Assembly: GCA_003208875.1 (NCBI GenBank)
Contig: QCUR01000003.1
Location: 1 to 64,000, forward strand
DNA length: 64,000 nucleotides
Direction of reading: 5' to 3'
Source of the DNA: Prochlorococcus sp. AG-679-M23
Lineage (GTDB): Bacteria > Cyanobacteriota > Cyanobacteriia > PCC-6307 > Cyanobiaceae
Part shown: positions 1-64,000 of the stretch, in pieces
How positions within the stretch are numbered: the stretch's first letter is position 1
Layout of the letters: the number at the start of each line of letters is the position of its first letter
Made by a program: the position numbers and the translations under genes
Notes under the pieces: model-generated
Databases searched by the model: none
What the model was told of the DNA's origin: nothing
Seen by the model: the letters and a program-made list of their open reading frames with translations, nothing else

Positions 1-137
1 TCTTTATTACTAAGAAGAAACTTTAATAAACGTTGGAATAACAACCAACCTTTTTCTACTCTTTTTGGGCCCAAAATTATAAGAACAATAAATGATATTA
101 CAAAAATTGCTGGAGAATTTAAACCTAAAAAATTCAT
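1..137 (-). CDS. TatA/B-like small membrane protein (partial, runs off window start)
   Basis: Manual translation MNFLGLNSPAIFVISFIVLIILGPKRVEKGW...: TM helix, GPKR hinge and amphipathic helix typical of TatA/B N-termini. Confidence 0.55.
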   Translation of the reverse strand, partial: MNFLGLNSPAIFVISFIVLIILGPKRVEKGWLLFQRLLKFLLSNK

Positions 138-185
138 CAATTTCAAACATTCTAAATTTACTTTAGTACATCATAAAAATTAAGG

Positions 186-578
186 CTAATTATTTTCAAA
201 AGTAGGTAAATAAAGCTCTCTATTTGAAGCAATAATACCTTCTTCTTTAAAGAAAATTTCTAATTCTTTTAAATCGCTTATATTAATTTTATCTCCGCAG
301 TTATCTAAAATATTATTAGAAGTAAACTCCCAAAGGTCATCTAAATATTGATCATCATCTGGAAAAGCTACAAATTTTAGATATGTATTATTTAAAGCAT
401 ATTCACTTGCAAACTCAGAGTCTAATCCCTCATTTTTAGCATCACAAAAAACTTTAGCAAACCTTTTACCTACTGAAGTTTGAGCACTGGACAAATCAAG
501 ACTTCCCTGAATTGCATAAACATTATTAGGAGCAATAAAAAGAAATATTGGAAGAAAAATTGATAATAAAAGGATCAA
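186..578 (-). CDS. hypothetical secreted protein
   Basis: 130-aa ORF with signal-peptide-like N-terminus (VYA cleavage-like site). Confidence 0.6.
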   Translation of the reverse strand: MILLLSIFLPIFLFIAPNNVYAIQGSLDLSSAQTSVGKRFAKVFCDAKNEGLDSEFASEYALNNTYLKFVAFPDDDQYLDDLWEFTSNNILDNCGDKINISDLKELEIFFKEEGIIASNRELYLPTFENN

Positions 579-744
579 AAATACAGCACCTTAAAAAATT
601 TTAATCTTATACAAGTTAGCAAAAATAGAAACTAAATAAGACAATAAAAAAAATCTAATTAAATTTTTAAGAATAAAAAACAGAATCAAATGAATGTTAA
701 TTATTCAATCTATAGTGATTATATCAGAAGTGAATTTTTGCATA

Positions 745-1746
745 ATGTCTTCAATTATAAAATTAAGAGGTAAAGGTGTATCGAGAATAATAAATAGTAA
801 AGTAATGTTGTCTCCTCTCGCAGGAGTTACCGATAAAATATTTAGAAAATTAGTAAGAAAATGGGCTCCAGAATCTTTACTATTTACAGAAATGATTAAT
901 GCGACAAGTCTTAAACATGGATATGGTACTCAGAAAATAAATCAACTTGAATTAGAAAAAGGTCCTATAGGTGTGCAGATATTTGATAATAGACCCTTTG
1001 CTGTTTCAGAGGCTGCAAAATTGGCAGAGGATTCAGGTGCATTTCTAATTGATATAAATATGGGCTGCCCAGTAAAAAAAATCTCAAGGAAAGGGGGTGG
1101 AAGTGCCTTAATTAATGATCGCTTATTAGCTATTGAATTAGTAAAAAGAGCTTCAAATGCTGTAAAAGTCCCAGTTACAGTCAAAACAAGGCTTGGTTGG
1201 GAAAATAAAGAAGAGAATATAGAGGAATTTCTATTAAGTCTTCAAGATGCAGGAGCTGAAATGATAACCTTACATGGAAGAACTCGAAAAGAAGGCTTTT
1301 CAGGTAAAGCAGACTGGGAAATGATTGGAAAAATTAAAGAGCTTTTAGAAATACCAGTAATTGCGAATGGAGATATCAATAATCCTAAGGACGCATTTAA
1401 TTGCTTCAAAAAAACAAATGCTGATGGTTTAATGATTGGGAGAGGCATACTTGGTTCTCCATGGAAAATAGGAGAAATAGATTATGCAGTTAAAGAAATT
1501 AAAGGTTTTAAAGAACCAAATATTGAAGAAAAATTGTTATTGATTATTGAACATTTGGATGAACTTATAAAAGAAAAGGGCAGTCATGGTTTGTTAATAG
1601 CCAGAAAACATATTTCATGGACTTGTAAAAATTTCCCAGGAGCCACAAGTCTTCGAAATAAATTAGTAAGAGCAATAGACGCCAATGAGGTTAAAGAATT
1701 AATAAATAAGGCGATTAAGACTTTAAATTATGAAAAAAAATATTAA
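745..1746 (+). CDS. dusB: tRNA-dihydrouridine synthase (DusB/NifR3 family)
   Basis: Motifs LSPLAGVTD, DINMGCP, ITLHGRT, IANGDI, MIGRG; likely start ATG 745. Confidence 0.93.
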   Translation: MSSIIKLRGKGVSRIINSKVMLSPLAGVTDKIFRKLVRKWAPESLLFTEMINATSLKHGYGTQKINQLELEKGPIGVQIFDNRPFAVSEAAKLAEDSGAFLIDINMGCPVKKISRKGGGSALINDRLLAIELVKRASNAVKVPVTVKTRLGWENKEENIEEFLLSLQDAGAEMITLHGRTRKEGFSGKADWEMIGKIKELLEIPVIANGDINNPKDAFNCFKKTNADGLMIGRGILGSPWKIGEIDYAVKEIKGFKEPNIEEKLLLIIEHLDELIKEKGSHGLLIARKHISWTCKNFPGATSLRNKLVRAIDANEVKELINKAIKTLNYEKKY

Positions 1747-1769
1747 CCTGAAAATAATTAAATTTTAAA

Positions 1770-2024
1770 ATGAAACTAATTAGTTCAAAGACGAGTCAGA
1801 GAGTTTGTAAACATATGAATAAAGATCACATTGGATCTGTACATAAATATCTAAAATATTATGGAAAGATTTCAGAATTTAAGGAAGCTTATTTGGAAGA
1901 AATTTCTAGTCAATTCATGAAAATTAAATATGATGATAAGATTGCAATTATAAATTTTAAAAATGAAATCTCAGAAGATGAAATTCATAGCACATTAATT
2001 TCTATGTTAAAAGAAATTGAATAA
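1770..2024 (+). CDS. DUF2470 domain protein (HugZ/GluTRBP-like)
   Basis: RVCKHMNKDH motif characteristic of DUF2470. Confidence 0.8.
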   Translation: MKLISSKTSQRVCKHMNKDHIGSVHKYLKYYGKISEFKEAYLEEISSQFMKIKYDDKIAIINFKNEISEDEIHSTLISMLKEIE

Positions 2025-2058
2025 ATTTATTGTGCCATCTTCTTAAAAAAAAGAACAT

Positions 2059-2223
2059 CTAAAAATTTCTCTCATAGTAATCCGTAATTTTTTTACATTC
2101 TTCAAAGGTAAGCATACTCAATCTTGAACTTACATTACATTTTAAGATTGCACATACAGCCAACAGATCAGAGCTGTCAACATTAAGTGCTTCAGAAAGC
2201 TCTATAACTCTAAGACCCTTCAA
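2059..2223 (-). CDS. IF-2 N-terminal-domain-like small protein (54 aa)
   Basis: Not in ORF track; TTG start, MKGLRVIELSEALNVDSSDLLAVCAILKCNVSSRLSMLTFEECKKITDYYERNF resembles the IF2_N pattern. Confidence 0.75.
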   Translation of the reverse strand: MKGLRVIELSEALNVDSSDLLAVCAILKCNVSSRLSMLTFEECKKITDYYERNF

Positions 2224-2267
2224 TATTTTTACTTAAAAATGGATTGATAAAAACATTGTACTTTGAA

Positions 2268-2513
2268 TTAATGTGCAGCATTTTTTCCTAAACCAGCTAT
2301 AAAAGGGAAAGCTTGCTCATCACCAAAAATATCTTCATTAGAAGTTATAGGGATATCGCCTTTATCCTTAATATCACTTTTAACATCACTAGATTTTGAT
2401 TCCATAGATAAATCATTACTTAATTCGCCACCAATTTCATCGGCCAAGCAATTACTAAAACTAAAAAAAAAGGAACTAATAAAAACAAATGAAATTAAAA
2501 TGATGTTTTTCAT
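2268..2513 (-). CDS. hypothetical secreted protein
   Basis: Signal peptide and conserved-looking C-terminus DIFGDEQAFPFIAGLGKNAAH. Confidence 0.7.
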   Translation of the reverse strand: MKNIILISFVFISSFFFSFSNCLADEIGGELSNDLSMESKSSDVKSDIKDKGDIPITSNEDIFGDEQAFPFIAGLGKNAAH

Positions 2514-2609
2514 AAAAAAACTAATAAAAAATATTCTCTTACAAAATTAAATCTTTAAAAAATTTTTTTCTTATATTAAAACAATTCTAAATATATAAAT
2601 TAATACAAA

Positions 2610-2846
2610 CTATTTGTTTAATTTATTTCTATTCTTGAATCTTACCAAGAAATAAATTCCAAACATTATAAGAATAGCCATTGAATATTTAAAAAGGAAA
2701 ACATAAACGACATAAACTAAGAAAGGAAACAAGCATGCTCTTTTAAAATTAATTTTTTGAATTGAGTTCATTTTTTTCCAATTTAAATATTCTCTCCATT
2801 GGAATATTTTCTTCATTTTTCTTTCTTTATAATTTCGATTAAACAT
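2610..2846 (-). CDS. hypothetical membrane protein
   Basis: 78-aa ORF with hydrophobic C-terminal half. Confidence 0.5.
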   Translation of the reverse strand: MFNRNYKERKMKKIFQWREYLNWKKMNSIQKINFKRACLFPFLVYVVYVFLFKYSMAILIMFGIYFLVRFKNRNKLNK

Positions 2847-2956
2847 AATTTTTAAGATATAATTTTTTATTTTTATTTTAATTAAGAAAAACCAACTTCA
2901 ATAACTATATTTTTATTATAAATATAAACATATACAGTTCAAAAATTCTAATATAA

Positions 2957-3370
2957 ATGACAAAAATTTGGGAAATTGAAAAGTTAGTACTACCACAACA
3001 TTCAGATCACGCAGGGGTTATGTGGCATGGTACATATTTTGATTGGCTTGAAGAAGGAAGAATCAATGCACTTTCAAAAGCAGGTTTAAATTACGTTGAC
3101 CTTTCAAAAAATGGTTTTGAGTTACCTTTAATAGATACTTCAATAAAATATATATCACCCTTATTTCTAGGAGATACCATAACAATAGAAACTATATTTA
3201 AAATAAGCAAAAGTCCAAAAATAAAAATCCATTCAAAATTCATTAACAAAAGCAAAACAGTTTTGACCATAGCTGAGGTTAATTTGGTTCTAATAAATAA
3301 AAAAAGTTTTTCTATTATAAGAAAAAGGCCTGATTTTATATCAAAAGCTTTTTTAAAATTAAACGGATAA
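2957..3370 (+). CDS. acyl-CoA thioesterase (4HBT/YbgC hot-dog family)
   Basis: DHAGVMWHGTYFDWLEEGR motif. Confidence 0.88.
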   Translation: MTKIWEIEKLVLPQHSDHAGVMWHGTYFDWLEEGRINALSKAGLNYVDLSKNGFELPLIDTSIKYISPLFLGDTITIETIFKISKSPKIKIHSKFINKSKTVLTIAEVNLVLINKKSFSIIRKRPDFISKAFLKLNG

Positions 3371-3424
3371 GATTATAATTAGTTAATTTATTAATTATAT
3401 AAATCAATTAAATTCTATTCACTA

Positions 3425-3625
3425 ATGAAGGATATATTTCTTGTCTTGGATTCATATCAATATCAAATGGAATCAAGTTATCAAGAAGCATCTTCTCTAA
3501 CTAATCTTTTTATTGAAAACAAATTTATAGGATGGCTAGGTCTTTTTATTATATTTTTTTCAATCTTTGCAATTATTATTTTTCAATTTCTTGAATGGGA
3601 AAGTAATGACAAAAAAAAGGAATAA
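3425..3625 (+). CDS. hypothetical membrane protein
   Basis: 66-aa ORF with a single TM segment. Confidence 0.6.
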   Translation: MKDIFLVLDSYQYQMESSYQEASSLTNLFIENKFIGWLGLFIIFFSIFAIIIFQFLEWESNDKKKE

Positions 3626-3664
3626 AAAAGACTTGACTTATAATAAATATAAATATTTTATAAA

Positions 3665-3916
3665 ATGGCAATTTACTTAAAAATAACCAATCCAACTGAA
3701 GTTGTAAAAAAAAAGACCTCTAAATGGTTAACAGATATAACACCAGAAAGAATTGATAGAAAATTAGTTGAAGACGAAGTTATAAAAGGTATAATTGAAC
3801 AATTAACATTGGAAGGTATTGAAGGCGAAATCTCTGCAATAAGTGGTTTTGATGTAAAAGACTCTACATTAATTACAAAAAATGATTTTATAATTAGAAA
3901 AACAAAATCTTTTTAA
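3665..3916 (+). CDS. hypothetical protein
   Basis: 83-aa ORF with plausible composition, co-oriented with neighbours. Confidence 0.6.
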   Translation: MAIYLKITNPTEVVKKKTSKWLTDITPERIDRKLVEDEVIKGIIEQLTLEGIEGEISAISGFDVKDSTLITKNDFIIRKTKSF

Positions 3917-3940
3917 CGAAAAAATAATAAATAAAAAATA

Positions 3941-4813
3941 ATGAATAACATTTTTATTATTTTGGTTTCTCTAATTTTGTTATTTTTAATAGCAAATTTT
4001 AGAACCTTTCTATTAAAAAAAAGAAAAGATAAATTAAATAATGCTTTAAGTGCAAATTACTTCCTTGAAACGTTAAATAGACTTATTGAAGAAAATAAAT
4101 ACAATCTATTGGAGGAAAGAATTAGATTAAAAGTTATTGATGCTTATGGTAACGAAGACTTGAAAAAGTGGATTGGTAATCCCCCTCTTGATGAGAAATT
4201 AATAGCGAAAAGCATCAATAATGGTTCAAAAAGGTTAAAAGAAGGTATTCCATACTTTTGGGAAAAAGTCATTTTAAAAAGTTTTTCAGGTCAAGACATT
4301 TTTTTTGAAAAATGGAAAGCTTATCGCAAGATTAATCCAATTATTAATGATGAAATAATTGGTGTAAGTAGAATTTTGGAGAATGAAGACTGGTTTATTT
4401 TCATAGCTAGTCAAATAGAAAAATCTTGTTTAAATTTATTAGAAAATAGTGCATCCAAAAATAATAATCAAAACTATAAAAAAGGAATAATATTTGAAAA
4501 TCATTGTATGGAAATTCTCAAAGAGAATGGGTGGAATGTGAAAGAAACACCTATTACCGGAGACCAAGGAGTTGATTTGATTGCCTCCATCGATAATTTA
4601 AGGATTTGTATTCAATGTAAAAATCATAAAAAAGCAGTAGGTAACTATGCTGTTCAAGAAATTTCTGCTGGTAAATTATATTGGAAAGGAACTCATGCGG
4701 TATTAGTATCAAAATCTGGCTTTACTAAATCTGCACAAAAACTAGCTAGAGCTAATAAAGTGAAACTTATAAATGATTTTGAATTAAAAGATTTAGAAAA
4801 TTTACTAATTTAG
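3941..4813 (+). CDS. membrane-anchored Mrr-like (Mrr_cat) restriction endonuclease
   Basis: N-terminal TM helix; C-terminal FE...GDQGVDL...IQCK...AVQE...FTKSA Mrr catalytic motifs. Confidence 0.85.
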   Translation: MNNIFIILVSLILLFLIANFRTFLLKKRKDKLNNALSANYFLETLNRLIEENKYNLLEERIRLKVIDAYGNEDLKKWIGNPPLDEKLIAKSINNGSKRLKEGIPYFWEKVILKSFSGQDIFFEKWKAYRKINPIINDEIIGVSRILENEDWFIFIASQIEKSCLNLLENSASKNNNQNYKKGIIFENHCMEILKENGWNVKETPITGDQGVDLIASIDNLRICIQCKNHKKAVGNYAVQEISAGKLYWKGTHAVLVSKSGFTKSAQKLARANKVKLINDFELKDLENLLI

Positions 4814-4818
4814 TTAAA

Positions 4819-5223
4819 TTACATAAGTTGGGATATCCCTTCCTTATATAAAACAAGTGTGGTAAAAATTCCAGAAGCCCATATCAAACCTCTAGCAATA
4901 GGAATATTTAAAACATAAGCGCCAATATACAATAAACGTAAGAGAGGGTGCATCCAAGCAGATATTAATGAGAGGTTAGAATCAGGTAAAGTAATTAAAC
5001 AAAGAATGCAAGCTGGAGCATGAATAGAAATGCTTTCCCAGCAATTCTGATGACACCAAACTGCTCTTTTACCAAAGTCTGGCAGTTGATCAAATAATGC
5101 TCTTGGTGCAGACATATTCTGCACAGAATAACCAGCTTTGATTCTTCCAAGAGTCAAAGGAATTGTCGATAGTAAAACAACTAAAACAGACAGGCATAGG
5201 CTCCAAGCAAAAACTATTTGCAT
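4819..5223 (-). CDS. MAPEG family membrane protein
   Basis: APRA...RAVWCHQNCWE motif and four hydrophobic helices. Confidence 0.85.
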   Translation of the reverse strand: MQIVFAWSLCLSVLVVLLSTIPLTLGRIKAGYSVQNMSAPRALFDQLPDFGKRAVWCHQNCWESISIHAPACILCLITLPDSNLSLISAWMHPLLRLLYIGAYVLNIPIARGLIWASGIFTTLVLYKEGISQLM

Positions 5224-5351
5224 ATATCTTTAGTATTTAATTTAATTTAATCTAGCCTAGTAAATTACTACTAATTAATGCGAAATAATATTTAGTTTTA
5301 AAAACTCAAATTTATATTTATATTCATAAGCTATATTAAAACAAAATTCTA

Positions 5352-5480
5352 ATGGACATTTCAAAAATATTAATAACAATATTTGGAAGTATTGCAATTT
5401 ATTTAACTTTTTTATTTTTAGGATTTAATTTAAAAAATAAAAATATCAAAACACAAAATTTGACTAAGAAAGACAAATGA
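5352..5480 (+). CDS. small membrane protein (42 aa)
   Basis: Manual translation MDISKILITIFGSIAIYLTFLFLGFNLKNK...; TM plus basic tail. Confidence 0.45.
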   Translation: MDISKILITIFGSIAIYLTFLFLGFNLKNKNIKTQNLTKKDK

Positions 5481-5606
5481 TTTTTGTCCACTAGAAAAAT
5501 TTCATTAATTTTTTTTTGATCATATTTTATGGAAATACAAAAGATTTTTAATTATATTAAATTGAAGAAATTTTAATAAAAATCTATTCTGTTTTAGATA
5601 AAAATA

Positions 5607-5900
5607 ATGAAAAAGATCTATAAATTTATAAAAAGTTTCTTATTCATATCATTATGGCTAATAATCTCTTCTTATTTACAAAAGTATTGGAATACATTCC
5701 ACTGGGAATATATATACCTTAATTCAAGAACCATTTTTGATAAAGAGTTTTGGTTCGTTTTGGAAAGATACTTATTTGGACTTGACCTAGGTTATTGGAT
5801 AGAGGAATTATTAAAATTTTTGTCATATGAAATACCCAAAGAGACCTTTAAATATGTGCCAATATTCTTTTTTTTAAAATATATTTGGATTAAAAGATAA
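5607..5900 (+). CDS. hypothetical membrane protein
   Basis: 97-aa aromatic-rich ORF. Confidence 0.55.
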   Translation: MKKIYKFIKSFLFISLWLIISSYLQKYWNTFHWEYIYLNSRTIFDKEFWFVLERYLFGLDLGYWIEELLKFLSYEIPKETFKYVPIFFFLKYIWIKR

Positions 5901-5907
5901 AAATAAT

Positions 5908-6450
5908 TTAGAGAGACTCAATAAATTCTTGAAATCTTTCAAATAAGATATTATCTTCTATTCTTCTAAGAATAAATAAAGTGCCTTTATCGCCCCTGCA
6001 AATTCTTAGATCTTTGCTTAAAAAAGTTATTTCTAACCATCCTTTTTGATCTTTTTTAATCTTAGTTAAAGCGTTTATCTTCCTTATTCCAATATAAGGT
6101 CCAATTATTCCAGCATGAGTAAAACTAACTCCAATTTTTTTTTCACTTAAAGATCTTAATTTTGCTACTATTCCTGTTCCAATAATTGAATTAATTCCTC
6201 TAGGTTTGAGTAAATTTAAACCATCTAGATTTAAAGGATCAAGAATTTGAAGATTATCAACTAAAGGAGAGTAATTTAGAAATGGAGCTTTTGAACTACT
6301 CCATCTAAGTTCCCATATTCCTTTTAACTTCTCAATATCACAGCTAATAGTAAATCTTGATTCCTTCTCAAGTTCTTCAGCCATATTTTTAATCTTTTTT
6401 TTATTAGGACTTGATAGGAGTAAGTCCAATAATTGTTGTTCTAAATTCAT
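5908..6450 (-). CDS. PAP/fibrillin family protein
   Basis: LKGIWELRWSS and GWLEITFLSKDLRICRGDKGTLFIL fibrillin motifs. Confidence 0.88.
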   Translation of the reverse strand: MNLEQQLLDLLLSSPNKKKIKNMAEELEKESRFTISCDIEKLKGIWELRWSSSKAPFLNYSPLVDNLQILDPLNLDGLNLLKPRGINSIIGTGIVAKLRSLSEKKIGVSFTHAGIIGPYIGIRKINALTKIKKDQKGWLEITFLSKDLRICRGDKGTLFILRRIEDNILFERFQEFIESL

Positions 6451-6527
6451 TTAAATATATTAAAAAAGGACTTGAGCAAAAATACTTAGGTTAATGTGCT
6501 ATATTCTACTGAAAATGTTTTGATTTC

Positions 6528-6812
6528 ATGACAAAGAGTTACTGGCTTAAGAAAATATCTATACCAAATGCTGATTTGTTTCTTGAATACCTAAGAACAG
6601 TATTGCCGTGGATAAAGTCAATGGGTGGGGTTGTAGTAAAAAAAGATATCACCCAAGACTCTAATTCACACAAGTGGGATGGCGGCCAACTAGGTATAGT
6701 AATAGAATTTGAATCTAAGATAGCTGCAAAAAGAGCCTTTTATTCTGATGTATTTCAAGACTATTTGAGATCAAGAGATTTAATGGAACTTGTTACAATA
6801 AGCACTCTTTGA
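6528..6812 (+). CDS. DUF1330 family protein
   Basis: VIEFESKIAAKRAFYSDVFQ motif. Confidence 0.8.
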   Translation: MTKSYWLKKISIPNADLFLEYLRTVLPWIKSMGGVVVKKDITQDSNSHKWDGGQLGIVIEFESKIAAKRAFYSDVFQDYLRSRDLMELVTISTL

Positions 6813-6987
6813 TATCAAAAAAAAATAAAAATAGATAATCAATAATAATATTTGCCGAATAAAAAAGAAAAATTTTCTTTAACATATTAAGTATTTATTA
6901 CTAGTAATCATTTTTTGTAATGGTTATAACTACTTTATTCATATGATATTTAGCAAAATTTATAGTAATAATTAAGAATTAAATTAA

Positions 6988-7167
6988 ATGAACTACTCCA
7001 CTGAACAAGAAGATTATTTAATGACAACCCCTTACACCAAGAAAATTCAAAGAAAATTTAAGGAAGTTAAAACTTTTCTTGAGAAAAATGGATTTAACTC
7101 ATCTTCCCAAGGACTAATGCAGGATATTATTAGTTCTCAAGAATATATTTCCAAAAATGATTTATGA
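6988..7167 (+). CDS. small hypothetical protein (59 aa)
   Basis: Manual translation MNYSTEQEDYLMTTPYTKKIQRKFKEVKTFLEKNGF... Confidence 0.5.
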   Translation: MNYSTEQEDYLMTTPYTKKIQRKFKEVKTFLEKNGFNSSSQGLMQDIISSQEYISKNDL

Positions 7168-7181
7168 AAAATTGTTTTCTT

Positions 7182-7352
7182 TCAAAGCGTTTTAAAATAA
7201 AAAATCCCACCTATTAAGAAAGGTAATAATATGCCTATGAATAATAAAAATGATTTTTGGGATTCTCCCTGTGTTATTGGATTAATTTCTGGTTCAATTG
7301 CAAACCCGTTTTGTCTTCCACCGCTTTCAGTTGTATAACCTTTTTTATTCAT
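7182..7352 (-). CDS. Psb34/Ssl1498-like photosystem II assembly peptide (56 aa)
   Basis: MNKKGYTTESGGRQNGFAIEPEI plus C-terminal TM; YTTE-GGRxNxFAIEP is the family signature. Confidence 0.8.
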   Translation of the reverse strand: MNKKGYTTESGGRQNGFAIEPEINPITQGESQKSFLLFIGILLPFLIGGIFYFKTL

Positions 7353-7442
7353 AACTAAAAAATTTCATATGATTATCGCATGAATATTTTTTTGTTTAAA
7401 TAAATTTAACATTTAGAAAAAATATAAATTTTCTAATGATTA

Positions 7443-7574
7443 TTAGTTAATTTCAATTTTGGATTTTAATTTAGCAGCTTTTTTAAGTAAACCAACAATT
7501 TCTTTTCTACCATTGGCGTGATCTGCTCTATTAATTAAATCACTATATCTTTTTGTAATTTCTCTATGGTTCAT
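7443..7574 (-). CDS. small hypothetical protein (43 aa)
   Basis: MNHREITKRYSDLINRADHANGRKEIVGLLKKAAKLKSKIEIN; helical hairpin-like, recalled from marine picocyanobacteria. Confidence 0.6.
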   Translation of the reverse strand: MNHREITKRYSDLINRADHANGRKEIVGLLKKAAKLKSKIEIN

Positions 7575-7667
7575 TGAATTAAATGTAATATCTTTATTAT
7601 AAAAATAGAATTAAAATTTTTTTGTATAAAAGATATCACAATCGTTTTTTAAATTTTCTTTAATTAT

Positions 7668-7970
7668 CTACCTAAACCAACCTTTCTTTTTAGTTTCTTT
7701 TATAACTTTTACAGGTTCAATTTTTTTGCCAAATAATCCTTTTTTCTTTGGTTTAACATCCACTTTTACCAGTTCTTTTTTTCTTCCAAATAAACCTCTC
7801 TTCTCAGGTTTATCAATTGAATCCATGGTTTTTTTTATTTTTTTTATAGGAGATTTCATTTGAGTTTGAATTGGTTTTTTGCCATCTGATAAAAGCTGAT
7901 ATACAAAAAATCCAAAAACTCCGAAAAATCCTACTGCTTGGACTAAAGCGGTACCAATATTATCAAACAT
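7668..7970 (-). CDS. membrane-anchored Lys-rich protein with KK(R)GLFG repeats
   Basis: N-terminal TM; repeats KRGLFG, KKGLFG, KKGWFR. Confidence 0.7.
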   Translation of the reverse strand: MFDNIGTALVQAVGFFGVFGFFVYQLLSDGKKPIQTQMKSPIKKIKKTMDSIDKPEKRGLFGRKKELVKVDVKPKKKGLFGKKIEPVKVIKETKKKGWFR

Positions 7971-8086
7971 ATGAGTTTAAAAGTTTTTATAATTTTTATT
8001 ATGGAAAAATATTTTTATAAACGCGGAACAAAAGATTACATACTTATAAATTAAAAATTAAGATGTGATGAAATTTTAAATTAAAA

Positions 8087-8266
8087 CTATTTATAGTAGT
8101 TAACTAGATCGATTACTAAAATTGTAAGGACAGATATTCCTAAGATATAAGGAAAATAAGGATATTTATTTAAGATCTGATTTAATTTATTTTTTGAATC
8201 GCTTTTTACTACTTTCTTCTCTCTAGGCGGCAAACCCAGCTCTTCTCTTCTTTTAGCTTCTCCCAT
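8087..8266 (-). CDS. DUF2839 family protein (59 aa)
   Basis: Not in ORF track; MGEAKRREELGLPP signature plus C-terminal TM. Confidence 0.8.
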   Translation of the reverse strand: MGEAKRREELGLPPREKKVVKSDSKNKLNQILNKYPYFPYILGISVLTILVIDLVNYYK

Positions 8267-8392
8267 GTTTTAGATATGTAATTCAAAACAAATATAATAC
8301 ATAATATATGTTCAAATACAATACTTGGATATTTAATAAATATGACTTTAAATTTCATTATAAATTTAGTTAATATGTAATTATTAATAAAA

Positions 8393-8503
8393 ATGATGAT
8401 TGAAATTGTTTGGTCTGTAAATATAATGGTTGCAATTTTAATTGGTGGAGTTGGCTGGGTCTTATATTATATTTTTACTTACGACCAGAAATATACATCT
8501 TAA
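8393..8503 (+). CDS. small single-TM protein (36 aa)
   Basis: MMIEIVWSVNIMVAILIGGVGWVLYYIFTYDQKYTS; ends 6 nt before the next gene. Confidence 0.65.
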   Translation: MMIEIVWSVNIMVAILIGGVGWVLYYIFTYDQKYTS

Positions 8504-8509
8504 TATCAA

Positions 8510-8692
8510 ATGGCTGAAAGAGATTTAGTTAATTTCCTAAAAAAAATTGAACAATTAAATAAAATATCTAAATTGATAGAAAAAAATCCTACTAAAAAAA
8601 GAGAGTTGTCAGCTTGTAATAATCATGAAGATGTAATTAACTTAACTTCTAAATGGGGTTTCGAAATTGGCAAAAGATGGGGAGAATATTAA
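8510..8692 (+). CDS. Nif11-like leader-domain protein
   Basis: ...LSACNNHEDVINLTSKWGFEI resembles the Nif11 domain. Confidence 0.7.
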   Translation: MAERDLVNFLKKIEQLNKISKLIEKNPTKKRELSACNNHEDVINLTSKWGFEIGKRWGEY

Positions 8693-8781
8693 ACAAATAA
8701 ATTTCCAACCAATTAAAAAACATTTAATTAGCAACCAATACTCATAAAACTAATTAAAATCGAAAATATAAAATTGAAATT

Positions 8782-9540
8782 ATGACCTATATCGAAGAGA
8801 TAAAAAAAAAGGTATATAAAATAGCAGCTATTACTGACAGGGGGCAAAGACTGAACAAATTAATTGCTCCTATGTATCAAGAAAAATCAAAAGAGATGGA
8901 AGAGCTTATTAGAAGTCTTGAAAGTTTTAAAACTGAAGTTACTGAAGAAAAATTATCTGGAGAGTGGGAATTAATTTATTCATCAGTTGAATTATTTAGA
9001 AGTTCTCCTTTTTTTTTAGCCATAGAAAAAGCATTAAGCGATGAATTCAAAAGTAATCTTTTTTTCAAACTTCATCAATTACAAGTTGGATCATTTGGTC
9101 TTTCTACCATTGGAAGAGTTGCTCAAAATATTGATTTTGATAAAAAAGAATTTTTATCAACATTTGATACCACAATATTTGGGCTAACAACAATTCCAAT
9201 TCTTGGTTGGTTTAAGCTTCTTCCAACTTTTGGAGGAAGAGTAATAACACTTTCTGATGATTTAGCTTTAGAAGATAACTTACTTAAAATGAATTTGCAG
9301 AAAACTAAAGTTTCAAAAGTTGATGGACTTAATAAGATTCCATTGCTTAGCACGCTATTAATGGAAAGATGGTATCCAGTCAAAGAAGTCTGGGAGAAAT
9401 TACCATGGAACAAAGAATCCCCTTCTTGCGAGGTATCTGTAATCTATATAGATGACGAAATAAGAATAATGAAAGATATTTATGGTTCATTTTTTGTTTA
9501 TATCAGACCAACAATTTCTATATTAGACGCATACATTTAG
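8782..9540 (+). CDS. PAP/fibrillin family protein
   Basis: TDRGQ, LSGEWELIYSS, FRSSPFF, YIDDEIRI motifs. Confidence 0.85.
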   Translation: MTYIEEIKKKVYKIAAITDRGQRLNKLIAPMYQEKSKEMEELIRSLESFKTEVTEEKLSGEWELIYSSVELFRSSPFFLAIEKALSDEFKSNLFFKLHQLQVGSFGLSTIGRVAQNIDFDKKEFLSTFDTTIFGLTTIPILGWFKLLPTFGGRVITLSDDLALEDNLLKMNLQKTKVSKVDGLNKIPLLSTLLMERWYPVKEVWEKLPWNKESPSCEVSVIYIDDEIRIMKDIYGSFFVYIRPTISILDAYI

Positions 9541-9553
9541 AAAAATACAATTT

Positions 9554-10408
9554 TTAGAAAGTTGAAAATGATGGACTAAATGGCCCTCCTCCAAAACCAC
9601 TCATTCCTCCTGAACCATCAGGGAAGATTGTCATTCCTCTGCCTGTAATGCTGAAATTGACTTCCATACCTTTTGTTTGATTTGATACCACAACTGGAGT
9701 AGTGGGTTGAAAACTCCCAAATAAATGAGTTGAACTCCCACAAGAAGAATCTGCTGTATAAGTTCCTAAATTACCACCACTAACTTGTGCCAGTACTGCT
9801 TTCATAGTCCCAGTAACTCCTGTAGTAAAGACTTCTGCGCCAGCTAACTCTGGGCTTCCCGAACAAGTTTTTCCATTGCTGAAATCCATTAAGTCTTCAT
9901 CAAATTCACTATGAAGTGCTTCTGCTACAGGAGATCCATCACTGGAGGTGTAAAAAGTATTACTGTTGATTTGATAAGTACCTTTTAAACCAAAAGTATT
10001 CTCGATTTTGATATAAGCATGAGGATAAGTACCTGTCGGAGGCCTAAAGTTGGTTCCAGTTAAAGTTTGCGTAGCATTACCACCTAAATCAACTAAACTT
10101 CCCGTTGAGGATTGAAAAGTTGGAGTACAACTGGATTCAGATATTGTATTATCTGTCACTACATCATCATTACTATCAATAGAAGTTCCTGCAAGAGGAT
10201 CAGAAGTGCATAATCCCATTTCATAGACCTTTATTTTATAGGTTGAAGGAGTTATGTAACATGAATCATTAATACTTGATGGATTATCTCCAAAAAGAGA
10301 TTCACATGTGTTTGCATTAACCTTCTCATTGGAAGAAATAATAGAAGCTAATATACAGAAGCCAAAACTTGCTGATGCTTTTAATGAAGTGTTAGAGAAA
10401 AGTTTCAT
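9554..10408 (-). CDS. secreted Ser/Thr/Gly-rich protein with paired cysteines
   Basis: Signal peptide, beta-rich composition, 41 nt downstream of the inverse autotransporter gene. Confidence 0.8.
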   Translation of the reverse strand: MKLFSNTSLKASASFGFCILASIISSNEKVNANTCESLFGDNPSSINDSCYITPSTYKIKVYEMGLCTSDPLAGTSIDSNDDVVTDNTISESSCTPTFQSSTGSLVDLGGNATQTLTGTNFRPPTGTYPHAYIKIENTFGLKGTYQINSNTFYTSSDGSPVAEALHSEFDEDLMDFSNGKTCSGSPELAGAEVFTTGVTGTMKAVLAQVSGGNLGTYTADSSCGSSTHLFGSFQPTTPVVVSNQTKGMEVNFSITGRGMTIFPDGSGGMSGFGGGPFSPSFSTF

Positions 10409-10449
10409 TTGAGATTAATATTAAAAAAAGGTTAGTGATGAAAAAAAGA

Positions 10450-11595
10450 TTAGGAACCTTTAGCTCTGTTTACAAAGCTTCCTAAAGTTCGTTCTAAAAG
10501 AACATCATATTTACGTTTTACTGGTTGAGTCATTTGAGTAATCATGTTTTTCTTATATTCTCGCTTCCCGAACTTAACTGGATTAGAAGTTAGATTCATC
10601 CTTAGACCGAAGAAAGTTTCATCTGTTCCTGGAAGTGATGAATTTAAAGTGGTTGATGCAGATGATATCTCATTAGAAACCCAAGCTTCAAGACCTACAT
10701 GCGGAGTAGCTTGCCAACTAACGGCTCCTTCCAATCCAGAATTATCCTGTGTATATTTATAGTCCCAATTAAAACCTCTTACAAAAAAAGCAAGTTCAGG
10801 ATTATTTGGAAGTCTGTAGCCAAGTTCTACATCCCATCCATCAACTACTCTTTCCTTATATGATGTACCTTTTACAGTTACATCTTTTTCATCGGTAATT
10901 GCCATATACCAGTTGTTTCTTAATTCAAAATCTTTCCAAAGATATTCTCCTCCAAGACCAAGTCTGCTATGAGCATTACTATAGTTAGTCATTCTGTAGT
11001 CCCAGAAAGCATTAGCTCCAAGCATTGACACATCATTTGGACGATGTCTAATACCAAGACCTAAATTTGTAGTTGAACCATCTGCATTTGTAGCTGTAGC
11101 AAATCTTGCTTGAGAAAAAGCAAGAGTCTTAATATTACCCTCATCATCTTGAGCTAGTTCTCCTAGTTTCATCAAACTATTGACAGAGAAACTAGTATCT
11201 GATTCTGTTCCTCCAGAAATATTAACTGTTGTTTGAGCGAAGAAAGGAATACTTTTAATTGAGCTATTAGCTGTTGAATTTATGAAATCGAATCCAGCAT
11301 CAACTAATAACCTTTTACCATCATTGATCATTAAATTAGAATATTCACTACCTTCAGCACCCTCATTCATTAAAGGAACAAACTTAGTTGAATAACTTGC
11401 TCCATTTACTATATATTTATCTAATTTGTTTTTGGGAATATAAATATCTGAATTATTATTTTTGGACGGTTTATCTAGATTGTATAAATAGTTAGACTCA
11501 CTATCAAAATTTGGGGTTGAATAAGAAGAAGGAATAAATGTTCCTAAAAAGGAGGTTGATAAAAAAGCTAAGATTAATTTTGTTCTACTCAACAT
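10450..11595 (-). CDS. inverse autotransporter (intimin/invasin-type) beta-barrel protein without passenger
   Basis: TNLGLGIR, MLGANAFWDY, HSRLGLGGEY, ERVVDGWD, VKRKYDVLLE motifs; likely start ATG 11595 (MLSRTKLIL signal peptide). Confidence 0.87.
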   Translation of the reverse strand: MLSRTKLILAFLSTSFLGTFIPSSYSTPNFDSESNYLYNLDKPSKNNNSDIYIPKNKLDKYIVNGASYSTKFVPLMNEGAEGSEYSNLMINDGKRLLVDAGFDFINSTANSSIKSIPFFAQTTVNISGGTESDTSFSVNSLMKLGELAQDDEGNIKTLAFSQARFATATNADGSTTNLGLGIRHRPNDVSMLGANAFWDYRMTNYSNAHSRLGLGGEYLWKDFELRNNWYMAITDEKDVTVKGTSYKERVVDGWDVELGYRLPNNPELAFFVRGFNWDYKYTQDNSGLEGAVSWQATPHVGLEAWVSNEISSASTTLNSSLPGTDETFFGLRMNLTSNPVKFGKREYKKNMITQMTQPVKRKYDVLLERTLGSFVNRAKGS

Positions 11596-11731
11596 TAAAA
11601 AATTTTTAAAATTATTCCAGTTATAAAAGATTAAATTTGTTTTAATGCTGTTTATTACAAAATTCATAGAAATCTAGTTAAATTAAGTAGAACTACTTAG
11701 AGAAATATCACAAGATCCAAATAAATGAGTT

Positions 11732-12073
11732 ATGTTCAGGATGAACATTTTAAAAATTATGCTTAAAAATAAAGAAAAAAATTCTGTAGTAAGAGGAATT
11801 TTTTTAATTGGAGGTTGGGGTTTAGGTTTAGATAGATTTTACGAAGGAGATAAAAAAGGTGGAGTCTTATCAATTATTGGATGGAGTATTACATTTTTTA
11901 CTTTCCTCTACCTGAAATGTTCTGGATATGAATATGTTGATGGTGTAAAAAATTATTCAGATTACTCCCCAAATCCTTTAATTGTTTTACCTTTGCTAGC
12001 TGGGGTTTATGGAGGGTTTCTTATAATTAAAAAGGCTTTCAGATTAGCTAAACAATTTGAAAACGCTGAGTAA
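11732..12073 (+). CDS. TM2/NINE-domain-like membrane protein
   Basis: GGWGLGLDRFYEG...G motif of TM2 domains. Confidence 0.65.
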   Translation: MFRMNILKIMLKNKEKNSVVRGIFLIGGWGLGLDRFYEGDKKGGVLSIIGWSITFFTFLYLKCSGYEYVDGVKNYSDYSPNPLIVLPLLAGVYGGFLIIKKAFRLAKQFENAE

Positions 12074-12089
12074 TCATCTTAAAAAATAG

Positions 12090-12251
12090 TCAAGATAATA
12101 AACCTGATCCTTTCAGATAAAATTTAAACAAAAGAATAACTAGTAAATTAACAATTGCTAAAGCAACTATTCCATTTCTGTTTTTTACATCTAGCTTTTT
12201 AATTAAATTAGAAAGATAAACGACAGGATTTTCAGGTTCTTTATTGTTCAA
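12090..12251 (-). CDS. small membrane protein (53 aa)
   Basis: TTG start, MNNKEPENPVVYLSNLIKKLDVKNRNGIVALAIVNLLVILLFKFYLKGSGLLS. Confidence 0.45.
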   Translation of the reverse strand: MNNKEPENPVVYLSNLIKKLDVKNRNGIVALAIVNLLVILLFKFYLKGSGLLS

Positions 12252-12342
12252 TATTGATAAAATTAAATTTAAATCAAATTATCACGGATTCTTTTTAAAC
12301 CGAATAATGTAAAGTTTAAACTTTAAAAAGATATATAAGCTA

Positions 12343-12693
12343 TTACATTATTCCTGCATTTCTCAAGAAAGCTTTACCTACATTTCCAATAACAAAAAAT
12401 AAAGACAAATTAATCAAAAGAATTATTAATAGAGCCAACATTTTGTAGTTAGGATTTGATGAAATCCCATCAAATCCATCATTGAGAATTCTTTTAAAAA
12501 GAGAATTATCTTTAAATTCTGGTTTTTTTTCTTTTAAATCAGAGTTTGCTTTTTCTTCTTTAATGTTTTGATTACTTGCTTCTTCAAGGAATTCAGTAAA
12601 TGCTTTAACATTCTCCTCTTTATTACTTTCTTTCTTTATCTCAAAAGATGATTCAATTGAATTTTCCTCAGGAATTTGCTTTGATTCTTCCAA
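12343..12693 (-). CDS. hypothetical protein, acidic N-terminus and C-terminal TM
   Basis: 116-aa ORF. Confidence 0.65.
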   Translation of the reverse strand: MEESKQIPEENSIESSFEIKKESNKEENVKAFTEFLEEASNQNIKEEKANSDLKEKKPEFKDNSLFKRILNDGFDGISSNPNYKMLALLIILLINLSLFFVIGNVGKAFLRNAGIM

Positions 12694-12872
12694 ATTTTAA
12701 ATTTACGCTAGGGACATATTACACCATAAAAAAAACCCACTCAATCAAATGAAGAGAAGGTTAGTTAAGATTAAAGTTCTTAATCTCATATTAATTAATT
12801 TTGATGAGTTTTGCGATTAGAAATTTTTTTAATAAACCAACAGAATTTTAAAAGTAATTATTAAAATAAATT

Positions 12873-13076
12873 ATGCTTGATTCACAAACTATAAAAACCT
12901 GCAAGGAGAATCCAACAATAAGAGACATTAAGATAAAAAATATTGAGCATGCTATTGATCAAGCAGAAATGATGATCAAAGAATCAAAAATGAATCAAGA
13001 AGAATTAAGTTTTTTGAAAAGGAAAATATCTGATTCAAGGCAGGATCTGGAGATTCTTTATTTGATGAAAATTTAA
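12873..13076 (+). CDS. hypothetical coiled-coil protein
   Basis: 67-aa ORF. Confidence 0.6.
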   Translation: MLDSQTIKTCKENPTIRDIKIKNIEHAIDQAEMMIKESKMNQEELSFLKRKISDSRQDLEILYLMKI

Positions 13077-13166
13077 ATAAATAAATGCTTTTAAAATTAA
13101 GTTTTAGTATATTTGGAGACTTAAGAATGTATTGAATAATGTTTATATTTAAAAGAAAATAACATA

Positions 13167-13268
13167 ATGTCAAATAAAAGTTTTTATATACCTATAAAAG
13201 TAGTTCCATATATATTTGTCTCAATTGCTGCTATTACTATCGCTGCTACTACAAATATAATTATTTAG
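13167..13268 (+). CDS. small membrane peptide (33 aa)
   Basis: MSNKSFYIPIKVVPYIFVSIAAITIAATTNIII. Confidence 0.5.
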   Translation: MSNKSFYIPIKVVPYIFVSIAAITIAATTNIII

Positions 13269-13358
13269 TAATTAAGTGCATTGTTTATGAATAATATATA
13301 AAATAATTCAATAGGACGTATTAATTAATCAAAAGAATTAGTTAAGAACAATAAATAC

Positions 13359-13601
13359 ATGAAAAATTTAAGTAGAAATATCGTATTGATTTTTTTATCT
13401 ATAGTCTTCTTAATTAGTTTAAAAACATATCGTGATTTTGTTATTTCTAGTGATTTAAAAAATGAAGAAAAAAATAAATTGAAAAAATCAGCTGAAATCT
13501 TGAATGAATGTTTTGATCTTAATAACAAGAGTAAGAGAACTACAAATGACTCGTTGAAATTGATTGAATATTGTTTAGAAGAATTTGGATCTGAAAAATA
13601 A
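13359..13601 (+). CDS. hypothetical membrane-anchored protein
   Basis: 80 aa, N-terminal TM, two Cys. Confidence 0.6.
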   Translation: MKNLSRNIVLIFLSIVFLISLKTYRDFVISSDLKNEEKNKLKKSAEILNECFDLNNKSKRTTNDSLKLIEYCLEEFGSEK

Positions 13602-13663
13602 TTTAATTAGCATATGCTCAACTACTTATATCTTTTTAAATATCTCATCTAAAATATATAAAA

Positions 13664-13882
13664 ATGTTTATGATTAAAAATAATATTAATAGATGGGAAC
13701 CAACAAAACTGCAAATCGATAATATTATTCTTCCTGCCTATACCGATCTTTCTAAGAGATGTGTTGCTTATATCAATGAACTTGAATGCCCACCACAATA
13801 CATAGCTGATATGTTAAGAGATTTAGCTGAATCAATAATGACTTCATATCCTGAAGTTAAAAAAAATAGTCCTAATATATAG
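13664..13882 (+). CDS. hypothetical protein
   Basis: 72-aa ORF ending 7 nt upstream of the OsmC-family gene. Confidence 0.6.
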   Translation: MFMIKNNINRWEPTKLQIDNIILPAYTDLSKRCVAYINELECPPQYIADMLRDLAESIMTSYPEVKKNSPNI

Positions 13883-13889
13883 TTTTTAA

Positions 13890-14297
13890 ATGAGTAAAAT
13901 TACATGTTCTTATTTAGGGGACTTAAAATGCGAAGCTAAACATCTCCAATCTGGGAATCTAATCACAACTGATGCACCTGTAGATCATTGCGGTAAAGGA
14001 GAAAACTTCTCACCAACTGATTTACTCGCAACCTCTCTAGGATCTTGCCTTCTAACGATTATGTCTATCAAAGCAAGATCAAATGGTTGGGAATTAAAAA
14101 ATATTTATTTAGATATAGAGAAAATAATGACTAAGAATAAAGAAAGGAAAATAGCACAACTAAAAATAGATATTTATATTCCTGATGACTTATCAAAAGA
14201 AAAAATTGATTTTATAAAAAATGCTTCTGAAGATTGTCCTGTCACTAGAAATCTTTCTGAATCGCTTGATATTAAAATAAATTGGCATAACCAATAA
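13890..14297 (+). CDS. OsmC family protein
   Basis: TDAPVD..GKGENFSPTDLLATSLGSC and CPV motifs. Confidence 0.9.
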   Translation: MSKITCSYLGDLKCEAKHLQSGNLITTDAPVDHCGKGENFSPTDLLATSLGSCLLTIMSIKARSNGWELKNIYLDIEKIMTKNKERKIAQLKIDIYIPDDLSKEKIDFIKNASEDCPVTRNLSESLDIKINWHNQ

Positions 14298-14338
14298 ACT
14301 TTACAAAAATAATTTTCAATTTTTAATAATAGGATTAT

Positions 14339-14455
14339 ATGAAAGACTTCATAGGAATAATTATTCTTTTACTTGGAATATTTATAATTACTGATTTAGC
14401 ATTTAAAACTAGATATACCAGAAAAAGACTGTCCGATAAAAACAAGAATGAATAA
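14339..14455 (+). CDS. small membrane protein (38 aa)
   Basis: MKDFIGIIILLLGIFIITDLAFKTRYTRKRLSDKNKNE; AGGA just upstream. Confidence 0.5.
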   Translation: MKDFIGIIILLLGIFIITDLAFKTRYTRKRLSDKNKNE

Positions 14456-14492
14456 GATTATTGTTCTTATAAATCCATATATTAGAAATTAT

Positions 14493-14699
14493 TTAGGATA
14501 CTTTTCTGGACTTTCTATTATTTTTTTCAACCCATGATTTTTGCCTTTTGTTTAAATCTGAGATGTATGCTCGAGATTTTCTCGCTAATTGAATTTTTTT
14601 CTCTCTTTGCCTAAGTTGATTTAACTCTTGAATAGAATAGATTTTAGTATCTTTTTTATGCTTAAAAATACTTAAAAAATTAAGAAAATATTTTTTCAT
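14493..14699 (-). CDS. hypothetical basic protein
   Basis: 68-aa ORF. Confidence 0.5.
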   Translation of the reverse strand: MKKYFLNFLSIFKHKKDTKIYSIQELNQLRQREKKIQLARKSRAYISDLNKRQKSWVEKNNRKSRKVS

Positions 14700-14782
14700 A
14701 GACTTAATCTACTGTCTTTTGTCATTTTGCCAATAGAGAAAAATTACTTCTATTGAATAATAAATTTAAAATAATATTTGAA

Positions 14783-15070
14783 TTATTTATATTTATCAAT
14801 TTTTTTATCAATTAAATCGATTAAAGGAATCATAAAATTAACATTTATGCCTATAGTGCACCATACGTATGTAAGACAAAATATCAACTTTATATATAAG
14901 TTAGAGGGTAAAGTAAGAAACAATTTAAAAAAGCTGCCAATAAATAATATTAATATTCCTATTTGTAATGATCCTTTAACTATCCAAAATAAACCTCGTT
15001 TCCTTATATTCTTGTAGAACCAAAAAAAAATAGCTCCAAAAATAAATAATAAAATTAGATTTATTATCAT
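14783..15070 (-). CDS. hypothetical membrane protein
   Basis: 95 aa, three hydrophobic segments. Confidence 0.65.
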   Translation of the reverse strand: MIINLILLFIFGAIFFWFYKNIRKRGLFWIVKGSLQIGILILFIGSFFKLFLTLPSNLYIKLIFCLTYVWCTIGINVNFMIPLIDLIDKKIDKYK

Positions 15071-15213
15071 GTAAATTCTTTAATAACACCTGTTAATAAT
15101 AATGCTTTGGTTAAAGGAGATTATAAATATTACATTTTTAAAATCAATTTATATTAAAGCTATTAATTTATTATCTATAAAATATTTTTGAAAAACTATG
15201 AATCTAAATTAAT

Positions 15214-15609
15214 TTAAAATAACTTCGATTTTAATAAATCAACCCTCTTTTGATTCACACCAAGGTCACTTTCACCGACTCTAGATTCAGATCTAACAAG
15301 CAATTTACGAGATTCAGGAACAAAAGATACTTCTAAATCGTCAACGTATTTCATCCATTTACTTGTTACTTCAGCATGAAGATAATATCCGTCAAGCTCA
15401 ACTATTACTGATCTTGGAGTATTCTCTATAATTTCTTTAACTTCCTTAAAAGGTTGTTTGATTGAGTCGACTACCCACTCTTCTCTAACACAATGTGCTA
15501 TTTCAACACACTCACTCAATTCAATGTGAGAGGCAAATGAAGCTGAGGGAAATATAAATCCTATGAATATAAAAAAACTTACAAAAAAGATTTTCATTAA
15601 AACAAGCAT
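15214..15609 (-). CDS. DUF1499 family protein
   Basis: YVDDLE...VRSESRVGESDLGVNQKRV motif. Confidence 0.9.
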   Translation of the reverse strand: MLVLMKIFFVSFFIFIGFIFPSASFASHIELSECVEIAHCVREEWVVDSIKQPFKEVKEIIENTPRSVIVELDGYYLHAEVTSKWMKYVDDLEVSFVPESRKLLVRSESRVGESDLGVNQKRVDLLKSKLF

Positions 15610-15734
15610 AAACTTTTCTTAATCTAACCAACAAAAATAAAAATTTGGTGGAATAATATTTAGTAAAATTTATATCTTACAGAAGAGCTAAAACTTCTAA
15701 GATTTAGAATTACGTTTCAATAAATCTAAATATT

Positions 15735-16025
15735 GTGGAATTAACTGAACTAATAAAAGATTATATAGCCACAGAATTATTATCTAATATTGAACTTGAC
15801 TTTCTAGAAGGAGAATTATGGGAAACCATTCAACATATTTCTGAGATAAATACATTAACAATGGCTCCAAAGGATATATGCATTAAATTAGAACTTAAGG
15901 AAAAATCATGCTGGCAATTATGTTGTGCTGCAGTACTCGATTTTTCAAGACCTTTAAAGGAGAAAAATGAAAGAGTTGAAAATTTCAACAAATTATTAAA
16001 TAAATATAACCTTTACAGTAAATAA
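15735..16025 (+). CDS. hypothetical protein
   Basis: 96-aa ORF, GTG start. Confidence 0.6.
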   Translation: MELTELIKDYIATELLSNIELDFLEGELWETIQHISEINTLTMAPKDICIKLELKEKSCWQLCCAAVLDFSRPLKEKNERVENFNKLLNKYNLYSK

Positions 16026-16047
16026 AAAAGACCCCTAAAAGGGGCCT
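16024..16047 (-). terminator. intrinsic terminator of Yfr2
   Basis: AGGCCCC-TTTTA-GGGGTCT followed by a T-run on the minus strand. Confidence 0.85.
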
Positions 16048-16113
16048 AAATTGGTTTTAACAAATCAAGTGTTTCCTTGTTTCCACTGATTTAATAAAAC
16101 CTCTCCTACACAC
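16024..16113 (-). ncRNA. yfr2: Yfr2-family sRNA
   Basis: Minus strand: 5' GUGUGUAGGAG, stem AAAUCAGUG/CACUUGAUUU with loop GGAAACAAGGAAACA (family hallmark), then intrinsic terminator. Confidence 0.9.
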
Positions 16114-16199
16114 AGATCAAACTTCACATGATTTTTTGAAAGAGTAAATACTTATTAGGCAAGAATATTAACTGTCACAAAGCTAAAAACAAAAAAGTA

Positions 16200-16290
16200 C
16201 TCAAATTATTGTTCGAATACTTATTACTATCAGAAAAATGTGTGTGAGGAGTTTCTGATTCAATTAATCTACACTTATTCAAATTAAAAA
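16200..16290 (-). ncRNA. Yfr1-motif sRNA (Yfr10-like), boundaries approximate
   Basis: Minus strand ACUCCUCACAC (16242-16252) presented in the loop of an 8-bp stem (16229-16236/16252-16259). Confidence 0.65.
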
Positions 16291-16379
16291 AGCTTCAGTA
16301 TTAATCGCTATTTATTCAGATTTATTTACTTATTAAAAAATAAAACTAGAATATTTGGATTGGTACAAGATATTATCAG

Positions 16380-16526
16380 ATGAAAAAAAGGTACAAGAAA
16401 GTAATTTACATTTTTACTACAATTATCCTTATTTCAATTATTGGAGGAGTTGTAAAATATTCATTTAAATACATCGACGAAAATCCTGATAAATATATTC
16501 CTAAAACGAAGCAAATAATAATTTAA
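16380..16526 (+). CDS. small membrane protein (48 aa)
   Basis: MKKRYKKVIYIFTTIILISIIGGVVKYSFKYIDENPDKYIPK... Confidence 0.5.
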   Translation: MKKRYKKVIYIFTTIILISIIGGVVKYSFKYIDENPDKYIPKTKQIII

Positions 16527-16702
16527 ATCTTTTTCGATTAAATTTTTTCAAATATTTTTTCAAATTCCTTATTTCTTTTGATAAACATAGATTCTGAATA
16601 CTTAATAAAATAACTAAGCTTAAAAAGAAATTATTTGAGTATAAATCCACTTTCCAAAATAATAAATCTATCTTATAAACTTCTCAATAATTGGAGGACT
16701 TT

Positions 16703-16843
16703 ATGAAAAGAAAAAACACATTTTTTATAAATAAAGAAAATAATCAAGAAGAATTTAAAGCAAAACATAATTATCAAATAGTAGAAGAATATTGGAGGAA
16801 AAGAAAAAAAGAATGTGAAAAGAATCTCTCTAAATTTTGCTAA
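16703..16843 (+). CDS. small protein (46 aa)
   Basis: GGAGG RBS 5 nt upstream of ATG; ...EEYWRKRKKECEKNLSKFC. Confidence 0.55.
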   Translation: MKRKNTFFINKENNQEEFKAKHNYQIVEEYWRKRKKECEKNLSKFC

Positions 16844-16852
16844 CCAAAAATT

Positions 16853-17101
16853 ATGAATTTTATTATTTCTATTTTTCTAGCTTCTGTTATGTGGGTTCAA
16901 GTTCCTCAATGGGAGGCTGATTGGTCAAAGTGTGCCGTAGATGTTCCGGATACTTCGTGTCATTGGTATGTCGCTGCACCAGATAATACCTTTGGAGAAG
17001 GATTTGATTGGGAAAGTGCTCCTTGGTTTGATGCTAACGGACTTCAAGATGTCGCAAAAATTGAGAAAGAAAGTGTAGTAGAAAAGCTCCAAAAAAATTA
17101 G
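16853..17101 (+). CDS. conserved hypothetical Trp-rich secreted protein
   Basis: WVQVPQWEADWSKC...CHWY...APDNTFGEGFDWESAPWF. Confidence 0.8.
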   Translation: MNFIISIFLASVMWVQVPQWEADWSKCAVDVPDTSCHWYVAAPDNTFGEGFDWESAPWFDANGLQDVAKIEKESVVEKLQKN

Positions 17102-17194
17102 ATAAAATTCAATTTATAAATTACATTTTTTGCAATAAAGTATTTATTTACTTTCAAATATTATTTAAAATAGAAATGACTTTTTAATATTTCA

Positions 17195-17341
17195 ATGCGC
17201 TTCAAAGTAAGTTTAAAAAAAGATGGCAAAGAATTTGATGAGGTTGTGATAGCAAACAATAAGAAAGATGCTATTGAAGTGGCTTTAAAAAACAACCCAA
17301 AAGCAGAGGTCCTTAATTCAGATTGGACATTCAAACTTTGA
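17195..17341 (+). CDS. small protein (48 aa)
   Basis: MRFKVSLKKDGKEFDEVVIANNKKDAIEVALKNNPKAEVLNSDWTFKL. Confidence 0.65.
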   Translation: MRFKVSLKKDGKEFDEVVIANNKKDAIEVALKNNPKAEVLNSDWTFKL

Positions 17342-17349
17342 AAAAAGTT

Positions 17350-18138
17350 TTAAAATTTATTTCCAATTTTTGGAATTATTAGAGAAGCAACGCAAATAAC
17401 GCTTATAGCAGGACCAGGAGATAAGTTAAAAACAATTGAAAGAATAAAACCCAATAGAGAAATACAAAGTCCAAAGAATGAAGATCTCAACATTGCAATC
17501 CTGAGACTTTGTGCTTTATCAAGTCCTAATAAAGTAGGTGTTGAGAGTAATGCAATTACTAAAATTACTCCAACAGCTGACATTGAACTAACGATAACTA
17601 ATGCAGTAGTGAAACTTAGAGCCAAGTTTAATAAGGACACATTTATTCCACTAGCTGAGGCGCCCTCTGGATCTAATCCGACATATACAACTTTTTCATA
17701 TCCGAATGTTATTAATAAAATAAATGTTAGAAAAGCAATAATTGTTCTTAACAAATCGCTAAGATTTGCGGTTAATAAATCCCCAAATAAGACTGCCTCT
17801 AAATCAATTCTTATCCCAAGAAGTGGAATTAGTAAAACTCCAAAACCCAGCATGCCAGCAAGAATTGTATTCATTACCGCTTCATAATTTTCACTTTTTT
17901 TATTAGTTAAACTCTCTGCAACAATTGAACCAACAAGACCACTAATAACTCCTCCAATTGAGGGATGAATACCTAGAGCTAAAGCGAGAGCAAGACCAGG
18001 TAATACACAGTGAGAAATTAAATTTACTTGTAATAATCGTCTATGCGTAATCAATACTGTTCCCATAGCTGGGCATAAGATTCCAGAAAAAATAGTAATT
18101 ATTAAAGGAATTAACCACCAGTTGTTTAAATAAGACAT
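17350..18138 (-). CDS. Zn/Mn ABC transporter permease (ZnuB-like)
   Basis: ABC-3 family: ISHCVLPGLAL, LFGDLL, VGVILVIALL. Confidence 0.92.
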   Translation of the reverse strand: MSYLNNWWLIPLIITIFSGILCPAMGTVLITHRRLLQVNLISHCVLPGLALALALGIHPSIGGVISGLVGSIVAESLTNKKSENYEAVMNTILAGMLGFGVLLIPLLGIRIDLEAVLFGDLLTANLSDLLRTIIAFLTFILLITFGYEKVVYVGLDPEGASASGINVSLLNLALSFTTALVIVSSMSAVGVILVIALLSTPTLLGLDKAQSLRIAMLRSSFFGLCISLLGFILSIVFNLSPGPAISVICVASLIIPKIGNKF

Positions 18139-18185
18139 TAATCGTATGATTCGTTATGATCAAAAAAACAGGACATTAAAAGATC

Positions 18186-18590
18186 TTGAAAATGATGGTA
18201 ACCAAGCCTGACATTACCAAAAGACAAGAGCAACTTCTTGAAGAACTTAAAAAATGTGATGATGAATTGAGTGGTCAAGAATTGCATAGGCAATTGATTA
18301 TCGATGGCAAATCTATGGGTTTGACAACAGTTTATAGAAATCTTCAAGTTCTTATAAAACATGGATTAATTCGATCTAGACATCTACCAACAGGTGAGGT
18401 ACTTTACACTCCTGTTGATAGAGATATTCACCATCTGACATGTGTTCAATGTGGAGAAACCTCCAAAATGGAAGGTTGTCCGGTAAAAGATATTCATAGT
18501 CCAAAGAAAAACCCAAAAAAATTTCAACTTTTGTTTCATACACTTGAATATTTCGGCCTTTGCCAAAACTGTTATCAAGCTCAGAGTTAA
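18186..18590 (+). CDS. zur: Fur-family zinc uptake regulator
   Basis: GLTTVYRNL, HHLTCVQCG, FHTLEYFGLCQNC; sits within a Zn uptake cluster. Confidence 0.85.
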   Translation: MKMMVTKPDITKRQEQLLEELKKCDDELSGQELHRQLIIDGKSMGLTTVYRNLQVLIKHGLIRSRHLPTGEVLYTPVDRDIHHLTCVQCGETSKMEGCPVKDIHSPKKNPKKFQLLFHTLEYFGLCQNCYQAQS

Positions 18591-18604
18591 ATTTAAAAAT
18601 ATTT

Positions 18605-19375
18605 TTAATCACAAGTATTATTTTCTTTTAAAGAACTAATATTAAGATCATCCAATTTGCTTTGTATTGAATTGGGAGTTCCGGATGCTAATACTGTTTT
18701 ATCTAACACAACTACATGATCATAACTATTGAGAGATGAGCCCCAATCATGACTACTTATAAACAAAGCTAAGCCTGCATCTGCAAGTTGACGGACTATC
18801 TTAAGAAAATCATCTTTTGCGGGAGGATCTAATGCAGCACATGGTTCATCTAGCAGAAGAATTCTTGCAGGAGACATTAAAGTTTTAGCCAAAAGTGCTC
18901 TTTGTTGTTGTCCACCTGAAAGAGAATCAAGTCTTCTATTTGCAAGATTTGAAATGCCAACTCTTTGCATTGTTGCTTCCAATTCGCAACATTTATTAAC
19001 CCAAGACTTTGGATTTGCGAGAAGAGCCTTTATTTGGAATGGATTAGTATTTTTTGATTTTGAATATTTTATTTGACCTAATGAGACTAATTTTTCAACA
19101 GTAATAGGAAATTTCCAATTCATTGAGCTTCTTTGTGGCATAAGTGCAACCTGGGATCTAGTTCTAACTAAACTTTCACCATCAATAGTTATATCTCCAA
19201 TATCAGGATTATTTTGTCCTTGCAATAATTTCAAAAGAGTTGATTTACCAGCACCATTTGGTCCAACAAGAGCAGTCAATGTTCCTGGTTTTATTTGAAC
19301 TGAAACCTTATTTAAAGCTGGCTTGCTTTGTTTTGAATAAGAATAAGTTAAATTATCTGCAATTAAAGTAGCCAT
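18605..19375 (-). CDS. Zn/Mn ABC transporter ATPase (ZnuC-like)
   Basis: GPNGAGKST, LSGGQQQR, LLLDEP, SSHD. Confidence 0.92.
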   Translation of the reverse strand: MATLIADNLTYSYSKQSKPALNKVSVQIKPGTLTALVGPNGAGKSTLLKLLQGQNNPDIGDITIDGESLVRTRSQVALMPQRSSMNWKFPITVEKLVSLGQIKYSKSKNTNPFQIKALLANPKSWVNKCCELEATMQRVGISNLANRRLDSLSGGQQQRALLAKTLMSPARILLLDEPCAALDPPAKDDFLKIVRQLADAGLALFISSHDWGSSLNSYDHVVVLDKTVLASGTPNSIQSKLDDLNISSLKENNTCD

Positions 19376-19475
19376 TAATGAATATACTTAAATCAGTTAG
19401 ACCTTTATTTTATCAATATTAAGGAATCCATACTTATTTCATAACAATTGATACCAAATATTGACGTTAATTATG

Positions 19476-19492
19476 AAAATGATTATCATTTT
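19476..19492. promoter_or_regulatory. Zur box
   Basis: Perfect 8-1-8 palindrome AAAATGAT-T-ATCATTTT between the divergent ATPase and binding-protein genes. Confidence 0.85.
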
Positions 19493-19514
19493 AAATATTT
19501 AACGAATTTATTGA

Positions 19515-21008
19515 ATGTCGATTTTTAAAAAAGTAATTTTAAGTAATAAGAGATCTAATCATTCTTCTGTTATCAAAAACACTTTATTAGCTGGAACCGT
19601 ATTACTATCAGCAGTTGGTCAAGATGTTTTAGCGAAAGAAAAATCATATGTAGCTGTAGAGCCACTCACTTGCGATTTAGTAAAATCTATTGCCTTACCT
19701 TCTGATGAAGTAACCTGTTTGGTTGATAGAAAACAAGATGTACATGACTTAAAAATAACTCCAAGACAAGCTCAATTACTTAACAGTGCAGATAAAGTTT
19801 TTACTCTAGGGAAAGAGATGACCCCAAGCATGAAAAATTGGGAGGGTAAGCCTCAAACAGTTGTAATTGGGGTAAGTGCGATAGATGTAGATGACCACTC
19901 AGATCATGGTGGGCATGATGACCATGATGATCACTCTGCGGCAAAAGTAGATGACCATGATGATCACGCTGGACATGATGATCATGCAGAAGGTTCATTT
20001 GAATGGGCAGGCAAATTTCAACTCTCTAAAGGTTCCTACAAATGGTCATTTGCAAAGGTAGGAGGGGAATATGCAGATCCAGCTATGAAAATGGTGATTC
20101 TCGAATCAAATGATATTGAATCTTCTGAAGAACTTGCTAAAGAACTATTAGGTTCTAAGAAGTCAATAAATAAAAAAAATAATGGGACTCTTGTAGCTAG
20201 TAATAAAGCCTATGTTCTTAATTTTGATCAAGGGAAGGAAAGTACAGTATTTAATGTAGAAATTCAAGAAGATGGCCAATATACATTCTTCACTGAACAT
20301 ATGCCTTTTGAGTTTGAAGCCGAAGAACACTTCTTTAAAGATTTATCTAATAGCGATGTTGAACCAATTGCACAAGTTCCAGATGAAGGTGAGGGACATC
20401 ACCACCATGATCACGGAGGATTAGATCCTCATGTTTGGCATGATCCTCATAACATTATAAAGATGGGTGAAGTTGTAAGTAAAAGTTTAAAGAAAGATAT
20501 CTCTGTTTTTAATAGATCTGACAGGAAATCAATCAATTCGAGCTTTGCTTCAGTAGATTCAATACTAGAAGAACTCGATAGCTGGATTGTTGCACAGGTC
20601 TCAACAATTCCAGAATCAAACAGAGTTATTGTATCTAAACATAAAGCAATGGAATATTACGGCGATGCTTTTGGATTTGAGACTATTAGCTTACTAGATT
20701 TTCTTGGTGACTCATCAAGTCTAAGACCTGACAATATTCAATCAACGTTGAAGATGCTTGATGAAGAAAATGTTAAGGCAATATTTCCTGAACAAATACC
20801 AGCTTCTAAGTTATTAAAAAACTTGTCTAGACAAAGTTCAGTTCCTTTAGCTTCTAATCAAATATTTGTTGATGGATTAATGATGACAGGGAATACAGTT
20901 TCAGTTGCAGTTCACAATACATGTACCATTGTTAATTCCTTAGGTGGAACATGTGATAAGGAAGCAGGCTCCAGCATTGAAGGCACCTGGATTTCTCTAC
21001 AAAATTAA
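19515..21008 (+). CDS. Zn ABC transporter substrate-binding protein (ZnuA-like) with His/Asp-rich loop and large inserted domain
   Basis: DVHD, DPHVWHDP motifs, His-rich tracts, 497 aa. Confidence 0.92.
   Translation: MSIFKKVILSNKRSNHSSVIKNTLLAGTVLLSAVGQDVLAKEKSYVAVEPLTCDLVKSIALPSDEVTCLVDRKQDVHDLKITPRQAQLLNSADKVFTLGKEMTPSMKNWEGKPQTVVIGVSAIDVDDHSDHGGHDDHDDHSAAKVDDHDDHAGHDDHAEGSFEWAGKFQLSKGSYKWSFAKVGGEYADPAMKMVILESNDIESSEELAKELLGSKKSINKKNNGTLVASNKAYVLNFDQGKESTVFNVEIQEDGQYTFFTEHMPFEFEAEEHFFKDLSNSDVEPIAQVPDEGEGHHHHDHGGLDPHVWHDPHNIIKMGEVVSKSLKKDISVFNRSDRKSINSSFASVDSILEELDSWIVAQVSTIPESNRVIVSKHKAMEYYGDAFGFETISLLDFLGDSSSLRPDNIQSTLKMLDEENVKAIFPEQIPASKLLKNLSRQSSVPLASNQIFVDGLMMTGNTVSVAVHNTCTIVNSLGGTCDKEAGSSIEGTWISLQN
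19887..19990 (+). repeat. imperfect 60-bp tandem duplication encoding the His/Asp loop
   Basis: gtagatgacca at 19887 and 19947; catgatga at 19914 and 19974. Confidence 0.75.
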
Positions 21009-21019
21009 ACTTTTCCATA

Positions 21020-21038
21020 GATAACGGTTTTCATTATC
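21020..21038. promoter_or_regulatory. possible second, degenerate Zur box
   Basis: GATAACGGTTTTCATTATC upstream of the COG0523 gene; about 3 mismatches to the AnAATGATnATCATTnT pattern. Confidence 0.45.
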
Positions 21039-21094
21039 AAAGAATGTCTAGTATATTGATTGGTGGACATTATTTTAATTAGATCAATTAATAG

Positions 21095-22453
21095 ATGAGT
21101 ATCAACGAAAAAGTTCCTGTTACAATCCTTACTGGATTCCTAGGCTCAGGTAAAACAACTCTACTTAATAGAATACTAAGTGAAGAGCATGGTAAGAGAA
21201 TAGCTGTTATTGAAAATGAATACGGTGAAGTTGGAATAGATCAAGGTCTTGTAATAAATGCCGATGAAGAAGTATTTGAAATGTCTAATGGTTGCATTTG
21301 TTGTACTGTTCGCGGAGATCTTATTAGAGTCCTTGGTAATTTGATGAAAAGAAGAGATAAGTTTGACTATGTACTGGTTGAAACAACAGGATTAGCTGAC
21401 CCTGGTCCTGTTGCACAAACATTTTTTATGGATGAAGAAATTAGTTCTGAATTCACACTTGATGGAATAGTTACATTAGTTGATGCAGCTCATATTGATC
21501 AACAACTTGGACGTAGTGATGAGAGTTCTGAACAAGTGGCATTTGCAGATGTCTTAGTTCTCAATAAAACTGATTTAGTCTCAGATGATGCTCTTGATAA
21601 CCTTGAATCAAGATTAAGAGATATGAATCGTATGACTCGTATTATTCGAGCGGAGAAAGCAGAGGTCCCTATTGAGACAGTTTTAAATTTGAGTGCATTT
21701 GATCTTGACCAAATGCTAAAGCGTAGACCAACTTTTTTAGAGCCTGAATATCCTTTTGAATGGTCAGGAGTTTACGAACTTGAGACTGGAAAATATGAGT
21801 TGCAACTTCAAGAAGGGCCTGATCCTGAAATGTCTTTAGTAGCATTTGCTAATCAAGGTTTTAGTGAGGAAGAATTAAAGAAGGGTGCTGAAGCTTCTGT
21901 AAGATTGTATGCTGAAAAAGCTAAAAACTTAGAACCTGGAAATACTATTCCATATGATGAGCATGTAAGTCTTAAATTGCAAAAAAAAGGGTCTAAATCT
22001 TTTATTTTGGATGTAGAAAAAGCTTCAAAAGTTGGATTGTATACACAACATACTGCTGAAGAATTCAATATGAAAGTGCTAAAAATAGATGCCCAAAATA
22101 ATGTAGTTGAAATTCCTTTTAAAACTGAAAGGAAATGGGTCGCAGAACATGAACATGATGACGAAGTTGGATCAATTGCTATAGAGCGTTTTGGAGATGT
22201 TGATCCTGAAAAATTGAATACTTGGATGGGAAGACTTCTCTCCGAGAAAGGAGTAGATATATTCAGGACAAAAGGGTTTATTAGTTATTCTGGCAACCCA
22301 CGACGAATAGTATTTCAAGGAGTTCATATGTTATTTACTGCCCAACCAGATAAAGAATGGGGAAATGAACCACGAAGAAATCAACTCGTGTTTATTGGAA
22401 GAAACCTAGATGAAAAAGAGATGCAAGAGGGATTTGATAAGTGCCTGATATAG
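21095..22453 (+). CDS. COG0523/CobW-family G3E GTPase metallochaperone with inserted domain
   Basis: GFLGSGKTT, ENEYG, GCICC, ETTG, NKTD; CobW_C (RTKG, FQGV, VFIGR). Confidence 0.93.
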   Translation: MSINEKVPVTILTGFLGSGKTTLLNRILSEEHGKRIAVIENEYGEVGIDQGLVINADEEVFEMSNGCICCTVRGDLIRVLGNLMKRRDKFDYVLVETTGLADPGPVAQTFFMDEEISSEFTLDGIVTLVDAAHIDQQLGRSDESSEQVAFADVLVLNKTDLVSDDALDNLESRLRDMNRMTRIIRAEKAEVPIETVLNLSAFDLDQMLKRRPTFLEPEYPFEWSGVYELETGKYELQLQEGPDPEMSLVAFANQGFSEEELKKGAEASVRLYAEKAKNLEPGNTIPYDEHVSLKLQKKGSKSFILDVEKASKVGLYTQHTAEEFNMKVLKIDAQNNVVEIPFKTERKWVAEHEHDDEVGSIAIERFGDVDPEKLNTWMGRLLSEKGVDIFRTKGFISYSGNPRRIVFQGVHMLFTAQPDKEWGNEPRRNQLVFIGRNLDEKEMQEGFDKCLI

Positions 22454-23499
22454 AACCTTTTAGCCCTAGAGGTATGTTTCATGAGGGATGGTCTGCGGAA
22501 GTTGATGATTATGCAATAGTTTGTGGCTGGGCTTTAGGAGGTAAACTCTTTATCGTTGGAGATGTTGTCGGAGGGCTTTATGGATTCGAAGGAGATACAG
22601 GTAAGCTTTTTTGGAAAAAAGATGAAGCCCATTCAGGAGGTCTTCTTGCAATGTCTATTCATCCGAATGGAGAGATTTTTGCAACTTCTGGACAAGACGG
22701 AATAGTTCGAATATTAAATTGCAATAATGGGGAAGAAATTAAAGCCATTAAACTTGGTAAAGGTTGGGTAGAACATTTAAGTTGGTCAAATGGCGGTTTA
22801 TATTTAGCCATAGCTTTTTCCAAAAAAGTATATGTATTTAATCAAGATGGTAATGAACAATGGGTTTCAGAAGAACATCCAAGTACGGTAAGTGCAATAT
22901 CGTGGTCGAATAAAAATGAATTAGCAACTGCATGCTACGGACGAGTAACTTTCTTTGACGTAGCAAATAAAAAGACCAATCAGAAACTTGAATGGCAAGG
23001 CTCACTAGTGTCGATGAAGTTAAGCCCTGATGGAGATATAGTAGCCTGTGGTAGTCAAGATAATTCAGTACATTTCTGGCGTAGATCAACTGGACAAGAT
23101 GCCGAAATGACAGGTTATCCTGGAAAGCCTTCTCACCTTTCATTTGACGATACTGGCATGCTATTAGCAACAAGTGGTAGCGAAAGAATTACAGTATGGA
23201 GTTTTTCAGGTAATGGCCCAGAAGGAACTATGCCTGGAGAATTATGTCATCATACTGAACCAATTTCTAGCCTAGCTTTTTCTAACAAAGGTTTGCTAGT
23301 TGCTTCAGGTTCAAGAGATGGTTCAGTCGTAGCTAGTTTTCTAAAAAACGATGGGAACGGTGATCCTGTTGGGGCTGCATTTGCTGGAGATTTAGTTGGA
23401 AATATTGCTTGGAGACCAGATGACTGCGCTTTAGCTGCAATTAATGCAAAGGGTGTTGTAAAAGTTTGGAATTTCAAAGTACGTACTAGTACTTTTTAA
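22441..23499 (+). CDS. WD40 repeat beta-propeller protein
   Basis: Repeated ATSGQDG/ACGSQDNSVHFW/ASGSRDG; overlaps the COG0523 stop codon. Confidence 0.9.
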   Translation: MPDIEPFSPRGMFHEGWSAEVDDYAIVCGWALGGKLFIVGDVVGGLYGFEGDTGKLFWKKDEAHSGGLLAMSIHPNGEIFATSGQDGIVRILNCNNGEEIKAIKLGKGWVEHLSWSNGGLYLAIAFSKKVYVFNQDGNEQWVSEEHPSTVSAISWSNKNELATACYGRVTFFDVANKKTNQKLEWQGSLVSMKLSPDGDIVACGSQDNSVHFWRRSTGQDAEMTGYPGKPSHLSFDDTGMLLATSGSERITVWSFSGNGPEGTMPGELCHHTEPISSLAFSNKGLLVASGSRDGSVVASFLKNDGNGDPVGAAFAGDLVGNIAWRPDDCALAAINAKGVVKVWNFKVRTSTF

Positions 23500-23899
23500 A
23501 CAAGATTTAAATAATTACTAGCTTTTAAATTTACCAATAATTAGTTTTCAAATGTCTCTCCATACAAATCACTTCGCAATCATTATCAATACCTTTTGGA
23601 TGAATATCACAATATGAAAGACATTGTAAATATTCATCCACGGGATTATTAATATCATTATTATGATTATTTTGAATTTTTGAATTAGTCATAAATAGAT
23701 TTCCTCAATTCATTTAGGGTTAACATAAACGAGAGAGATAAGAAAAGAAATAAGCAAAACTTACTAAAAAACTAAACAAGAACTATATAAAATTTAAAGC
23801 GTAAAATAAACAAATTGATTATTACTATCGAACATTTTGGATTAAAAATCAATGCGTATAAAAACGGATTGTTTTTTTAAAAGTTTTTAATTAATTTGT

Positions 23900-24100
23900 G
23901 ATTGTTGAGTTTTAGGAGGTCTTTCAAAATGATCGATAGCCTGCCTGCAATTTCGGAATAATTCCGAACTAATTTAATTAACTGCTCCAATTATTTTTTA
24001 TTAATGTCTGAACTTACTTCTTCCGCATCGTTTAGGTGCCCTACAGGAAAAAAGTTCAATTCTAGAGTCTTTGCCCCAGTTAAAAACAATTAGTTTTTTA
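23900..24100 (+). ncRNA. Yfr6-like dual-function RNA (approximate bounds)
   Basis: TTAGGAGGTCTT...ATGATCG..AGCCTG leader, TTCGGAA/TTCCGAA hairpin, followed by an MSEL..SFRC peptide ORF; similarity to Yfr6 is from memory. Confidence 0.5.
24004..24093 (+). CDS. 29-aa peptide within the Yfr6-like RNA
   Basis: MSELTSSASFRCPTGKKFNSRVFAPVKNN. Confidence 0.5.
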   Translation: MSELTSSASFRCPTGKKFNSRVFAPVKNN

Positions 24101-24190
24101 AGGTTATTTTAAGCTGAAAAATAATTAACAACAAGGATCAATGATTTAGGCTAGTTGTTAATTTTGATAAATAAAATAAGTATAGAGAAT

Positions 24191-24221
24191 AAAAGGAGAG
24201 CTTTTAAATGCTCTCCTTTTT
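24191..24221. terminator. bidirectional intrinsic terminator
   Basis: AAAAGGAGAGC-loop-GCTCTCCTTTT. Confidence 0.8.
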
Positions 24222-24310
24222 ATTTGGGCTAAAAAAACAAACTTTGGCATTATTATATTTTTTTAGCTATCTATTGTAATAAGAGACTTTACTTTGATAG
24301 AGATAAAATA

Positions 24311-24454
24311 ATGTCAAAAAAACTTAGCTTTTTTTCTGATTTATTAGCTAGAGCTGTTAATGAAATCGAATACAAAAATGTTCTTAAAAAATTAAAGAAA
24401 CATGATCTTATAGCAGATATAGATGATCAGAGATCACACCATTTCTATTCATAG
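24311..24454 (+). CDS. small hypothetical protein (47 aa)
   Basis: MSKKLSFFSDLLARAVNEIEYKNVLKKLKKHDLIADIDDQRSHHFYS. Confidence 0.45.
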   Translation: MSKKLSFFSDLLARAVNEIEYKNVLKKLKKHDLIADIDDQRSHHFYS

Positions 24455-24581
24455 CGAGGGGACTAAATTGAACTATTGGTATAAATCTTTTACTTCAATA
24501 ATCTTACTTTGGCTAGAAGTAATATTACAAAATAAATTTTTTATATTTTTAATAATAAGAAAAATAATTTTGTTTTAATCC

Positions 24582-24908
24582 ATGAATAATTACTATTGTC
24601 CATACTGTAATCCCAAATATCAATTTCAAAAAAAATCAACATCTGGAGAATTAATATGTGGGTTATGTGGTGACCCTTTAGTAAAAAAACCATTGATTAA
24701 AATTAATCAAATAATTGCTATTATTGCCTCCCTATCGCTAGTACTTCCATTGATTTACACGTTTATTATTTTAATTAAAAACCAAATAAATCCTCCTAAT
24801 AGAAACTACAATGCAAGTACAAATTTTATCGAGAAAAATTTAAAAACAAGATTTTTTCAACCTCTACAAAGTGATTTACTTAAACAAGAATCATCATCTT
24901 CAATTTGA
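24582..24908 (+). CDS. Zn-ribbon plus TM protein
   Basis: CPYC...CGLC followed by a hydrophobic helix. Confidence 0.7.
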   Translation: MNNYYCPYCNPKYQFQKKSTSGELICGLCGDPLVKKPLIKINQIIAIIASLSLVLPLIYTFIILIKNQINPPNRNYNASTNFIEKNLKTRFFQPLQSDLLKQESSSSI

Positions 24909-25129
24909 TTTTTATAACTAGAATTATTTAACTCTTTATTCATAATTAATGATTTAACAGATTCTTTACAATGATTTTTACATCCTCCATTAAATGAATT
25001 GTGAGCTTGTAAAAAGTGAGTATTTGTTAAAAAGATAAATAAGATTAATTTAAAAGTTTGTTTTATTTTGGATTTCATTTTTAGTAAATTATTTACCAAG
25101 CCTGGATTGATATTATCAATTAATTCCAA
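24857..25129 (-). CDS. hypothetical secreted Cys-containing protein
   Basis: Signal-like segment, AH...GGCKNHC...SCLSKSLCRG; true start may be downstream of 25129. Confidence 0.55.
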   Translation of the reverse strand: MELIDNINPGLVNNLLKMKSKIKQTFKLILFIFLTNTHFLQAHNSFNGGCKNHCKESVKSLIMNKELNNSSYKNQIEDDDSCLSKSLCRG

Positions 25130-25356
25130 GGAGTGTTAATTAATCCCCAAATATCAAAAAAGAAAAATAAAATTGCAATAACAACTAAATCCCAGGCCCT
25201 TTCCCTAAAAGCCCAAGGCGCTATAAAAACTTCTCCCAAACCATGAAGTGCAGCTCCAGTAGGTAGATGATCTAAAACAAGTAAACTATGAGAAAGAATA
25301 AAAAGTAAACTCGCAAAATATCTAAAAAAAACAAATTGCCAATTGCCAGAATTCAT
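25120..25356 (-). CDS. conserved hypothetical membrane protein
   Basis: 78 aa, hydrophobic, HSLL/ALHGLGE. Confidence 0.7.
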   Translation of the reverse strand: MNSGNWQFVFFRYFASLLFILSHSLLVLDHLPTGAALHGLGEVFIAPWAFRERAWDLVVIAILFFFFDIWGLINTPWN

Positions 25357-25432
25357 GTTTTTTATATTTTTAAGAAATATAGTTCAATGCATAAAATATT
25401 GAAATAGATTTAGTTTATAGATATTTCTTTTT

Positions 25433-25446
25433 GTAGTTTTAAATAC
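25433..25446. promoter_or_regulatory. NtcA-binding site (GTA-N8-TAC)
   Basis: GTAgttttaaaTAC ending 36 nt upstream of the CP-ATP-grasp start codon. Confidence 0.6.
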
Positions 25447-25482
25447 TAAATATCGTCCCAAGCTAAAGTAAAAAGTTAACAA

Positions 25483-26928
25483 ATGAAGAGATATATGTTT
25501 TCAAATTATCGTCCTAAAAATAATTTTGATGAATACTTTAAAGATAATTTAAATTCTGCTAGAGAAATTTTAACCCCCTTATTATCTTCCCTAGATAATA
25601 TGGGTTTAGAAGAACTAAACAGAAATCATTCGGCGGCCAAGAAGTTATTACTAAGACATGGAGCAACTTTTAGGCTAAACGACACAGGCTTAAAAGGGAC
25701 AGAAAGAATATTACCTTTTGACCCTTTACCGAGAATAATAAGTAAGCATGACTGGATAATTTTAGAAGAAGGCTTAAAGCAGAGACTTGAGGCAATAGAT
25801 CTTTTCTTAGATGATATATATAATTCTCAAAATATAATTAATGATGGAATAATTCCAAGGGAACTAATTGAGAGTTCTGATGGATGGAGGCCTCAAATGT
25901 TGGGTTTTAAGCCTCCATTAAACAAATGGTGTCAAATATCAGGACTTGATTTAATAAGAGATGGTCAAGGTACTTGGCATGTTTTAGAAGACAACTTAAG
26001 ATGTCCTTCTGGTGTGGCTTATTTTTTAGAGAATAGATTAGTGATGAAGAATATCTTCCCTAATCTTTTCTCAGGCAGGATAGTTAAACCTATTGATGAA
26101 TACCCATCATTTTTATTAAAGACTCTCCAAGAACTAGCTATTTGGACTGATACACCAAAAATAGTTTTATTAACACCTGGGATTTTTAATAGTGCATATT
26201 TTGAACATAGTTATTTAGCTCAAGAAATGGGTATCCAATTAGTTCAAGGTCATGATTTAATTTGTAATGATGAATATGTTTACTTAAAGACTACTGCTGG
26301 ATTAAAAAGAGTAGATGTAATTTATAGAAGGATTGATGATGATTTTTTAGATCCTATAAATTTTAGAAAAGATTCATATTTAGGCGTTAGTGGTTTACTA
26401 GATGTCATGAAGGCAGGTCATGTTGCTGTTGCGAATGTCCCCGGGACAGGAATAGCAGATGACAAAATGATTTATTCTTTTGTTCCTAAAATGATCAAAT
26501 ATTTTCTTGATGAAGAACCAATAATAAAAAATGTTGAAACCTATATTTGTTATTACGAAAAGGATAGAGAATATGTCTTAAATAACCTTCCAAAACTTGT
26601 TGTCAAATCAGTCTCTGAAGCTGGTGGTTATGGAATGTTAATTGGTCCTCAATCAACTACAACTGAGATAAATGAATTCTCAGATAAAATCAAAAATAAT
26701 CCTAGAAATTTTATAGCTCAACCTACTCTAGAACTTTCTACAGTTCCCTCATTATGCAATGGTGAACTTTATCCATGTCACGTTGATTTAAGACCTTACA
26801 TTTTAAGGGGAAAGGATTCATGGGTAAGTCCAGGAGGTCTAACTAGAGTTGCTTTAAAAAAAGGTTCATTAGTAGTCAATTCTTCTCAAGGAGGGGGTTG
26901 CAAAGATACATGGGTTGTAGGAAATTAG
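25483..26928 (+). CDS. circularly permuted type 2 ATP-grasp protein (DUF404/407)
   Basis: PFDPLPR, LEDNLRCPSG, YRRIDDDFLDP, HVDLRP, VVNSSQGGGCKDTWV. Confidence 0.93.
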   Translation: MKRYMFSNYRPKNNFDEYFKDNLNSAREILTPLLSSLDNMGLEELNRNHSAAKKLLLRHGATFRLNDTGLKGTERILPFDPLPRIISKHDWIILEEGLKQRLEAIDLFLDDIYNSQNIINDGIIPRELIESSDGWRPQMLGFKPPLNKWCQISGLDLIRDGQGTWHVLEDNLRCPSGVAYFLENRLVMKNIFPNLFSGRIVKPIDEYPSFLLKTLQELAIWTDTPKIVLLTPGIFNSAYFEHSYLAQEMGIQLVQGHDLICNDEYVYLKTTAGLKRVDVIYRRIDDDFLDPINFRKDSYLGVSGLLDVMKAGHVAVANVPGTGIADDKMIYSFVPKMIKYFLDEEPIIKNVETYICYYEKDREYVLNNLPKLVVKSVSEAGGYGMLIGPQSTTTEINEFSDKIKNNPRNFIAQPTLELSTVPSLCNGELYPCHVDLRPYILRGKDSWVSPGGLTRVALKKGSLVVNSSQGGGCKDTWVVGN

Positions 26929-26929
26929 A

Positions 26930-27886
26930 ATGCTTTTAAGTCGGGTAGCTGAATCTCTTTATTGGATTAATCGTTATTTAGAACGTGCGGAAAATATATC
27001 TCGTTTCGTGGAGGTTAGTGAAGCAATGTCTTTAGATTGTCCGCCAGGCAGTGCTGAACCATGGCTGCCCCTAATTGATGCTTCAAGTGATAGAGAAACA
27101 TTTGATTCTAGATTTCCTGAGAAAAAACAGGATGATGTTATTAATTTTTTAATTAGGGATCGCATAAATCCCAACAGCATAATCTCTTGTATCCAATTGG
27201 CTAGAGAAAACGCTAGGCAAATAAGGGATGTAATGACATCTGAAATGTGGGAACAAATAAATATTTTATATTGGAATTTACAAGAAGGGGAATCTATATG
27301 GGACCTTCCAAGGCAGGAGCAATTAAGCGAAATAAGAAGAGGATGTCAGTTGTTTTATGGCATAACAGACGCAACTCTTAGCAAAGATCTTGCATGTCAA
27401 TTTAGTATTTTAGGTAGATTAATAGAAAGAGCTGATAAGACATCAAGAATCTTAGATGTAAAATATTATTTATTACTACCAAGCTTAGACGAGCTTGGAG
27501 GAGTCCTTGATGAGTTGCAGTGGATTGCTCTTTTGCGTTCTGCAGGAGCATATCAGATGTTCAGGAAAGCAGAACAAAATTCTATCCAGCCAAATTCAGT
27601 AGCCCGATTTCTCTTACTAGATAATAATTTCCCAAGATCTGTTAGATATTGTTTGGATGGTATAAGTAATACCCTAAAAATGATTGACACCTCTCCAAGT
27701 TCAGATAATCCCTCAAAACTTGAGTGCATGAGGGGTTTACTTAAAGCAAAGTGGAGTTATATCAGAATTGAAGATATAATTAATGATGGACTACATGAGG
27801 CTATTGATTCCTTACAAATTGATTTAAACAAACTTCATAATCTCATAGAAGATAAATATTTTATAAATAAAGAATTTGATCAATGA
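26930..27886 (+). CDS. alpha-E domain protein (DUF403)
   Basis: MLLSRVAESLYWINRYLERAEN, ARENAR, GRLIERAD, FPRSV. Confidence 0.93.
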   Translation: MLLSRVAESLYWINRYLERAENISRFVEVSEAMSLDCPPGSAEPWLPLIDASSDRETFDSRFPEKKQDDVINFLIRDRINPNSIISCIQLARENARQIRDVMTSEMWEQINILYWNLQEGESIWDLPRQEQLSEIRRGCQLFYGITDATLSKDLACQFSILGRLIERADKTSRILDVKYYLLLPSLDELGGVLDELQWIALLRSAGAYQMFRKAEQNSIQPNSVARFLLLDNNFPRSVRYCLDGISNTLKMIDTSPSSDNPSKLECMRGLLKAKWSYIRIEDIINDGLHEAIDSLQIDLNKLHNLIEDKYFINKEFDQ

Positions 27887-28743
27887 AAATTAAATATATT
27901 CATAACCTTGAATATTCCTATGAAGAATCAGTTCAATTGGGGGAACATCGATTATGTATCAAGCCAAGATCGCATGGATTTCAAAGGCTAATAAACTTTA
28001 ATTTAAATATTTCTCCAAATCCTAAAATTCTTTATCCTTTACTTGCCGCTAGTGGTGAAGAGATTAACAGAATTACCTTTGAGGGATATACTGATTCATT
28101 ATCTATTAAAGCAATAAGCGAGGTTGAGACACTTAAACATCCTTGCATTCTTGATGGTGTTAAAGAAAGGGACCTTACATTACCCTTTTGTAGAAGTATC
28201 ATTAATAGAGATCTTCAGGGAGCTTTGGAAGGATGGATGCCCAATGGGCAGCATGACCCTTCTGCTGTTGAATTAGCGCAAGAGTCATTAGCAGGAAGTA
28301 GCAATAATGCCTTATCTTTTACATTTCAACTTATTGAAATTATTCAGGATCGAGTTAAGTATACGAAAAGACATACTGGCCCAGCATGGCCAGCAAGCAG
28401 GACTCTTAGAGAAAGGGTTGGATCATGTAGAGACTTAGCAATGTTAATGGTTGAGTCATGCAGGTCAGTAGGAATACCAAGCAGATTTGTTAGTGGTTAT
28501 CATTTTGAAGATCCTTTACCAAAAGAATTTGAATTACATGCATGGGCCGAATTATATATCCCAGGAGCAGGATGGAGAGGTTTTGATCCAAGCGGTAAAG
28601 GATTAATAGACGAAAGGTATTTAACATTAGTATCTTCTTCAAAATCGAACCTAACAGCAGTGATCACTGGAAACTTTAGAGGCAAAACAAACCTTAAGAA
28701 TAATTTGACATGGGAAATAAAGCCTTTAGAAATTTGTAATTAA
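27883..28743 (+). CDS. transglutaminase-like protein
   Basis: GSCRD (Cys), RFVSGY, HAWAE (His), GWRGFDP (Asp) triad. Confidence 0.93.
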   Translation: MKIKYIHNLEYSYEESVQLGEHRLCIKPRSHGFQRLINFNLNISPNPKILYPLLAASGEEINRITFEGYTDSLSIKAISEVETLKHPCILDGVKERDLTLPFCRSIINRDLQGALEGWMPNGQHDPSAVELAQESLAGSSNNALSFTFQLIEIIQDRVKYTKRHTGPAWPASRTLRERVGSCRDLAMLMVESCRSVGIPSRFVSGYHFEDPLPKEFELHAWAELYIPGAGWRGFDPSGKGLIDERYLTLVSSSKSNLTAVITGNFRGKTNLKNNLTWEIKPLEICN

Positions 28744-28941
28744 TTAAGCCTTTTAATCTTTACATTTATTTTAAAGGATATTTAAAAAATAATCTTAATT
28801 ATTAATTTGTATAGAAGTCTTCCTTAATTGGTGTTAACTGATACGTTATCTTTAAAATTTATCTGTTTTCATTTAATTAATATTTCAAATAAATTGAACT
28901 CAACTTTAAAAATCGAACTTGCCAAGCCAAACAAATCTGAA

Positions 28942-29415
28942 ATGTTTGAATTGAAAAGTTACGAAAAATTTCGTGATACGGAAGATGTCAGATTTTTCGA
29001 TATTAGTATTAATAACTCAAATTTTAGAGATTTAGTAATTCATAATGGGCCAGCTGTGAGTCCTCCTAATGATAAAGAATTAGGCAATTGGCAGTTTTAT
29101 ATTCATCACAAACAAGAGGATAACCTTTTAGCTATTTCAGGAGGAAGAACTTTTTATCTCGTAAACTTAGGCTGGGAGTATCCTTTCTACAAAGTAAGAT
29201 TAGAATCATGTGGATTAATCTTGAAAATCCCTAGAGGAACTTTTCATAGATCTGTTTCTGATGAAAATGGTTCTGTTGTTTTAAATCAAGCTATAAGAGA
29301 TAAGGAAGGAAGTGTTGAATCTGAATTCAAAGTTACCAATAGCAAAGATAATAAAAAACTTCACGATTGCATAACAAATTTACAACCTAAATTTAAAATT
29401 TATAGTGTTAAATAA
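28942..29415 (+). CDS. cupin-like conserved protein
   Basis: YIHHKQEDNL...KIPRGTFHRS; likely start ATG 28942 (ORF track extends to 28828). Confidence 0.7.
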   Translation: MFELKSYEKFRDTEDVRFFDISINNSNFRDLVIHNGPAVSPPNDKELGNWQFYIHHKQEDNLLAISGGRTFYLVNLGWEYPFYKVRLESCGLILKIPRGTFHRSVSDENGSVVLNQAIRDKEGSVESEFKVTNSKDNKKLHDCITNLQPKFKIYSVK

Positions 29416-29498
29416 CTTTAAAAACTTTATTCAAATTTTAAAAACAATTTAAATCATTATCTTATTGAGATAAGATAAAGGCACTGTAAAATCTCAAC

Positions 29499-30017
29499 AT
29501 GAATCGATTTAGCTTTTTGAAATACTTTTTATGTCTGACTTTTTCTTTTCTGATTTTTACCTCTCCTGTTCTTGCAGGTGCAAATGTTGCCACTAAAGGA
29601 GAGGGAGATGAGGTTCCTAGTTACGTAAGATCTAATATTACTGGTTTTGATTTTCATGGAGAGGATCTTCATTTATCCTCAATAGCAGGAGCAGTAGCAA
29701 GAGATGCTGACTTTAGTGAAGTCGATCTTCATGGAACAACATTAACTTTATCTGACTTAAAAGGTTCTAATCTTAATGGAATAGATTTAACTGATACTCT
29801 CGCAGATAGAGTGAATTTCCAAAAAACAGATTTAAGGAATTCCATTTTGATAAATATGATAGCTTCTGGGAGTAGCTTTGCTGGTGCTCAAATAGAAGGA
29901 GCAGATTTTTCTTACGCGATTCTGGATAGTGAAGACCAGAGAAATCTTTGCAAAATTGCTGAAGGAGTTAATCCAACAACAGGAGTTTCTACTAGAGATA
30001 GTCTTGAATGTAATTAA
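29499..30017 (+). CDS. pentapeptide repeat protein (lumenal type)
   Basis: Signal peptide, A(D/N)L/Fxx repeats, LC...GVNPTTGVSTRDSLEC tail. Confidence 0.92.
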   Translation: MNRFSFLKYFLCLTFSFLIFTSPVLAGANVATKGEGDEVPSYVRSNITGFDFHGEDLHLSSIAGAVARDADFSEVDLHGTTLTLSDLKGSNLNGIDLTDTLADRVNFQKTDLRNSILINMIASGSSFAGAQIEGADFSYAILDSEDQRNLCKIAEGVNPTTGVSTRDSLECN

Positions 30018-30028
30018 GTAGTTTTATA

Positions 30029-30388
30029 TTAGATAAATTTTTTCTTCCCATTAATATATTTATAGATCTTTTGATTTGGATCTATAAATATAGTTTCTCC
30101 ATTTAATTTTGACTTCTTAAATTTTGAGAGTCTTGCTCTATGAATATTAGATTTTCTATTTGTAATATCTTCATTATCATAAATACCTATATTGATATTA
30201 ATATCCGGATCTGAAAATGTTCTTTCATCATCTCGTGAAAAAATTTTTTCAATATTTGACTCTTTACTAAGAAGTTTCTTTTTAAATTTAGATAACTTAT
30301 TATTCTTATTTTTTTTTATATTTATAATTTTTTTAATTAGTAAAATTAAAACTAAAGCACAAGCAAAACCAATTAAATATATATTCAT
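30029..30388 (-). CDS. hypothetical membrane-anchored protein
   Basis: 119 aa, N-terminal TM. Confidence 0.6.
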   Translation of the reverse strand: MNIYLIGFACALVLILLIKKIINIKKNKNNKLSKFKKKLLSKESNIEKIFSRDDERTFSDPDININIGIYDNEDITNRKSNIHRARLSKFKKSKLNGETIFIDPNQKIYKYINGKKKFI

Positions 30389-30576
30389 CTAATTTTAATT
30401 TTGAAATCAAATCCTAAATTGCTTTTAGTGGTTAATATTTCCTTTTTAAAAATCCCATAGGTAAAAATCCCAGCTAAAGTTTTTAGAGATTCAAAAACCA
30501 AAAAAGAGATTAATAAGAAGAAAATCATAATTGAATCAACAAGATAACTTCTTTTTGTATTTAACAAATTATTCAT
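30385..30576 (-). CDS. small membrane protein
   Basis: 63 aa, overlaps the next gene by 4 nt. Confidence 0.55.
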   Translation of the reverse strand: MNNLLNTKRSYLVDSIMIFFLLISFLVFESLKTLAGIFTYGIFKKEILTTKSNLGFDFKIKIR

Positions 30577-30587
30577 TAAAAATTCAC

Positions 30588-31460
30588 CTAACTATGGTTG
30601 TTAACATTTTTATATGGTCCAAAATGTTCACTGCAATTTCTACCCATTATTTTAGCAAGATTTAAACTTTCTTCTATATTCCAATCTGAGGAAAGTCCAT
30701 AAAGAATTCCCGCCGCGAAAGAATCTCCGCATCCATATGAGTCAATTTTATTTTTTTTATTTTTAATAGCTTTATATCTACCTCCTGGGAATACTATCCC
30801 GCCATTCTCACCTTCTGTTTTAATAACATATTTTGGGTTTAATTTTAATTCATTTAAAGAAAACACTTCTCCGGGATCAAGATTACTTCCAATTAATCCA
30901 TCTAAAAATATCCCGGATTCGTTAATTATGTTTAATCCTACTCTGGGTGTGGTACATAATGTTTTAGCTATCCTCGATTTTTTAAATAATTCTTTATCAC
31001 CTGCTGTAATAAATACTCCATCCATATCATTAAGGGCAGCCCAATCTAGATCATCATTATGATTAGGGGACAATCTATCTCCAATAATAGTGATAGATCT
31101 TTCGCCATCAGAATCAATTACACTAAAACCTTTTCTTGTAGATTTATCTCGCCATGCTACATGTAATTTAATACCCATATTTTCAAGAATATTTAAACAT
31201 TGCTTGCCATAAAAATCATTACCTAAAGCTGTAAAGAAATGGACTTCGCTATTAGTTAATTCCCGTAGTCTTTTTGCTATGACTGATCCTCCTCCGGCGG
31301 GATATTCTAAAGATTTTTTTGAATGAGAGATTAAACCTGGTTTAGGTAATTGATCTACTTCAATAAAATTTATCCATTCAATATGTCCAATAACAGCAAA
31401 CTTTAGGTTTCCTTTTATAAATTTATAATCCTGAAAATTATAATTTTCTTCTTCAATCAT
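30588..31460 (-). CDS. PfkB family carbohydrate kinase
   Basis: PAGGG, DSYGCGDSFAAG; likely start ATG 31460. Confidence 0.88.
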   Translation of the reverse strand: MIEEENYNFQDYKFIKGNLKFAVIGHIEWINFIEVDQLPKPGLISHSKKSLEYPAGGGSVIAKRLRELTNSEVHFFTALGNDFYGKQCLNILENMGIKLHVAWRDKSTRKGFSVIDSDGERSITIIGDRLSPNHNDDLDWAALNDMDGVFITAGDKELFKKSRIAKTLCTTPRVGLNIINESGIFLDGLIGSNLDPGEVFSLNELKLNPKYVIKTEGENGGIVFPGGRYKAIKNKKNKIDSYGCGDSFAAGILYGLSSDWNIEESLNLAKIMGRNCSEHFGPYKNVNNHS

Positions 31461-31501
31461 AAGTTGATTAATACTATTATTAGGATATATATCATTTGCA
31501 T

Positions 31502-31870
31502 ATGAATTCACTAAACATACTAAAAGATAATAAACAAAAACTATCTTATCTTTACCTTTTTCTATCATTCCTAGGAGCAATCCTTCCAATGATGGCAAAT
31601 TTTGATTTTGCTATTGAATATGGAAATAGTTTTGATATTAAAAATTTTATTTCATTAGCAAATGCTAATCCGGCAGCTCAATCCATTTCAAGAGATTTAT
31701 TAGTGGGTGCTACTGCAGTTTTTATTTGGATAGTAAATGAATCTAAAAAATTGAATATAAAAAATATGTGGGTTGTTTATATTGGAACCTTTTTAATAGC
31801 ATTTGCTTTCTCTGCTCCTTTTTTCTTATTTCTTAGAGAAAGAAGAATAATTGAAATAGAAAAAAAATAA
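31502..31870 (+). CDS. DUF2834 family membrane protein
   Basis: ANPAAQSISRDL...APFFLFLRER. Confidence 0.8.
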   Translation: MNSLNILKDNKQKLSYLYLFLSFLGAILPMMANFDFAIEYGNSFDIKNFISLANANPAAQSISRDLLVGATAVFIWIVNESKKLNIKNMWVVYIGTFLIAFAFSAPFFLFLRERRIIEIEKK

Positions 31871-31889
31871 ATATTATTTATATAAACTT

Positions 31890-33119
31890 TTAAAATGATT
31901 TCTTAAATATCATCGCAAACATTAAAAAACAAAAAGATGAAATAGCTACCCACATAATCGATGCATACCCAAAAAGATCTAGTACCCTCCCAGAAATAAA
32001 TGGTCCAAAAAAATATCCCATTGCAAAACATTGTGATAACAGTGCTAGTGCATAACCTTTTTTATTTGTAGGGGCAATACTGAAAACAACATCTGTAGAC
32101 GTTGGTAGGAAGGAAGATGTGCCTAAACTTATTAAGACGATTGCAAAAAACACGAAATAAAAAGCTGCAATATTTAAATAACTAGATATAAATAACAAAA
32201 GTGAGGCGAAAGAAAAGTTGATTAAGCTAAATTTCAATCCAAATAATTTTCCTTTTTTTGATATCCATGAACCAATTGGCCATTGTAAAATTAATAATAA
32301 AATCAACTGAAAAGAAATTATAAAACTAATAACTTGTTCATTTAAGACATCTCTAATAACTCCACCCTTAACAAGATCAAGTGGTAATGTCACCTGAATT
32401 AAAGCAAGAGATGTAGTTATCAATATCACAGATAAAACTATTATGGTTGTATTTTTATTCCATCTCTTTTGATAAATTTCAACTTCATCTAAAGCCTTTT
32501 TTTGAGAGTTCTCTAAAGTTTTTTTTATAGACTTTTTATTTCTTAAAATCAAAAAAATAATTGAAAGCATACAAAATATATCATTAAAAAAAATCGATTT
32601 GAGATAAATAAAATTATTCATAAATCCACCAATAAACACTCCTAAAAATATCCCTAAAGCCTCAGAAGTTCTAACGAGGGCATAAGCTTTTCTCGTATCA
32701 ATAGGTTGACAAAAATATGGGACTACAAATTCTGCAGTAGGCCAATATATCCCCGCGGCTGCTCCAATAAAAGCTTGACCAAGGATGTAAAAGTAAATAT
32801 CTTTTGAAATAATTAAACAAAATCCTGCAGCAATACTTATGAATGAAGAGATAACTAAAGGATTTTGAATTTTGCCTGTTTTATTTAGGTAATTTCCAGT
32901 AACGATTCTTGTTAAAGTACCTATGATCGCTGATATCGTGAAACCTAGACCAATTTCTGTTGCTGACAATCCAATATTATTAAAAATAAGGGATGTTAAA
33001 TAAATTACTCCTCCTGCTCCAAATGAAGCAAAGAATCTTATTTTAGTTATTAACCTTAAATGAAAGGGAAATTGACTCCACCAAAGTTTAGATGTAAGTA
33101 ATTTATTCGGAATAACCAC
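31890..33119 (-). CDS. MFS transporter
   Basis: About 12 TM helices, 409 aa. Confidence 0.85.
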   Translation of the reverse strand: MVIPNKLLTSKLWWSQFPFHLRLITKIRFFASFGAGGVIYLTSLIFNNIGLSATEIGLGFTISAIIGTLTRIVTGNYLNKTGKIQNPLVISSFISIAAGFCLIISKDIYFYILGQAFIGAAAGIYWPTAEFVVPYFCQPIDTRKAYALVRTSEALGIFLGVFIGGFMNNFIYLKSIFFNDIFCMLSIIFLILRNKKSIKKTLENSQKKALDEVEIYQKRWNKNTTIIVLSVILITTSLALIQVTLPLDLVKGGVIRDVLNEQVISFIISFQLILLLILQWPIGSWISKKGKLFGLKFSLINFSFASLLLFISSYLNIAAFYFVFFAIVLISLGTSSFLPTSTDVVFSIAPTNKKGYALALLSQCFAMGYFFGPFISGRVLDLFGYASIMWVAISSFCFLMFAMIFKKSF

Positions 33120-33121
33120 AA

Positions 33122-34684
33122 TTGAAATTCATTTTTATACTTTTTTTAAGTTTCTTTAGTTTTTGTTCAGCAAAAGATGTAATGGCGGCTGAAAAGATAA
33201 ATATCAAGTTCGAAGAGATGTCAATCCCTTTAACTATAGATCAATTATTAAACTTAGAGAATTATAAGGATGATTCTACAGAAGTAATAGACTGGTTTAA
33301 GCAAAATGGTTTTTTAAAAGTATTTGAGATATCAAGATTTTTAAAATTCCCAGTTTTTAAAGAAGAAAGTTTAAACAGGCAAGTATTAAGAAGTTGGGTA
33401 GGTAACAAGATTCTTTCAGAATTAAGTAATACTATTTTGGTTCCTAATGACAAAGAGGGTATTAAGGTTTTTAATACAATAGAAAGTTTATTGGAATTCA
33501 AAAATGAAGTTTCGACTTTGGACATCCTAAAGGCTTTACCTTCAGAAGAAATTTCATTAGATATTGATAATTTAATTTTAATAATTTCTTCATGGAAAAA
33601 GGAATTAGCAAAACAACAAAGTCTAAACCTAAAATTAAAATCATTAGAAAAAACCAATAACTCTTTTTCTAAGAAAAAAATATATAAAGGGGATTCAGAT
33701 CTTATAAAAATTAATAAAAAAATTTATTCGTCTCATAGAAGTGAGCCTTTAAAAATTGAATTATGGAAAAATAAGAAAACCAAATCAAATAAAGATCTAA
33801 TCATATTTATGCCAGGACTTGGAGGAAATATTGATAATTTCAGATGGATTGGCATTGAATTAAGTAAGAGAGGTTGGCCCGTATTATTTATAGACCATGA
33901 AGGAAGTAATTCAGAGGCTTTTTTGGAAGTTATCGAAGGTACTAATTCAATTCCAACTAGTGCTGACTTTTTCTTATACCGTATCAAAGATTTAGATGCA
34001 GTAATAAAAGCGCATAACAATGGGAAATTAGGATTAGCCAATGATTCATATATTTTAATGGGACATTCATTAGGAGCTTTAATAGCTTTTTTGTATGAAG
34101 GTGATTTACCCAAAGATGACTTTGAAAAAAGATGTGATTTAGCTTTAAAAGATTTTGCAATAACAAATTTATCAAAATTACTCCAATGTCAATTAAACGA
34201 AATTCCTTTACCCGAAATAATCAATTCAAAGAAAGCAAATGGAATTATAGGGTTTAATTCATTTGGCAGCTTAATCTGGCCAAATGAAAAAAATTCTGGA
34301 ATTGAGATTCCAGTACTGTTAATTGGAGGAACTTATGATCTTATAACTCCTTTAATAAGTGAACAATTCAAAGTATTTTTATCTACGAATAATAATCCTT
34401 TAAATAGATTCTTGATTATTGAGGGATCAAGTCATTTTTCACCAATAAGAATCAATGATAAGTATTCAGAAAATATCAATAATAATGATATTTTTAAAAT
34501 CAATAAATCTTTTATTGGATCAAATCCTTACTCCTTTCAAAATTTATCTTTAAAAGTTATCGTAGAGTTTTTAGAAAATATAAAAAATAATGAAAGCATT
34601 AAAGTTATAAAAAATCAAACTGAAAGCAATCTTGATTTTCATCTTTTAGATAGAAAGAATTTAAAAGCAATAATCAAAAATTAG
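33122..34684 (+). CDS. alpha/beta hydrolase with DUF1400 N-domain
   Basis: AAEKI N-domain, PGLGG, GHSLG nucleophile, SHFS. Confidence 0.85.
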   Translation: MKFIFILFLSFFSFCSAKDVMAAEKINIKFEEMSIPLTIDQLLNLENYKDDSTEVIDWFKQNGFLKVFEISRFLKFPVFKEESLNRQVLRSWVGNKILSELSNTILVPNDKEGIKVFNTIESLLEFKNEVSTLDILKALPSEEISLDIDNLILIISSWKKELAKQQSLNLKLKSLEKTNNSFSKKKIYKGDSDLIKINKKIYSSHRSEPLKIELWKNKKTKSNKDLIIFMPGLGGNIDNFRWIGIELSKRGWPVLFIDHEGSNSEAFLEVIEGTNSIPTSADFFLYRIKDLDAVIKAHNNGKLGLANDSYILMGHSLGALIAFLYEGDLPKDDFEKRCDLALKDFAITNLSKLLQCQLNEIPLPEIINSKKANGIIGFNSFGSLIWPNEKNSGIEIPVLLIGGTYDLITPLISEQFKVFLSTNNNPLNRFLIIEGSSHFSPIRINDKYSENINNNDIFKINKSFIGSNPYSFQNLSLKVIVEFLENIKNNESIKVIKNQTESNLDFHLLDRKNLKAIIKN

Positions 34685-35703
34685 TATTCAATTCGAGGAT
34701 CTAATATAGCAATTAAAATATCTACAAAAAGATTTAGTGAGACTATTAGTAAAGAGGTGATAATTACAATTCCTTGAACAACAGTATAATCCCGTTGGGA
34801 AATAGCTTCATGTAACCTTAAAGCTATCCCTGGCCATGAAAAAGTAACTTCAAAAAGAAGCGCTCCTCCTGCCAAAGAAGCTATTGTCAAGCCTGAAATC
34901 GTAACAATAGGCAAAAGTGCATTAGGTAAAGAGTGATTTAAGAGAATTTTCCTTCTTGGAATCCCTCTACATAAAGCTGCATTTACATAATCACTTTTTA
35001 GTGTCTTGTCTAAATTTATTCTTAAAGATCTACTAAAAATTCCGCTCAATAGAAAGCCAAGAGTTATTGAAGGAAGCGCAAGATGATATAAGCTTTCTCT
35101 TAAATAGATAAGATTATTATTAAGAAGACTATCTAAAACTAGAAAGCCTGTAATTTTAGGTTGGCTATAAGTTATTGGGAACCTCCCACCAATTGGAAAA
35201 ATTCTTAAATATACCGAAAATATTAATTGAGCTAAAATTGCCCCCCAGAAAGGTGGAATTGCATATGAAGAGATTCCTATTACTCTAGCTATGTAATCAC
35301 CTTTTTTCCCTTTATTTTTTAAACCAAAAAAACCAAGCGGAAAGCCTATAAAGATTGCAAAGAATATTGAAAAGATACCTAGTTCTACACTCGCTGGCAA
35401 TGATTTAAGAATAATATCAAGAACAGGTTCTTGAGTACTTAAAGATTCTCCAAAATTTAAGTGCAAAATATTATTAATGTAAGAAAAATATTGACTAAGA
35501 AGAGACTCATTTAACCCTAATTTATATCTAAGAATTTCTCTTGAAGCCTCATTAGCTCCAGATCCTAAAATTGCGTCAACTGGGTCTCCTGGCGCAACTC
35601 TCAACAAAACAAAAACTAATGTAGATATAATCCATAACATTAAAGGAATTAAAGAAATCTTTAATAAAGAATAATTTAAAAGTTTATTAAGATCTCTACT
35701 CAT
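34681..35703 (-). CDS. peptide/nickel ABC transporter permease (DppB-like)
   Basis: APGDP, EAA-like loop, EVTFSWPG, RDYTVVQG. Confidence 0.9.
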   Translation of the reverse strand: MSRDLNKLLNYSLLKISLIPLMLWIISTLVFVLLRVAPGDPVDAILGSGANEASREILRYKLGLNESLLSQYFSYINNILHLNFGESLSTQEPVLDIILKSLPASVELGIFSIFFAIFIGFPLGFFGLKNKGKKGDYIARVIGISSYAIPPFWGAILAQLIFSVYLRIFPIGGRFPITYSQPKITGFLVLDSLLNNNLIYLRESLYHLALPSITLGFLLSGIFSRSLRINLDKTLKSDYVNAALCRGIPRRKILLNHSLPNALLPIVTISGLTIASLAGGALLFEVTFSWPGIALRLHEAISQRDYTVVQGIVIITSLLIVSLNLFVDILIAILDPRIEY

Positions 35704-37267
35704 TAATAAATTTGAGATCACTCATTAAAATAATTCCTGCACCATTAAAAATAGGTTTTGAAATTTCATTTTGCGACCAAGCTTTTTGAGATGAAATCCA
35801 TATTGGAATATAAGGTATTGATTCTGAAGCTATTTTCTCTATTTCGATTAATTTCGATAATCTTTCTTTACCGTTTAAATTTTCGCTATCAAGAAATAAA
35901 TCTTCTACTGTATTTGATCCCCAAAAACTTCCGCTGTAAACTGATTCTCCTTTTTTACAGTTTTTAACCTCTATTTCACTACAACTTAGAAGGGGGGTTA
36001 AATATGCCTCGGGATCAGAATAAGCACCTGTCCAATCAAGAATAACCGCTGTATATATTCCTAAATTTAGATTCTTATAAATAGTTGTAGACTCTACTCC
36101 GTTGAGTTTAATATTAATACATTCATTCAAAATATTTTTTATTTGTTCTTGCCAAGAAAGTGCAATAAGTTTATCAGCAGGTACGTTAGATCTATAAGTA
36201 AGAGGAAAATCCAAAACATTACCGTTACAGTAGCCTTCTTTTTGTAGTAAAACTTTTGCTTCTAATGGATCATATTTTGGCCATAATTCTTTCTTATTTT
36301 TTTTATAAATTGGTGGAACAAGTGATCTTGAGGGTTGCCTTAATCCATAACTAACCTTTTCGCTAATGAATTCCCTATTAAGACTTTTAGCTATAGCCAA
36401 CCTTACATTAAGATTATTTAAGGGATAAGAATTTGTTCTTAGACTAATAAAACTTATTTCTGTAGCAGGGCTCTTTCCTTCTTTAATTTCTTTGTTATTA
36501 CTTAATAAATTTAAATTATTTCTTTGAATATCATCGATTGAATTTGATAAAAGAACATCAATTTGTTTACTTTTTAAAGCTCCAAAAAGAGAAGAAGAGT
36601 TGGAATATCCAATAAAACTAATACCTTCATTATTAGGTTTATCACTCCAATAATTTAAATTTGGTTCAATTATTTGAATTTCATTTGAAAATCTCTTCAA
36701 TATATATTTACCTGTACCAACAAATTTATCATTTAAAAATTTATCAGAATAATCTTTATAATAAGTGGGTGAAATAGGTGTCAAATTTATAGATGTTAGT
36801 AAACCATTAACAGAGCTTGATGGTTTATTTAGATTAATGATTACCTTATATTTGCTTGGAGTTTCTATAGATTTTATTTTATTCCCCAAGATATAATTCA
36901 TTGTTCCGATTCTTTTAAATCTATCAAAAGAAAACTTTATAGCGTTTGAATTAAATAAAGTTCCATCATGAAAAAGAACATTTTTTTTAAGATTAATTAT
37001 TATTTGTAATTTATCTTTTGAAAAAATTGGCATTTCTGATGCTAATTCAGGAATCAATTCTCCTTCAGAATTTAATTCATATAAAGTATCACCAAGTGAA
37101 CTTAATAATTGCAGTGATTTAAGAGTGCTTGCCCTAGCAGGATCTAACGATTCAATTTTACCTGAACTTGCAACTATAATTCTTTTGGATTTATTATTAG
37201 AGACGCAAGAATATTGTGATAAAGAAATTAAAAAAACGAATAAAGCTATTAAAAAATTATTGTGCAT
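35696..37267 (-). CDS. peptide/nickel ABC transporter substrate-binding protein (family 5)
   Basis: SLDP, FHDGT, VGTGKY. Confidence 0.9.
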   Translation of the reverse strand: MHNNFLIALFVFLISLSQYSCVSNNKSKRIIVASSGKIESLDPARASTLKSLQLLSSLGDTLYELNSEGELIPELASEMPIFSKDKLQIIINLKKNVLFHDGTLFNSNAIKFSFDRFKRIGTMNYILGNKIKSIETPSKYKVIINLNKPSSSVNGLLTSINLTPISPTYYKDYSDKFLNDKFVGTGKYILKRFSNEIQIIEPNLNYWSDKPNNEGISFIGYSNSSSLFGALKSKQIDVLLSNSIDDIQRNNLNLLSNNKEIKEGKSPATEISFISLRTNSYPLNNLNVRLAIAKSLNREFISEKVSYGLRQPSRSLVPPIYKKNKKELWPKYDPLEAKVLLQKEGYCNGNVLDFPLTYRSNVPADKLIALSWQEQIKNILNECINIKLNGVESTTIYKNLNLGIYTAVILDWTGAYSDPEAYLTPLLSCSEIEVKNCKKGESVYSGSFWGSNTVEDLFLDSENLNGKERLSKLIEIEKIASESIPYIPIWISSQKAWSQNEISKPIFNGAGIILMSDLKFINE

Positions 37268-37288
37268 AACATTTGATTTTTCAGAAAT

Positions 37289-37549
37289 TTACTTTTCATT
37301 AAAAGTATCAGAGCAATAGGTTTGTAGTGTAATTTGATTAATTTCCAAGGAGAATGTCTTATTAACTTCCAAAGCGAAGGGCCACTCTCTTATCCAACAA
37401 ACTTTACTCTCTGGATTAATTCCTACAACCTGAAATGTCTTTTGACTATTTTTAATTTTCACACACGCCCCTTTATAGAGGTTTTTATAACTGTTATTAG
37501 GATTAAATTTAAAATTTTTTTTTATTTCTACTAATTTTGAAAAACTCAT
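37289..37549 (-). CDS. hypothetical protein
   Basis: FQVVGIN..CWIREWP. Confidence 0.7.
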   Translation of the reverse strand: MSFSKLVEIKKNFKFNPNNSYKNLYKGACVKIKNSQKTFQVVGINPESKVCWIREWPFALEVNKTFSLEINQITLQTYCSDTFNEK

Positions 37550-37612
37550 TACATAAATACATTTCCTCTCTTTGGTTTAGCAAGCTAAAGAGAGATATGC
37601 AAATGTTTTTTT

Positions 37613-38914
37613 TCAAATACAACTTAATTGGCTAGCAATTAATTCAACTTCAGAAAGTGCATTAATTTCCCTTTTTGATTTTTCAAATTTACCATTTGAG
37701 ACTTCGTGTGTGATAACAACTATTTCTGCTTTATTTTCACTTGCATCTAATTGGACAATTGATTCTATTGATACATCATTCTTACCAAAGAGATCTCCAA
37801 TCTTACCAATCACTCCTGGACTATCTAAACAAATAATTCTGAGATAATTCTTTTTTGATATTTGATTAGAATCAATGATATGACAGTCTCTCCAAAAATT
37901 AAAAGATAATAATGGATCAATGGATTTCGTATCCTTTGTTAATGAAGACTGAAGATTTAAAATATCAGAAACAACAGAAGCAGCGGTTGGTCCACTTCCC
38001 GCGCCTGGTCCGTACAACATTATTTCCCCTAGAGGATCAGCATCTATAAGGATGGCATTATTCACACCATCAACCGTTGCCAAAGGATGAGATTTGGGGA
38101 TTAAAGAAGGACCTACCCAAATATTTAGGGGAAGAGAATCATTAATGTTGATGGCATTTCTTTCAGAAAAGGCTAAAAGTTTTATTTCAAAACCTAGTTT
38201 ATTTGCATATTCAATATCTTTAATATCTATTTGATTTATACCCTCTGTACTAATTGAATCTCTATTGATTTCACCTCCAAATGCGAGTTCAGAAAGAATT
38301 GAAATCTTATCAGCCGCATCGTGTCCTTCAACATCAGCAGTTGGATCAAATTCTGCGAAACCAAGTTTCTGAGCTAATTGTAATGTTGCCTTATAATCAG
38401 CTTTTTCATTTGACATTTTTGTAAGTATAAAATTTGTTGTACCGTTTATAATCCCAACCATTTTATTTATTTGATTACTTTTAAGAGATCTTTTTAAAGG
38501 TTCAATTATTGGAATCCCTCCACATACTGCTGCTTCTGTTAAAACATAAACTCCATTCTTAGCGGCTGTGGAATATATTTCACTCCCAAATCTTGCAATT
38601 ACCGCTTTATTAGCTGTAACTACTGATTTTCGAGCCTTTAAAGATTTCAGAATAATATCTCTGGCTATATCAGTACCTCCCATTACTTCTACAATCACGT
38701 CAACATTTGGATCTTTAATTAGTTCATAAGGATCATTTATTAATAGATTATTCTCTAATTTAATGTCCCTTTTTTTATTGATATTTTTAACAGCTATTCC
38801 TACGATTTCTATATCTTTTAAAATTGGATGTAGGTCATTTGTCGATTTTAGGATTTCATAAATACCTTTTCCTACAGTTCCAAAACCAATAATTCCAATT
38901 TTACATTTTTGCAT
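37613..38914 (-). CDS. hom: homoserine dehydrogenase (with ACT domain)
   Basis: GFGTVG, VVTANK, EAAVCGGIP, GIINGTTN, GPGAG. Confidence 0.95.
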   Translation of the reverse strand: MQKCKIGIIGFGTVGKGIYEILKSTNDLHPILKDIEIVGIAVKNINKKRDIKLENNLLINDPYELIKDPNVDVIVEVMGGTDIARDIILKSLKARKSVVTANKAVIARFGSEIYSTAAKNGVYVLTEAAVCGGIPIIEPLKRSLKSNQINKMVGIINGTTNFILTKMSNEKADYKATLQLAQKLGFAEFDPTADVEGHDAADKISILSELAFGGEINRDSISTEGINQIDIKDIEYANKLGFEIKLLAFSERNAININDSLPLNIWVGPSLIPKSHPLATVDGVNNAILIDADPLGEIMLYGPGAGSGPTAASVVSDILNLQSSLTKDTKSIDPLLSFNFWRDCHIIDSNQISKKNYLRIICLDSPGVIGKIGDLFGKNDVSIESIVQLDASENKAEIVVITHEVSNGKFEKSKREINALSEVELIASQLSCI

Positions 38915-38949
38915 TAGTTATCTTTTATTGTAATTTCAATTTTATAATA

Positions 38950-39375
38950 TTATTTCGACAAAAAATCATTTGCCTGAGACTGCATTTTTAAGAGAATATT
39001 TAAAAAACCATTTGATCTTGATGGGGTTAGACTTGCCTTTAGACCAGTATCTTCTATAAATTTATTGTTTATGTTAACTACTTGTTTTGGCGTTAATTCA
39101 TTCATTCCATTGATGAGGAATGCAAGTAATCCCTTTGTTATCAAAGCATCAGAATAGCCTTCCCAATAAAGTTTACCTTCTTGAAAACTTGCTTTAACAA
39201 AGACTTCAGAAACACATCCTTGAACTTTATTTTCGGGAATTAAGATACTATTATTTGGTTCTTTCAATTTTTTACCCAACCATAAAATGAACTCATATTT
39301 TCTTTTGGGATCTTCTGCGTTTTTCAGTTTCTCAACTAATTTATGTAATTCAATATAAGTTTCTTTTTTTTCCAT
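38950..39375 (-). CDS. sufE: SufE family Fe-S assembly protein
   Basis: KVQGCVSEV, SDALITKG, LTPSRSNG. Confidence 0.92.
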   Translation of the reverse strand: MEKKETYIELHKLVEKLKNAEDPKRKYEFILWLGKKLKEPNNSILIPENKVQGCVSEVFVKASFQEGKLYWEGYSDALITKGLLAFLINGMNELTPKQVVNINNKFIEDTGLKASLTPSRSNGFLNILLKMQSQANDFLSK

Positions 39376-39412
39376 TGTTATAAAACTTTTAAATCACTAA
39401 ATTAGATATACA

Positions 39413-39970
39413 TTATACTAATATTTCTTTTTCCGTTATAAAACCTGATAGAGGGATATCCCAATCAGCTCTAGTCAAAAATTTATCGCTTACACAATTA
39501 GAGGTTAAGATACCAATACATGGAATAGATCTCCAATTTTTATCTTCCCTTAATTTATCAAAATATCCTCCACCGTATCCTAATCTTATTAAGTTTTTAT
39601 CAACGGAAAGACACGGAATAAACATCATACTAATTTTTTCATAACTTAATTTATTTGAAGAATAAGGAGCTGGTATCCCATGTAAATCTTTGGATAATTG
39701 TTTCTTATCCCATGCACAAAATAAGAGATTTTTGTTTTCTTCACATCTCGGCAAAGCTAATAAATATTCATGATCAAGACTTCTTAAATCAACTTCATTT
39801 TCAAGAGGCCAATAAATTCCTATATACTTTTTTTTTAAATCTTTTCTAAAAATTGAATCAACATATTTTTTTACATTGATTTCGACTTTTCTCATATCAA
39901 TAGCTGAACTTTTATTTCTCAAATTTCTAAAAAATTTTCTTTCGAAATTCTTTTTTTCTGAGATAATCAT
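39413..39970 (-). CDS. 5-formyltetrahydrofolate cyclo-ligase
   Basis: RLGYGGGYFD motif. Confidence 0.9.
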   Translation of the reverse strand: MIISEKKNFERKFFRNLRNKSSAIDMRKVEINVKKYVDSIFRKDLKKKYIGIYWPLENEVDLRSLDHEYLLALPRCEENKNLLFCAWDKKQLSKDLHGIPAPYSSNKLSYEKISMMFIPCLSVDKNLIRLGYGGGYFDKLREDKNWRSIPCIGILTSNCVSDKFLTRADWDIPLSGFITEKEILV

Positions 39971-39979
39971 AATTTATAT

Positions 39980-40453
39980 TTAATTAAATCCTTCTTCATT
40001 TAATTTTGTAAGGGCTATGGCTAATGCATCTGCAGAGTCATCAGGTTTTGGTGCACGGGTTAAATTTAGGTTATACATAACCGCTTCAATAACTTCCTTC
40101 TTAGATGCTTTGCCAGATCCTGCGATAGTAAGCTTGACTTGAGAAGGGGCGAACTCACTAACTTTAATGCTTTTGGAAGCAAATACCATCATAATAACTC
40201 CCCGAGCCTGAACAACACTAATGGTAGTGCTAGATCTATAAAAGAAAAATTTCTCTACCGCAGCAATATCAGGTTTCCACTGATCAATCAATGTATTGAG
40301 ATCATTAAAAATTTCATAAAGTCTATCTCCTTCCTCTTTATTTTTATTAGTTTCAATTACCCCACAATCAAGAAATATCTTCTTTTCATTTTGAATCTCA
40401 ATAATTCCATATCCAACTCTTCCTAATCCAGGATCAATTCCAATAATCCTCAC
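39980..40453 (-). CDS. ruvC: Holliday junction resolvase RuvC
   Basis: [29 protein letters not shown] start 40453. Confidence 0.95.
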
Positions 40454-40457
40454 TTTA

Positions 40458-41546
40458 TTATTCTTGTGATGATAATTGAAATTTGGAAAGGTCTTCTTTT
40501 TCATTCAAATCAAATATTTTACAGAATGCTTGAATGACTCTTTCTCCTGAATCGACTTGCTCTAAGGGATCTTTTCTTAATCGATGCCTCAAAGAACATG
40601 TAATTACTCTAGCGATATCTTCTTCTTGCACTTCAGTTCTTCCCTCAAATGCAGCAATTGCCTTTGCAGATCGATTAGTTACAATATCACCTCTTAATCC
40701 ATCAACATCAAGTTCGCCACATACAGCAGATATATTTAATCTAAGATCATCATCCAATTGAACTGAATTTAATATCTCTTGAGCTTTGATAACTTTTTGC
40801 TGTAGGTCATCTTGCTGTTTCTCAACACTTATTGAGAATTCATCGGGATTATCATCAAATGAAGTTCGCTGATCAACAACTTTAACCCTTAATTCTGCAT
40901 CTCTTACTGTCTTAACCTCAACGCTCATACCAAACCTATCTAATAACTGGGGCCTAAGTTCTCCTTCTTCTGGATTGCCAGAGCCAATTAAAACAAATCT
41001 TGCAGGATGTCTAACTGAAACTCCCTCTCTCTCAACAGTATTCCATCCAGATGCGGCGGAATCTAAAAGAACATCAACTAAATGATCGTCGAGTAGATTA
41101 ACTTCGTCTACGTATAACAAGCCTCTATTAGCTTTTGCTAATAAGCCGGGTTCAAATGCCTTAATTCCTTCGCTTAAAGCCTTCTCTATATCAATAGTTC
41201 CGCACAATCTGTCTTCTGTTGCCCCCAATGGTAAATCAACCATTGGGACCTTTTTTTTATCTTTCTCCAAACTTTCTCCCTGTACAATTTTCTCTAAAAC
41301 TTCTTTACTCTGTAAATCAGGATCTATAAGTGAACTATTATATGGATCATCTTTAACAACATCTATAGCTGGTAACAAGTCTGCTAGAGCTCTTATAGTT
41401 GTAGATTTACCAGTTCCTCTGTCACCCATAATCATTACTCCTCCAATTCTTGGATCTATAACATTTAACAAAAGAGCTAATTTCATTTCTTCTTGACCAA
41501 TTACAGCAGTAAAAGGAAAAACTCTTCTTTTCTTTGTTGTATTCAC
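40458..41546 (-). CDS. chlI: magnesium chelatase ATPase subunit I
   Basis: [31 protein letters not shown]. Confidence 0.97.
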
Positions 41547-41812
41547 AGCTTTAGTTTTTACTTTATTTTCGAATGATCAATAGATGATACTTCAGAAAAT
41601 GTTTTTAGTAAATATCCAAATTAAATTGAACGTTTTTGCTATATTTGATCTTATTTATGTACAAATTTATTTCTTAATCTAATTAAATTTTTTGGAGTCT
41701 ATTTTTTACCATATAATCTGACGTTTATAATATATTTGAGACTACATTCCTAAAAGAAGGGCTAAGTAAAAAAATATCAACTTTTCATGCATTTTTAATT
41801 AAATTTATAAAT

Positions 41813-42556
41813 TCACTTGCCTTTTGAATTATTTAAAAACCAGTTAATTTGGTGAACGATTCCTCTCAAGACATTAATATCATAACTTGACGTCTTTGCT
41901 TTTAATAAATATTTTTTGAATTTACTGATTTTTGAATTAGCTGTATGTTCCAAAAGATACCCAGTTTTAAGAAGCATTTCTTCTATTTCTTTAAAAGATT
42001 CATAAATTTGTTTTGATGATGCAAGGTCAAAAACTTGTAAATCTTTCTCTACATTATTTGTTAAAGATTTATTTAATTCATACAAGATTATTGAAACTGC
42101 ATGAGATAGGTTTAAAGAAGGATAGTTTTGAGAAGTTTTAATATTAAGAATCTTATGTGCAAAAAGTAATTCATTATTACTTAATCCTCTATCCTCTCTT
42201 CCAAATAAAATACCTAAATTATTAATCTCAAGAAAAGATGAAATCCATTCAGATATGTCCTCAGGAGATTCACATTCAATATCATTACTTAAATCAATCC
42301 TTCCACACGTAGCAATAACCAAATCACAATCAAAAATTGCATTCTCAATACTTTTAAAAATTTTACAATTATCAATATATCTATGTCCTTTAAGAGCCAT
42401 TTTTTTTGCATCTAAGGAAAAAATATCACATTTTGGAGAAACAATCCTTAATTCATTAACATCAAAATTAGAACATAATCTTGCGATACTTCCAACATTT
42501 AAAGGTCCATTTGGTTCGACCAATACAACATTCAAGTTAAGTCTTTTTTTCTTCAA
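41813..42556 (-). CDS. RNA methyltransferase TrmJ/LasT family
   Basis: VVLVEP..NVGSIAR, FGREDRGL, YPSLNLSHAV. Confidence 0.9.
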   Translation of the reverse strand: MKKKRLNLNVVLVEPNGPLNVGSIARLCSNFDVNELRIVSPKCDIFSLDAKKMALKGHRYIDNCKIFKSIENAIFDCDLVIATCGRIDLSNDIECESPEDISEWISSFLEINNLGILFGREDRGLSNNELLFAHKILNIKTSQNYPSLNLSHAVSIILYELNKSLTNNVEKDLQVFDLASSKQIYESFKEIEEMLLKTGYLLEHTANSKISKFKKYLLKAKTSSYDINVLRGIVHQINWFLNNSKGK

Positions 42557-42558
42557 GT

Positions 42559-42966
42559 TTATTGCAAGCTATGTAAATACGTTAATAAATTAGACATGTT
42601 TTGAGGATCAATTTCAAAACTTGGCATAGGAGGGGTAACTCCCTCAATTACTTGCTTTATGATTTCTGCATCATTTAAACGCAGGGTTATTGAATGTAAA
42701 TCTGGTCCAACTAATCCTCTCGCAGTAATACCATGGCATCCAACACAATTCATTTTAAAGAGAGTATCTCCTTCTTTAACTGAACCGTTGAGTTCAAGAG
42801 TTTTAAGAATATATGTATTATTTTCTTCATGATTAAAATAAAAGAAAGAGCCACTTATTAATAAAAAAACACAAACAATAAAAACCCGTTTCCAAATTTT
42901 CGTTTTCAAAGTTTTTTCTGATGCAGATGATGAAGATGTTGTCACAAAAAAATGTCTCTGTGTCAC
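42559..42966 (-). CDS. cytM: cytochrome cM
   Basis: CVGCH heme motif, GLVGPDL, TPPMP; adjacent to petG. Confidence 0.88.
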   Translation of the reverse strand: MTQRHFFVTTSSSSASEKTLKTKIWKRVFIVCVFLLISGSFFYFNHEENNTYILKTLELNGSVKEGDTLFKMNCVGCHGITARGLVGPDLHSITLRLNDAEIIKQVIEGVTPPMPSFEIDPQNMSNLLTYLHSLQ

Positions 42967-43000
42967 AATTGTGAATGAGAAATGAAAAAAATGCCAGAAA

Positions 43001-43120
43001 ATGATTGAACCTCTTTTATGTGGAATAGTTTTAGGATTAATTCCTATAACCCTTCTAGGATTATTTGTTAGCGCGTGGAATCAATATAGAAGAGGCTCAG
43101 GAATGTTAGATATGGATTAA
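43001..43120 (+). CDS. petG: cytochrome b6f subunit PetG (39 aa)
   Basis: Not in ORF track; [32 protein letters not shown]. Confidence 0.97.
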
Positions 43121-43693
43121 AAAAGTCAATTTTGATTGACCATAAGTCCTAACATCAAAAATCTTCCAGAGAATATTCGCCTTAATATCCACATCTAATG
43201 AATGTTCGCAAATAACAATAGTGTCTTTCTTTATAAAATTACAATTAAAAATTTGATTTAAAACTAATTCATGGTAATTAGATCTATATGGGGGATCTAA
43301 ATAGATAAAGTCAAATTTTATTTTATTAAAATTATTTGAAGAAGAGATATTCCTCTCAGTATTTGGCTTAGTCCAAATTAATACATCTTTGCAAATAACT
43401 TCAATATCATTTTTTCGATTATCTATATTTTGCAATGAGTAAAGATTTTTTAAACATATTTTTGAATTGTTTTTATTTTTTTCAATTGCAACTATTTTTT
43501 TTGCTCCATGATTATAGGCTTCACAGGACACAGCACCTGTTCCACTAAATAAATCTAACCAATTAGAATTTTCGACAGTATTTTTCAAAATATTAAAAAT
43601 TGCTTCTCTAACCATTAAGGTTGTTGGCCTAGTATCAATATTTCTAGGGCTTTCAAGCTTTCGTCCTCCAATTAACCTCAAATTTGTTTTCAT
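43106..43693 (-). CDS. rsmD: 16S rRNA m2G966 methyltransferase
   Basis: [16 protein letters not shown]. Confidence 0.92.
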
Positions 43694-43708
43694 ATATCAC
43701 AAATCAAA

Positions 43709-44326
43709 TTATTGAATACTTTTAACCCATCGACGTAAAAGTTTTTCACCAGTTTTCCCAGATTTTTCAGGATGAAATTGACAAGCCAGTAAATTATCTC
43801 GTTCTATCATTGCTGTTAATTTTTCAGAACCATAACTAACATTTGCAGTTACTAAATTAGTATTTGAGGGTACTGCATGATAAGAATGAACAAAATATAC
43901 CCAATTATTTAATTCATCCTCTTCTAATAAGCTATTAGTACTCGTTGGTATAAGTTCGCACCATCCAACATGAGGAGTTCTTTGATCGGATAATTCAGGG
44001 ATTTTTTTTATATGACCTTTTACTATTCCAAGTCCATTAGTTGAGCCTTCATCACTTGATTCAAAAAGCAGTTGCAATCCAAGACATATACCTAAAAATG
44101 ATTTCCCACTTTTAATCCAAATTTTAATATCACTTATTAAATCTTTATTTATAAGATTGTTAATTGCAGGGTCAAACGAACCAACTCCAGGAAGTATTAC
44201 AGCTTTACAGTCTTTTGTTTGATCTTTATTTTTAATTAAAATTATCTCTTGATCAAGACTTTCTAAGGCTTTTGTTACAGAATGAATATTACCCATCCCA
44301 TAATCTATGAGTCCTATTTTTGACAA
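43709..44326 (-). CDS. hisH: imidazole glycerol phosphate synthase glutaminase subunit
   Basis: DYGMGN, PGVG, GICLG, QFHPEKS. Confidence 0.96.
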   Translation of the reverse strand: MSKIGLIDYGMGNIHSVTKALESLDQEIILIKNKDQTKDCKAVILPGVGSFDPAINNLINKDLISDIKIWIKSGKSFLGICLGLQLLFESSDEGSTNGLGIVKGHIKKIPELSDQRTPHVGWCELIPTSTNSLLEEDELNNWVYFVHSYHAVPSNTNLVTANVSYGSEKLTAMIERDNLLACQFHPEKSGKTGEKLLRRWVKSIQ

Positions 44327-44335
44327 TACCTTATT

Positions 44336-44659
44336 TTATAAGTGTTTAGATAAGGTACTTGAAAGAGTCGCTTTTGGTACTGCTCCAACAACAGTGTCAA
44401 CTTTTTGACCACCTTTGAAGATCATTAAGGTCGGGATACTTCTGATTCCATATTGACTTGCAACATTTGGATTCTCATCTGTATTTAATTTAAATACTTT
44501 GATTTTACCTTCAAAGTCTTTCGATATCTCCTCTACAACTGGAGCGACCATCCTGCAAGGTCCGCACCATGGAGCCCAAAAATCAACTAAGACTGGCAGG
44601 TCACTTTGCAAAACTTCTTTGTCGAATGAAGAATCAGTTACGGCGGCGGCTGATGACAT
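44336..44659 (-). CDS. trxA: thioredoxin (m-type)
   Basis: WCGPC. Confidence 0.97.
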
Positions 44660-44752
44660 AATTTAGATATTCCTTTAAGAAAATTTAGCAAGCTATTCTT
44701 TTAAGTGATGATTTCATTACAGATAAAAACATATAAGTAACAAAACAGACTT

Positions 44753-44809
44753 AAAAAAGCCCGATAAATCGGGCGATTTGGTGTGTGAGGAGTATGGGGT
44801 TTCCCCCAT
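44753..44809 (-). ncRNA. yfr1: Yfr1 sRNA
   Basis: AUGGGGGAAACCCCAU hairpin, ACUCCUCACAC motif, GCCCGAU/AUCGGGC terminator plus U-run; guaB-trxA location; TATGAT -10 at 44816-44821. Confidence 0.95.
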
Positions 44810-44866
44810 ATCTTAATCATAACTCTTAAAGAGAAAATTTTTCCATATAAAGAGATTAGATTTTTG

Positions 44867-46030
44867 TTATTTACCCATTCCAAGTCGTTGGGCTTTTTGA
44901 TAAACTTTCCCCTCTGTCAAGAGAGATGGTGCAATAACAATTTCTACTTTTTGCATTTCTTTGATATTTTTAGCTCCAAGAGTACTCATGGATGTCCTTA
45001 TAGCTCCTATTAAATTATGTGTCCCGTCATCAAGTAATGCCGGTCCTTTTATGATTCTTTCTAAAGAACCTGTAGAGCCTACCTCAATTCTTGTACCTCT
45101 TGGTAGAATTGGACTAGGAGTAGCCATTCCCCAATGAAATCCATTACCTGGAGCACTTGATGATTTAGCTATGGGGGAACCAATCATTACAGCATCAGCA
45201 CCACAAGCAAGGCATTTACAAATATCTCCACCAGTAATAATTCCTCCATCAGCAATTATGGGAACATAACGTCCAGTATCTTCAAAATAATCATCTCTTG
45301 CTGAACTGCAGTCAGATATTGCTGTTGCCTGAGGGATTCCGATGCCTAAAACCCCTCTAGAAGTACATGCAGCTCCAGGGCCAATTCCCACCATAAGAGC
45401 TGCTACGCCTGCTTTCATAAGTAGATCTGCGACTTGATAAGTTACACAGTTTCCTGCAACAACAGGAATTTTTAAAGATTTACAAAGACTTTTAATATTT
45501 AACGTCTCTTTTCCATCCATACCTAAATGCTCGGTTGATACTACTGTTCCCTGTAGAAAAAATAAATCTATTTTTGATTTGACAAGTGTTTCTTTAAATT
45601 TAATAGCAGCTTGAGGAGTTCCACTTAAAGCGGCTATCCCTCCTTTTTCTTTAATTTCATTAATTCTTTGAATTATCAGGTCTTCTTTTATAGGTTCACT
45701 GTATATTTTTTGCATTAAAGGAACGAATTCACTTTTCCCAACAGATGATATTTGACTCAATATTTCTTTTGGATTTTCATATCTAGTTTGAATACCTTCC
45801 ATATTAAGAACACCAAGAGCACCTAACTCTGAGAGTTCAACAGCTGTATCTACATCAACCACACTATCCATTGCACTCGCAATAATTGGAATTTCTCTTT
45901 TAACATTTCCAATTGACCAAGAAGGATCAGTTAAATCATAATCTAGAGTTCGAGTCCCGGGAACTAATGCTATTTCATCAATACCATAAGCTCTTCTAAC
46001 TTTTTTGTTTAAACCAATTTCAATATTCAC
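44867..46030 (-). CDS. guaB: IMP dehydrogenase-family protein (GuaB3 type)
   Basis: RRAYGIDEIALVPG, GIGPGAACTSR, IIADGG; GTG start 46030. Confidence 0.93.
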   Translation of the reverse strand: MNIEIGLNKKVRRAYGIDEIALVPGTRTLDYDLTDPSWSIGNVKREIPIIASAMDSVVDVDTAVELSELGALGVLNMEGIQTRYENPKEILSQISSVGKSEFVPLMQKIYSEPIKEDLIIQRINEIKEKGGIAALSGTPQAAIKFKETLVKSKIDLFFLQGTVVSTEHLGMDGKETLNIKSLCKSLKIPVVAGNCVTYQVADLLMKAGVAALMVGIGPGAACTSRGVLGIGIPQATAISDCSSARDDYFEDTGRYVPIIADGGIITGGDICKCLACGADAVMIGSPIAKSSSAPGNGFHWGMATPSPILPRGTRIEVGSTGSLERIIKGPALLDDGTHNLIGAIRTSMSTLGAKNIKEMQKVEIVIAPSLLTEGKVYQKAQRLGMGK

Positions 46031-46209
46031 GATTTTTTTATTTATTCTGATTAAATTAACAACTAAAGGTGTAATAAGCCAATGATTATTGAAAAACAAA
46101 AGAGTTTTTTTATTATTTGTGTATAAATGTGAGTGTTTGAAAATTAATTATTAGCTTTTTTTTATTCATTCTGACAATCAGGGATTATTATTAAGTAAAG
46201 GTCTTTTAT

Positions 46210-48816
46210 ATGTCTGATATTGTTGATTCTGAGAATTCTGGTTTGAGTGAAAATAACGATCGAATCATTCAGACTGATTTAAGAAATGAGATGTCGCGCT
46301 CTTATCTAGAGTATGCGATGAGTGTTATCGTCGGACGTGCACTCCCTGATGCGAGAGATGGATTAAAGCCTGTTCATAGAAGGATCTTATATGCGATGTA
46401 TGAGCTTGGTTTAACAAGCGGTAGGCCATATAGAAAATGCGCGAGGGTAGTTGGAGAGGTTTTAGGAAAGTACCATCCTCATGGAGATACTGCTGTTTAC
46501 GATGCATTAGTACGCATGGCACAGGATTTCTCTATGAGAATGCCATTAATTGATGGACATGGGAACTTCGGGTCCGTAGATAATGACCCCCCTGCCGCGA
46601 TGAGATATACAGAATCACGTCTTCAATCCCTAACAGATGAAAGTTTGCTCGAGGATATTGAATCTGAGACTGTGGATTTTTCCGATAATTTTGATGGCTC
46701 ACAACAAGAACCAAATGTTTTACCAGCTAGGATCCCCCAACTCCTATTAAATGGATCATCAGGCATTGCTGTTGGAATGGCAACTAATATACCTCCGCAT
46801 AATTTAGGAGAATTAATCGATGGTCTTAAAGCTATAATCAAAAATCCCTCAACAGAAGATAAAGAACTTTTTGAATTAATTAAAGGACCAGATTTTCCAA
46901 CTGGGGGACAGATATTAGGAAGAGATGGTATAAGAGAGACCTTCAAATCTGGGAAAGGGTCAATAACGATGAGAGGTGTTGCAGATATTGAACAAATCAA
47001 ATCTCCTGGAAGAGCAGAAAAAGATGCCGTAATAATTACTGAGCTTCCATTTCAAACTAATAAAGCAGCTCTTATAGAAAGAATCGCAGATCTAGTAAAT
47101 GAGAAAAGATTAGATGGAATATCAGATATTAGAGATGAAAGTGATAGAGATGGGATGAGAATTGTAATTGAGCTTAAAAGAGATGCCTATCCTCAAGTTG
47201 TTCTAAATAATTTATTTAAAATAACACCTCTACAAAATAACTTTAGTGCAAATATTTTAGCTCTTGTCAAAGGAGAACCTACAACCCTTTCTCTCAGAAA
47301 AATGCTAGATGTATTTTTAGAATTTAGAATTGAAACAATAAAAAGAAGAACAAGTTTCTTATTGAAAAAAGCAGAGGAAAGAGATCACATTATCAAAGGT
47401 CTTCTTTTAGCCCTTAACGCTATGGATAATATTATAAATTTAATAAGATCTGCAAAAGATACGAATTCAGCGAGAGAACAACTGCAAAATAATCATGAAT
47501 TATCTGTAATTCAAGCAGATGCAATTTTACAAATGCAATTAAGAAGATTAACAGCTTTAGAGGCCGATAAAATTAAAGCAGAGCATGATGAGCTTACAAG
47601 GAAAATTACAGATTATAAAAATATATTGAATGATAAGGAGAGAATAAATGAAATTATTCTTGAAGAGCTTAGTAAAATAAATGAAAGGTTTTCATCACCC
47701 AGAAAAACAGAGATTCTCAATTTAGGCGGGGGACTTGATGATATTGACTTAATAGCTAACGAAAGATCCGTTGTTTTATTAACGACAGCAGGATACTTAA
47801 AAAGAATGCCTGTAAATGAATTCGAATCTACAAGCAGGGGGTCTAGAGGTAAAGCTGGAACAAAGAATCAACAAGATGATGAAGTAAAACTATTCATAAG
47901 CTGCAATGATCATGATACTCTTTTACTTTTCAGTAATAGAGGGGTAGCTTATGCACTCCCAGCTTATCGAGTACCTATGAGCAGTAGAACAGCTAAAGGG
48001 ACTCCCTCTGTTCAACTACTCCCAATACCAAGAGAAGAACAAATTACTTCTCTTGTTTCAGTAGATTCCTTCGATAACGAGTGTTATTTATTAATGCTCA
48101 CCAAAGCTGGATTTATAAAAAGGACTCCATTATCCGCTTTTTCAAAAGTAAGATCAAATGGTCTAATAGCTATTAACCTAGAAGAAGGAGATGCTTTAAC
48201 CTGGGTTAGATTATCAACAGAGGGAGATAGTGTCTTAATTGGGTCGAGCAGAGGAATGACTATTCATTTTAGGTTAGATATTAATGAATTAAGGCCTCTT
48301 GGAAGAACTGCTAGAGGTGTTAAATCAATGAACTTAAAAGAAGGAGATGAACTTGTATCAATGGATGTTCTTAGTTGTGTCATGGTTGATCAATTAGCAA
48401 ATCTTGAAGAGGAAGATATTGAAAATGAGAATGAGGAAGATCTTGAAAGTAAGTCTTTAAAAGGACCTTGGGTTCTAGTAGCCAGTGCTTTTGGTCTTGG
48501 AAAAAGAGTTCCAGTTACAAAATTTAGATTACAAAAACGTGCGGGTATGGGACTAAGAGCAATTAAATTCAGAATCAAAGATGATTCACTCGTCGGCCTT
48601 AAGGTTCTTGGAGAAGGTGAAGAATTACTTTTGGTTACAGAAAGAGGCGTAATTGTAAGAACTAATGCCGATAAAATCTCTCAACAATCCAGAGCTGCTA
48701 CAGGTGTAAAGTTACAACGACTAGATGATGGAGATCATTTATCAGAGGTTGTGTTGGTTCCTCATGAACAAATTGAAGAAGAAGATCAATTAATTTCGAA
48801 TGAAGAAGAAACTTAA
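46210..48816 (+). CDS. gyrA: DNA gyrase subunit A
   Basis: [27 protein letters not shown]-terminal pinwheel repeats. Confidence 0.96.
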
Positions 48817-48840
48817 CAACCTTTAGATTAGAAAGTTCTT

Positions 48841-50052
48841 ATGGAAATTCTTGATATTTTGATATTAGGTTCTGGTCCTGCAGCATTATGTTTAGCTTCA
48901 GAATTAGCCAAACAAAATCTTAATATTAAGGGGATATCAACAAAATCTCCTTATGAAAAATGGGAAAACACATATGGGATTTGGGCTTCTGAGTTAGAAG
49001 AATTTGGTTTAGCGTCTTTGTTATCTCATAGATGGTCAAAAACTATAAGCTATTTTGGAGATGGAATAAAGGACAAAGGTAATAGTCCCACAAAACATTA
49101 TTATGATTATGGTTTAATTAATCAGGAAGCTTTTCAAAATGAACTTTTGAAGACCTGTAAAGGTATTCAGTGGTTAAATGAAACTGCAAAATTAATTAAA
49201 TCAGAAAACAAGATTTCTGAAGTGATATGTTCATCAGGGTTAAAACTAAAGGCAAGATTAGTAATTGATGCAAGCGGACATAAGAGTAAATTTATAAAAA
49301 GACCATTTTTAAAAGAAGTCGCACAGCAAGCTGCTTATGGAATCGTCGGTAAATTTTCTACTCCTCCTGTAGAAAAAGATCAATTTGTTTTAATGGATTT
49401 TCGTTCTGACCATTTAAAGGATGAAGAGTTGTTAGAATCTCCGTCTTTTCTTTACGCAATGGATTTAGGGAGTGAAACTTATTTTGTTGAAGAGACATCA
49501 CTAGCTAGTTATCCATCTTTTTCACAAGATCATCTAAAAAAAAGACTTTTAAGTAGATTAAAAAACAAAGGTATAAAAGTAGTGGAAATTTTTCATGAGG
49601 AGAATTGCTTATTCCCTATGAATTTACCACTACCATATAAGAACCAATCAGTTCTTGGTTTTGGAGGGGCCGCAAGTATGGTTCATCCCGCATCTGGATA
49701 TATGATTGGATCTCTAATAAGAAGAGCTCCACTTCTCGCTAAAAAATTAGCAATCTTTTTGAAAGAACCAAACTTTAGTTCACTAGAATTAGCCACTAAA
49801 GGATGGTCAGTCTTGTGGCCATATGAATTAATTCAAAGACATAGGCTCTATCAATACGGACTCAGAAGATTAATGAGCTTTGATGAAAGTAGATTAAGAT
49901 GTTTCTTTTCTAATTTTTTCAAATTGTCAACGGAAGAATGGGTAGGTTTTCTAACCAATACTCTTCCATTACCTAAATTGATTTATGTAATGAGTAAAAT
50001 GTTTATAAATTCACCTTTAAAAGTTAAGCTTGGGATGTTAAAGATAAAATGA
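48841..50052 (+). CDS. crtL: lycopene cyclase (CrtL type, probably beta)
   Basis: GSGPAA FAD motif, FLYAM, EETSL, VHPASGY. Confidence 0.9.
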   Translation: MEILDILILGSGPAALCLASELAKQNLNIKGISTKSPYEKWENTYGIWASELEEFGLASLLSHRWSKTISYFGDGIKDKGNSPTKHYYDYGLINQEAFQNELLKTCKGIQWLNETAKLIKSENKISEVICSSGLKLKARLVIDASGHKSKFIKRPFLKEVAQQAAYGIVGKFSTPPVEKDQFVLMDFRSDHLKDEELLESPSFLYAMDLGSETYFVEETSLASYPSFSQDHLKKRLLSRLKNKGIKVVEIFHEENCLFPMNLPLPYKNQSVLGFGGAASMVHPASGYMIGSLIRRAPLLAKKLAIFLKEPNFSSLELATKGWSVLWPYELIQRHRLYQYGLRRLMSFDESRLRCFFSNFFKLSTEEWVGFLTNTLPLPKLIYVMSKMFINSPLKVKLGMLKIK

Positions 50053-50057
50053 GATTC

Positions 50058-51641
50058 TTATAATTGCCAGTCTTGAATTCTTATATTAGGGAATATTTTA
50101 TCTTCCTCTTCAATATTTTTGAGAAATTTATAATCAATAAATGATTTTTTTTCTAACATCTCAATTAATTTCCAGAATCTAAAAAGATGTCTATCAATCC
50201 TTTCTTTAGCGAGTTCAGTTGTAGTTCCCGCCTTTAAAATGAAGCTCCAATCAGAGGATTCAGAAAGAAGTAACTCTCTTGCTGCTTGCTTTAACAATCT
50301 TATAGAGAAATCATCATTAAAGTTCATACTGGATAATTCAACAAAAACAGCACCCGCTTTTGTGATTTCTGGAACTATCCATGCGTTTTTTTCATTAAGC
50401 CAGTAATTATGAAATCCGCCCTGACCCCAGCTTGAAGGAGATGGATCACAAATTTGAAGGTTAGGATTTTGAAGAAGAATTTCCCTTAGGTTTGTAAGTT
50501 TAATGAAATATTTTGTAGATTTTTTAAGTATATTTTCAATAAATCTTGGTCCTTCATACCACCAATGTCCAAATAGTTCAGCATCAAATGGAGCAATTAA
50601 CAAAGGTTCGAATGATGCGGATAAAGAAAGTTTCTTTAATTGTTTAGATCTTGATAAAAGATAATTGTCAGCGTGTTCTTCAACTTTTTTTATAGCTTCA
50701 TCTTCTACATAAAATTCTTTTTTGCCTAATGAACAATTATTGTTTGTAATTCTATGAAATTTCAATCCTAAAGGCCTGCTTGTTGGAATTCCTTTTTTTT
50801 GTAGTTCTGTGGGAGACAATTCCCACCCTAAGTCTTTATGAAATTCTCTATAAACTGGATTCCCTGGGTATCCTTCTCTTGAGGACCAAACTGGCAATGT
50901 TGATTCACTATCTCTCCCAAAAAAAGCTACCCCTTTTTTTGAACAAATAGGTGCATATACTCCATACCTTGGCCTTGGTGATCCATTTAAAATCCCATGA
51001 CCGTCTAGAACTGCATATCTAATTCCGCAATTAAGCAATATTTCATCAAGATTTTCATAATAAGCGCACTCAGGTAACCAAATCCCTAATGGTCTTGTTC
51101 CAAAAATAACTTCATGACTTCTTATTGCAGTATTTATTTGACCTAACACTGTTTCAGGGTTTTCTCTAAGGATTGGTAAATATCCATGTGTTGCCGCACA
51201 AGTAAGAATATCTAAATTTCCACTCAAATTTAAATTTTTAAATCTCTCAATTAAATCTCCAGAATATTTTTCCCAATATAAATAATTATTTTTTATATTT
51301 CTCAGAAGAAATTCAGATGCAGTTTGTTCTTTTTTAGGTAAATCATTCAAAAATTCTATTCTTGTTTTTATCCAAGATGAGTATTTCTTTTGAATTTGTT
51401 TATTTTGAAGAAGTGACAATAATGTTGGAGATAAACTGAGGGTTAATTTTGTATTGCTTGTATCTTGCTTTTTGCTTGATTCCATTACTTGAAGTAATGG
51501 AATATAACATTCGAGGATTGCTTGGAATAACCAATCCTCTTCTAAAGAATTTTTTTCATTTTTTCTAACAAATGGGAGATGAGCATGTAGAACTATTGCC
51601 AATCTGCCTAAGTAATTTTTATTAGGGAGAGGCCCATTCAT
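50058..51641 (-). CDS. GH57 family protein (branching-enzyme type, DUF1957)
   Basis: HAHLPFV, GIWLPECAY, DAELFGHWWYEG, SSDWSF. Confidence 0.92.
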   Translation of the reverse strand: MNGPLPNKNYLGRLAIVLHAHLPFVRKNEKNSLEEDWLFQAILECYIPLLQVMESSKKQDTSNTKLTLSLSPTLLSLLQNKQIQKKYSSWIKTRIEFLNDLPKKEQTASEFLLRNIKNNYLYWEKYSGDLIERFKNLNLSGNLDILTCAATHGYLPILRENPETVLGQINTAIRSHEVIFGTRPLGIWLPECAYYENLDEILLNCGIRYAVLDGHGILNGSPRPRYGVYAPICSKKGVAFFGRDSESTLPVWSSREGYPGNPVYREFHKDLGWELSPTELQKKGIPTSRPLGLKFHRITNNNCSLGKKEFYVEDEAIKKVEEHADNYLLSRSKQLKKLSLSASFEPLLIAPFDAELFGHWWYEGPRFIENILKKSTKYFIKLTNLREILLQNPNLQICDPSPSSWGQGGFHNYWLNEKNAWIVPEITKAGAVFVELSSMNFNDDFSIRLLKQAARELLLSESSDWSFILKAGTTTELAKERIDRHLFRFWKLIEMLEKKSFIDYKFLKNIEEEDKIFPNIRIQDWQL

Positions 51642-51877
51642 AGTTTTTTTTAAGATTATGATTGAAGTTCGTTATAAAATGTAAAATTTACTTTTAGGCA
51701 AATATTCAATTGTTTAATTTTTTAAAATACTACTTTATTAATCAAATATAAAAACTTTTTATTTATAATACTTTAACCAAAAATAATAAGGTTTTAATTC
51801 CTATAGAAGGGTTTATTTATCCGTATCTAGTAATTTTTTTTTAATTAGCTTACTATAGAATTAGTCGTAATAAATTA

Positions 51878-53518
51878 ATGTCCAAAGATCCTGGCAGAAT
51901 ATTGATCTTTGATACAACACTGAGAGATGGTGAGCAATCCCCTGGTGCAAGTTTAAATCTTGAGGAAAAGCTTGCAATTGCCCATCAACTTGCGAGATTA
52001 GGGGTAGATGTTATTGAAGCAGGATTTCCATTTGCTAGTCCTGGAGATTTTAAGGCAGTAAATAAAATTGCTGAAGTAGTTGGTGGAGAAAATGGTCCAA
52101 TAATTTGTGGTTTAGCTAGGGCTTCTACAAATGATATAAAAGCTTGTTATGAAGCTATAAGCCCAGCCCCTAAAAAAAGAATTCATACATTTATAGCCAC
52201 TAGTGATATCCACCTAAAACATAAACTCAGAAAAACAAGATCAGATGTTCTTTGTATAGTGCCTGAAATGGTTAGTTATGCTAAATCATTAGTTGATGAT
52301 ATTGAATTCTCTTGTGAAGATGCCTCAAGGAGTGATCCTGAATTTCTTTATGAAGTAATTCAACTAGCGATTGCATCAGGAGCTACAACTATAAATATTC
52401 CAGATACAGTGGGTTTCACAACTCCAAGTGAATTTGGGAAGCTTATTTTTGATATTAATAAAAATGTTCCAAATATTGATGAAGCTATTATTTCTGTTCA
52501 TGGTCATAATGATTTAGGATTGGCAGTTGCTAATTTTCTAGAAGCAGCAAAAAACGGAGCGAGGCAATTAGAGTGCACAATAAATGGGATAGGTGAAAGA
52601 GCAGGGAATGCCTCCCTAGAAGAATTAGTAATGGCATTACACGTGAGGAAAAGTTTTTTTAATAGTTTCTTTGGAAGAAGTTCAGATTCACCGACTCCAT
52701 TAACAGCCATAAGAACAGAAGAAATCACAAAAACTTCGAGATTAGTATCTAACTTAACTGGAATGAATGTTCAGCCTAATAAGGCAATTGTTGGGGCAAA
52801 TGCTTTTGCTCATGAGTCGGGAATCCATCAGGATGGTGTACTAAAAAATAGACTCACATATGAAATTATTGATGCAAAAACTGTTGGTTTGAATGATAAT
52901 AAAATTTCATTAGGAAAACTTAGTGGAAGAAGTGCCGTAAGAGCAAGATTGGAAGAGATGGGATACGATTTAAGTAGAGAAGACCTGAATGATGCTTTTG
53001 CTCGTTTCAAAGATCTCGCTGATAGAAAACGAGAAATTACTGATAGAGATTTAGAAGCTATTGTTAGTGAACAGGTTCAACTTCCGGAATCTAAATTTCA
53101 ACTAAGTCATGTTCAAGTTAGTTGCGGCAGTACATCCAAGCCTACCGCGACAGTAACTCTCATAAATACAGAAGATCATACTGAAGATACTGCTGTCGCA
53201 ATAGGCACTGGACCTGTAGATGCGGTTTGCGAAGCACTAAATGCATTAACTAAAGTTCCCAATGAATTAATAGAGTTTTCAGTAAAATCTGTAACGGAAG
53301 GAATAGATGCATTAGGGGAAGTTACTATAAGAATTCGGAACAAGAATAAAATATATTCAGGACATTCTGCTGATACAGACGTAGTTGTTGCTGCTGCGAA
53401 TGCTTTTGTAAATGCTTTAAACAGGCTTGTATTTTCAGAGAAGAAAAACTCTATTCACCCTCAATTTGATAATTTAGAAAATCCTAAAAATAAGATATTT
53501 TCAAATCCTAAAAAATAA
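51878..53518 (+). CDS. leuA: 2-isopropylmalate synthase
   Basis: [31 protein letters not shown]. Confidence 0.97.
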
Positions 53519-53609
53519 TTTAGTTTTGGGATTATTAAGTTTAGCCAAAAACTAGTAGCCTAATAATGTAGATTAAAGCTTTAATTTTATATTTAATCAA
53601 CTAAAGTTA

Positions 53610-54002
53610 ATGAGAGATAGGGTATTAGGTTATTGGACTCTTGCATGGGTTGGTTTAATAGGTAATATCATTGCTTTACCCATAATCGCCTTAATAGTAA
53701 GTTATGGGCCTCCATTAAAAGTGGCTAATATTACTCTAGCTGTAAGTATTGGTTGGCCTGCTGCAATAGTTGGAATAGTATCTGCTTCTGCTCTTTTAGC
53801 GGAGAAGAAATGGGGTATTACCTTAACTCTAGTATCTCTCTCAATGTTAATTTCTGGAACAGCTCCATATTCTATTTTTCGATTAGTCGCCCTTAAAGAT
53901 ATTTTTGGAATTGGAGGTATTACACTTTTGTCCGCTTTATTTGGAATTTTAGCTTTAATATATTGGTGTAATCCGAGACATCGAAGAAATATTAGATTAT
54001 AA
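53610..54002 (+). CDS. conserved membrane protein (4 TM)
   Basis: 130-aa hydrophobic ORF. Confidence 0.75.
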   Translation: MRDRVLGYWTLAWVGLIGNIIALPIIALIVSYGPPLKVANITLAVSIGWPAAIVGIVSASALLAEKKWGITLTLVSLSMLISGTAPYSIFRLVALKDIFGIGGITLLSALFGILALIYWCNPRHRRNIRL

Positions 54003-54013
54003 AAAATATTAAG

Positions 54014-55486
54014 TTAAGAAAAAGTGTTATTTGTTTTTGTTGGATATTGAATTCGTCTATGTCTAATTCTTTTCCAAACATTTAAAAAAGATTTTTTTAT
54101 TAGAAAAATTTCTCCCTTGGAAAGATTACTATCATTTAACTGGCCATCAGCTTCTCTTGAATTAATTATTTTAGATATTGTTACTAATGCTTCATAGTCA
54201 GAAGCATTAATATCCATTGCTCTTAATGCAGCCTCACATCCATCGGCAAGCATCAAGATAGCCGTTTCTTTAGATTGAGGGATAGGTCCTTTATATCTAA
54301 AATCGCTTTCATTAAAATCTAATTTTTTCTCTTCAGCTTTATTTAGAAAATATCCCATTTTTAGAGTCCCTTGATGTTCTGGTATGAAATTAGCTATTGG
54401 TTTTGGTAATCTATTTTTTCTTGCAAATTTAAGACCTTCGTCTACGTGGGCTTGTAAAACCTCTGCGCTTTTTAAAGGATCATCTATTTCATCATGTGGA
54501 TTTATCGCACCATCTTGATTCTCAATGAACCAATTTGGAGCATGTAATTTACCAACATCATGATAAAGAGAACCTGTTTTAATAAGATCAATATCTCCTC
54601 CTATCATTCTTGTCGCCTCTTCAGCAAGTCCACATATTAATAAAGTATGTTCGAAAGTCCCTGGAGCTTCAATAGAAAGTCTTCTAATAAGAGGTTTTTC
54701 TTTATCGGCCAATTCTAACAATCTTGCCTTTGTTAATAATCCAAATATTGACTCAAAAATGGGAATAAATAATATTGTTATGAGCATTATTATTGCTAAT
54801 AGCAGAGAATCAGAAAATATTTTGCCATTTATATTGAAAAATTCTTGGTTATCCAATAATAAATATTCCTCATTGCCAATTAGTAACCATTGAGAAAACA
54901 TTGCCCCAATGGGAACAAATATTGAAAGTTGAAGTAACTGAGCTCTACTTCTTATTCTTCCGCCAAGAACTGAAACGACACATGCGCAAATCAAGGTTAT
55001 AAGTAGCAGATTACTATTAATATTTGTCAGAGAATCTGGCCAACTTAGACTTGCTACTGAGACCCAAGCTAAAGCAGTTATGGTTCCCATACCTTGAGAA
55101 ATAATTAAAGCAGGAGGTATGATGATTGATAAAGGACTTAATCCTGATCCAAAGATATTTTTTATCATTTGAACCACTAATAGTAGTGAAATAATTAAGA
55201 GGATTTGTCTTGAATTAATATTTGGATTTTCTTTTCTAGAAACTAGTATTAAAAATCCGCAAGTAAATAAGACTTCAGTAAAAGTAATGCCCCAAGATAA
55301 AAAATCTGAGCCTTCTAGAGTTTGAAGAAGAAGAATTTCGTAGGAGGATACTATCGAGATAACAATACATATTAGGAAGATAATTAATTTATCTATTGTT
55401 GAAATTTGAATAGGGTTCTGTGAAGGTAATTGACTTCTTTTCCATAAATTATTTAATTTTTTTATAATTCTTGTTGTATTTTGCAC
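54014..55486 (-). CDS. 7TM-HD family phosphohydrolase (PgpH-like)
   Basis: Multi-TM region plus EAPGTFEH, YHDVGK, HQGT, LADGCEAA. Confidence 0.88.
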   Translation of the reverse strand: MQNTTRIIKKLNNLWKRSQLPSQNPIQISTIDKLIIFLICIVISIVSSYEILLLQTLEGSDFLSWGITFTEVLFTCGFLILVSRKENPNINSRQILLIISLLLVVQMIKNIFGSGLSPLSIIIPPALIISQGMGTITALAWVSVASLSWPDSLTNINSNLLLITLICACVVSVLGGRIRSRAQLLQLSIFVPIGAMFSQWLLIGNEEYLLLDNQEFFNINGKIFSDSLLLAIIMLITILFIPIFESIFGLLTKARLLELADKEKPLIRRLSIEAPGTFEHTLLICGLAEEATRMIGGDIDLIKTGSLYHDVGKLHAPNWFIENQDGAINPHDEIDDPLKSAEVLQAHVDEGLKFARKNRLPKPIANFIPEHQGTLKMGYFLNKAEEKKLDFNESDFRYKGPIPQSKETAILMLADGCEAALRAMDINASDYEALVTISKIINSREADGQLNDSNLSKGEIFLIKKSFLNVWKRIRHRRIQYPTKTNNTFS

Positions 55487-55560
55487 AGAATAGAATTAAA
55501 TCTAATTGATTAATTTTGAATTATAGGCATGCTAGGAGTAAAAAGGAGAAGTTTTTCTAA

Positions 55561-56457
55561 ATGTCATTAAAACTAGATGGTAAAAAATTATCCTTAGAAA
55601 TAGAAGAAAGATTAAGAAATTATATTCTTACTAATAAAACAATTGCGAAAAGAAATCCTGGTTTAGCTGTAATAAGAATTGGCGAAGATCCCGCAAGCGG
55701 AGTTTATGTAGGGAACAAAGAAAAAGCTTGTTCAAGAGTTGGAATAAAGAGTTATATTTTTCATCTAAAAGATACAGTAGAGCAAAAAGAAGTTGAACAA
55801 TTATTAAATAAATTAAATCTTGATAACAATATTGATGGAATGTTATTACAACTACCCATATCAAATAAATTTGACGAACAAAGATTGATAAGTTTCATTA
55901 ATCCAGAAAAAGATGTAGATGGATTAAATGAGCAAAATATTGGGAAGTTAGTAAAAAATGAACAAGCAATGAGATCTTGCACACCAGCTGGGATCGTAAA
56001 TTTACTAAAATCCCAAAATATTAAAATTGAAGGAAAAAAAATTGTTGTTATTGGAAGAAGTTTGTTGGTTGGAAAACCCCTATCTCTTATGTTGTTGAAT
56101 CTTAATGCTACCGTGACAATAACTCATTCAAAAACTATAAATTTAAAGAATATTTGCAAGGAAGCAGATATATTAATCGCTGCTGCAGGAAAACCTAACC
56201 TCATAGACTCAAGTTTCGTTAAAGATGGTGCTGTAATTATTGATGTTGGAATACATAGATTAACAAGTACCGACAAAAGCAAAACTAGATTATGTGGAGA
56301 TGTATTATTAGAAGATGTCATTCCCAAAGTATTTGCATACACCCCCGTCCCTGGAGGTGTTGGACCAATGACAGTAACAATGTTACTAGTAAATACTATT
56401 TTCAGCTGGCAAAAACAATTTGGTTTATCATCAACTCTTAATGACCTGCTGCCATAA
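55561..56457 (+). CDS. folD: methylene-THF dehydrogenase/cyclohydrolase
   Basis: [30 protein letters not shown]. Confidence 0.97.
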
Positions 56458-56494
56458 AGCTAACGATGCAGAAAAACATTACTCAACGTAAAAA

Positions 56495-57397
56495 ATGACA
56501 GAAGTTATAGATAATATTCCAGATTTTGAAAAATATCTAACAGACACAAAAAAAGTCGTCGAAGAAGCTCTTGATTTCTCATTAGGCCCCGAGAACCCAG
56601 AAATCCTTAGAGAGTCAATGAGATATTCTCTCCTGGCTGGAGGGAAAAGGATACGTCCAATTTTATGTCTAGCTTCTTGTTCACTAGCAGGAGGAGAGCC
56701 CTCTCTAGCTGTTCCTACAGCAGTTGCCATCGAAATGATTCACACCATGTCATTGATTCATGATGATTTACCTGCGATGGACAATGACGACTTAAGGAGA
56801 GGAAGACCTACTAACCATAAAGTCTATGGCGATGCAATAGCTATTCTAGCTGGTGATGCATTACTAACTAGAGCATTTGAAATGGTCTCACTAAGAAGCC
56901 CTGGCGTTAATCCAAATAGATTATTAAATGTAGTTGGAGAACTTTCCCGTGTAGCAGGAGCACCAGGACTTGTTGGGGGGCAAGTTGTTGATTTGGAATG
57001 TGAAGGGAAAGAAGTTGACCTCGAAACCCTTGAGTATATTCATCTTCATAAGACCGGTGCATTATTAAAAGCTTGTGTAAGAACTGGTGCAATGATTGCC
57101 GGAGCTAATGAAGAATTATTAAAGGCCCTAACTACATATGCAGAGGGAATTGGTTTAGCATTCCAAATAATCGATGACATCCTTGATTTAACATCAAGCA
57201 GTGAGAAGCTTGGTAAAACAGCAGGCAAAGATCTTTTGGCAGATAAAACTACGTATCCAAAATTACTTGGAATGGAAGAATCAAAGAAAAGAGCTTTTGA
57301 TTTAGTGGACCAAGCCAAGAAAGCAATTGAGCCTTGGGGCTTAAATGCAAAATATTTAATCTCCCTAGCCGATTTCATTACTAATAGAGATAGGTAA
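56495..57397 (+). CDS. crtE: geranylgeranyl diphosphate synthase
   Basis: GGKRIRP, DDLPAMD, FQIIDD. Confidence 0.95.
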
Positions 57398-57411
57398 AGA
57401 GTATTTAACTT

Positions 57412-57891
57412 ATGTCAGAATTTTCAGCTCTCTTCGATAATTCAGTTCTTTTCTGGGGTTTATTATCCTGTTTAATAGCTCAATTTTTAAAAATTTTATT
57501 TAATTTCTTTTCAACAGGAAAGATCAGATTTGGAATTATGTTTGAAACAGGAGGCATGCCCTCAAGTCATTCTGCTTTGATAACCGGTACTACTTCAGGA
57601 ATAGGTTTTCAATTAGGCTTTGATAACGCACTATTTGCATTAGCAGTTGCACTTTCACTAATTGTTATGTACGACGCCAGCGGTGTTAGAAAATCAGCTG
57701 GAATTCAGGCTGCAGAAATTAACAACCTATCAAGAAAATTAGATCCTAAGTCCCAAGTAGCTTTAAAAGAGACTCTTGGTCATACAAAATTTGAGGTTAT
57801 TGTAGGAAGTCTTTTAGGCCCATTAATTACATTACCAGGAATTGTTTTTATAGGTTCTCCTCTCAACATCTTTAATTTGATAATAAATTAA
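57412..57891 (+). CDS. divergent PAP2 family (DUF212)
   Basis: GGMPSSHSA, VMYDASGVR, LGHT. Confidence 0.92.
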   Translation: MSEFSALFDNSVLFWGLLSCLIAQFLKILFNFFSTGKIRFGIMFETGGMPSSHSALITGTTSGIGFQLGFDNALFALAVALSLIVMYDASGVRKSAGIQAAEINNLSRKLDPKSQVALKETLGHTKFEVIVGSLLGPLITLPGIVFIGSPLNIFNLIIN

Positions 57892-59282
57892 TAATCTTGA
57901 GAATAATTAAATTGTGTAGCATCTACGAAGTTTTTTGCAGCTTCAGGGCTGCTTGGCAAATGTAAATGAATCCAACTTGCATGTAATTTTTTATCTGACC
58001 AACCTTCATTTTTAAATTTAGTCTCCCACGATTTAATTTCCCATGGAGAAGATAATTCGCTCTGATACCCAGTTTTTTTTAAATCAAAGTCTGAGGAAGA
58101 ACTTTCAACTTCCCAATAATGAAATTCATGACCTCTCATTGATTGATTTTGTTTAATTATTGGAGTATCTTTTAAACCCTTTATATATCTATAACCTACA
58201 GACAAATTACTTTTTTTTGATTTAAAAGGTAATATTCCGCTCATTTTATGATTATTACCATTTTCATCTTTTATTAAGTCACCTAAGATCATCATCCCAC
58301 CACACTCTGCATAAATAAATCCTTTTTTACGGAATTCCCTTAATGACTTTAAGCTTTTATTTGAATCACTTATATGGTTAGCATATTTCTCAGGAAAGCC
58401 TCCTGGAATAATTAAAGATGAAGCCTCGTTTGGAATTTCTTCATTATTAAAGATACTCCATGAAATTAGTGGAATCCCTATTTCATCAAGAAACTCCTTG
58501 GTTTCAGGGTATTGAAAATGAAAAATTTTATCTTCTACAATTGCGATAGGTTTATTTTTATCTATTTTAAAATCTTTACCACAAGGGGTATTTAATATAT
58601 TTTTTTGGGGAGGAGATTTCAGGAATTTGATTAGAGAAACAACATCAAGATTTTTTTCAGCAAAACTTGCAAAATAATCAATATCAATTTTTTTGTCACT
58701 ATCAAATGGTGAAATTAAACCTAAATTAGCTTTATTAACAGTTATTTTGGAATCAGAAGGTAAAAACCCAAGGATTTCGATATCTTCATTTTTAAAAACT
58801 TCTCTAATTAATCTTTTATGTCTATCTGCATTGACGTTATTAAATATAATCCCTTTTATTGATAATTTATTATCAAAATCTCTAAAACCTCTAACTGTTG
58901 GGAGAAGAGAGGCTACTTGCCCTTTAGCATTAATAATAAAAATGATTGGAACATCAAGAAGTTTGGCAACATTTGCAGTACTTGAATAAGCTGTTGCACC
59001 TAATCCATCAAAAAGACCCATAGCTCCTTCAATTAATGAAAATTCATATTTCCAAGAATGCTTTAAAAAATTTTTTTGAACCCATTCTTCACCACTTAAA
59101 AAAATATCTAAATTCCGACAACTAGGTTGGCCAATAGAACTAAGTTGTTGCTGATCAAGATAATCTGGTCCGACCTTAAAAGTTTGAATTTTTATCCCTT
59201 TTGAAAAAGCCCAACAAGCAATCAAAAGAGATAAAGTAGTTTTCCCACTATCAGTTGAAGGAGAAGATATTACACAAGGCAT
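57888..59282 (-). CDS. cobB: cobyrinate a,c-diamide synthase
   Basis: SGKTT, KVGPDYLD, EGAMGLFDG, AECGG, GHEFHY. Confidence 0.93.
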   Translation of the reverse strand: MPCVISSPSTDSGKTTLSLLIACWAFSKGIKIQTFKVGPDYLDQQQLSSIGQPSCRNLDIFLSGEEWVQKNFLKHSWKYEFSLIEGAMGLFDGLGATAYSSTANVAKLLDVPIIFIINAKGQVASLLPTVRGFRDFDNKLSIKGIIFNNVNADRHKRLIREVFKNEDIEILGFLPSDSKITVNKANLGLISPFDSDKKIDIDYFASFAEKNLDVVSLIKFLKSPPQKNILNTPCGKDFKIDKNKPIAIVEDKIFHFQYPETKEFLDEIGIPLISWSIFNNEEIPNEASSLIIPGGFPEKYANHISDSNKSLKSLREFRKKGFIYAECGGMMILGDLIKDENGNNHKMSGILPFKSKKSNLSVGYRYIKGLKDTPIIKQNQSMRGHEFHYWEVESSSSDFDLKKTGYQSELSSPWEIKSWETKFKNEGWSDKKLHASWIHLHLPSSPEAAKNFVDATQFNYSQDY

Positions 59283-59286
59283 TTAA

Positions 59287-60594
59287 TTATTCTGATTTAT
59301 TAAAACCATTAAATATTTGAACTGCGACCTTAATAGCATTTTCAAAAAGTGGGCTAGTATTTCCTCTACTACTTCCCAATAACTTACTTACATCAGATTC
59401 TGATGAAGAAAAAGCATTTGGAACAACTTGCTCTATTAATTGCATATCAGCCATACCTCCAGCTTCAAGTCTCATACATTCAACAGATTCACAGCCAAGA
59501 ATTACACAAGTATTGTTTTTAAGAACCTTACTAATTTTAGAAATCAATCTTAATCCTATAACTTGGCCTGAATGTATACTTGGATTTCCCAACGGAATAG
59601 AGTTTATAAATGTTGAAATTTTCTCACCATTATTTCTTTTGAATTCTATTTTTATTAATTCTCCATGATTATATATTTTTGAAAATGCCCATCCTAGTTT
59701 GTCACTAATCCACGAAATTAAAAGTAGCGCTTGAATAAAATTACCTTCTGCTATATCTATATCTATATCTGAGATATGATCTAATATAGGTCTCCTGGAT
59801 GGAGGATCAAAAATCATTGCTAATGATTCACGCCAGCTTTTCAGTCTTACCCAATTTAAATCATTTATAGCCTTATTTGAATTTATTGATTGATAAAGGA
59901 TTTTTAAACATCTTTTAGGAGACCCATTTGCAGTATCAATAATTAGCCTAATACCCTGATCAGTAAAATAATTAAAAATTTCTTGTGATTCATCAAGGCT
60001 GCCATTCCACCATAACCATATAGGTAAGTCTTTTATAGATAGGTCATCAATAATTTTCAATCCGTTTTTATTAATAGAATTAGAGTCACCCCTTATGACG
60101 ACTAAATCGCCACAGATAGGTTGAGTTATATTGTTATCACTAAGTGGGCAATAAGCAGATACAAAAGTTTTTATTTCTGATCCTTTATTTAAAGTTGGTG
60201 CTAAGGTAATTAATCTTCTAGGATTTAAGGTGCTTATTGAAGATTCAAAGAATTGTCCTCTTAAGTCTTCATAATCTTTATTTGATAAATTCCCCTTTAA
60301 TAAAGTCAACAACTTTTCACTAAATATGGAAGTAGTATGTGACAATCCTTTATCTATAATTAATTTTTTAGCAACTTTTATAATCTCGGGACTTAATGTT
60401 CCAGTAATTGGTCCACTTATTAAGCCTGATTTAACTAAACATTGTTCAAGCCATGCAGGCTGCCAGACAATCAAAGTAAAAGTATTTGCTCCAGCGCTTT
60501 CTTCATCTTCAGAAATCCATAATTGATTTAAATAATTAGATATTTCTTGATGAGGTAGTTCTAATGGGGTTTGAAGTGTTAATTGAGGTTTCAT
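59287..60594 (-). CDS. opcA: G6PDH assembly/activator protein OpcA
   Basis: Downstream of zwf; SAYCP, LWWNG, DLNWVRL. Confidence 0.93.
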   Translation of the reverse strand: MKPQLTLQTPLELPHQEISNYLNQLWISEDEESAGANTFTLIVWQPAWLEQCLVKSGLISGPITGTLSPEIIKVAKKLIIDKGLSHTTSIFSEKLLTLLKGNLSNKDYEDLRGQFFESSISTLNPRRLITLAPTLNKGSEIKTFVSAYCPLSDNNITQPICGDLVVIRGDSNSINKNGLKIIDDLSIKDLPIWLWWNGSLDESQEIFNYFTDQGIRLIIDTANGSPKRCLKILYQSINSNKAINDLNWVRLKSWRESLAMIFDPPSRRPILDHISDIDIDIAEGNFIQALLLISWISDKLGWAFSKIYNHGELIKIEFKRNNGEKISTFINSIPLGNPSIHSGQVIGLRLISKISKVLKNNTCVILGCESVECMRLEAGGMADMQLIEQVVPNAFSSSESDVSKLLGSSRGNTSPLFENAIKVAVQIFNGFNKSE

Positions 60595-60601
60595 TATAAA
60601 A

Positions 60602-62125
60602 TTAGGGTCTGCGCCAAAAAATATTGTCTTTGGAAAGTAATTGATCTGATTCAGGAGGTCCCCAAGTCATTGATTCGTATTTATGAATAGGTAACTTCCA
60701 AGGAGAGTCTTCCATTAATTCTATTAATGGAGTATAAAGTTTCCAAGCAGCTTCTACCTCATCACTCCTTGTAAACAAGGTAGGATCAGAGAGCATGGCA
60801 TCAGCCAACAATCTTACATAACCTTCGTCAGAAGGCTCTCCAAAAGATTCATCGTAAGAAAATTCCATCTCAACTGGTCTTGATTTCATCCCAGAACCAG
60901 GTGATTTGACTTCAAATTTAAAAGTAGCCCCTTCATTAGGCTGAATCCTAAGAATAAGCTGATTTGGCGAAGGATTAATTATTGTTGATTCAAATAAATG
61001 TACTGGGACATCTTTAAATGTTAATACAATTTCCCCAAGTCTTTTCGGTAGTCTTTTACCTGTTCTTAAGTAGAAAGGAACTCCTTGCCATCGCCAATTA
61101 TCAATAAATACTTTTGTAGCGATATAAGTCTCTGTTGTACTGTTCAAATTTACTCCATCTTCATCTCTATAACCTTTAAGTCTTTTAAGACTATTCCCTC
61201 CTTGTGCATACTGACCTCTGACACAGCAATTCCAGGGTTCATTCTCATCGGCAAGTTTTGAAGCTTGAAGAACTTTTGCTTTTTCATTTCTTATTGCCTC
61301 AGGTTCAAATTTACCAGGAGGCTCCATCGCAGTTACAGCAAGCATTTGAGTTAAATGATTTTGAAGCATATCTCTTAACGCACCAGAGCTTTCATAATAA
61401 CCAGCTCTATCTTCAACCCCAACAGTCTCCGATGATGTTATTTGAACACTTGAAATATAATTCCTATTCCATATAGGTTCAAAAATAGTATTAGCAAACC
61501 TCATAACGAGTATGTTTTGAACAGTCTCTTTCCCTAAATAATGATCTATTCGATATATCTGACTTTCATCTGCACAACTTTGAACGATCTTATTTAATTT
61601 CTTCGCACTTGAATAATCTCTTCCAAAGGGTTTTTCAATAACGATTCGACTTTTCTTTAGATCATCTAGTAATCCAGCATTCTTTAGAGCCTTACATCCA
61701 CTTCCATAAAAGTTTGGAGATACTGATAAATAAAAGGTCTTATTTCCATGAGTAGCCTGTAATTTATCAACTTCATTTAATCTTTTGGAAAGTCTTACAA
61801 CATGATCACTTTGCTGTAAATCAACTGGTTCGTAGAATAGATAATTTGAAAACTTTTCCCATTCCTTTTCATTGTCAGATATTTGATCAGTTAACTTAGC
61901 CTTCATTTTTTCCTTAAAATCTTGATCACTCCAAGGCCTTCTTGCACACCCGACTATAGCAAATTCACTTGGGATCCTTCTTTGCAAATAGAGTTCAAAT
62001 AAGGCAGGTATAAGTTTTCTATGAGTAAGATCTCCACTAGCTCCAAATATTATTAGGCATTGTGGAGATATCACTCTTTCTTGTCGCAAACCCAATCTAA
62101 GAGGATTACTTAAGGTTGAGGACAT
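60602..62125 (-). CDS. zwf: glucose-6-phosphate 1-dehydrogenase
   Basis: GASGDL, EKPFG, RIDHYLGKE. Confidence 0.97.
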   Translation of the reverse strand: MSSTLSNPLRLGLRQERVISPQCLIIFGASGDLTHRKLIPALFELYLQRRIPSEFAIVGCARRPWSDQDFKEKMKAKLTDQISDNEKEWEKFSNYLFYEPVDLQQSDHVVRLSKRLNEVDKLQATHGNKTFYLSVSPNFYGSGCKALKNAGLLDDLKKSRIVIEKPFGRDYSSAKKLNKIVQSCADESQIYRIDHYLGKETVQNILVMRFANTIFEPIWNRNYISSVQITSSETVGVEDRAGYYESSGALRDMLQNHLTQMLAVTAMEPPGKFEPEAIRNEKAKVLQASKLADENEPWNCCVRGQYAQGGNSLKRLKGYRDEDGVNLNSTTETYIATKVFIDNWRWQGVPFYLRTGKRLPKRLGEIVLTFKDVPVHLFESTIINPSPNQLILRIQPNEGATFKFEVKSPGSGMKSRPVEMEFSYDESFGEPSDEGYVRLLADAMLSDPTLFTRSDEVEAAWKLYTPLIELMEDSPWKLPIHKYESMTWGPPESDQLLSKDNIFWRRP

Positions 62126-62238
62126 ATCTTTTTATAAGTCTTATATAGATAAAATCGTCTTTTTTGGACTAATTAGCTACATTTTGTGTCTAAACCAAAA
62201 AAGTCTTTAAATTATTAAAAAAATTTTTAGTGGGAAAT

Positions 62239-63360
<1,122 letters not shown>

Positions 63361-63533
63361 TTATTTATACTAAAAGATTATCAATTTGTATATTAATTTG
63401 TATGTGTTTTATAAAAATGGTTACGTTTTGAGATCGGAATATTTAATTATAAATCTTTCCATTTTTAAATTTTTATAAATTTTATCGGTATAGTTACACA
63501 GGAATAATTTTTTATTTAATAAAAAATTCATCT

Positions 63534-64000
63534 ATGAATAATTCTCAAAGATCAGTAACTCATTCTCAAAATGATGATTATAGGACAATTGAGCAGACCA
63601 TGGAAAAGCTTTCTGGAGGAACAAGAAGGCTTGCTGCTCAGTTAACTACTTCTGCAACTTTCAACTCACTATGGAATGTTCTAACTGATTATGACCGCCT
63701 AAATATCTATATCCCGAATTTGTTATCTAGTAGAAAAATTTATAAAAATAATAATAATGTTCATCTAAAACAAGTTGGTGCTCAAGATTTCCTTGGAATG
63801 AAATTTTCAGCGGAAGTTACTATTGATTTATTCGAAGAGAAAGAACTTGGTTTATTAAAATTTAGTCTAATTAAAGGAGATTTCAGAAGATTTGAAGGGA
63901 GCTGGAAAATTAAAAAAATAAAAGACACTTCAAAAAACTCATTAATTTATGATCTGACTGTTCAGGGTTGTCAATGGATGCCAATAGGAATGATAGAAAA
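63534..64000 (+). CDS. SRPBCC/polyketide cyclase family protein (partial, runs off window end)
   Basis: Manual translation: LWNVLTDYDRL..YIPNL...KGDFRRFEGSW. Confidence 0.85.
   Translation, partial: MNNSQRSVTHSQNDDYRTIEQTMEKLSGGTRRLAAQLTTSATFNSLWNVLTDYDRLNIYIPNLLSSRKIYKNNNNVHLKQVGAQDFLGMKFSAEVTIDLFEEKELGLLKFSLIKGDFRRFEGSWKIKKIKDTSKNSLIYDLTVQGCQWMPIGMIE

What the first reader, a model, noticed from the sequence alone, without database searches (positions are those of the whole stretch)
19998..22150. The same uncharacterised ~130-aa FEWxG domain is inserted in both the Zn-binding protein and the neighbouring COG0523 GTPase
Seen: the ZnuA-like protein carries, between two His-rich tracts, SFEWAGKFQLSKGSYKW...ADPAMKMV...FFTEHMPFEF (~19998-20380). 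The COG0523 protein carries, between its GTPase and CobW_C domains, PFEWSGVYELETGKYEL...PDPEMSLV...LYTQHTAEEF (~21755-22150), followed by EHEHDD. The motifs FEWxG, GxY, DPxM and T(E/Q)HxxxEF occur in the same order and at similar spacing, and neither family normally has this insert. Inference: a mobile metal-binding module with candidate E/D/M/H ligands, used on both the periplasmic and cytoplasmic sides of one Zur-regulated Zn (or Co) acquisition pathway. From memory only, similar FEWAG repeats occur in algal ZIP transporter ectodomains.
Basis: partly seen in the sequence, partly recalled or inferred. Interest (0 to 1): 0.8.

Follow-up and report, generated by a model that had tools for sequence, protein, structure and literature searches.

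The report
Unnamed metal-trafficking domain shared by ZnuA and COG0523
Two neighbouring zinc-uptake genes of a Prochlorococcus-like marine cyanobacterium each carry a copy of the same folded ~130-residue domain that has no name and no solved structure, and that also sits on many other metal importers, exporters and chaperones, so it is probably an undescribed metal-handling module.

Summary
The extra ~130 residues in ZnuA (19998-20393) and in the adjacent COG0523 GTPase (21755-22150) are homologous: BLASTP E 5e-7, profile-profile probability 99.4%, E 8.7e-22. Both give confident beta-sandwich models with the same order of strands and helix. No family in Pfam, NCBIfam or PDB sequences matches, and no solved fold stands out (best Z 5.8).

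A profile finds 735 cluster representatives. Among the best 150 the hosts are ZnuA 28, COG0523 33, ZIP 15, CusB-like 4, CbtA 1, CbiM 1, CDF 1 and 67 without a Pfam partner. Some of the last are small lipoproteins. E2, W3, G5, D27, H101, E105 and F106 are conserved in every host class, and His-rich tracts are enriched beside the domain.

Best reading: a metal (Zn/Co) capture or hand-off domain. This is inferred, not shown. The two window copies belong to two old subfamilies and are not recent copies of each other. The COG0523 insert was noted in print in 2012. I found no paper on its homology to the ZnuA insert or its wide spread. This scan reached the same reading three times before, on other Prochlorococcus genomes.

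The parts
17350..18138 (-). znuB-like ABC permease gene
   Evidence: ORF of 262 aa. Named by position in the locus and by its use as a BLAST reference that found ZnuB-like ORFs in related loci. Not scanned against Pfam here.
18186..18590 (+). Fur-family regulator gene, presumed zur
   Evidence: Pfam FUR PF01475, E 1e-18. That it senses zinc is inferred from the locus and from Barnett et al. 2012.
18605..19375 (-). znuC-like ABC ATPase gene, divergent from znuA
   Evidence: ORF of 256 aa with a Walker A motif, GPNGAGKST.
19461..19489 (+). Promoter-like site whose -10 overlaps a Zur-box-like 7-1-7 palindrome, TGAAAATGATTATCA (19474-19488)
   Evidence: Promoter scan: TTGACG-17-TATCAT, 10 of 12. 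The palindrome is the only match in the window, with 1 mismatch to a consensus I recalled from memory. The count is not above chance (2.13 expected at up to 2 mismatches), so only the position speaks for it.
19515..21008 (+). znuA, metal-binding protein of the ABC importer (497 aa), carrying the insert
   Evidence: Pfam ZnuA PF01297, E 1.2e-41, split into two stretches by the insert. The N-terminus has a hydrophobic, signal-like stretch (inference).
19884..19997 (+). His/Asp-rich tract 1 (residues 124-161)
   Evidence: Read directly from the translation: DVDDHSDHGGHDDHDDHSAAKVDDHDDHAGHDDHAEGS.
19998..20393 (+). ZnuA copy of the unnamed domain (subfamily II, the ZnuA/ZIP type)
   Evidence: AlphaFold2 model with pLDDT 90.3 and pTM 0.84. 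On the tree it sits among other ZnuA copies.
20382..20420 (+). His-rich tract 2 (DEGEGHHHHDHGG), overlapping the last residues of the profile match
   Evidence: Translation. It aligns to the His-rich loop of AztC, PDB 5w56.
21095..22453 (+). COG0523 GTPase (452 aa) carrying the insert
   Evidence: Pfam cobW, E 2e-61 (residues 8-184), and CobW_C, E 3.5e-25 (359-451). The P-loop GFLGSGKTT and the motif GCICC are in the translation. YjiA aligns to residues 7-214 and 348-447.
21755..22150 (+). COG0523 copy of the unnamed domain (subfamily I, the COG0523 type)
   Evidence: AlphaFold2 model with pLDDT 93.3 and pTM 0.86 from an alignment of COG0523 copies only. On the tree it sits among other COG0523 copies.
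22441..23499 (+). WD40 beta-propeller gene overlapping the end of the COG0523 gene by 13 bases
   Evidence: Pfam WD40, E 1.8e-25. A WD40-like ORF lies on the same strand in 74 of 80 related loci from other phyla.

Best explanation
Both inserts are copies of one unnamed, autonomously folding beta-sandwich domain of about 130 residues. Its motif is F-E-W-x-G ... D-P-x-M ... T-x-H-x-P-x-E-F.

Most likely it binds a divalent metal (Zn, perhaps Co). The candidate site is formed by the conserved Glu (E2), Asp (D27), His (H101) and Glu (E105), helped by the flexible His-rich tracts beside the domain. It would serve to capture metal and hand it on to the host protein's own site.

In ZnuA the domain sits in the His-rich loop at the mouth of the binding cleft. 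There it would widen and sharpen capture of scarce metal in the periplasm. [quoted passage not shown] There it would hold metal for, or take it from, the chaperone's site.

Shown: homology, fold confidence, host range, conservation pattern, and insertion points.

Inferred: metal binding, the ligand set, the direction of transfer, and the metal.
For: Homology.

Two independent confident models have the same order of elements: three strands, a long helix, five or six strands with a short helical turn after the conserved His, then terminal strands. They also share top fold matches: 1o6u_A, 6eon_A, 1nc7_A, 4mgq_A, 5azw_B, 3mx0_C.

Every Pfam-identified host among the best 150 of 735 representatives is a transition-metal trafficking protein: ZnuA 28, COG0523 33, ZIP 15, CusB/HlyD_D23-type 4, CbtA 1, CbiM 1, CDF 1. 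The other 67 have no Pfam partner.

Over 177 copies, E2 is kept in 97%, D in 88%, H in 99% and E in 96%. The same residues are kept in each host class.

At least 4 His lie within 30 residues of the domain in 68 of 172 copies. The figure for control windows elsewhere in the same proteins is 54 of 1487.

Standalone forms look like metal-binding lipoproteins: lipobox, acidic or His-rich linker, domain, His-rich tail.

The insert is the best-kept part of ZnuA: 66% identity to a non-cyanobacterial ZnuA against 36% for the whole protein.

Insertion points coincide with the places where these families usually carry His-rich metal-binding stretches (Barnett et al. 2012).

The locus holds a Fur-family gene and a Zur-box-like site over the znuA -10.
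Against: - No metal-binding experiment exists, and none could be done here.
- I could not read model coordinates, so I did not show that E2, D27, H101 and E105 lie together.
- An E/D/H/E set is not a classic high-affinity Zn site.
- His-rich flanks are absent from 104 of 172 copies.
- No solved metal-binding fold matches. The best matches are generic jelly-roll, GOLD and CBM-like domains at Z 4.5-5.8.
- The tight pairing of the COG0523 form with a WD40 gene could mean a protein-docking role instead.
- The Zur-box match is not above chance by count.
Confidence: 0.6

Rival explanations
1. The domain binds metal but acts as a sensor or brake, not as a hand-off station. When loaded, it changes the activity of its host: closing ZnuA's cleft, gating ZIP or CDF transport, or tuning the COG0523 GTPase. 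A similar role has been proposed for the ZnuA His-rich loop.
For: The context evidence is the same as for the best explanation. The domain occurs on both importers and exporters (ZIP, ZnuA against CDF, CusB-like), which suits a general load sensor. [quoted passage not shown] A regulatory role for the ZnuA His-rich loop is in the title of Wei et al. 2007, seen only as a citation in the reference lists.
Against: Standalone lipoprotein forms have no host to regulate. Tandem copies, two or three in some ZnuA and ZIP proteins, suit capacity or capture better than a switch. Nothing here measures activity.
Confidence: 0.17
2. The domain is a protein-docking or spacer module without a metal site of its own. 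In COG0523 it would hold the WD40 partner or a client. In periplasmic hosts it would dock to a membrane partner. The conserved residues would be structural.
For: The COG0523 form is followed by a WD40 gene in 74 of 80 loci from Sericytochromatia, Chloroflexota, Poribacteria, Planctomycetota, Acidobacteriota, Verrucomicrobiota and others. In the window the two genes overlap by 13 bases. The nearest folds are binding modules: GOLD, the Eph ligand-binding domain and CBMs.
Against: The only trait common to all identified hosts is metal trafficking, in different compartments and with different partners. Invariant Glu, Asp, His and Glu are unusual as purely structural residues. His-rich tracts are enriched beside the domain. 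Periplasmic and eukaryotic hosts have no WD40 partner.
Confidence: 0.13
3. The domain binds a small metal chelate (a metallophore, metal-histidine or a natural organic ligand complex) rather than the bare ion, as a jelly-roll ligand pocket.
For: The fold resembles carbohydrate-binding jelly rolls. CBM35 chains are among the weak matches. Two of 15 copies give sub-threshold CBM_35 hits, best E 0.018. From established knowledge, marine Zn and Co are largely bound to organic ligands.
Against: The fold matches are weak and generic (Z under 6). The same domain is used in the cytoplasm (COG0523, CDF tail), where such ligands are not expected. No biosynthesis or uptake genes for a chelator were seen in the loci examined (the script looked only for Znu, Zur, COG0523 and WD40 relatives).
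Confidence: 0.07

Closest known systems
The ~150-aa non-His insert of cyanobacterial COG0523 'branch 1a' (Barnett et al. 2012, Front Microbiol 3:142, PMC3323870; passages read)
   Same: This is the same object as the COG0523 copy here. [quoted passage not shown] Four to six strands and one or two helices were predicted, and it was suggested to be a domain in its own right with no InterPro match.
   Different: The passages I read say nothing of a related insert in ZnuA, of the motif, or of the spread to ZIP, CDF, CusB-like, CbtA/CbiM and standalone proteins or to other phyla and algae. I did not read the supplementary alignments.
His-rich loop of ZnuA/AztC-type cluster A-I metal-binding proteins (Synechocystis ZnuA; Paracoccus AztC, PDB 5w56)
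   Same: Same place in the protein. The window's GHHHHDH stretch aligns with the AztC loop. The presumed task is also the same: raising the local metal supply at the cleft, as the review PMC8786288 describes for the loop.
   Different: The known loop is short, flexible and disordered. Here a folded 130-residue beta-sandwich with its own conserved motif is set into it, in one, two or three copies.
Accessory metal-binding modules of zinc importers: the ZinT-like domain fused to AdcA, ZrgA, DUF4198/Zcp of Neisseria (PMC12663993, listing and abstract start only), and PA4063 (PMC8561739, listing and abstract start only)
   Same: All are extra periplasmic metal-capture parts that work beside a ZnuA-type protein, often with His-rich tails.
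   Different: There is no sequence match to any of them. Pfam and NCBIfam hold models for ZinT/AdcA, ZrgA and DUF4198, and none hits the inserts. None of those modules is known to me on cytoplasmic chaperones or exporters.
ZepA of Anabaena (PLoS Biol 2024, PMC10957091; outline and passages read)
   Same: A Zur-regulated, extracytoplasmic zinc-handling protein with a beta-sandwich domain, a His-rich N-terminus and COG0523 or ZnuA genes nearby.
   Different: ZepA has two domains, a PEP-CTERM tail and a zinc site H-X2-9-H-[FY]-H. The paper reports it in 0.3% of bacterial genomes and not in eukaryotes. The window's inserts lack that motif (read directly), and the domain here is on many hosts, including algal ZIPs. 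No ZepA sequence was at hand, so no direct comparison was run.

Membership tests
ZnuA / cluster A-I metal-binding protein (host protein, 19515-21008) | Match to Pfam PF01297 above its gathering score, covering both lobes | tested here: met
   143.4 bits against a cut-off of 29, in two stretches split by the insert. PDB relatives align to residues 43-109 and 287-459.
COG0523 G3E GTPase (host protein, 21095-22453) | cobW nucleotide-binding domain plus CobW_C domain, with P-loop and CxCC motif | tested here: met
   PF02492 at 207.2 bits and PF07683 at 88.1 bits. GFLGSGKTT and GCICC are in the translation. YjiA matches with E 3e-62.
Any curated protein family (Pfam-A 2025 copy, NCBIfam 20.0) for the insert | A match at or near a family's curated cut-off | tested here: not met
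   No family with E below 0.01 for either insert. Of the 15 aligned copies scanned one by one, none reaches a cut-off; the best is CBM_35, E 0.018, in 2 of 15.
Any solved structure (sequence level) for the insert | Profile match to a PDB chain | tested here: not met
   hmmsearch with the 15-sequence profile against 177,635 distinct PDB sequences gave 0 matches at E up to 10.
Jelly-roll beta-sandwich modules (GOLD, CBM35/CBM6, Eph ligand-binding domain) | Clear structural superposition (Z well above the background of about 7-8 for models without relatives) | tested here: inconclusive
   Foldseek against the PDB found nothing at E up to 0.001. VIA-align against 48,161 chains gave a best Z of 4.5 (rmsd 2.8, 81 aligned) for the ZnuA copy. 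For the COG0523 copy the best was Z 5.8 (rmsd 3.2, 86 aligned).
ZepA zinc-handling exoprotein | Zinc motif H-X2-9-H-[FY]-H, two-domain build and PEP-CTERM tail (as given in PMC10957091) | tested here: not met
   Read directly. The ZnuA insert has H101 and H111 followed by FF, not [FY]H. The COG0523 insert has no such His cluster. Neither has a PEP-CTERM tail. A sequence comparison with ZepA itself was not run.
Metal-binding domain (functional class) | Measured binding of a metal by the isolated domain through defined ligands | not testable with these tools
   Only indirect support: host range, conserved E/D/H/E and His-rich flanks.

The most novel reading that the evidence does not exclude
This is an ancient, still unnamed metal hand-off domain with its own Glu-Asp-His-Glu site. 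Bacteria, probably archaea, and marine algae would attach it to importers, exporters and GTPase chaperones alike, so that Zn or Co passes between them by one common mechanism. In Prochlorococcus the periplasmic copy on ZnuA and the cytoplasmic copy on COG0523 would be the two ends of a relay across the ZnuBC permease. The copy number on ZnuA (one to three) would tune capture at picomolar ocean metal levels.
Probability: 0.25. Interest if true: 0.8.

Novelty: new variant of a known kind. Interest (0 to 1): 0.62.

Why it matters
Prochlorococcus is the most abundant photosynthetic cell in the ocean and lives at picomolar zinc and cobalt. How it captures these metals is an open question.

A folded domain is the best-conserved part of its only Zur-linked binding protein. 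It recurs in the partner chaperone, in algal ZIP transporters, and in exporters. That makes it a concrete, testable candidate for the missing capture or hand-off step.

Naming the family would annotate several hundred protein clusters now labelled hypothetical (735 representatives at 50% identity). It would give structural biologists a small, well-behaved target. It could also offer a marker for metal stress in ocean metatranscriptomes.

It also sharpens the COG0523 problem. One large subfamily carries this domain and a fixed WD40 partner across at least seven phyla.

Tried and rejected
- Complex prediction of the WD40 protein (alignment A4) with the COG0523 copy (alignment A5): no verdict, score 0.00 against a mark of 0.32. 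This says nothing either way.
- Foldseek against the PDB: nothing at E up to 0.001.
- Profile against PDB sequences: nothing.
- Protein atlas: the nearest clusters are 'hypothetical protein' from Myxococcota (0.95) and Haptophyta (0.85). These are leads only.
- First try of the search for related loci with the 15-sequence alignment failed because no stretch was conserved enough. A 5-sequence alignment worked. Its pattern was of the COG0523 type, so all 80 loci returned are COG0523 hosts and say nothing on how common other hosts are in genomes.
- A ZnuA-like ORF in a Chloroflexales locus (L081) looked at first like a second case of both genes carrying the domain. The match is partial and weak (E 0.0018, profile positions 6-46), so I do not claim it.
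- Genome G354 has the COG0523 form and the WD40 gene, but no znuA within the 10 kb read. So I could not tie the window's arrangement to the Zur-regulated synw0968-0973 cluster of Mikhaylina et al. 2022.
- Diatom ZCRP-B is described as NikA-like, so I did not take it as a relative. No sequence test was run.
- Zur box: one match in the window, against 2.13 expected by chance at up to 2 mismatches. Only its position counts.
- RNA-library contigs from four seawater studies cover 29-30 of 30 bins across 19400-23600 and bridge both gene junctions. Contigs cannot show a single transcript, and DNA carry-over is not excluded, so this is not proof of expression.
- Literature: 'FEWAG' anywhere gave 3 unrelated papers. 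Searches combining COG0523, ZnuA, Prochlorococcus, WD40, insert, ZIP, 'novel domain', cobalt and histidine-rich gave no paper describing this domain beyond Barnett et al. 2012. In the 2024 Chem Rev review I looked for five terms in the first 300,000 of its 605,994 characters and read six passages. They mention only extra elements inside the C-terminal domain.
Full report
**What is in the window**

The window has about 23-36% G+C. Related proteins are named Prochlorococcus in public records. The locus reads as follows:
- znuB-like permease, 17350-18138, minus strand
- Fur-family regulator, 18186-18590, plus strand
- znuC-like ATPase, 18605-19375, minus strand
- znuA, 19515-21008, plus strand, 497 aa
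- COG0523 GTPase, 21095-22453, plus strand, 452 aa
- WD40 protein, 22441-23499, plus strand, overlapping the COG0523 stop by 13 bases

**Is the likeness real?**

Yes.
- Insert against insert gives BLASTP E 5e-7, 28% identity over 113 residues.
- It is the only significant match between the two whole proteins.
- In the window's own genome each insert finds only the other.
- I built one profile from ZnuA, ZIP and CbiM copies (A6) and one from COG0523 copies of eight or more lineages (A5). They match with hhalign probability 99.4%, E 8.7e-22, over 115 columns.
- AlphaFold2 gives a confident model for the ZnuA copy from a mixed alignment: pLDDT 90.3, pTM 0.84.
- It gives a confident model for the COG0523 copy from an alignment of COG0523 copies only: pLDDT 93.3, pTM 0.86.
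- Both models have the same order of elements: two strands as a hairpin, a third strand after the D-P turn, a 13-15-residue helix, five or six strands, a short helical turn right after the conserved His, then two or three terminal strands.
- I could not superpose the models directly. Run separately against 48,161 PDB chains, they return largely the same weak top matches.

**Where the domain is inserted**

E. coli YjiA aligns to COG0523 residues 7-214 and 348-447 with its own residues 4-214 and 216-313. [quoted passage not shown]

In ZnuA the N-lobe (residues 43-109) and C-lobe (from 287) align to solved relatives. The stretch GHHHHDH aligns with the His-rich loop of AztC. The domain, with a 38-residue His/Asp tract before it, therefore fills the place of the family's His-rich loop.

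**What it is not**

- No Pfam or NCBIfam family matches.
- No PDB sequence matches the profile.
- Foldseek finds nothing at E up to 0.001.
- The best structural scores are Z 4.5 and 5.8, to jelly-roll modules such as the GOLD domain of supernatant protein factor, CBMs and the Eph ligand-binding domain. These values lie below what unrelated models usually reach.

**How widespread it is**

A 15-sequence profile (A2) searched against 1.84 billion representatives found 735 proteins at E up to 0.001 and 321 at E up to 1e-10. I scanned the best 150 against Pfam:

| Host family | Proteins |
|---|---|
| ZnuA | 28 |
| COG0523 (cobW and/or CobW_C) | 33 |
| ZIP (domain N-terminal, often twice) | 15 |
| CusB/HlyD_D23-type membrane fusion proteins | 4 |
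| CbtA | 1 |
| CbiM | 1 |
| Cation-diffusion facilitator (domain after the cytoplasmic dimerisation domain) | 1 |
| No Pfam partner | 67 |

The CDF protein is named Paenibacillus solisilvae in its record.

Many of the 67 are fragments. Some are complete small proteins with a lipobox, an acidic or His-rich linker, the domain and a His-rich tail.

ZIP hosts include records from the dinoflagellates Prorocentrum cordatum and Amphidinium carterae, from the euglenid Eutreptiella gymnastica, and MMETSP transcripts. A Corethron hystrix (diatom) protein without a Pfam family also matches.

**Spread among genomes**

Among 401 genomes of the window's phylum, 23 have the domain.
- All 9 sampled genomes of the window's genus have it. 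Eight have both copies; one shows only the COG0523 copy.
- Three sister genera have both copies.
- Eight genomes of other families matched. In the three loci I opened, the COG0523 form is followed by a WD40 gene.

A scan of one genome per prokaryotic species with a COG0523-type pattern gave 265 confirmed stretches out of 269. The best 80 come from:
- Poribacteria (50)
- Chloroflexota
- Planctomycetota
- Acidobacteriota
- Verrucomicrobiota
- Sericytochromatia
- a Rubrobacteraceae genome
- an Alcaligenaceae genome

[quoted passage not shown] In 74 of the 80 a WD40-like ORF lies on the same strand. ZnuA-, ZnuC-, ZnuB- or Fur-like ORFs are often close. The search pattern was of the COG0523 type, so this set cannot speak about other hosts.

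**Relation of the two window copies**

A tree of 139 near-full-length copies splits into two halves, with SH-aLRT support of 85 on each side.
- One half holds all 25 COG0523 copies, the 4 CusB-like copies and the CDF copy.
- The other half holds all 31 ZnuA copies, all 22 ZIP copies, and the CbiM and CbtA copies.

The alignment kept only 138 columns and many forks are open. The window's ZnuA copy lies among ZnuA copies and its COG0523 copy among COG0523 copies. They are therefore old paralogues that meet in one operon, not a recent jump between neighbours.

The ZnuA-type half has extra conserved acidic residues (E after E-F, D-x-E-P) and a second His (A6).

**Signs of function**

- Over 177 copies the conserved positions, in the window's ZnuA-insert numbering, are:

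| Residue | Conserved in |
|---|---|
| E2 | 97% |
| W3 | 95% |
| G5 | 92% |
| D27 | 88% |
| M30 | 80% |
| H101 | 99% |
| P103 | 86% |
| E105 | 96% |
| F106 | 96% |

- The same holds within each host class.
- A His just after the domain is kept in 99% of the 68 copies that reach it.
- At least four His lie within 30 residues of the domain in 68 of 172 copies, against 54 of 1487 control windows in the same proteins.
- Against a non-cyanobacterial ZnuA (P0137), the insert is 66% identical while the whole protein is 36% identical (160 of 442). By subtraction the rest is roughly a quarter identical. The insert is therefore the most constrained part.
- Copy number on ZnuA varies. The window has one copy plus a long His/Asp tract. 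Most Prochlorococcus relatives of about 612 aa have two tandem copies. One 816-aa representative shows three matched stretches.

**Regulation**

The only match in the window to a recalled Fur/Zur-box consensus is TGAAAATGATTATCA at 19474-19488. It lies between the divergent znuC and znuA genes and overlaps the -10 of a promoter-like site.
- By count this is not above chance.
- The position agrees with what Barnett et al. 2012 report for Prochlorococcus.
- It also agrees with the layout shown for Synechococcus WH8102 by Mikhaylina et al. 2022.

No plus-strand terminator-like site lies between 19300 and 23800. The genes znuA, COG0523 and WD40 may therefore form one unit. RNA-library contigs from four seawater studies cover the whole stretch, which is compatible with expression but does not prove it.

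**Most likely mechanism**

I read the domain as a metal capture and hand-off module (confidence 0.6).
- The conserved Glu, Asp, His and Glu would form a site at one end of the sandwich. By strand order they lie just before strand 1, just before strand 3 and just after strand 8. That they meet is my inference, not a measurement.
- The His-rich tracts would feed this site.
- In ZnuA the domain stands at the cleft mouth. In COG0523 it stands at the inter-domain hinge, followed by the invariant His.

Rivals:
- a metal-load sensor that regulates the host (0.17)
- a docking or spacer module without a metal site, perhaps for the WD40 partner (0.13)
- a pocket for a metal chelate (0.07)

The metal is most likely Zn, given the Zur, ZnuA and ZIP context. 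Co or Ni are possible, given the CbtA and CbiM hosts. I recall, but did not check, that Prochlorococcus has a cobalt requirement.

**What is known already**

Barnett et al. 2012 described the COG0523 insert as a possible domain without known relatives, next to a WD-40 gene. In the passages I read they do not link it to ZnuA.

My searches and the passages read in five further papers found no description of the shared domain:

| Paper |
|---|
| PMC8786288 |
| PMC9337993 |
| PMC9010474 |
| PMC10957091 |
| PMC11672702 |

Supplementary files were not read.

This scan reached the same reading three times before on other Prochlorococcus genomes. I saw those notes only after I had formed my own reading, and they are not independent evidence.

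**Verdict**

This is an unnamed domain family of a known general kind (accessory metal-handling modules), with wide reach and a clear set of experiments to test it.

Noticed in passing
window 21095-23499; loci L035-L114: The COG0523 form with this domain is almost always followed by a WD40 beta-propeller gene: 74 of 80 loci from at least seven phyla. In the window the two genes overlap by 13 bases. The role of the WD40 partner is unknown. A complex prediction with the domain gave no verdict.
   Followed up: partly
window 19884-19997 compared with P0082, P0022, P0117 and P0129: Copy number of the domain on ZnuA varies between relatives. The window has one copy plus a 38-residue His/Asp tract. 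Most relatives of about 612 aa have two tandem copies and a short non-His leader. One 816-aa form has three matched stretches. Metatranscriptome contigs show loose ends inside the His-tract region (around 19950-19981), which suggests length variants between strains.
   Followed up: partly
P0137 against window 19515-21008: A ZnuA with a twin-arginine-like signal, clearly not cyanobacterial in its body (about a quarter identical outside the insert), carries an insert 66% identical to the window's. This means either very strong constraint on the domain or transfer of the insert between lineages.
   Followed up: partly
L018/L031 (genome G358): The ZnuA frame there is open for 873 aa and holds two identical copies of the domain, each with the following His tract, 969 bases apart. 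This is either a large internal duplication of the gene or an assembly artefact.
   Followed up: no
P0124 (526 aa): A Prochlorococcus record joins a DUF1400-type N-terminus (precomputed PF07176) to the second half of a two-copy ZnuA. It may be a chimeric gene call or a misassembly.
   Followed up: no
window 24582-24908 (+): A 108-aa ORF begins with two CxxC pairs (CPYC ... CGLC), like a zinc ribbon, followed by a hydrophobic stretch. It lies about 1 kb downstream of the zinc locus.
   Followed up: no
L021 10-831 and L026 2787-3293: In two non-photosynthetic cyanobacterial relatives the COG0523-WD40 pair lies next to a membrane protein. One has a nickel/cobalt-transporter-like motif (RHGLDPDH). 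The other has a ZIP-like motif (HEIPQEFSD). Both motifs were read by eye from memory and not tested.
   Followed up: no
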